Numbered from the stretch's first letter, positions 1 through 29,627 are shown. The stretch: DNA of 29,627 nt from Candidatus Sigynarchaeum calidifontis (GCA_030587475.2 JAUQYZ020000154.1:1-29627); one strand, 5' to 3'. Made by a program: numbers and translations. The notes: a model not told the origin generated them from the letters alone.

Positions 1-55
1 CGCGCGTTTAGGTCTATCTTGACATCTCCCAGGATCGGTAACCCGGGCAACCTAC

Positions 56-101
56 AAAACCCGGGCCCCCTTACGCGGGATGATCGCGCCGGGGCCCCGG
101 G
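56..101 (-). terminator. GC-rich hairpin followed by a T run on the minus strand, just downstream of the 113..970 gene
   Basis: CCCGGGCCCC (60-69) pairs with GGGGCCCCGGG (91-101) with one bulge; inner CGCG/CGCG stem; minus strand continues TTTT (56-59). Confidence 0.35.
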
Positions 102-112
102 CTTATTGGCAT

Positions 113-970
113 TCAGCGAGGGGATCCCTGGAGCACCTCGCCATCCGGCATCGTGATCTTCTCCTCGGCCCGCACGAGCTTGTCGGTCCGGGGGAAATGT
201 TTCGCTGCCCATTCGTCTTGGAGCAGCTTTTTCCTCGCGTGAACCGATTTCATAATAATGAATATCGCGATGCCGCCACATGCCCCAAAGAGGAGGCCTA
301 AAAATCCGTCAACCGTCAAGTAACTGAGGAGCCCGTAACCCTCGAAGGAGAGCACGAGCGCCAGGAACGTGAGGAGCCAGAGGGCAATCACGGCCTTTCG
401 CGAGAAAATGCGCTTGAAGGTGGGACTTATATCCCAAAGAGGCGTGTCCTTTCTTTCCGAATGGCTCGCTTTCAAGTAAATGCCATGCGCAGCAGCAAGG
501 CTGGCCTGGCACACGAAACCAGCGCCGGTCGTGTACAAGACGATGAAGAGAAAGGTCTCCTCCTCAGCGAGGGCGACATTCGGGTAATAGAAATAGACGA
601 GGTAGATAAAGGCGATGACCATCACGGCGAAGGTTATCAAGGCTTTCCTCGAGGGCGCCACGAGAGCACTGGCCATGATAAATGCCGTGCCCAGGAACCC
701 GAGCAAGATAAGTTCCCCGAGCCAATGCATGACATTCCCGTAGCGGAACACGCCGATGAACAGTTCCTTGACGACCGTGTCCCAGAACAACAAGCCGAAC
801 GACGCGAGCACCATGAAAGCGAAGGCGCGGAGGCCCTTCACGACGATGCAGTTATAGCTCTCACCGGGCGCGTGTGCTTTCTCGGCCCAGGACGTGGTGA
901 TCACGACGCCCATCATTATGACGAGGGCCATGACCTGGCCAAAAATATGCGTGGCAAGGATCATCCCCAT
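113..970 (-). CDS. Polytopic integral membrane protein of unknown function (about 7-8 TM segments)
   Basis: Long ORF with repeated hydrophobic stretches; ATG at 970 overlaps the upstream TGA (TGATG coupling); the ORF track uses TTG at 973. Confidence 0.8.
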   Translation of the reverse strand: MGMILATHIFGQVMALVIMMGVVITTSWAEKAHAPGESYNCIVVKGLRAFAFMVLASFGLLFWDTVVKELFIGVFRYGNVMHWLGELILLGFLGTAFIMASALVAPSRKALITFAVMVIAFIYLVYFYYPNVALAEEETFLFIVLYTTGAGFVCQASLAAAHGIYLKASHSERKDTPLWDISPTFKRIFSRKAVIALWLLTFLALVLSFEGYGLLSYLTVDGFLGLLFGACGGIAIFIIMKSVHARKKLLQDEWAAKHFPRTDKLVRAEEKITMPDGEVLQGSPR

Positions 971-2256
971 CAAGGCACACCCCCGAGTAATAGATCTGCC
1001 TTCGAGCCGTTTCGCACGAGCGTGAACGATTCGATGAGACTATTTTCCTCCGAACGCGTTTCCACGACGAGCCTATCGATCTCGAATCGTACCGTCGTGT
1101 AACTCGGGCCGACATTAATGAACTGGCTTTCTGGCACGATGTTGAATCCGGTATCTTGCATCCCGCCGCCGCCAGCTAGGCACAGGTAGGTATGGCCGTT
1201 CATTAGAAATCTTTCATAATGATGATCGTGGCCGTACATGACTAGGGAAACATTATATGATTCAACAATGGGCCGGATGCGAGCGATAAAATCTGGATGA
1301 TTTCCGAGCGAGGAGAATAAGCTCCGATGAAACACGAGGATCCGGAACGCCTTGTCTTGTCCATTCTTGAGAGTCTGGTTGAGCCAACCCGATTGATTCA
1401 TCAACGCGATGTTTTCTTGACTTCCCTCGCCGATTTCTCCCACGACGAACTGAACGTTGGACCAATTGAAGGAATAGAAGAAATGATTTGCCCACGGCCC
1501 TGTTTCATGCGAAAATCCGAAATATTTCAGGTACATAAAGTTTTCCATGTTACTGTAGTGGCCAGTCGCGGAATCAAACGTGGAATCGTGGTTGCCGATG
1601 GAGGGAACGGTTGGATAATGACGCATCCAGCTTTCGCTCTCACGCATGAACAAGTTCCAGTTGGCCTGGTTATCTGGTTCTTGGGCGAGGTCGCCCAATA
1701 CCGAGACAAAAGAGAGGTCCTCACGAGCGGCAATCGCGTTGGCAATTCGCTCGTAATGCCCGATGCCCCACATTTGCTGCGAGTCGGAGAAAAATGCCGC
1801 CGTGAACGGCAGCGGCGTGGCGGGGGCGGTCCAGAATGACCCGACCGGGCTGATATATGGGATTGTCAGGTTGACAGATTCCACGCGATAGTAGTACTTC
1901 GTGTTGGGTTGAAGGTTCACGAGCTTGGCTCGATACAAGGTCGGGAACATGGCAGAAGCTGTCACGTTGGTCGCGTTCACGACGAGCGTGCTTGGAGATT
2001 GGCCGAGCAATATTGAAGCATTCATGCTTTGGCTGTTCTCCCAGGTGATGTACATTTCTCGGGATGGATCCAACCCGTTAAAATGCGTGTAGGGATGCTT
2101 GTCGAACGGCACGGCATCCATGGCGAGCTGCGTGGTGAGGGCATACAAGAAGATGGGCGAAGCGACGACGAATATCACGCCGATGTTTCGGAGCTGGAAT
2201 AGAGTCATTTCGCGGGGGCTCCTGTGCTTCGTGCGGGATCCGATGTGCGGGAGCAT
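970..2256 (-). CDS. Membrane-anchored calcineurin-like metallophosphoesterase (purple acid phosphatase-like, with FN3-like N-terminal domain)
   Basis: N-terminal TM helix; FN3-like LQPNTKYYYRV; metal motifs FSDSQ, GDLAQ, GNHD, FHRS, GHDHHYER. Start uncertain (2256, 2208 or 2268). Confidence 0.85.
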   Translation of the reverse strand: MLPHIGSRTKHRSPREMTLFQLRNIGVIFVVASPIFLYALTTQLAMDAVPFDKHPYTHFNGLDPSREMYITWENSQSMNASILLGQSPSTLVVNATNVTASAMFPTLYRAKLVNLQPNTKYYYRVESVNLTIPYISPVGSFWTAPATPLPFTAAFFSDSQQMWGIGHYERIANAIAAREDLSFVSVLGDLAQEPDNQANWNLFMRESESWMRHYPTVPSIGNHDSTFDSATGHYSNMENFMYLKYFGFSHETGPWANHFFYSFNWSNVQFVVGEIGEGSQENIALMNQSGWLNQTLKNGQDKAFRILVFHRSLFSSLGNHPDFIARIRPIVESYNVSLVMYGHDHHYERFLMNGHTYLCLAGGGGMQDTGFNIVPESQFINVGPSYTTVRFEIDRLVVETRSEENSLIESFTLVRNGSKADLLLGGVP

Positions 2257-2476
2257 TGATTCGATCAACTCGTGACGAAGGGAATGGATTTTTTTTCGGG
2301 ATAAATGTACCGGGTGTTCTGTAGAATCGTGCGAAAAAAAGCATGCAGAACATCACGTGATGATACCATCCCAAAGGCTCAACATCATGCCTTGTTCTTG
2401 CTTGATGAAGCGCTGGAAGCATCGTAAAAACGACGTCATCAAAAGCTTGACCAAGTTCAATCTCGATTTGAGCGAT

Positions 2477-3106
2477 TTAACAGCGGAGGAGATGGCCCAA
2501 CTTTGTTTTTTTCGTCTGTAGATAAAAAACATTAGAAGGATTTGCAGGAACTTCGAGGGGGATTCTTTCAACCACGGAAATGCCGGAAGCGATCAAGGAC
2601 TCCACTTTCTTCGGGTTGTTGGTGAGCAGATTGATGCGTAGTACACCGAGATCCTTGAGAATACTCGCTGCTATTTTGTAATCGCGTGAATCCGCCGGGA
2701 AACCCATGATCTCGTTGGCTTCAACCGTGTCGTATCCCTCTTCCTGTAGTTTATAAGCGCGAAGCTTGTTCAGAAGGCCAATGCCGCGCCCTTCTTGCCG
2801 CAAGTAAATGAAAACGCCACGATCGCTATGTGCCAATAATTCTAATGCCCGCTCGAGCTGTGGCCCACAATCACATTGGAGTGATTTAAAAACGTCACCT
2901 GTCAAGCATTCTGAATGGATGCGAACAAGCACGGGTGGATCCGCCCTTGATAATTCCCCTCGCGTCAAGACAACGTGTGTCTCGCCGTCAGCGACGCTGG
3001 TGTAGGCGAGGAGCATGAAATCCCCGTACCTCGTTTTAAAGTGGGTGACCACTTCCCGCCGAACCGAAACATCCGAGGTGATCCCATCGGCATTCTCCAC
3101 GGACAT
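2477..3106 (-). CDS. ribA: GTP cyclohydrolase II (bacterial-type, stand-alone)
   Basis: VRIHSECLTGDVF, CDCGPQL (three Zn-ligating Cys), YLRQEGRGIGLLNKLRAY, LLTNNPKK, YLQTKKTKLGH; ATG at 3106 (alternative TTG at 3112). Confidence 0.95.
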   Translation of the reverse strand: MSVENADGITSDVSVRREVVTHFKTRYGDFMLLAYTSVADGETHVVLTRGELSRADPPVLVRIHSECLTGDVFKSLQCDCGPQLERALELLAHSDRGVFIYLRQEGRGIGLLNKLRAYKLQEEGYDTVEANEIMGFPADSRDYKIAASILKDLGVLRINLLTNNPKKVESLIASGISVVERIPLEVPANPSNVFYLQTKKTKLGHLLRC

Positions 3107-3293
3107 GTTCAAGACCGATTCTCGTATCCTTCAAGTTTCCATTTATTGAAACGAGCAATAACAACCTTGTTCAAGAGAGACGAATGGCTCCCATCTAGAG
3201 TGTAGACAGAACGTGCTTTACTGTTATATCGAGGAGATGCGTCGAAATCGTACACCGGCGAAGATCCGGGCAATAATACTAGAATCACATGTT

Positions 3294-3308
3294 GAAAAGG
3301 ATTTTTAG
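3294..3308 (+). promoter_or_regulatory. Putative BRE/TATA promoter of the amidohydrolase-cofG-cofH operon
   Basis: GAAAAGG-ATTTTTAG ending about 21 nt upstream of GTG 3330, consistent with a near-leaderless archaeal transcript. Confidence 0.45.
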
Positions 3309-3329
3309 TTCCAGAACACTTACGCACCC

Positions 3330-4502
3330 GTGAATTCCGGCGGAATATTTGTCAAGTATGCCTTGCTTGGCAATGAAATGGAGCTGGCGGAGGACGTCTA
3401 TCTAGAATGGGACGATACGGGGCGATTTAGTCGTATCGAGCCACACAACCGTTGTAGCGAGGTCCGGGGCGCTCTTGCAATTCCAGCCTTTATCAACGCG
3501 CACACGCATGTCGCGGATGCCTTCGCAAAGGATCTCGGCATAAACATGCCGCTGGCAGCCGTGGTTGCACCACCGGATGGCTTGAAGCACCGATTGCTTC
3601 GGAGCACGCCGAAAGAACGGATCCAACAAGCTATCGCTGATAGCTTGAAAATGATGCGTGCCGGCGGCATTCGAGCATTTGCCGACTTTCGGGAAGGCGG
3701 GGTCTTGGGCGTGTCTTTGCTCGATGAAGTGTTGGATCCGTCCCTCCCTCGCAGCCACGTGTTCGCTCGATGGATTGAGAAAATCGACGAATTAACCACG
3801 ATCACGTCCAAAATTGCTGGTATCGGCATTTCATCTCCAAATGAATATACCTTGGAAGCCCTTGAAGAGGTTGCGCGGTATTGCAAGCTTCATGGTCTTC
3901 TCCTCGCTAGCCACGTGTCAGAAACGCCTCAAGCACGCCAGAAATCGATACAGAACCGAGGTATAACCGACACGGAACTCGTCTTGCAATATGGCGTCCA
4001 CACCATTCTCGTACATTTGACATGCGCTTCTGCTCGAGATATAGACCGTGCCATCGATGCGGGGGCAGGTATTGTGCTTTGCCCGAGATCCAACGCGATG
4101 CTCGCAGGAATGACACCCCCGATAGATCGACTCGTGGAGGCCAATAGCACCTTTGCACTAGGAACCGATAACGTGATGGTGTGTTCCCCCGATGCATGGC
4201 AAGAAATCCAATTCGCGATAAAACTTTTCAGAATACAGGCACCAGATAAACCAATCAATCCGGCATTCTGGTTTCGCACGGTCACTTTGCATCCTGCCAA
4301 GGCACTCCGGATCGACCAGTTCTGCGGTTCCTTATCGCTGGGCAAGCAAGCAGACATGTGCCTCGTGGCTATCCAGACCTGGAATCTAAAACCGGCACCG
4401 GCAGTTGTTGCAAACGTGCTTCTTCGTGGGGGCTGGGGCGACGTGGAGAGCGTTTATTATGGGGGAATCCCCGTGTGGAGGCAGGCCAGTCCGTGTCGCT
4501 AG
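3330..4502 (+). CDS. Metal-dependent amidohydrolase/deaminase (cytosine/guanine/SAH deaminase superfamily; archaeal VAPPDGLKHRLL subtype)
   Basis: PAFINAHTH (HxH), DFREGG, SHVSET (HxxE), LVHL, LCPRSN, LGTDN; 3' end overlaps the cofG start. Confidence 0.88.
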   Translation: MNSGGIFVKYALLGNEMELAEDVYLEWDDTGRFSRIEPHNRCSEVRGALAIPAFINAHTHVADAFAKDLGINMPLAAVVAPPDGLKHRLLRSTPKERIQQAIADSLKMMRAGGIRAFADFREGGVLGVSLLDEVLDPSLPRSHVFARWIEKIDELTTITSKIAGIGISSPNEYTLEALEEVARYCKLHGLLLASHVSETPQARQKSIQNRGITDTELVLQYGVHTILVHLTCASARDIDRAIDAGAGIVLCPRSNAMLAGMTPPIDRLVEANSTFALGTDNVMVCSPDAWQEIQFAIKLFRIQAPDKPINPAFWFRTVTLHPAKALRIDQFCGSLSLGKQADMCLVAIQTWNLKPAPAVVANVLLRGGWGDVESVYYGGIPVWRQASPCR

Positions 4503-5587
4503 AAGATCTAAAGGCTTGGTACAAGCAGCCGATGCATGACTTGATGAACCGCGCGGATCGGGCACGCCAGATGCACTTTGGCCAAAAAGTGACGTATTCC
4601 CGGAACTATAGTCTTGCCGTGTCCAATCATTGCCGAAACAATTGCGGGTACTGCGCGTTCCGGGCTCGAACCCCGGGCGTTTCCCCGAAGTTACTCATGC
4701 CGGTGGATATCGAGGCCGGCCTAACACGAGCACGTGATTCAAGATGTTGGGAAGTCCTTTTCATAACGGGCGAGGGCGGTTCGACAGATCCCGAAATTGA
4801 TGCCTTTCTCAAGACATCCGGATGGAAATGCATCGAAGAGTATTATTCATGGGCACTATCCGCGGCAATCTCGAAAGGGTTGCTCCCGCACAGCAATTTT
4901 GGACTTGTTAGCCGCGCGTGGCTCGCGCATTTCAAGCAATTGAATGCGAGCATGGGGTTGATGCTCGAAACCGTTTCCACATCGCTTTGCGATCGGGGCA
5001 TGCCCCACGAATTCAGCCCGGGGAAGCATCCCTCGTTAAGATTGCAATTTTTGGAATGGGCGGGGGAATTGCAAATACCCATCACCACGGGGCTCTTGAT
5101 TGGTGTTGGAGAGACCGTATCGAGCCGCCTGGAGAGCTTGCTGGCCATTTGGCACCTGCACCAGCGCTTTGGTCATATTCAAGAGGTAATACTCCAGAAT
5201 TTCGTACCGCATCAAGGAACCCCGCTAGAAAACTACCCGCCCCCACCGACAGAGGACTTGTTACGACTCGTTGCGGTTTCACGATTACTCTTCGGGAAAA
5301 GTGTTTCTATTCAAGTCGCCCCGAATCTCAACCCGGCGAGCATTCTCGATCTTGTACATGCCGGCGCAAACGACCTGGGAGGCATCAGTCCTGTAACGAT
5401 CGATCACGTGAATCCGAAAGAACCTTGGCCAAGTGCCGAGCATCTCGCAAAAATCCTATCCGAGGACGGGATTGATCTCGTCCCTCGCTTGCCCGTGTAC
5501 GATGCATTCATCTCTGACAAGTTTTTATCCCCGGCGATTTTACGCAACATTACAAGGATACAGGAATCGATGCGCGATGGATTCTGA
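4475..5587 (+). CDS. cofG: FO synthase subunit CofG (radical SAM)
   Basis: VTYSRN, CRNNCGYC (CxxxCxxC), GLLPHSN, NASMGLMLE, TTGLLIGVGET, GHIQEVILQNF, GANDLGGISPVTIDHVNP..PWP, RLPVY. Start GTG 4475 or 4493; the 4358 extension is unlikely. Confidence 0.93.
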   Translation: MEAGQSVSLEDLKAWYKQPMHDLMNRADRARQMHFGQKVTYSRNYSLAVSNHCRNNCGYCAFRARTPGVSPKLLMPVDIEAGLTRARDSRCWEVLFITGEGGSTDPEIDAFLKTSGWKCIEEYYSWALSAAISKGLLPHSNFGLVSRAWLAHFKQLNASMGLMLETVSTSLCDRGMPHEFSPGKHPSLRLQFLEWAGELQIPITTGLLIGVGETVSSRLESLLAIWHLHQRFGHIQEVILQNFVPHQGTPLENYPPPPTEDLLRLVAVSRLLFGKSVSIQVAPNLNPASILDLVHAGANDLGGISPVTIDHVNPKEPWPSAEHLAKILSEDGIDLVPRLPVYDAFISDKFLSPAILRNITRIQESMRDGF

Positions 5588-6695
5588 ATACACCTTTACG
5601 AGTTCTATCATCCACGACATCATCGCGGCTCACCAGCGGGGAGTGGAATTATCCGCCAAGGATGCCCTCACGCTCGCCGGTGCAGAGGGTGATGATCTGC
5701 GAGGGATTATGGCCTATGCGAATGACTTGTGCGTGGCTTCCCACGGAAAGCGGGTAAGCTTCGTGGTCAATCGCAATATCAACTTCACGAACGTGTGCAC
5801 CTTGCAATGCCATTTTTGCGCGTTTTCGGTTCCACCATGCGATCCACGGTCGTACTTGCTCTCGTTCGACGAGATCGCACGGAAGGTGATCGAGGCAAAG
5901 GCAAACCACTGCACCGAAGTGTGTATTCAAGGTGGTATCCACCCAGAAATCGATCTTGATTATTACATCGGTATCCTCCGTACCGTGAAGGAAATAGCCC
6001 CGGAGATTCATGTTCACGCGTTTTCTCCCCAAGAAATATATAATATGCTCCAGCGCTCTTCCCTTCCTTTGAATTCCCTCTTGAAGATGTTACAAGAAGC
6101 TGGCCTTGGTTCCATTCCGGGCACTGCGGCAGAGATACTCGTCGACGGGATCAGGCGAAAGCTTTGTCCCCGCAAGATCCAGACGGCACAATGGCGATCC
6201 ATCATCGTTGCGGCTCACCGGCTGGGAATTCCCACCACGAGCACCATCATGTTCGGTTCCATCGAGAATTGGGATGATCGATGTGCCCACCTCAATGAAA
6301 TTCGCAACATCCAGAAAGAAACAAAGGGATTTACTGAGTTCGTTCCACTCGTCTTTATTCCACCGTCTAATGCTTTCTGGAAGGGACAAGGCGTTGTAAC
6401 AACGAGCAAATCGGAGATCCTGAAGATCTATGCGATCGCGCGCATTTTTTTCCACGATACCATACCGAACATACAGACATCATGGGTGAAGCTCGGCCCT
6501 CCCCTCGCGCGAGAGACCCTGGATTGTGGCGTGAACGACTTTGGAGGCACCCTCATGGAGGAAAACATATCGAAAAGCGCCGGTGCAAAACACGGGGAGT
6601 TCCTCTCGCCAGATCAGATCAAGGAGTTGATCCGGGCAGCTGGTAAAGTACCCGTGCAGCGAACGACTGTATATGAAATGATTCAATCGTTTTGA
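5577..6695 (+). CDS. cofH: FO synthase subunit CofH (radical SAM)
   Basis: FVVNRNINFTNVCTLQCHFCAFS, TEVCIQGGIHP, IHVHAFSPQE, SIPGTAAEILVD, GFTEFVPL, NIQTSWVKLG, NDFGGTLMEENIS; ATG 5577 overlaps the cofG end, and adjacency to cofG favours CofH over MqnC/MqnE. Confidence 0.93.
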   Translation: MDSEYTFTSSIIHDIIAAHQRGVELSAKDALTLAGAEGDDLRGIMAYANDLCVASHGKRVSFVVNRNINFTNVCTLQCHFCAFSVPPCDPRSYLLSFDEIARKVIEAKANHCTEVCIQGGIHPEIDLDYYIGILRTVKEIAPEIHVHAFSPQEIYNMLQRSSLPLNSLLKMLQEAGLGSIPGTAAEILVDGIRRKLCPRKIQTAQWRSIIVAAHRLGIPTTSTIMFGSIENWDDRCAHLNEIRNIQKETKGFTEFVPLVFIPPSNAFWKGQGVVTTSKSEILKIYAIARIFFHDTIPNIQTSWVKLGPPLARETLDCGVNDFGGTLMEENISKSAGAKHGEFLSPDQIKELIRAAGKVPVQRTTVYEMIQSF

Positions 6696-6704
6696 TACTT
6701 CATT

Positions 6705-7418
6705 TCAAGGCGGGAGATCGTTTTTGCGTCTATATCGAAGAATCACGCAGTTATCGCGCGTCTCCACGTCATGCAATTGGAAAGTAGGCGCGTCTTTCAC
6801 GAGCCCGAAACCAGCACCCCCGACCAAGGTCGTCGCTGCTTGACCGCCTACAAGAACCGGCGCGATGCACAATCGGATCTCGTCGATCAAGCCAGCAGCG
6901 ACCATGCTCCAATTCAGTGACCCCCCGCCTTCAAGAAGGATCCTTCGAATACCTCGTTGCATCAAGTGATCAAGCATTCGGCGCACGTCGACGGGGGGAT
7001 TTTCGTTCACGATGATGATCTCCGCGCCACGTGCTTCCAGCGCGCGTTTACGTGCTGGATCAATTTGTTTTGTCGCGCAAATGATCGTGGGATAGAGAGG
7101 ATCATCGACCGGGAGCACGCGTGCGGTCGGGGGAGTGCGCCCCGTGCTGTCCACCACGACGCGGATGAGGGGGCTTGTTTTCGTGTAATATTTGACACGC
7201 AACGACGGGTCGTCGTGGAGAATCGTGTTGACGCCTACCATGATCGCGTCAACGGAGCTGCGGATTGCGTGCACTTGTCGCCAATCCGCATCGTCGGAGA
7301 ACTGGCTGTCGCCTGCGGTTGTACTGATCTTGGCATCGATAGACATCGCAGCGTTTAGGAGAATATAAGGCCGGTCCTGAGGGAGGGGGGAGAGCGGTTT
7401 CCATTCATCCACGGGCAT
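6705..7418 (-). CDS. arfC: 2,5-diamino-6-ribosylamino-4(3H)-pyrimidinone 5'-phosphate reductase (stand-alone RibD C-terminal domain, ArfC/Rib7 type)
   Basis: RPYILLNAAMSIDAKI, DAIMVGVNTILHDDPSL, RVVVDS.GRTP, ILLEGGGSLNWS, GLIDEI..IAPVLVGG; no N-terminal HAE/PCxxC deaminase domain. Confidence 0.88.
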   Translation of the reverse strand: MPVDEWKPLSPLPQDRPYILLNAAMSIDAKISTTAGDSQFSDDADWRQVHAIRSSVDAIMVGVNTILHDDPSLRVKYYTKTSPLIRVVVDSTGRTPPTARVLPVDDPLYPTIICATKQIDPARKRALEARGAEIIIVNENPPVDVRRMLDHLMQRGIRRILLEGGGSLNWSMVAAGLIDEIRLCIAPVLVGGQAATTLVGGAGFGLVKDAPTFQLHDVETRDNCVILRYRRKNDLPP

Positions 7419-7665
7419 GAAAATAACCTCGCCAAGTTATTCCGGGCAGTAAGATCATTCCGATTGTTCAATGCGTGCTCGGGTTTCTCGATTCTTCAAC
7501 AAGATAAAAGCGTTGGGATACCACGCAACAAGCACGGCACCTTTGGATCGGGGAAAGCAAGCAAATCATGAGCTATGTTTAATAGATAGAAGCATGTACA
7601 TGGGTTTGAAGAGCATGCTCTTGCGCGCTTTAACATCCTTTTCCAATTGCCATTAGGCGAATGAA

Positions 7666-8472
7666 GTGCCGGCATCCCTTGCGTTCTTGGAGCATAACCT
7701 GGCGGAGATCCGAGGATTGAACCAGCGTGGTGGCCGCATGCTCTCGATCATCGACTTGATATCTCGCGAGACCATCACCATCGACCTCGCGGCGTACTTG
7801 CTCGTGAAGATCCGCGGCGGTGCTTCCTTCTTGTGTTGTTCGATGCAAGGCGGCGTCGGGAAGACCACGCTGATGGGGGCCTTGCTTGGCCTTCTCCCGC
7901 CATCAGAGGAGATCGTAACCGTGGCCTCGGAAGCGGATCTCGGTATATTGCAGCGGCTAACAACGGATGGCAAACGGCGGAGTCTCGTGGTGCACGAGAT
8001 TGGATCGGGCTCATGGTATGGCTATCTTTGGGGGAAGCCCGTGCTTGATTATGTCCGTCTGAAGAATCCGACGACCCGGATCGTGTCCAACATCCACGCA
8101 GACGCGTTGGAAGATGTGACAGCGCAATTCATTTCGTTTGGGGGTACTGCAGCGGAAATGCTGGAGTTCGACCTCGTTTTGTTCATCACGCTGGGAAAGG
8201 GGAATGTCGGGGGCGAGCGCAGGCGCATCGTGAACGATATACTCGAAATCACGAGACAGCTAGACCATCGAGCCAATCGCGAAAAACCAGCACATTTCAG
8301 TAAATATTTCAGTAAATTGGATATCCAAGGCATCGGCTCGAAGTATGACCATGAGATTCGTGCCGCGAGGGAATTTCTTCAAGGATTGCTCGCGGAAAAC
8401 ACGATGTTGGTGGAGGAGGTAGCTGCTCGCGTCGCTGCATTCCACGATAGACTCGATAGAGTCGATCACTAG
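7666..8472 (+). CDS. P-loop ATPase, stand-alone catalytic domain of VirB11/CpaF/FlaI (type II/IV secretion ATPase) type
   Basis: Walker A-like SMQGGVGKTTLMGALL, Walker B-like LVVHEIG, His-box-like SNIHAD, C-terminal RRIV..I.E strand. Confidence 0.65.
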   Translation: MPASLAFLEHNLAEIRGLNQRGGRMLSIIDLISRETITIDLAAYLLVKIRGGASFLCCSMQGGVGKTTLMGALLGLLPPSEEIVTVASEADLGILQRLTTDGKRRSLVVHEIGSGSWYGYLWGKPVLDYVRLKNPTTRIVSNIHADALEDVTAQFISFGGTAAEMLEFDLVLFITLGKGNVGGERRRIVNDILEITRQLDHRANREKPAHFSKYFSKLDIQGIGSKYDHEIRAAREFLQGLLAENTMLVEEVAARVAAFHDRLDRVDH

Positions 8473-8505
8473 GAGAATTCTTAAAATGGCTTGAAAAAAC
8501 GACAT

Positions 8506-9108
8506 TTATTCCGAATTATCCGCCGTCGCTTGTTCCTTCTCCGCTGACGACCTGCTACCGCCCTTCGCCTTGGCTTTTTTCTTGGAGGGGCGCTTGTGAG
8601 CACCACGGATCTCGTCATTTTCCTTCTCGGCCGCCTGGATCTTGCCCAATAAATCGTTGATCCGCTGGCTATTGTCTTTGAAGTTCAGCAAGCCCTCGCA
8701 CTGGGGACAGCGGAAATCCATCTCGGTTGCCTTGTCGAAAATCACGCGGGTGCAACCAGCGTCGCACGTGTACCACATGTTCCCTTGCTCGTATTCGAGC
8801 AAGTTTCTCCAGTTCTCTATCTGTTTCTGGTTCCGTTCGATGAGAATGTTTTCGTAACCGACGAAGTTCTGGCGGAAAAAAAACACAATCCAACCATTAT
8901 GCCTATCTCTTGTCCGGCGGTAGGTAACGAGATTATAATCAAGCAATTTGTAGAGATTCTTCCGCGTGGTGTTGATATCCTCGCCCAGCTTCTCTGCGAG
9001 TTCCTGGTCGGTGATCTCCTTCCCTTCGATTTTTTCCAGCTCCAGGGCGAGTCTTACACATACTTCGCCACCGATGAAGAACACGAATTTCGTGAGCAAC
9101 TCGTCCAA
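8506..9108 (-). CDS. tfe: Transcription factor E alpha (TFE/TFIIE-alpha)
   Basis: Winged helix ITDQELAEKLG...TRKNLYKL...VTYRRTRD..NGW; Zn ribbon YTCDAGC...FDKATEMDFRCPQC..LL...DNS; TTG start. Confidence 0.93.
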   Translation of the reverse strand: MDELLTKFVFFIGGEVCVRLALELEKIEGKEITDQELAEKLGEDINTTRKNLYKLLDYNLVTYRRTRDRHNGWIVFFFRQNFVGYENILIERNQKQIENWRNLLEYEQGNMWYTCDAGCTRVIFDKATEMDFRCPQCEGLLNFKDNSQRINDLLGKIQAAEKENDEIRGAHKRPSKKKAKAKGGSRSSAEKEQATADNSE

Positions 9109-9244
9109 GAAAAAAACCTTGGTCTGTTAATTTGGGATATGCCGACGCGCCAGCGGGATAAAATGTATATCAATTTTAGGAAAAATCCCCTTTTAACCTT
9201 TATCTGAAAAGCTAAGACCTGGATGATACCCGTCAATATCGACT

Positions 9245-9757
9245 TCAACGCGTCTTGGCAACCTTCTTGGTATCCCCCGATGTTCCCTTGTCGTGGTTGT
9301 CTTTTTCTTTTTCTGCAAGCCACTGCTCGAACATGAGTTCAGTCTTCCCTTCGCCAATATCATGCAACCAACCCCACCAGTTCATCAGCCGCGTCGTTTT
9401 TTCCGAGGGAACCTTCTCCGCGAACATCGCACGGTATGCTTTTGACTCGAGCGGGATGGGCGGCTCCTGGTTCTCTTCCTTCTCCCTCGCAAGAGCCCGC
9501 TCCATTCTTTCTAAATAAAGATGAGCTTTTTCCTCATCCACCCTCTGCTCGGGCGTGAGCTGCGAAAGCCTGAACTCGTGCTCGATGTTCCCGATATCAT
9601 CCCACGAAAACCCCATCACGTCGACAGCATACTGAAAAAAGTTGAAGTCCTTGAATCGTTCCTTCGTATCTGCCCGCCGGATCTCGATGAACGACTCCTC
9701 GTGGCAATTAAAAACCGCTTCGAGCCCGTATTCTACATCACCCTGCTTGATCATCAC
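9245..9757 (-). CDS. Hypothetical protein; may extend to ATG 9892 through an in-frame TAG
   Basis: 170-aa charged, protein-like ORF with no recognised motif; upstream in-frame TAG at 9803-9805. Confidence 0.55.
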   Translation of the reverse strand: MMIKQGDVEYGLEAVFNCHEESFIEIRRADTKERFKDFNFFQYAVDVMGFSWDDIGNIEHEFRLSQLTPEQRVDEEKAHLYLERMERALAREKEENQEPPIPLESKAYRAMFAEKVPSEKTTRLMNWWGWLHDIGEGKTELMFEQWLAEKEKDNHDKGTSGDTKKVAKTR

Positions 9758-9931
9758 GGTCTCGACGATCTCGGTTCCGACACGCTTTCGGGGAGTCGGG
9801 AACTAGAATTTCAAGTCGAGAGCCCGTGCTGGCTGGACGATCTCCCCGCCAACGATATTGTCTATCAATTCATTAAAACGATTCGATATCATGCCAGACA
9901 GTCTCCATGTTTATTATCTTGATTCAACCAT

Positions 9932-10168
9932 TCAAGGATTTAGATACAACTTGTTGTATTCCGCCAAGAACGCCGCGAACGAGTCAAATGCCTTGCCTAT
10001 CCCAGCCCAATAAATAGGCTCGTCGCTGCCCAGCCGGTATACGAGCCGGAGCCCGCCCCCGCCCGCAGGCGACTCGACGAACACCCACGCCTGCAGCCGC
10101 AGGCACGCTAGCTAAGACGTGGATGATACTCTTCGACTTGGGTGTTTCATCGCCTGGCCGAGTTGCAT
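9932..10168 (-). pseudogene. Possible gene fragment or pseudogene (MQLGQ...STS*LACLRLQAWVFVESPAGGGGLRLVYRLGSDEPIYWAGIGKAFDSFAAFLAEYNKLYLNP*)
   Basis: Manual translation; in-frame TAG at 10112-10114; the distal part reads like a protein C-terminus. Confidence 0.3.
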
Positions 10169-10302
10169 TCCCCTCTCGGGTTCAATCGTAACAAGACCAG
10201 AAATTCGCGATACCTTAGGCTTTAAAAATTACGACGTCGTTATCACCACCAAGATCCGCGTGGCATGTTCCCACGCCGCCGCGCCCATGCCGGCAGGAAA
10301 TC

Positions 10303-12621
10303 ATGGCGACAAAAAACTGGAACGAGTTCAAGGACTACATTTCCTCGCTCGACACGATCGATTACAGGGAGTATCAAGTCTCCATTTCCAAGCAAGCATC
10401 GCAGCGTAACACGCTCGTGATCTTGCCGACCGCGATGGGCAAGACCGTGATCGCCGTGCAAGTGGCCATCAACCGTCTTGCGATGTATCCCTGGGGCAAG
10501 GTCGTCGTCTTGGCACCGACCCGGCCACTCGTCCACCAGCACATGCGATCCTTTGGAAAATTCCTCGACATCGCAGGGCGGGGCAAGCAATTTTTTTCGT
10601 GCCATGAATTGAATGGGAAAATCTCGCGCGAGAAGCGGGCGGATATGTTCAAGAAAGCGAACCTTATTTTCGCCACTCCACAAACGCTGCAGAATGATCT
10701 GGCAAGTCATTTTTATGATTTATCGAATTGCGTGCTTCTTGTTCTTGACGAGTGCCACAAGACAGGAGAAAAATACGCGTACAACGAGATCGCGACCCGG
10801 TACTTGCAACACTGCCCAGACCCCATCATACTCGGCTTGACCGCTTCGCCCGGTCGAAAGCAGGAGCAAGTCCTCGAATTGTGCCAGCGGCTCCACATGG
10901 AGCGCGTCACGATCCGCACGCCCGACGATCCTGACGTTACGCCGTATATGCACCCCATCGAGATGGAAGTGCGGGATTGCGACTTGCCCCTGGAATACGA
11001 CGAAGTGGAGCTCTCGCTCAGGGAGCTGCTTTACGATCGGCTGGAGCAGATACGCGCCCGGGGCTTTCTCAAGCAGAAACCGATCGACCAGATCAACAAG
11101 ATGGATCTCATCCAGCTCGGGCGGGTCTTGTGGTCGATCATCGCGAGGGAAACCGCACCGGGCGACGTGCCGGATGCTGGTGGCGGCAAGACGGGGGCGC
11201 AACCACCGTCCCTGGCGAATGACCGCACCGGCTTTTTCTTCTGGCTCATCAGTATGCAAGCCCAGGCCATGAAGATATTGCACGTGATCGAGCTTATCAC
11301 GACCCAGGGCATCCCCACCGCGTTTGAATTCATCCGCAAGATGCGAGAACGCGTCGAGGAGACACGAAGCAAAGCCAGCTCGAATTACCGGCTCTTGCAA
11401 GAAACCACGTTCAAGAAAGTCGAGATTTTCTTGAAAAAAGGGGTCGACAGCGGTGAAATGCATCCGAAAACGCGTCTCTTGCTCGAGATGCTCCAGGAGA
11501 TGGTCGACCCGGCGACAGGCGATTTGCCGGGGAACGTGATCGTGTTCACGCAGTTTCGCGACACTGCCAGCTTCTTGCTGGCTGCCATCGAGGGGCTGAA
11601 CTGCGGGAAGCAAGGTGACTCGCGGCCATTCCGCCCAGTGCGCTTCGTCGGCCAAGCCACGAAGTCCTCACGAGATACGGGGCTCAAGCAGCAAGATCAA
11701 GAAAAGACGCTCGATGAATTCCGCGCGGGAAAGCACAACATTCTCGTGGCCACCCGCATCGCGGAGGAAGGCCTGGATATCCCTTCAGTGCGCTCCATCA
11801 TCTTTTACGAGCCCGTGCCCTCGGAGATCCGATACATCCAGCGCCGGGGCCGGACCGGGCGGCACGAAAAGGGATACGTGACGATCTTGATCGCGCGCGG
11901 CACGCTTGACGAGGTCTTTTACAAGGTCGCGCTCTGCCGTCTCGACCACATGGAACGCATCGCCGATGGGTTGAAAGACAGGCCCCTCCAAGACATCATT
12001 CGCGTGCCTCTTGGCGAGCCCGTGCCATCTGATATTGCCATCAACGAGGCGCTCGATGCGTACGAGAAACAACTCGCCACCACGCAAGCCCCGCCGGGCC
12101 GGGAGCTCGAAATGGATGCTGGCGAGGCAACGCGCGAGCTGGAGGAAGCGAGCCGCCAGGTCGATGAGTTTAATGCGTGGCGATACGTGGATCTATCGGG
12201 CGTGCAAGACCCCGCGATCCAGGCATGCCTCCAGATCGCCACGAGGAACCCCGCCTCGGCGTCCGAGTGGCATGACATGCTCCGGCGGCTGACCGGGAAG
12301 GAAAAAGTCGAGGAAAACCCAATGAAACGCACACGATCGATAAAGCGGGAGCGAAAGGTCCCGTCCACGGATAGCGGCGTGAAGATCTTCAACAAGGTCA
12401 CGAAATGGGTTTACGATCAGGTCAGGGCCTTAGGAACCGCGAACGCGGCGACCGACCGAATCGAGATGGCCTTCGCCGAGCTCAAGGAAATGGCGAGTAT
12501 GGAGGAGATCCTTCCGGAAGACTTTGAATACGGCGTGAAAAGCGGGATAAAGAATAAATATTGGGAACTCGCGAAAGGCGCCGATGGCACCTTTAAGATC
12601 AGCATGAAGGCCGATTTCTAG
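10303..12621 (+). CDS. hef: Hef/FANCM/Mph1-family SF2 DNA helicase without a recognisable C-terminal ERCC4 nuclease domain
   Basis: YREYQ (Q motif), LPTAMGKT, LAPTRPLVHQH, ATPQ, DECH, GLTASPG, HPK, IVFTQFRDT, FVGQA, VATRIAEEGLDIP, FYEPVPSEIRYIQRRGRTGR. Confidence 0.9.
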   Translation: MATKNWNEFKDYISSLDTIDYREYQVSISKQASQRNTLVILPTAMGKTVIAVQVAINRLAMYPWGKVVVLAPTRPLVHQHMRSFGKFLDIAGRGKQFFSCHELNGKISREKRADMFKKANLIFATPQTLQNDLASHFYDLSNCVLLVLDECHKTGEKYAYNEIATRYLQHCPDPIILGLTASPGRKQEQVLELCQRLHMERVTIRTPDDPDVTPYMHPIEMEVRDCDLPLEYDEVELSLRELLYDRLEQIRARGFLKQKPIDQINKMDLIQLGRVLWSIIARETAPGDVPDAGGGKTGAQPPSLANDRTGFFFWLISMQAQAMKILHVIELITTQGIPTAFEFIRKMRERVEETRSKASSNYRLLQETTFKKVEIFLKKGVDSGEMHPKTRLLLEMLQEMVDPATGDLPGNVIVFTQFRDTASFLLAAIEGLNCGKQGDSRPFRPVRFVGQATKSSRDTGLKQQDQEKTLDEFRAGKHNILVATRIAEEGLDIPSVRSIIFYEPVPSEIRYIQRRGRTGRHEKGYVTILIARGTLDEVFYKVALCRLDHMERIADGLKDRPLQDIIRVPLGEPVPSDIAINEALDAYEKQLATTQAPPGRELEMDAGEATRELEEASRQVDEFNAWRYVDLSGVQDPAIQACLQIATRNPASASEWHDMLRRLTGKEKVEENPMKRTRSIKRERKVPSTDSGVKIFNKVTKWVYDQVRALGTANAATDRIEMAFAELKEMASMEEILPEDFEYGVKSGIKNKYWELAKGADGTFKISMKADF

Positions 12622-12707
12622 CTGGTCTCTTTTCACCGCGTTTATGACCTTGCATTTCGGAACCGTTTTTATAGGTTCACCAAGACTAATCAATCGTGAT
12701 TTGAGCA

Positions 12708-12923
12708 ATGTCGAAGCATGCACGGCTGCCCGTCGCTGGTGACAAGGTCGAGCTCCTAGTAAACTTGCCGGATTATAACCTGGTAAAGGGTGACGTTGGA
12801 AGCATCCTCGTTGCATACGATCCTTATGATATCAACGCTAAATCGAACGATTTCGAGGTATTCTTCGAGAAAATCAGCATCTCTGTGATCTTGCTCGAAT
12901 CACAATTTAAGATCGTAGATTAG
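12708..12923 (+). CDS. DUF4926-like small protein
   Basis: GDKVELLVNLPDYNLVKGDVGSIL...FEVFF pattern; TATA-like TTTTTATA at about 12666-12673. Confidence 0.7.
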   Translation: MSKHARLPVAGDKVELLVNLPDYNLVKGDVGSILVAYDPYDINAKSNDFEVFFEKISISVILLESQFKIVD

Positions 12924-12946
12924 GAATACGGGTCAGGGACACGCCC

Positions 12947-14332
12947 ATGGAAATCGCGCCAAACACGATCTACTGCGGGGACAACCTGGCGATCTTGAAA
13001 TCTCTACCAAGCAGCAGTATCAATCTTTGTTACATCGACCCGCCCTTCTTTTCCAGGAGAAACCACAAGGACATTGCAAAAGGTACTGACGAGGTGCGCG
13101 GCTTCCACGACACGTGGAGCGGCGATATCACGAACTATATCGAGTTCATGCGACCTCGAGTTCAGGAGATCAATCGTGTCCTCACGCCTAATGGATCTTT
13201 TTATTTGCATTGCGATGTCTCCGCGGTTTTTCATTTGAAGGTCATGTGCGATGATATTTTCGGCATGGATAATTTCTCAACGGATATTATTTGGAAGCGC
13301 CATTCGCCGAGCAAGAATACAGGCCGGAATTACGGAAACATCGTGGACCATATCTTGTATTATGTGAAAGGAGAAGATTACACTTTCAACGTCCAATACA
13401 TCCCCATGGATGATTCTGTCTTCAACATCGTGGAGCCCGAAACGGGCAGGCGTTTCCGTAGCCAGCCCCTCGTCGTCAAGGGAAACCAGGAAGGAAAGGT
13501 TTTCGATTTTGGCGGGCGAACGTACACGATCAAGAAAGGCCAAGCGCTGAAATGGTCGCAAGAGACGATCAACAAGCGGCTGTCGAAGAACCCACGACTT
13601 ATCTACTGGACCAGCGGTGGCGAGCCCAGGTACAAAACCTACCTCGATGAAAGCAAGGGTATCAAGCTCACGTCGCTTTGGGACGACATCAAGCTTGTCA
13701 CGTCGACGTCCTCCGAAAGGCTCGATTATCCGACGCAGAAACCTCTGCGATTTCTCGAACGGATTATTTCGGTCTCATCCAATCAGGGCGATGTCGTGCT
13801 CGACGCGTTTTGCGGTTCGGGCACGACGCTGGTGGCTGCTAAGAAACTTGGCCGTGCTTTCGTGGGAATCGACACTTCACCGACCGCTTGCCGCCTGGCT
13901 GCTTCGCGCCTTGGTCTCCCTGTCGATGCAATCATCGGCCACCCGTCGACGCGCGACGACTTCATCCGACTCCCAAGCTTCGAATTCCGCAATTGGATCG
14001 CGTGGAAGCTCAATGCCGCCCAGAAACATGGACTGGTAACCGCTGGCATCGACATGATTTGCCGCAACACGAGGATACCGGTCGTTGTAAAGAACGAGGG
14101 GAAGCTCACGGAAAATGATCTTTCAAGGCTCGTTTCCGTTCTTGATGCTCGACAGGACGAAAACGCAAGAAAAGGAGCTTGCATCGCGATGGATTTCGCT
14201 CAAGGAATTGATGCTTACATCGGTCGCTTGAAATCTGAAAAGCAGATTATTATATACAAATACGGGATAGACGATCTTTTGGCGGAAAAGCACGTGAAAG
14301 ACGGCATAAGCATCATGAACCGGTTATTTTAG
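12947..14332 (+). CDS. Beta-class N6-adenine/N4-cytosine DNA methyltransferase with a C-terminal Mrr-like domain
   Basis: IYCGDNL, YIDPPF (motif IV) preceding YPTQKP and VLDAFCGSGTT (motif I); C-terminal FEFRNWI...GID...PVVVK. Confidence 0.9.
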   Translation: MEIAPNTIYCGDNLAILKSLPSSSINLCYIDPPFFSRRNHKDIAKGTDEVRGFHDTWSGDITNYIEFMRPRVQEINRVLTPNGSFYLHCDVSAVFHLKVMCDDIFGMDNFSTDIIWKRHSPSKNTGRNYGNIVDHILYYVKGEDYTFNVQYIPMDDSVFNIVEPETGRRFRSQPLVVKGNQEGKVFDFGGRTYTIKKGQALKWSQETINKRLSKNPRLIYWTSGGEPRYKTYLDESKGIKLTSLWDDIKLVTSTSSERLDYPTQKPLRFLERIISVSSNQGDVVLDAFCGSGTTLVAAKKLGRAFVGIDTSPTACRLAASRLGLPVDAIIGHPSTRDDFIRLPSFEFRNWIAWKLNAAQKHGLVTAGIDMICRNTRIPVVVKNEGKLTENDLSRLVSVLDARQDENARKGACIAMDFAQGIDAYIGRLKSEKQIIIYKYGIDDLLAEKHVKDGISIMNRLF

Positions 14333-14335
14333 GCT

Positions 14336-14866
14336 TCAAGCTTGCCAGAGCGGGAACCCGTGCATCTCGACCATGTCTTCGTGGAGCATGAGCAAGCCAG
14401 GTTCCATCGCGTAGTGCGCCCACACGCACCTTGCATCGGGAAACCGGACGTTCACCGCAGCGAGGTATGCCGGGTTATCGTCCACGAAAACGAGCTGCGA
14501 TGGCGAGATGTCCGGATCGTCGTTCGCAGCCTTGCACAAGATACGCTCGATCTTGTCTGCCTTGTCTTCTCGATCAAAAGCAGAAAGGTCAAAATCGAAA
14601 AAGCTCTCGATGCCAAATGCTCTCGTGAACAGCCGCACCTGGTCTTCAGGTCCCATCGTGGCCAGCGCGAGCCGGTACCCTTGCGACCGCAGCTTTTCGA
14701 GCACCACCTTCGCGTTAGGCACGATCTCCTGCGCGTGTCCATCCCCGTCGGATACCCGGCGATCGTCGATGCGCTGGAACCTACCAATGGCCCTCGAATC
14801 ATCGATCCCGTGCCAGAGCGTGTCATCAACGTCGAACACGACGATCTTGACCTTGCCCGCGTTCAT
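14336..14866 (-). CDS. HAD-superfamily phosphatase, cap-less (magnesium-dependent phosphatase-1-like)
   Basis: VVFDVDDTLW (motif I), LALAT (II), DKADK (III), FVDDN (IV). Confidence 0.85.
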   Translation of the reverse strand: MNAGKVKIVVFDVDDTLWHGIDDSRAIGRFQRIDDRRVSDGDGHAQEIVPNAKVVLEKLRSQGYRLALATMGPEDQVRLFTRAFGIESFFDFDLSAFDREDKADKIERILCKAANDDPDISPSQLVFVDDNPAYLAAVNVRFPDARCVWAHYAMEPGLLMLHEDMVEMHGFPLWQA

Positions 14867-14958
14867 GATAGGGGGGAAAATGATAAAACGAATTTTAATC
14901 CTCGGAACTCAATGATTTCTATAACGAAAGTGAACCGGCAAAAAGGATGTGATCCCGA

Positions 14959-15693
14959 ATGTCGTCCGAGTTCGCGTGCTCAAAAATGGACTGCAAGGGC
15001 AGCTTGATACCGTACAAGGTCATCGACAACAAAAAGGAGAATAAAGTCAAGGCATTCGCCAGATGCCCGGAATGCAAGAAGGCATACGAGATCTCGCTGC
15101 CAAAAAACGATGCAGCAAGCTGGAAATCGTTATTTCAAGCACAGCTCGTAAAATGCACGGAATGCGGATATCCATCTCTCAAGACCGTCAAAAGGATCGG
15201 AGATGTCAACACGGGCTATAAAATAAAGCTTGCTTGCTTGGAATGCGGCAAGGAAAACGAACGGTACATCGATGGCTCCTTGTTCGACCTCGTGGAAGAC
15301 TGCCTCCCGTCAGCCGCCCGCACGATGGTGTTGTGCCCGACGTGTGGTGACCACATCGCAGACGAGCGAAATCAGCATTGCCAGAGGTGCGGTCGCGAGC
15401 TCTACTGCTCGAAGTGCCGCACGCCACTCACGAACGCGAAATATTGCCCGTCATGCGGGGATCCGGTGAAGACCGGGGATTATAATAAGAATCTAGCAGT
15501 CGTAGCCAAGGCGAGCACGACGAAATGCCCCACATGTGGCGCGATCATGCAACAAAACGCTCGATTTTGCAATACTTGTGGTCAAGAAGTCATTTGCGGC
15601 AAGTGCGGTAATCGGGTTCCCCCTGGCGCTGTATTTTGCAATGCTTGCGGGGATGCTATAAGATCAGGAAGGGCGCAAGGCAAAAATCGGTGA
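14959..15693 (+). CDS. Poly-zinc-ribbon protein (12 Cys pairs; two C-terminal double-zinc-ribbon modules)
   Basis: One Cx4C and 11 CxxC motifs; N-terminal 110 aa or so homologous to the next gene. Confidence 0.85.
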   Translation: MSSEFACSKMDCKGSLIPYKVIDNKKENKVKAFARCPECKKAYEISLPKNDAASWKSLFQAQLVKCTECGYPSLKTVKRIGDVNTGYKIKLACLECGKENERYIDGSLFDLVEDCLPSAARTMVLCPTCGDHIADERNQHCQRCGRELYCSKCRTPLTNAKYCPSCGDPVKTGDYNKNLAVVAKASTTKCPTCGAIMQQNARFCNTCGQEVICGKCGNRVPPGAVFCNACGDAIRSGRAQGKNR

Positions 15694-15731
15694 ACACGCG
15701 AAAAAAATGGAAAAAAAAGAGATGATGAAGG

Positions 15732-16205
15732 ATGAGCGATTACTGGGAAAAACAATTTGCTTGTGGCAATAAAAAATGCAACGGGATCCTTATTCCACTC
15801 GAGCTGAACGATAACAAGAAGGAAAACAAGGTAAAAGCGCTGGGTCGTTGTCCGATCTGTAAAAAGACCTACCAGTTTAGTTTGCCCGGGGATAAAGAGA
15901 CCGTCGCGAATTGGATCGGTGTCGTGTTCGATCACATGTTCTTGTGCACGGGCTGTGGCAATGCATCGTTGAAAACGAGACGAATAGATGGCCATCCAAG
16001 CAGCGGCTACACGATTTCGGTTTGGTGCACACGGTGCAATGAAGTGGGCGATCGCAAGATCGACGGCACGTTTTTCCACTACTTGGGCCCGAAAGTGCTT
16101 GAGGTCGCGCAAAAAGAAACCAGGAACTTCTGTCCCAATTGCGGTGCTACCATGCCGTTGGGTTCGGCATTTTGTGCCAAGTGTGGTTCCCGGATCAAGA
16201 AATGA
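15732..16205 (+). CDS. Zinc-ribbon protein (6 Cys pairs), paralog of 14959..15693
   Basis: One Cx4C and 5 CxxC motifs; shares DNKKENKVKAxxRCPxCKK, SLKT, GY.I...C..C and IDG with the upstream gene. Confidence 0.85.
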   Translation: MSDYWEKQFACGNKKCNGILIPLELNDNKKENKVKALGRCPICKKTYQFSLPGDKETVANWIGVVFDHMFLCTGCGNASLKTRRIDGHPSSGYTISVWCTRCNEVGDRKIDGTFFHYLGPKVLEVAQKETRNFCPNCGATMPLGSAFCAKCGSRIKK

Positions 16206-16376
16206 TTATTTCATGCTCACTTTCCGTTTCTTTCTGAGTCTTTTTCACGTTTCGATTCCATTCGCTTAACAATAAACACGTACCGGGCGCGCGGGATAGT
16301 GTTTATTTTCACGAAAAACGCAGTCTAGAAAAGGTACCAGTCGCTAGTCACGCTATCCAGCCAGGTGACGTGCAAA

Positions 16377-19013
16377 ATGGTTGACATCCAGGATGACCTC
16401 GATGCCGGTATCGCCGCGATAGAACAAAAAAAGTGGGACGATGCAATCCAGGCTTTTAAAAGGGTCACTGACGCGAACCCAAAACATCACCTCGCATGGT
16501 ATGACATGGCGATCGCTCTCGGCATGAAGGGAAAGGACAAACTCGATGAGGCCATCGCTGCTTGCGAGAAAGCGGTATCGCTCAAACCTGATTTTTACAA
16601 GGGCTGGACGAATCTTGGCTGGTTCTGGATGGTAAAGGATAACACAGAGAAGGCTATCGAGTCATGTAACAAGGCGATCGGGCTGAAGCCCGATTATAAC
16701 CTCGCGTGGATCAACCTTGGCGTCGCATTACGGGTCGCGGGTAATTTCGATGGTGCAATAGAGGCGTTCAACAAGGCAATCGCCTTGAAAGGTGTTGATC
16801 ACGAGGCGTGGGCAAACCTGGCCATCGTGTATGCGAGAAAAAATAATGTCCCTGCAGCGCTCGAAGCGCGGCAGAAAGCAATCAAGATCCTCGCATCCGA
16901 CGAGCACGCGTTGTCCTACACCATGATCATCAAGATCAAGCCCGGCGATCCGGACACGGTCGTGCTCCTCGGCATTGCGAACGAGTCAAAGCAAGACTAT
17001 GATGCAGCACTCGCGCTGTACAAGATCGCCTTGGAGAAGCAGCCGGGTTTCTCCCTCGCCCTTCTTGGGGCGGCGATGATCGCCGAGGCTAAAGAGGCAC
17101 TCGACGATGCGATAGACCACTACAAGCAGCTCGCCGAGTTAAACCTGGACATCCCGGAATTCCGGCAACGCCTCGAAGCACTGGCCAAGCGCAAGTTCTT
17201 GAAAGGAATGTGCGACGTGTTCCCTGCAGGGGAGAAATACGCGTTCCTCGCATGCACGGGTGTATCGATGTATCCCCCGAGCAGCGTCCCGCCAATACGC
17301 GACATCGCCAAGGTATTGCTGGAGCATTGCGTGCCGGCTGACGAGTTGGATCGCGTCTTCTCACTCGATGGAATGAACCAGGGTAGCATCTTCAAGCACT
17401 ACACGAACGTGCTGGATCCAGATTTGAAATTTTCGGAATATTTTGGACTCCCGGCCGTGCCGAACCCGATTCATTCGTTCCTCGCTCGAGCCGCGAAGGC
17501 AGGCCACGTCGTCATCACCACGAACCATGACTCGTTGATCGAGCGATCCATGATCTTGCTTCATGGACAAGAGGCAAGAGATGCGTGCAAGGTCATCATC
17601 ACGAAGAAAGACTACGAATCGTGTTCCGACCAAGAGACCCTGAAAAACAAATCCGTGGTCATCAAACTATTTGGCTCCCATCAAAACGTGATAACCTCGG
17701 AGACAACCGCGACGAGCATGTTGCCGGGGCCAGAGCTCAAGGCCGGCGATGCTATCGAGCCCTACAAGCGCACGTTACTGCAAGCGATGACCGCCGGCAA
17801 GATCCTTGTCGTGATGGGCCATGCGGATAGCATCGATTTCCCCATCATGCCCGTTCTCAAGGAGCTCACGGGTATCAAGTCGCTGGTCTGGATACAAAAC
17901 GAGAAAGATGATCCAAAGAGGGACAACGCGACGTTCGAGCAGTTCAGGGTCTCCAGCAAGGTGCCGGCGAATATCGTGAAGGCGACCGCCATCGAGCTCG
18001 TGGAAAGCGGTGCCTTGACGGGCATCGCAGGTGAGGCACCACCGTCTAAACCGGCCGGCATGAAACCCCCACCTCGGCCGGATTTCAAAGCATGGCTGAC
18101 CAGCATCGTCAAACCCCTCGACGACGTGTACAAGTACGCTCTGGTCACGAGTATTTTCAGCGAAAAGAATAAACAAGAAATGATGCTTGCTACTGCAAGA
18201 AAAGGCATCGAGATCGCTCAAGCAAGCCACAACGTCGTGGCTCTGGCCATCTTCTCGAACTACCTCGGCCAGTTCTACGAAGGCAAAAAGGATCATGACA
18301 CGGCCTTGAAGCATTACCAGGACACGATCACTTACGCAGATCAACTCGGCGCCGTGCAGGAAAAAGTGACAGCGCTCGCTGGTATCGGAAAGATCCAGTT
18401 GGCCAAGGGCGATGAGGATGCTGCCTTGAAAACTTTGTTAGATGTTCTCCCGCTCGCAGATGAAGTCGGTGATTTACAAACCAAAGCAAAATGTTTGAGC
18501 AGCATCAGCACGATCCATGAATCCCGAGGGAATCATGAAGAAGCATTAAAAACAATGGAGGAAGCGCTAGACATCGCCGATAAATCCGGCGACCTCGATG
18601 CGAAGATGAAGCGGCTTAACAACCTAGGATTGATCTATGACAGTATGGGCTTTAAGAACAAGGCCTTGCAGCGGTTCCAGGACGCTATGAAAATAGCGGA
18701 TCAACTCGGGAACCAGGTCATCAAAGCCAAGGTGTTGAACAATATCGGGGCGACCTACAGGGCAAAAGGTGACGACGACATGGCCCTCAAAAACTTCACC
18801 GACGCGCTGGCGATCGATGGAAAAATCGGCAACAAGGCGGATATGGCTTCCGAGTTACTGGCAATTGGCATGATCTGGCAAAAGCGAAACGATAACAAGA
18901 AAGCCCTTGCTTTTATCGAACGTGCAGCGAAGCTGTTCGAGGAATGCGGGATGCAAGAAGACCTGGCATCAGCCAGCAAAGTACTCGAATTCTTGAAAAG
19001 CTCCAAGAGTTGA
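16377..19013 (+). CDS. TPR - SIR2-like (degenerate) - TPR multidomain protein
   Basis: N-terminal 34-aa TPRs (AWYDMAIAL, GWTNLG, AWINLGVAL, AWANLA); central SIR2-like motifs AFLACTGVS, PNPIH.FLA, VITTNHD.LIE, IKLFGS, LVVMGHA..DF; Pro-rich linker; C-terminal TPR-like repeats of about 40 aa (LNNLGLIY, LNNIGATY). Confidence 0.85.
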   Translation: MVDIQDDLDAGIAAIEQKKWDDAIQAFKRVTDANPKHHLAWYDMAIALGMKGKDKLDEAIAACEKAVSLKPDFYKGWTNLGWFWMVKDNTEKAIESCNKAIGLKPDYNLAWINLGVALRVAGNFDGAIEAFNKAIALKGVDHEAWANLAIVYARKNNVPAALEARQKAIKILASDEHALSYTMIIKIKPGDPDTVVLLGIANESKQDYDAALALYKIALEKQPGFSLALLGAAMIAEAKEALDDAIDHYKQLAELNLDIPEFRQRLEALAKRKFLKGMCDVFPAGEKYAFLACTGVSMYPPSSVPPIRDIAKVLLEHCVPADELDRVFSLDGMNQGSIFKHYTNVLDPDLKFSEYFGLPAVPNPIHSFLARAAKAGHVVITTNHDSLIERSMILLHGQEARDACKVIITKKDYESCSDQETLKNKSVVIKLFGSHQNVITSETTATSMLPGPELKAGDAIEPYKRTLLQAMTAGKILVVMGHADSIDFPIMPVLKELTGIKSLVWIQNEKDDPKRDNATFEQFRVSSKVPANIVKATAIELVESGALTGIAGEAPPSKPAGMKPPPRPDFKAWLTSIVKPLDDVYKYALVTSIFSEKNKQEMMLATARKGIEIAQASHNVVALAIFSNYLGQFYEGKKDHDTALKHYQDTITYADQLGAVQEKVTALAGIGKIQLAKGDEDAALKTLLDVLPLADEVGDLQTKAKCLSSISTIHESRGNHEEALKTMEEALDIADKSGDLDAKMKRLNNLGLIYDSMGFKNKALQRFQDAMKIADQLGNQVIKAKVLNNIGATYRAKGDDDMALKNFTDALAIDGKIGNKADMASELLAIGMIWQKRNDNKKALAFIERAAKLFEECGMQEDLASASKVLEFLKSSKS

Positions 19014-19024
19014 AAAATTTCACG

Positions 19025-19978
19025 ATGACAGGATTTTATTCGATTAAGAAGGCCCTTGATGACTACCGCGTCGTTTTACGCCCGGACAAGGACGAGCCGG
19101 GATGGTGGGCTGGGGCTCCATCGGTTATGATGACCAGGGATGGTATGTTCTACCTCGCCGCCCGCATGCGCGACACGCTATCCCCCCGGGGGCGACGTGG
19201 TTACGAGATCCGGCTGCTGGAGAGCGAGGACGGCATCACGTTCACTAAGATAGCCAGCATCCACAAGGATGACACGAATTTGCCCGGCTTCGAGCGCCCG
19301 GCCTTATTGCAAGACCCCCGTAGCGGGAAATATAAACTCTACGGTTGCAGCGAGATGACCGACGGTTGGGGCATCTGGAAGCTCGATGATGCAGACCACC
19401 CGGCCAAGTTCGATCCCAAGACCCTCAAGCCCGTTCTCACGGCGAAAAAGCCGGAACTGGAGGCAATCGGTGCACAAGAGCACCACGGCACCTTCAGCAC
19501 GCAATACAAGGATCCATTCATCATGATCATCGACGGAATTTTTCACATGTTCGTCATCGGGTTTGATCGTCTCGAACGTGCCTATCACTTCACAAGCGAG
19601 GATGGGGAGCGCTGGAGCCTTGCCCAAGCCGCTCCTATCCTCGAGAACACGGGCTGGCACAACTGCTTCACGAGGCCGGCATGCCTCATTCCCTTCCGCA
19701 TAGGATACTTGTTAGTTTACGAGGGATCATCGATCGATTGGTACGATCCTGGCTACAATATCGCCACGGGGTTCGCATATTCCCTCGATCTCACCATGTT
19801 CACGGATTTAACTCCTCAGAAACCCGTGCTCGTATCATCAACGCCGGGCAAGTACCAGACATGGCGGTACTCGGATTGGATAAGCGTCGGTAATGCAACC
19901 CACGTATATTTTGAGGCCGCATGTCCCGACGACACCAACGAGCTACGCGTCGCTATTCTCAAATCAATGTTAATCTAG
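19025..19978 (+). CDS. Five-bladed beta-propeller glycoside-hydrolase-like protein (GH32/43/130 fold)
   Basis: Blade motifs WWAGAP, SEDGITF, FERPAL, YKDPF, TSEDGERW, TWRY; ATG 11 nt after the upstream stop. Confidence 0.7.
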   Translation: MTGFYSIKKALDDYRVVLRPDKDEPGWWAGAPSVMMTRDGMFYLAARMRDTLSPRGRRGYEIRLLESEDGITFTKIASIHKDDTNLPGFERPALLQDPRSGKYKLYGCSEMTDGWGIWKLDDADHPAKFDPKTLKPVLTAKKPELEAIGAQEHHGTFSTQYKDPFIMIIDGIFHMFVIGFDRLERAYHFTSEDGERWSLAQAAPILENTGWHNCFTRPACLIPFRIGYLLVYEGSSIDWYDPGYNIATGFAYSLDLTMFTDLTPQKPVLVSSTPGKYQTWRYSDWISVGNATHVYFEAACPDDTNELRVAILKSMLI

Positions 19979-20016
19979 TAGAAGAACGAAGCCAATAAAT
20001 AATTGAGAAAGGGATT

Positions 20017-21399
20017 TCACGATTTTTGGTGGAACTGTGGCAAATAATCCTTCTGGAGCCTGAGCATCTCGTCGAGCAAGTTGCGGGCGACTTGCGGGCT
20101 CGGCACGGTTGGATCGATGGCGAGGGCTTGCACGGCCGTGTTGTAATCGCCCGTGATGGCCGCCTCGACGACGAGATCCTGGATAGCGGCTTGCTGCTGG
20201 AGCAAGTTCGCGATGCCGCGGGGTAAATCCCCTACACTGTCGAGCCTCGGGCCATTCTTGTCGACGTGGCCAGGCGCCTCGACCGTGCAGTCGGGGGGCA
20301 TATTCGTGATACAGCCGTTGTTCATCATGTTGAGTGCGATGAATGGCTCCTTCGTGTCATACTCCATGGCAATCATGATGGGAACAGCTTTCTCGCCTGT
20401 GCTATGCACCCACCAGAAGTTGTCCTCGACGCCTTGTATCGATCTTGCCAAGCGCTGTTTGAAGGGTTCGTTCGAGCCTTTAAAGCCGTATTTTACATGT
20501 GGACAATAGTGTTTTGCGAAGTGGAGATACTCGCCCGGGTGGCTCTCGTCTGGATATGTGAAGTAGCCAAACGTCTTGAGCAGCTCCTCGATGAGATAGC
20601 GTTCCTCCTTGGCAGCCCACACCTGGCCACGCTCGCGGATGTCCTGGAGCAGGTCGGCACCCGCCTTGACCTTCTTCTCTGGATAGGGCCCGATGGCGGG
20701 CATCGTGAAATCGCACTTGGCCTTCACCTTGATGAAGAAATAGAAATGATTGAGCCCGGCAGATGTGAAATCGAGCATCCCCTCACTTGCACCGATGATC
20801 CTGGCCAGACCCGACAAGCCACTGCCGATGCCGTGGCAGAGACCAACGTTCCGCTTCGGGAAGGTCGGATCCTTCTTGGCCATGTACCGGTTTATCGCCC
20901 ACGTGACGCGGGGTACCGGGTTGGAATAGTTCAGCAAAATTGCATTCTTGGCTACATCGTGAATGATATCTGCAGCCGCAAGCATCGGGGGAACTTGCCG
21001 CCAGGTATGGAATGCCCCGCCAGGGCCTCCATTTTCCGAATAGACGGGGGTGCAACCGTGCCGGAACGGCACGTAATAGTCTTGTTCCCATGTCTTGAGC
21101 CGGTTACCATGTTCGATGCTCATGATGACATAGTTTGCATCTTGCAATGCTTTAACGGGATCGGTCGTTGCCTCCATCTTGAACGGGGCGGGATCGCCAT
21201 CTTCCGAGGCTTGTTTCAAGGCGAGGCCGAACACGCCACCGACCAGCTTGAGCATCTCTTCTGATTTGTCGTGGAGAACGACCGTTGCCCCGGAAAGCTT
21301 TTGACCGATAGTCATCAGATCGCCGAGCGTGCCCAGGCCAAAGGACTGGGAGCCGGCGCCGATGATCACTATGCGCTTGTCGCATTCTTTCGTTGGCAT
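20017..21399 (-). CDS. Family 4 glycoside hydrolase (NAD+/metal-dependent, alpha-galactosidase/glucosidase-like)
   Basis: IVIIGAGS, ENGGPGG, LLNYSNP, VGLCHG, AGLNHF, HPGEY, QALAIDP. Confidence 0.92.
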   Translation of the reverse strand: MPTKECDKRIVIIGAGSQSFGLGTLGDLMTIGQKLSGATVVLHDKSEEMLKLVGGVFGLALKQASEDGDPAPFKMEATTDPVKALQDANYVIMSIEHGNRLKTWEQDYYVPFRHGCTPVYSENGGPGGAFHTWRQVPPMLAAADIIHDVAKNAILLNYSNPVPRVTWAINRYMAKKDPTFPKRNVGLCHGIGSGLSGLARIIGASEGMLDFTSAGLNHFYFFIKVKAKCDFTMPAIGPYPEKKVKAGADLLQDIRERGQVWAAKEERYLIEELLKTFGYFTYPDESHPGEYLHFAKHYCPHVKYGFKGSNEPFKQRLARSIQGVEDNFWWVHSTGEKAVPIMIAMEYDTKEPFIALNMMNNGCITNMPPDCTVEAPGHVDKNGPRLDSVGDLPRGIANLLQQQAAIQDLVVEAAITGDYNTAVQALAIDPTVPSPQVARNLLDEMLRLQKDYLPQFHQKS

Positions 21400-21469
21400 A
21401 TCAACAACTCACCACGATGACATGGTATGCCCCGGCCTATTAAAAAAAATAGTCAGAAACAGAATGGTG

Positions 21470-22306
21470 TCAATCGACACCTTCGAGACCGTAGAAGCGC
21501 ACCGCGTTACGCCACAGTATCTTTTCCTTCACATCGTCGCTCACGTCCAAGCTCGTGATGCTCTTGATTGCCAAGTCGTAATCATACGGGATATTTGGGA
21601 AATCGGAACCAAACATGATCCGGTCTTGTATTTCCAGCAAGTCTTGGTTCGTGAATGCCGTCCCGTAGTTGTCGCGGAACAGCCGGTGCTTGATAAAGAT
21701 CATGGCCGTGTCAAAATAAACGCCGTGAAATTCTTTTGCAAGATCGAAGAAATCTTTGTACTCGTAGCTTCCCATGTGAGGCACCTGGATGCGCAATTTC
21801 GGATAGCGCTCGATGACGGGGCGCAACTTTGCTATCCCCACGTGTGCATTTGCCGCTGGACCCGTGCCCGAATGCATCACGAGGATTTTTCCGTGGCGCA
21901 CCAGCGCTTCGTACATGGGATCGAGGGCGCGGATGCCGGGGTCGAAGTCCGTGACGAGCAGCTGCAATTTAAGCCCGCGCAAATCGAGCTGGGCCGGAGA
22001 CAGTGCATGATCTAGCTCCTCGATGAAATAAGGATCGTCCGGATGGATCGTGCCGAAACAAAGCGCGGCGGGGTGCGTAGTACCGAAATCGTGCGTCCAC
22101 GTGTTCATATCGCGCGAAATTCCCGGCTTATGCGCATAGTTCAGCACGGTGTGGTGTATCACCCCGCGCGACTTCAAGAATTGGTAGATCTCGCCCGCGT
22201 GGAGCTTGTATTTGATAGGCCAGTAATTTTTAATAAAAAAAGCCCAGACCGCATCGAACATACGATCCGGGAAGCCGTGCACGTGGGCATCTATGATTTT
22301 TTCCAT
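21470..22306 (-). CDS. Amidohydrolase_2-family TIM-barrel metallohydrolase
   Basis: IIDAHVH, FGTIHP, GLKL, VMHSG, PHMG, VYFDTA, IMFGSDFP, ILWRNA; 6 nt after the CoA-transferase beta gene. Confidence 0.88.
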   Translation of the reverse strand: MEKIIDAHVHGFPDRMFDAVWAFFIKNYWPIKYKLHAGEIYQFLKSRGVIHHTVLNYAHKPGISRDMNTWTHDFGTTHPAALCFGTIHPDDPYFIEELDHALSPAQLDLRGLKLQLLVTDFDPGIRALDPMYEALVRHGKILVMHSGTGPAANAHVGIAKLRPVIERYPKLRIQVPHMGSYEYKDFFDLAKEFHGVYFDTAMIFIKHRLFRDNYGTAFTNQDLLEIQDRIMFGSDFPNIPYDYDLAIKSITSLDVSDDVKEKILWRNAVRFYGLEGVD

Positions 22307-22312
22307 AACCTT

Positions 22313-23095
22313 TCATTTCCCGATCGCCATGCCTGTGGGATCGAGCTCCCGGAGCAGGGCAACGTCTTGTTTCGTCGGGGCAGGGGTTTGAGGAACATTG
22401 GCAGGGATGGCGAGCTTGAAGCCCGTGTTGGCGACGATCTGCTCGACGGTCACGCCCGGATGGATGGATTCCAGCTTCATGAGCTTGGTCTTCTCGTCGA
22501 ATCCGTAGATGCCCAGCTGCGATATGACCTTGATCGGCCCGCTGCCAGCGGGAAGGCCAGCCCGTTCACGCGCGCCGGGGCCATCCAAGTATCCAGGCGT
22601 CGTTATAAATGTCACCTTTTCAACAAACTTCTGGGCCTCTTGACGCATTATGATGATCGTGTGCCGGCAGTTGGAACCGACATCGTTCGCCCCGCCCGAC
22701 CCGGGGAGTCGCACCTTGGGATGGTCCCACGATCCCCCGATGTAGGTCGTGTTAAGGTTCCCATACTTGTCAATCTGGGCACCGCCGAGGAACCCGTAAT
22801 CCAACCATCCCGCTTGTGCGAAAGACATGTTGTCGTGCATGGAGCTGGCGGCGATAGCCCTGTAAGTCGTGCGCGAGTCGCCGACGGAGATCGGTAACAT
22901 CTTCATCTGCGGGCCGACCGCACCGGCCTCGAATATGATGAGCAAATTTGGCGCGTGTGTTCGCTGGGCAAACATGCTCGCGATCATGGGCAAACCAGTG
23001 CCGACGAACACGGACCTGTTATCCTCGAGCACCCGGGCCGCGGCGACCGCCATCAAATGTGTCTGCGTGTAATGGGGTTTATCTTTCGTGGACAC
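22313..23095 (-). CDS. Family I CoA-transferase beta subunit (glutaconate/3-oxoacid CoA-transferase-like)
   Basis: VFVGTGLP, IFEAG (catalytic Glu position), FLGGAQIDKYGNLNTT, RLPGSGGAND, FITTPG; GTG 23095 follows SD-like GAGGTG (alternative starts 23110, 23128). Confidence 0.9.
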   Translation of the reverse strand: MSTKDKPHYTQTHLMAVAAARVLEDNRSVFVGTGLPMIASMFAQRTHAPNLLIIFEAGAVGPQMKMLPISVGDSRTTYRAIAASSMHDNMSFAQAGWLDYGFLGGAQIDKYGNLNTTYIGGSWDHPKVRLPGSGGANDVGSNCRHTIIIMRQEAQKFVEKVTFITTPGYLDGPGARERAGLPAGSGPIKVISQLGIYGFDEKTKLMKLESIHPGVTVEQIVANTGFKLAIPANVPQTPAPTKQDVALLRELDPTGMAIGK

Positions 23096-23106
23096 GACAA
23101 CGCACC

Positions 23107-24126
23107 TCATTTCTTTTTCTCGAGCCACGGGGCCTTTAAATCGGCCTTGTAGTGCTCGACATCGTGCAGGTACTTCATCTTGGATTCGCCACCGATTAGC
23201 TTGATGTATTCCTGGAAGTCCGCCGTGCCATGCACGTATTTATCGATCCATTCCTTCGTACCTTCGTCCGTCTTTGACATGTTTAACCATTCGCCGATGA
23301 TCTCCTCATCGAAATAATATTTACCTGGCATAAGTGTTGGATGCGCGCCGTACTTCACTTCGACCACTGCATCGACAATGAATCCCGGGATCTTCGTCTG
23401 ATCCGGGTTCTTTCGGATTTCCTCGTTATCAATGATTTCCTCGGTCGTGATGATCAACCGCCGGGCGGCGCGAGCGAGCTCGAAGTCCTCGATAATGATG
23501 CCATCGATCTGGCAATTACCAAACTTGTCGCACCGGGGCACGTGGATGAAAACGACATCGGGGTTGCACGATGGTAACAAGCAAATGGGTTTGCCCGTGA
23601 ATGGATCCTCGACGATCTTCGCCGATGATTTGCGAAAAGTGTCGGATCCTTGCATCATGCGGCACGGGACGAATGGCACGCCCATCATACCGCCCAGGAA
23701 TCGCCATTGAAAGCCGCCGTTGCTGATCTCCGAGACGACCTTGACGCGCCCGGTTTCCACCGCGCGGCGGCCGCACGGCGAGAGGCCGCGGAGCTCGTGC
23801 CCGAACGAGTACGCAACTTCCACTTTGCCCACGCATCCGCCCCCGATCAGCACGTCCAAATCGTGTACTGCGGTCTTGCCCAGGACCGTGAGATTTCTCT
23901 TTTTCTGGCGGATCATCTCGTAAATGCCTGCAAAACTGACGCGGATGTGCCCGAATCCACCCATGCCGAGGACGTCCCCGTCCTTGACGAACCGGGTAAC
24001 CGCCTCCGCCATAGACATACGCTTGTCCACCAGCGCGGGAGATTTGTTTTTCTTGATCCATTCGCGATTTTCGTCGGGATCGTGCCACCCGACGAGCTCG
24101 CCTTCACCTTGGTCTAAAACCTTCAT
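23107..24126 (-). CDS. Family I CoA-transferase alpha subunit
   Basis: FVKDGD.LGMGGF, GVPFVP, GSD, PDVVFIHV...DKFGN, IITTEEI, VDAVVEV.YGAHPT; ATG 24126. The 24315 extension overlaps the ACAD gene and was rejected. Confidence 0.9.
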   Translation of the reverse strand: MKVLDQGEGELVGWHDPDENREWIKKNKSPALVDKRMSMAEAVTRFVKDGDVLGMGGFGHIRVSFAGIYEMIRQKKRNLTVLGKTAVHDLDVLIGGGCVGKVEVAYSFGHELRGLSPCGRRAVETGRVKVVSEISNGGFQWRFLGGMMGVPFVPCRMMQGSDTFRKSSAKIVEDPFTGKPICLLPSCNPDVVFIHVPRCDKFGNCQIDGIIIEDFELARAARRLIITTEEIIDNEEIRKNPDQTKIPGFIVDAVVEVKYGAHPTLMPGKYYFDEEIIGEWLNMSKTDEGTKEWIDKYVHGTADFQEYIKLIGGESKMKYLHDVEHYKADLKAPWLEKKK

Positions 24127-24167
24127 TTTCACTACCTGTTTTCCATAAAGAATGAAGTGGAAAAAAA

Positions 24168-25457
24168 TTAGACATACTTGAACAGCTGCCGGCTCTCCGA
24201 GTCCTCGAGCACGTAATTCGACCCGCCACCGTGTATCATGCAGTACGCGTCGAGGAAACCAATCGGAACGGAATACTGACGGATAAACCCGCGGCCGCCC
24301 ATCGTCCGGAAGCAATGGATCGACGACTCGAAGGCGAGCTCGGTCGTCGCGATCTTCAGCCCCATCGCCTGGCGCGCGAGCTGCTTGGACATCGTGTCTT
24401 GCCGCGCATCGAGAATACGCGCGTAGTTGATCGTCGAATCCGTGAGGAGATGCAACTGGCGCACCATCTCGTTGATGGGCATGCGGACGATCTGGTACTC
24501 GTGGAGCTTGTGCTCGAATTGCTTCCGCTGGATGGCGTAGGAATGCGAGTATAGCAGCTTCTTGGCCGCGTCGCCCAGTGCCTCCGCCGAGATCACGAGA
24601 CGCTCCTCGGTCAGCTGGTGGAACGCGATGTCGAGCCCATTCCCTTCGAGCATGTTCTCGCGCGGGACGCGCACGTTCTTGAACTCGAGCCGCGATACGA
24701 ACGCGTCCTCCATCCCGTACGTCCGCAATCGTGTCGCTTTGAAGTTCTCGAGGGTCTGGTTCTTCGTGTCGACGATCACGGCACCCAGCGTGCCGTTGTC
24801 CAGCCGCCCGTAAACAAGGATGTACTGGGCGAGCGGGCCATTCGTGATAAAGATTTTTTTCCCTTCCAGGACGACCTCGTCCATTTCGTCCTTGATGCGA
24901 AGCTGCATGCGGGCGATGTCCGAACCTGCTTCGAATTCGGTCATTGCCGATGCAGCGATCGCGCCATCACGAGCCACGGGAAGCAAAAACTTCTCACGCT
25001 GGTACTTGTTTGCCTTGTAATCTACGGGATTGCAGAATAGCGTGCCTCCAGCGAGGCGTCCCATCTCGATCGACCAGTTGCCGCCGATGTACTTCCCGCT
25101 CCTTTCGGACCAGCGGCCACCACACAAGGCAAATGCAATGAGCACGTTCCGCATGAGTTTGCCGACGTTGTACTTGTCCTTGTCGAGCACGACGGAATAA
25201 TATCCTTTATCGGCCAATTTCTTCATAATCTTGACGATGACCTCTGCCTTCTGCTTTTCCGTCGACTCTTCCAAGAAGTAGTTGAGCTCCTCGAGCTTCT
25301 TGATATCAGTGTCCAGGTCTTTCTCGAGAAAATCGTAAAACTTGGCGACGAATTCAATTTCCTCCGCCGTGAGAAGCGGATTCGCGAGCAGATCGCATTC
25401 GGGAAGATTCTTTTCTATTTTGATCGGATTGAATTCACTAAACCGGATATCGACCAT
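24168..25457 (-). CDS. Acyl-CoA dehydrogenase
   Basis: AMTEFEAGSD, LEGKKIFITNG, FKNVRVPRENML, EERL, RKQF...L..YQ, MGGRGF, IHGGGS. Confidence 0.92.
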   Translation of the reverse strand: MVDIRFSEFNPIKIEKNLPECDLLANPLLTAEEIEFVAKFYDFLEKDLDTDIKKLEELNYFLEESTEKQKAEVIVKIMKKLADKGYYSVVLDKDKYNVGKLMRNVLIAFALCGGRWSERSGKYIGGNWSIEMGRLAGGTLFCNPVDYKANKYQREKFLLPVARDGAIAASAMTEFEAGSDIARMQLRIKDEMDEVVLEGKKIFITNGPLAQYILVYGRLDNGTLGAVIVDTKNQTLENFKATRLRTYGMEDAFVSRLEFKNVRVPRENMLEGNGLDIAFHQLTEERLVISAEALGDAAKKLLYSHSYAIQRKQFEHKLHEYQIVRMPINEMVRQLHLLTDSTINYARILDARQDTMSKQLARQAMGLKIATTELAFESSIHCFRTMGGRGFIRQYSVPIGFLDAYCMIHGGGSNYVLEDSESRQLFKYV

Positions 25458-25851
25458 TTTGATTCAATAGCCTCCATTGATGGTATCCTGTCCTCGAGCA
25501 AACCAGATGACGATCTTGAAGATCTTTTCTGTGTTGGTGTTTCCAGGTGATCTATGCTTTCAAACTATTTATATTATTAATGGTATCAATCGTTCTTAAT
25601 AAAAAACCATTCGGGCTATGATCGATATCTCGTCCCGATATCGCCATTTGTTTATTCCACCCGTGGATAGCAACATGCTTTTCAAGCAGATCGGCGTAAA
25701 TAGACCCGAGATGATCAAATCGAGGTAATTACATGAACACGAATGCTGAACCTTGCGGGATACGACATAATGAGGCAGCAGCGGCGGACGGGCCAACGTT
25801 CTACACTACCGACATCTTCAAGGGCTCGTCGATGCATCGATCCCTTCAAAA

Positions 25852-26283
25852 TTACAGGATAATGACGAGCGCCTCGCCCTCGAGAACCATGACGTTTTCC
25901 TGGTTATAAACATTTGTCTTTATGCGAAGAAACTTTAATTTCCCCTCTTTCTTCGTGAATTTCTCGACGATTTCGCCCACCGCGGTTAGCGTATCGCCAA
26001 CAAACACCGGTTTTTTGAAGTCCAATTTTTGAGAAACGTGCATCGTCCCGGGTCCAGGCAATTTCATCCCGAGCAAGCCTGATATCATCGAAAAAGCCAG
26101 CCCCCCGTGGGCGACGCGCTTCCCAAATTGCGTCGATTTCGCATATTCGTCATTCACGTGAAGAGGATTGAAATCCCCGGAGATCCCGGCGAACATGATA
26201 ATGTCCGTCTCTGTGATGGTCTTGGTATGGGATGCCTTGTCCCCGATTTTAAAGTCGTCCCAACTTGCGAGCTTGACATCCAT
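25852..26283 (-). CDS. MaoC/PhaJ-family (R)-specific enoyl-CoA hydratase
   Basis: FAGISGDFNPLH (hydratase-2 D...H), FGKRVAHG, LPGPG, FKKPVFVGDTL; ATG 26283. Confidence 0.92.
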   Translation of the reverse strand: MDVKLASWDDFKIGDKASHTKTITETDIIMFAGISGDFNPLHVNDEYAKSTQFGKRVAHGGLAFSMISGLLGMKLPGPGTMHVSQKLDFKKPVFVGDTLTAVGEIVEKFTKKEGKLKFLRIKTNVYNQENVMVLEGEALVIIL

Positions 26284-26300
26284 GACTACGGAATTGGTTT

Positions 26301-26320
26301 GAAAACCTTTTATTATTTTA
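26301..26320. promoter_or_regulatory. Putative bidirectional BRE/TATA region between the MaoC and thiolase-like genes
   Basis: GAAAACC-TTTTATTATTTTA in the 77-nt divergent gap; SD-like GGAGGT at 26347-26352 before GTG 26361. Confidence 0.5.
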
Positions 26321-26360
26321 GGGCTTAGTTGAATCACCTACTTTGCGGAGGTTAAAGCAC

Positions 26361-27608
26361 GTGACACGCGTATGCATGATAGGTGGCGCAACGACCCCCT
26401 TTGACTATGGACCAACTGGTTTCGAGACCATCGAGGAGGGAGCCGTCATGTGCCTCAAGGAAATCGAACAAGATGTCCCCGAGTTTCGCATGCGAGACAT
26501 CGATTTCGTCGTGTACAGCCATTTTTCGGTGCATTTTGGCCACCAGCTCGCTCCTGAATGGGTGATTCACGATCATCTTGGTCTCGTGGGTATCCCACAT
26601 TTTCGGGTCGAGAACGGCGGCAACACGGGCGGGTCATCGCTCTACGCGGCGTGGCTCGCGGTGAAATCAGGGCACCATCACGTCGTTCCCATCATTGGAT
26701 GGGAAACCATGGACACGGTCTCACAGTCGCAAGGGTCTGAATTCATCGCTCTGGCGTCAGACATGCGATACGAGCTCATGGTCGGCGGGATATACCCCCT
26801 TTTCTATGCTGCCATGGCTTGGAAGTGGATGAAAGAAAACAACGTCACCGAGGAGGACGTGGCTCGCATCGCGGTGAAAAATCGCAACAACGCGATGGAT
26901 AACGTCAAGACCCAGTGGTACCGGAACGAGCACAAATATCTCACAGTCGAAGACGTGTTGAATTCCCGCATGATCGCCTGGCCGATCAAGAAATATGACT
27001 GCTGCCTCATGACCCGAGGCGTGGCAGCGGCGATCATCTGCGACGAAGAATATGCAAAGAAAGTCGCGCCGGACAACTACGTCGTGATCGATGGTATCGG
27101 GTTATCCAGCTGCACGATCCGAGCAGGAGACAGGATCAACTTCCCGGCATGGAAGGAACGGTACGGCGCCGGCTATCCAGATATGACCGAGTTCGCGGCT
27201 TGCAGATCCGCTGCGGAGATGGCCTACAAGCAAGCCCACATCACCAACCCGCGGAAGCAGATTCACGTGATGGAAATTCACGACGCGTTCTCGACGAGCG
27301 AGGCGCAGATATACAAGGCCTTGGGTATTGTCAACAAGGACAACGTGGCACAGTTCATCCGGGACGGGGGCCCCGAGATCGGCGGGGAATTGCCCGTCAA
27401 TCCAGGCGGGGGGCTCCTTGGCTATGGTCATCCCGTCGGCGCCACGGGCATCATGTCCCTGGTCGAGTGCTATTACCAGCTCGCGGGCATGATCGGCAAG
27501 AAGCACTTGTCGAAGAAGGGGCAGGTTCCAAACGCGGAGGTCGGCTTGATCAACAGCCACGCGGGAACGGGCACCAGCATCTCGAACTTCATCTTGAGGA
27601 GGCCGTGA
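26361..27608 (+). CDS. SCP2/Ltp2-like thiolase-fold protein lacking the N-terminal catalytic Cys
   Basis: RVENGGNTGG (canonical ENACASG), AVKNRNNA, MIAWP, EIHDAFS, PVNPGGGL..YGHPVGATG. Confidence 0.9.
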   Translation: MTRVCMIGGATTPFDYGPTGFETIEEGAVMCLKEIEQDVPEFRMRDIDFVVYSHFSVHFGHQLAPEWVIHDHLGLVGIPHFRVENGGNTGGSSLYAAWLAVKSGHHHVVPIIGWETMDTVSQSQGSEFIALASDMRYELMVGGIYPLFYAAMAWKWMKENNVTEEDVARIAVKNRNNAMDNVKTQWYRNEHKYLTVEDVLNSRMIAWPIKKYDCCLMTRGVAAAIICDEEYAKKVAPDNYVVIDGIGLSSCTIRAGDRINFPAWKERYGAGYPDMTEFAACRSAAEMAYKQAHITNPRKQIHVMEIHDAFSTSEAQIYKALGIVNKDNVAQFIRDGGPEIGGELPVNPGGGLLGYGHPVGATGIMSLVECYYQLAGMIGKKHLSKKGQVPNAEVGLINSHAGTGTSISNFILRRP

Positions 27609-27610
27609 TC

Positions 27611-28348
27611 ATGGGAAAGAAAGCAAAACCAGCACCGGAAAAGAAGGAGGCTGCACAAGCGAAGCCAGCCGCGAAGAAAGAAGCTGCGACACCCAAGGAC
27701 GTGAAAGCTGCTCCTGCCGTGATAAAACCAAAGTTTACCAAGATCGTCGATACGCGCCCCGCCGGCGTCTCGGAAACGGGGCTCGCCGTGGTTGGCTACG
27801 AGATATCCGAGGATGGCAAGTACATCAACACGAAATTACACTATGACCAGTTATACACGATCCGGCACGGCTCGAACTCCAAGCTTTTCCTTGGATTTCT
27901 CGAGGGGAAACTGTTCGCCACGAAATGCCCGAAGTGCGGCGACAAGTTTTTCCCGCCACGCACGGCGTGCTGGAACATAGATTGCAACCTCGCGACAACG
28001 GAATGGGTCGAGCTCAAGCCTGTTGCCACTGTCCACACGTACACCATCGCGGGCTGGTCGGGTCGCTCGTCCTTGAAAAAATTACCTTTCGTCCTCGCAT
28101 ATGGCATCATCGATGGATGCAAGACCGCGGTCGCGAACGAGCTTCACGGTATCGATCCATGGGATGCGGATTTCAACATGCCGCTCAAGGTCGTCTTCAA
28201 GCCGAAGGCTGAACGCGTGGGTGCCATCACGGACTGGCATTTCGAACCCGCTGATGGCTGGAAGCCAAGCCCGATGAATCCTACTAAAGAACGGATGAAA
28301 AAACTCACGCTGCCCGTCTATGACTGGGTCAAGACGATGAAAGAATGA
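27611..28348 (+). CDS. DUF35 (Zn-ribbon/OB-fold) acyl-CoA-binding partner with a Lys/Ala/Pro-rich N-terminal extension
   Basis: LFATKCPKCG..FFPPRTACWNIDC, WVEL...TVHTYT, PFVLAY; ATG 2 nt after the thiolase-like stop. Confidence 0.9.
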   Translation: MGKKAKPAPEKKEAAQAKPAAKKEAATPKDVKAAPAVIKPKFTKIVDTRPAGVSETGLAVVGYEISEDGKYINTKLHYDQLYTIRHGSNSKLFLGFLEGKLFATKCPKCGDKFFPPRTACWNIDCNLATTEWVELKPVATVHTYTIAGWSGRSSLKKLPFVLAYGIIDGCKTAVANELHGIDPWDADFNMPLKVVFKPKAERVGAITDWHFEPADGWKPSPMNPTKERMKKLTLPVYDWVKTMKE

Positions 28349-28513
28349 GCGATCTTGGTTTTCTTCACCTTTTTCCCCTCTTTTATGTTGAAACCACATC
28401 CCATCGTTCCATGATAACACGTTATATATTAGCTTGTTAAATCGACAAGCTTAATATCCCCGAAGGGGGAGGATCCTACGAAACTTGCTTGCAGCCAGGG
28501 AGTGCTTATCGCC

Positions 28514-29554
28514 ATGCCAGACGAAGCGGATCCCATCATACAACACATCGCACGCGCCTACGGCAAGGTATGCCTTCTCAACGTCGAGGTTGCCGAAATA
28601 GAGAGAAAGATCTACACAGGGAGCGGGAGGGCAGTCCCCTATTATTGGATACGGGTAAAGGATGGCTTCACTTCTGCTGATCTTGAAGGGCTGGCCCGTC
28701 TTTACCCATGCACCGGGGCGAGTGCCCGGGTATCAGAAAGGGTATTCAACAAGGCGAACCCAAAAGTGGGATCCCGTATCAGTTTTCGGGGCGATCTCGA
28801 TCAAGATTCGTGCAACGGGGTTCACTTGAAGAATGTGCTAAAGATCGAGACAACTCCCGTTGATATACATGCTGGATACATCGCATCGGCAGATCATGTT
28901 CAAGACGTCTTGTCCGGAAAAATTACTTTGTTGAAACACCAGGGCGGATACCAGAACTACGCTTATTATCATGAAATCGATGACGACGTGGATGCGGATG
29001 CTGCAGCCTATGGCCGTTCCTATCATCGCCCATACTACCTGCGATCAAATGCATATCATGTCACCGACAACATTTCTACTAGGGAGAAAAGCATTTTCGA
29101 TCTCGTGGACAAGAAGGGCGACGGTGGGAAAACTTTCAGAAAAATCCAGCGTGCCTTGACGATGCTCGCTGGGCAACGAAACTTGCTCATGATCAAGATC
29201 GAGAAGGATAAAATCGTTTCCGTCGTGAAGTCTCAAACTACCGACGGGATCGAATACGCAACTTGCATTTCCGAAACGGGTGATTACTTTTGCTGCCCAC
29301 AAGACCTCGAATTTTGCCTCGGTATGAAGGGATACTTGTGCAAGCACATCATCTTGAGCCTCGCCGCCGCGTGTAAGACCGATGACAAATTAAAGGATGC
29401 ACTGAAAAAATGGGTTCAAAATGCCCAAGGGAAACATCCGATTATCAAAGAGGACATCGCGACAAGTTTGTTCGTCGAATCAAAGCTGCCAAAGGATGCA
29501 CGCATCGGGTGGAGGGAAATCGAGATTCTTGCCGAGGACATGATGGCATTTTGA
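28514..29554 (+). CDS. Hypothetical protein with a C-terminal SWIM-like zinc finger
   Basis: YFCCPQDLEFCLGMKGYLCKHI (C...C...CxH) preceded by VVKSQT...YAT; TATA-like elements at about 28421 and 28450. Confidence 0.7.
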   Translation: MPDEADPIIQHIARAYGKVCLLNVEVAEIERKIYTGSGRAVPYYWIRVKDGFTSADLEGLARLYPCTGASARVSERVFNKANPKVGSRISFRGDLDQDSCNGVHLKNVLKIETTPVDIHAGYIASADHVQDVLSGKITLLKHQGGYQNYAYYHEIDDDVDADAAAYGRSYHRPYYLRSNAYHVTDNISTREKSIFDLVDKKGDGGKTFRKIQRALTMLAGQRNLLMIKIEKDKIVSVVKSQTTDGIEYATCISETGDYFCCPQDLEFCLGMKGYLCKHIILSLAAACKTDDKLKDALKKWVQNAQGKHPIIKEDIATSLFVESKLPKDARIGWREIEILAEDMMAF

Positions 29555-29627
29555 TGGGAATCGATGGTAGAAAAGCGGGTCGATCTATTAATTGAAGAGA
29601 GAAAAACGAATAACATCATTTCTTCAA

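Follow-up and report, generated by a model that had tools for sequence, protein, structure and literature searches.

The amidohydrolase P0001, encoded in the window analysed here (29,627 nucleotides from Candidatus Sigynarchaeum calidifontis, GCA_030587475.2 JAUQYZ020000154.1:1-29627), is probably the 2,5-diamino-6-ribitylamino-4(3H)-pyrimidinone 5'-phosphate deaminase of the archaeal FO pathway. It is the best candidate for this step, since the deamination is chemically required and the genome contains no other candidate. The deaminase idea is not new; it is a well-supported rediscovery of a proposal made in 2010 and 2017. A check of the literature, recommended in the preliminary description, showed that a candidate of this kind had already been put forward for the deamination step in archaea under the name 'PyrD' (MJ0699/HVO_2483; Rodionova et al. 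2017, PMC5397151; Pfeiffer et al. 2021, PMC8305020), and PyrD candidates carry the SEED role 'Pyrimidine deaminase archaeal predicted'. According to the citation in PMC5397151, the proposal goes back to a book chapter of 2010. In the literature searched, which included a 2026 pathway review, no report was found in which a family member had been tested biochemically or genetically, or in which an archaeal enzyme had been named or assayed for the deamination step.

The reaction proposed for PyrD is the same, and so is the kind of evidence, namely clustering with riboflavin genes and co-occurrence. P0001 and PyrD may belong to one family: NF005552, the best-matching model of P0001, has matches at E<=1e-45 in M. 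jannaschii and H. volcanii, and the description in PMC5397151 fits. In contrast to PyrD, the linkage of P0001 is to ribA and cofGH, not to arfA and arfC.

The gene cluster and a possible route from GTP to FO

The preliminary description had placed five contiguous genes at 2477-7418, namely ribA, the amidohydrolase, cofG, cofH and a reductase-only arfC, with ribA divergent from the amidohydrolase across a shared gap. Profile matches confirm this layout (Table 1), and the gap measures ~217 bp. The overlaps it described between the amidohydrolase and cofG and between cofG and cofH are real as well, but their extent was exaggerated by the use of longest open reading frames. Start-codon positions and the gene lengths in Sigynarchaeum, where the cofG homologue comprises 370 aa, place the cofG start at GTG 4475 or 4493, so that the overlap with the amidohydrolase stop codon (4502) is 28 or 10 nt and not 145 nt. 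The start of cofH is ATG 5577, which results in an 11-nt overlap with cofG. Translational coupling links the amidohydrolase to cofG and cofH. For ribA, which accounts for all PF00925 matches in the genome, the N-terminus points to ATG 3106 as the likely start. The gene arfC is convergent with cofH, lies 9 nt beyond it and is the sole RibD_C of the genome; the deaminase half is absent. Two Ca. Sigynarchaeum-type contigs contain the same cluster, with an amidohydrolase that shares 62% identity with P0001, and since the arrangement is kept there, it is not due to chance.

Table 1. Features of the cluster, with positions counted from the first nucleotide of the window.
Feature	Position	Strand	Evidence or remark
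ribA, GTP cyclohydrolase II	2477..3112	-	PF00925 224 bits; NF001591 261 bits (cut-off 148); TIGR00505 252 bits
Divergent intergenic region ribA/amidohydrolase	3113..3329	.	presumed site of both promoters
Deaminase-type amidohydrolase P0001, 390 aa	3330..4502	+	PF01979 107 bits; NF005552 214 bits
cofG, radical-SAM FO synthase subunit	4475..5587	+	NF004884 375 bits (cut-off 209); TIGR03550 351 bits
cofH, radical-SAM 5-amino-6-(D-ribitylamino)uracil:tyrosine 4-hydroxyphenyl transferase	5577..6695	+	TIGR03551 451 bits (cut-off 374); PF19288 CofH_C
arfC, archaeal-type reductase-only RibD_C	6705..7418	-	TIGR01508 199.8 bits (cut-off 186); PF01872 167 bits

Two further features of the locus were considered and rejected. 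The intergenic region between ribA and the amidohydrolase contains a single weak palindrome, which is not conserved in Sigynarchaeum, and shares no motif with the intergenic region there; a shared operator was thus dismissed. A neighbouring metallophosphoesterase (970-2268) was discarded as the missing phosphatase, as its N-terminal membrane anchor and numerous N-glycosylation sequons make an extracellular location probable and as it is absent from the Sigynarchaeum cluster.

Together, the five genes would make up a self-contained pathway that leads from GTP to FO, a deazaflavin. RibA would convert GTP to 2,5-diamino-6-ribosylamino-4(3H)-pyrimidinone 5'-phosphate, and ArfC would turn the ribosyl side chain into the ribityl form. 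The amidohydrolase would then exchange the 2-amino group of 2,5-diamino-6-ribitylamino-4(3H)-pyrimidinone 5'-phosphate for an oxo group, so that 5-amino-6-ribitylaminouracil 5'-phosphate is formed. For this reaction, P0001 is predicted to be a mononuclear-metal deaminase with HxH, the His of β5 and the Asp of β8 as metal ligands, while the Glu of HxxE and the His of β6 would serve as proton shuttles. A phosphatase, which is not among the five genes, would take off the phosphate before the CofH step, and CofH and CofG would form FO from the dephosphorylated product and tyrosine. Both the substrate of the amidohydrolase and the order of steps are inferred, the latter, with reduction ahead of deamination, from the M. 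jannaschii pathway (PMC5397151, PMC8256712).

The genome to which the window belongs is 89% complete, and absences from it are no proof. Within this limit, no RibD-N type deaminase was found. A canonical RibD deaminase elsewhere in the genome had been named in the preliminary description as an observation that would speak against the assignment; the sole PF00383/CDA-fold protein is of the ComEB/dCMP-deaminase type and reaches 28.8 bits on TIGR00326 (cut-off 156). Searches of the same 89% complete genome also found no ArfA, no DadD-like paralogue or other cog0402 deaminase, and no RibB, lumazine synthase or riboflavin synthase. An RbkR-type riboflavin kinase is present.

Family, active site and fold of P0001

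P0001 belongs to the pan-archaeal subfamily NF005552/PRK07213. This model is its best NCBIfam match, covering model positions 11-375 of 382, and the next model scores 87 bits. In Pfam, only PF01979 and PF07969 are matched, and the CMP/dCMP deaminase zinc-binding domain PF00383 is not. The NF005552 score lies below the curated equivalog cut-off of 294 bits. Operon-embedded members of the family score 272-318 bits, with those of Thorarchaeota (272) and Thermoproteota (287) also below the cut-off and that of Nitrosopumilaceae (318) above it. The cut-off looks tuned to euryarchaeal sequences, which is a property of the model and not of the biology. P0001 is ~30-36% identical to all family members except the Sigynarchaeum homologue, with which it forms a long branch in the tree, apart from the other Asgard members.

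The HxH, HxxE and GTD signature noted in the preliminary description is real. In an alignment of 22 family members, H58, H60, H195, E198, H229 and D280 are invariant, as is G278-T279-D280, and P0001 keeps all 31 of the 31 invariant columns. The invariant motifs specific to the subfamily are the PPDGLKHRLL region with K86, DFRE (119-122), R147, CPRxN (251-255), GTDN (278-281), E292 and R366. The subfamily-invariant residues K86, R121, R147, R253 and R366 may bind the ribityl phosphate.

Every catalytic residue of the cog0402 deaminases is retained in P0001. The AlphaFold2 model (pLDDT 93.2), analysed with DSSP, positions the catalytic residues at the C-terminal ends of barrel strands 1, 5, 6 and 8. 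The cog0402 layout is thereby reproduced on a (beta/alpha)8 barrel, with HxH on strand 1, His and HxxE on strand 5, His on strand 6 and Asp on strand 8. A Foldseek search with the model returned cog0402 Zn deaminases as the nearest structures (4gbd, 3lnp and 4dyk; E ~1e-27, TM 0.85). The cog0402 deaminases, among them the MTA/SAH deaminases TM0936 and 4f0r, the adenosine deaminases 4gbd and 4dyk, guanine deaminase and the isocytosine deaminase Vcz, have the same fold as P0001 (TM 0.81-0.88) and the complete set of metal-binding and catalytic residues. However, the identity to P0001 is at most 22%, P0001 is 45-80 residues shorter, its genomic context is different, and the part of it that follows barrel strand 2 (DFREGG, R147) cannot be aligned to them. 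The RibD N-terminal domain and fungal Rib2 are CDA-fold zinc deaminases that perform the step predicted for P0001, and Rib2 acts on the same reduced (ribityl) compound (PMC8256712). Their fold is unrelated to that of P0001, which would therefore be a non-orthologous replacement.

Gene neighbourhood, distribution and alternative functions

The preliminary description had called for an analysis of gene neighbourhood and co-occurrence with arfC, cofG/H and rib genes. Linkage was counted in an alignment-based scan of 80 loci from other genomes or species, among which M. jannaschii and H. volcanii are not represented. In 58/80 loci, the gene is coupled to arfC, arfA, rib or cofGH genes. In 54 of the 80, arfC lies directly downstream (Nitrososphaeria 34/36, Asgard 11/11, Bathyarchaeia or other Thermoproteota 4/6); 42 of these 54 also have arfA directly upstream and contain no cofG or cofH in the operon. 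The genes ribB, ribH or ribC are located upstream in 39/80 loci. With X denoting the amidohydrolase, the order in Nitrososphaeria and Bathyarchaeia is arfA-X-arfC within riboflavin operons. One example of linkage is ribB-ribH-ribC-arfA-X-arfC, where the genes overlap and cofGH are missing. Of the conserved genes in the archaeal rib operons examined, those of the amidohydrolase family alone are without an assigned function. Among euryarchaeal members, linkage to riboflavin genes was found in 0/20 loci.

The order in Asgard archaea is X-arfC-cofG-cofH. This operon of Thor-, Hermod- and Promethearchaeota (loci L025, L026, L038, L042, L051-L053 and L069) comprises the same four genes as the window, with FO as the same presumed product. 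It differs in that the arfC of the window is not adjacent to the amidohydrolase, which is coupled to cofG-cofH, but lies at the far end of the cluster on the opposite strand. Furthermore, the divergent upstream gene is ribA in the window and an MptA/FolE2-type cyclohydrolase in the Asgard operon, and the amidohydrolase of the window is not nested in the corresponding Asgard clade of the tree.

Of 41 genomes from the same order, 23 are CofH-positive, and each of these encodes the amidohydrolase; 16 relatives lack both it and cofH. Two relatives without the amidohydrolase were checked, and ArfC is absent from both. In six relatives, the RibD model matches the reductase half only, and in five of them that gene adjoins the amidohydrolase. 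Beyond the Asgard archaea, NF005552 is matched above its cut-off in 315/329 genomes of one methanogen phylum, in a search that reached Methanobacteria only. At E<=1e-45, the model is matched in 4/4 archaeal and 0/10 bacterial control genomes.

The preliminary description offered as an alternative that the enzyme deaminates 5'-deoxyadenosine released by CofG and CofH. This by-product is inhibitory, and DadD-type enzymes deaminate it; MTA or SAH would be other possible substrates. The coupling to cofG and cofH in the window fits this role, as does the perfect tracking of cofH in the order, which would also suit a function tied to radical-SAM enzymes. In addition, the nearest solved structures include MTA/SAH/adenosine deaminases, and the genome has no second cog0402 enzyme. 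Nevertheless, this function is distinctly improbable. On NF005557, the model for DadD (cut-off 522), P0001 reaches 49.6 bits, and on NF012037, the model for MTA/SAH deaminases (cut-off 779), it reaches 21.8 bits. The 42 loci with the gene between arfA and arfC have no cofGH nearby. In Sulfolobus acidocaldarius, the family model has a match, whereas CofH, CofD and CofE have none, and one Methanobacteriaceae genome carries a family member plus a separate DadD-like paralogue (652 bits on NF004701, 439 bits on NF005557). Archaeal genomes in general encode further radical-SAM enzymes, and since the gene is missing together with cofH in the 16 relatives, a role in general salvage of 5'-deoxyadenosine seems unlikely. 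The arfC linkage, the lack of a RibD-N match and the low DadD score thus support the missing pyrimidine deaminase as a prediction.

A pyrimidine deaminase of the pathway could also act at another stage, either on the ribosyl intermediate before ArfC, as in bacteria, or on the ribityl compound once the phosphate has been removed. The order of the genes does not reveal that of the reactions, arfC and the amidohydrolase are not neighbours here, RibA is of the bacterial type, and the reduction-first order assumed above comes from M. jannaschii only (PMC5397151, PMC8256712). Such a shift is unlikely, as the reductase exceeds the cut-off of the archaeal equivalog TIGR01508, an enzyme type described as reducing the diamino compound first, and the invariant Lys and Arg residues would suit a phosphorylated substrate. 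It is barely conceivable that the enzyme substitutes for ArfB and, as a formamide hydrolase or another ring-opening hydrolase, processes the product of GTP cyclohydrolase III, a role suggested by its position immediately after arfA in 42/80 loci. The HxxE-type active site is that of cog0402 deaminases, and known deformylases are unrelated to P0001; BrbF, for instance, is annotated as a creatininase-type amidohydrolase and has no sequence similarity to ArfB (PMC9478397). Moreover, the gene stands together with ribA both in the genome of the window and in the Sigynarchaeum contigs, and the product of RibA does not have to be deformylated. With RibA in use and no ArfA found in the 89% complete genome, a formamide intermediate does not occur; the retention of the gene and its coupling to cofG thus do not point to a deformylase.

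Implications for archaeal deazaflavin biosynthesis

As the genome lacks RibB and lumazine/riboflavin synthase, the pyrimidine branch apparently serves FO/F420 only. Most relatives at the order level have amidohydrolase-arfC-cofGH and no recognisable GTP cyclohydrolase II or III, which would imply an unrecognised first enzyme. A tentative reading is that this Asgard lineage lost riboflavin synthesis and kept the pyrimidine branch solely for FO/F420, with the first enzyme of the relatives possibly being the MptA/FolE2-type cyclohydrolase encoded divergently next to the operon. An in-situ replacement of RibA by MptA/FolE2 in the relatives was rejected for want of a complementary pattern: the genome of the window has both RibA and a FolE2-type gene, and genomes without the amidohydrolase also carry FolE2.

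The pyrimidine deaminase and the phosphatase are among the remaining unproven steps of archaeal riboflavin/F420 biosynthesis. What the window adds to the existing proposal is a RibA-linked cluster, which argues against a role as ArfB substitute, and a genome in which the candidate deaminase is kept where apparently only deazaflavin, and not riboflavin, is made. The window is also a clean test object, as its five contiguous genes should turn GTP into FO in a heterologous host, with the amidohydrolase as the only unassigned catalyst among them and no ArfA/ArfB chemistry to confound the result.

Gene content of the FO cluster

The five contiguous genes that the preliminary description had arranged into a GTP-to-FO cluster, namely ribA, an amidohydrolase gene, cofG, cofH and the reductase-only arfC, are each backed by Pfam and NCBIfam matches. 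The window belongs to an Asgard archaeon; among named homologues of the amidohydrolase, that from Candidatus Sigynarchaeum springense is the closest, and the starts of cofG and cofH were selected to match the gene lengths in Sigynarchaeum. The described gene overlaps are real at 10–28 nt for cofG and 11 nt for cofH, whereas the long overlaps are an artefact of choosing the longest ORF. Even these short overlaps point to translational coupling of the amidohydrolase gene, cofG and cofH. Two metagenomic contigs show the same layout, with ribA divergent from amidohydrolase-cofG-cofH and arfC convergent, and their amidohydrolases share 62% identity with that of the window.

Features of the window and of related loci
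Feature	Position	Strand or orientation	Match
ORF	113-973	-	no Pfam match
Metallophosphoesterase	970-2268	-	purple-acid-phosphatase-like
ribA		divergent from amidohydrolase	PF00925, 224 bits
Amidohydrolase, 390 aa	3330-4502	+	PF01979; best NCBIfam NF005552/PRK07213 'chlorohydrolase', 214 bits, full length
cofG	start 4475 or 4493		NF004884, 375 bits
cofH	start 5577		TIGR03551, 451 bits
arfC, archaeal reductase-only type		convergent with cofH	TIGR01508, 200 bits
ORF	7666-8472	+	no Pfam match; only partly and weakly similar to FlaI/TadA-type ATPases (26 bits)
TFE-alpha gene	8506-9108
ORF	9245-9757	-	no Pfam match
MptA/FolE2-type gene (loci L025, L026, L038, L042, L051-L053, L069)	~100-300 bp upstream of amidohydrolase	opposite to amidohydrolase	PF02649, 203 bits

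The neighbouring metallophosphoesterase begins with a hydrophobic anchor and carries numerous NxS/T sequons, so it is probably an extracellular glycoprotein. As it is also not conserved beside the Sigynarchaeum cluster, it is unlikely to be the missing phosphatase of the pathway.

The amidohydrolase as candidate pyrimidine deaminase

An alignment of 22 homologues from Asgard archaea, Thermoproteota, methanogens and haloarchaea contains 31 invariant columns. The deaminase signature recognised earlier is thereby extended to the complete cog0402 catalytic set, which is invariant (H58, H60, H195, E198, H229, and D280). Further invariant residues are specific to the subfamily, namely K86 in PPDGLKHRLL, D119-F-R-E122, R147, C251-P-R-x-N255, N281, E292, and R366. 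The AlphaFold2 model is confident (pLDDT 93.2, pTM 0.93), and by its DSSP assignment the catalytic residues lie where the barrel strands end on the C-terminal side. Foldseek matched the model to Zn-dependent adenosine, MTA/SAH, guanine, and isocytosine deaminases and to atrazine chlorohydrolase; the fold is alike (TM ~0.85), but identity does not exceed 22%. The structure search found no solved structure for any member of the NF005552 subfamily.

A deaminase is chemically required, since CofH needs a deaminated pyrimidine, and among the clustered genes the amidohydrolase alone qualifies as a candidate. The preliminary description had named a canonical RibD deaminase elsewhere in the genome as evidence against its reading; no RibD-type deaminase was found in the genome, which is 89% complete, and the sole CDA-fold protein is of the dCMP-deaminase type. 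The same genome yielded no other cog0402 deaminases, and its single RibD_C protein is the ArfC of the window. Conserved linkage, the active-site residues and the lack of a RibD-type deaminase in this genome support the proposed assignment, and the amidohydrolase is quite likely the pyrimidine deaminase of the pathway, as predicted from its sequence and gene context.

Deamination of 5'-deoxyadenosine, the alternative named in the preliminary description, is unlikely. In its favour, the amidohydrolase tracks cofH exactly within this Asgard order (23/23); ArfC tracks the amidohydrolase likewise. Against it, many operons elsewhere place the gene between arfA and arfC without cofG or cofH nearby. 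The match to the model of the 5'-deoxyadenosine deaminase DadD is weak at 49.6 bits (21.8 bits for the MTA/SAH deaminase model). Moreover, DadD-like paralogues co-occur with the NF005552 family; in one Methanobacteriaceae genome, a family member scoring 434 bits stands alongside a distinct DadD-like paralogue. S. acidocaldarius matches NF005552 (E<=1e-45) but not CofH, CofD or CofE. The window itself also speaks against a role of the family as a substitute for ArfB, because its cluster runs on RibA, the product of which requires no deformylation.

Gene neighbourhoods and earlier proposals

The neighbourhood analysis called for in the preliminary description covered 80 loci from contigs of one genome per species, with neighbours annotated using HMMs built for this purpose, and it ties the amidohydrolase to arfC and to rib or cofG/cofH genes. 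Immediately downstream lies arfC in 54 loci, usually overlapping, and immediately upstream lies arfA in 42. Upstream ribB, ribH or ribC was present in 39 of the 80 loci and downstream cofG/cofH in 15. Two architectures are commonest: ribB-(ribH)-ribC-arfA-amidohydrolase-arfC in Nitrososphaeria, Bathyarchaeia and one Jordarchaeia genome (e.g., L010), and amidohydrolase-arfC-cofG-cofH in Thor-, Hermod- and Promethearchaeota. No linkage to riboflavin genes was seen in methanogen and haloarchaeal members (0/20 loci). In one methanogen phylum, 315 of 329 genomes exceed the NF005552 cut-off, so that the family is near-universal there despite unlinked genes; operon-embedded members match the same model. 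In a quick tree, the amidohydrolase of the window and its Sigynarchaeum homologue form a long-branch pair outside the main Asgard clade.

A third operon variant occurs on a metagenomic contig (L015:5361-10358), where Flavin_Reduct, amidohydrolase, RibD_C, cofG and cofH are co-directional; its amidohydrolase is positioned beside Bathyarchaeia sequences in the tree. Bacterial homologues comprise one from a Chloroflexi-named protein family and two from MAGs of Trueperaceae and Spirochaetales (L017, L035, and L060). They have long branches and no riboflavin or FO genes as neighbours, the Chloroflexi-type gene adjoins ABC sugar-transporter and sugar-kinase genes, and these proteins may act on a different substrate. 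Asgard ubiquitin-system genes (ubiquitin-like, ThiF E1, UQ_con E2, and JAB) are syntenic with the FO cluster in Sigynarchaeum (L008:2883-6118) and at several Thor-, Hermod- and Promethearchaeota loci, lying ~1-5 kb upstream of the amidohydrolase in Thor- and Hermodarchaeota; none lies within the window.

A literature check retrieved prior proposals. Rodionova et al. 2017 (PMC5397151) report, citing a 2010 chapter, that an archaeal pyrimidine deaminase candidate, 'PyrD', had been put forward earlier because it often clusters and co-occurs with riboflavin genes, and they describe the prediction as still untested. HVO_2483 and MJ0699 were later listed as that candidate, with a call for experimental confirmation (Pfeiffer et al. 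2021, PMC8305020), and a 2026 pathway review names no archaeal deaminase (PMC13151069). No published assay of the candidate was found. From the published description, the matches in control genomes and the status of the gene as the only unassigned conserved member of the operon, we infer that the NF005552 family is the MJ0699/HVO_2483 candidate. The deaminase hypothesis thus precedes this analysis. The gene adds one more, divergent member to a candidate family that was already known, and it lies in a RibA-linked variant cluster.

FO and riboflavin supply in the order

Seventeen order-level relatives with the amidohydrolase and CofH (85-100% complete) carry amidohydrolase-arfC-cofG-cofH and no recognisable GTP cyclohydrolase II or III, RibB or RibH. 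The MptA/FolE2-type cyclohydrolase gene adjoins the operon in 12 loci, divergently in 11. Any involvement of this gene in FO synthesis is a lead at most, because it is also present in the genome of the window and in genomes without the operon.

The genome of the window (89% complete) has no match for RibB (PF00926), lumazine/riboflavin synthase (PF00885) or GTP cyclohydrolase III (ArfA). It does encode an HTH-fused CTP-dependent riboflavin kinase of the RbkR type, CofD and CofE (C62:22876-23256, C59:22435-23157, C178:15759-16424). This suggests that the organism is a riboflavin auxotroph in which the pyrimidine branch is kept only for FO/F420. Among 41 order-level relatives, PF00885 and PF00926 were each found in five and the amidohydrolase in 25; therefore, the pyrimidine branch seems to serve FO/F420 only in much of the order.
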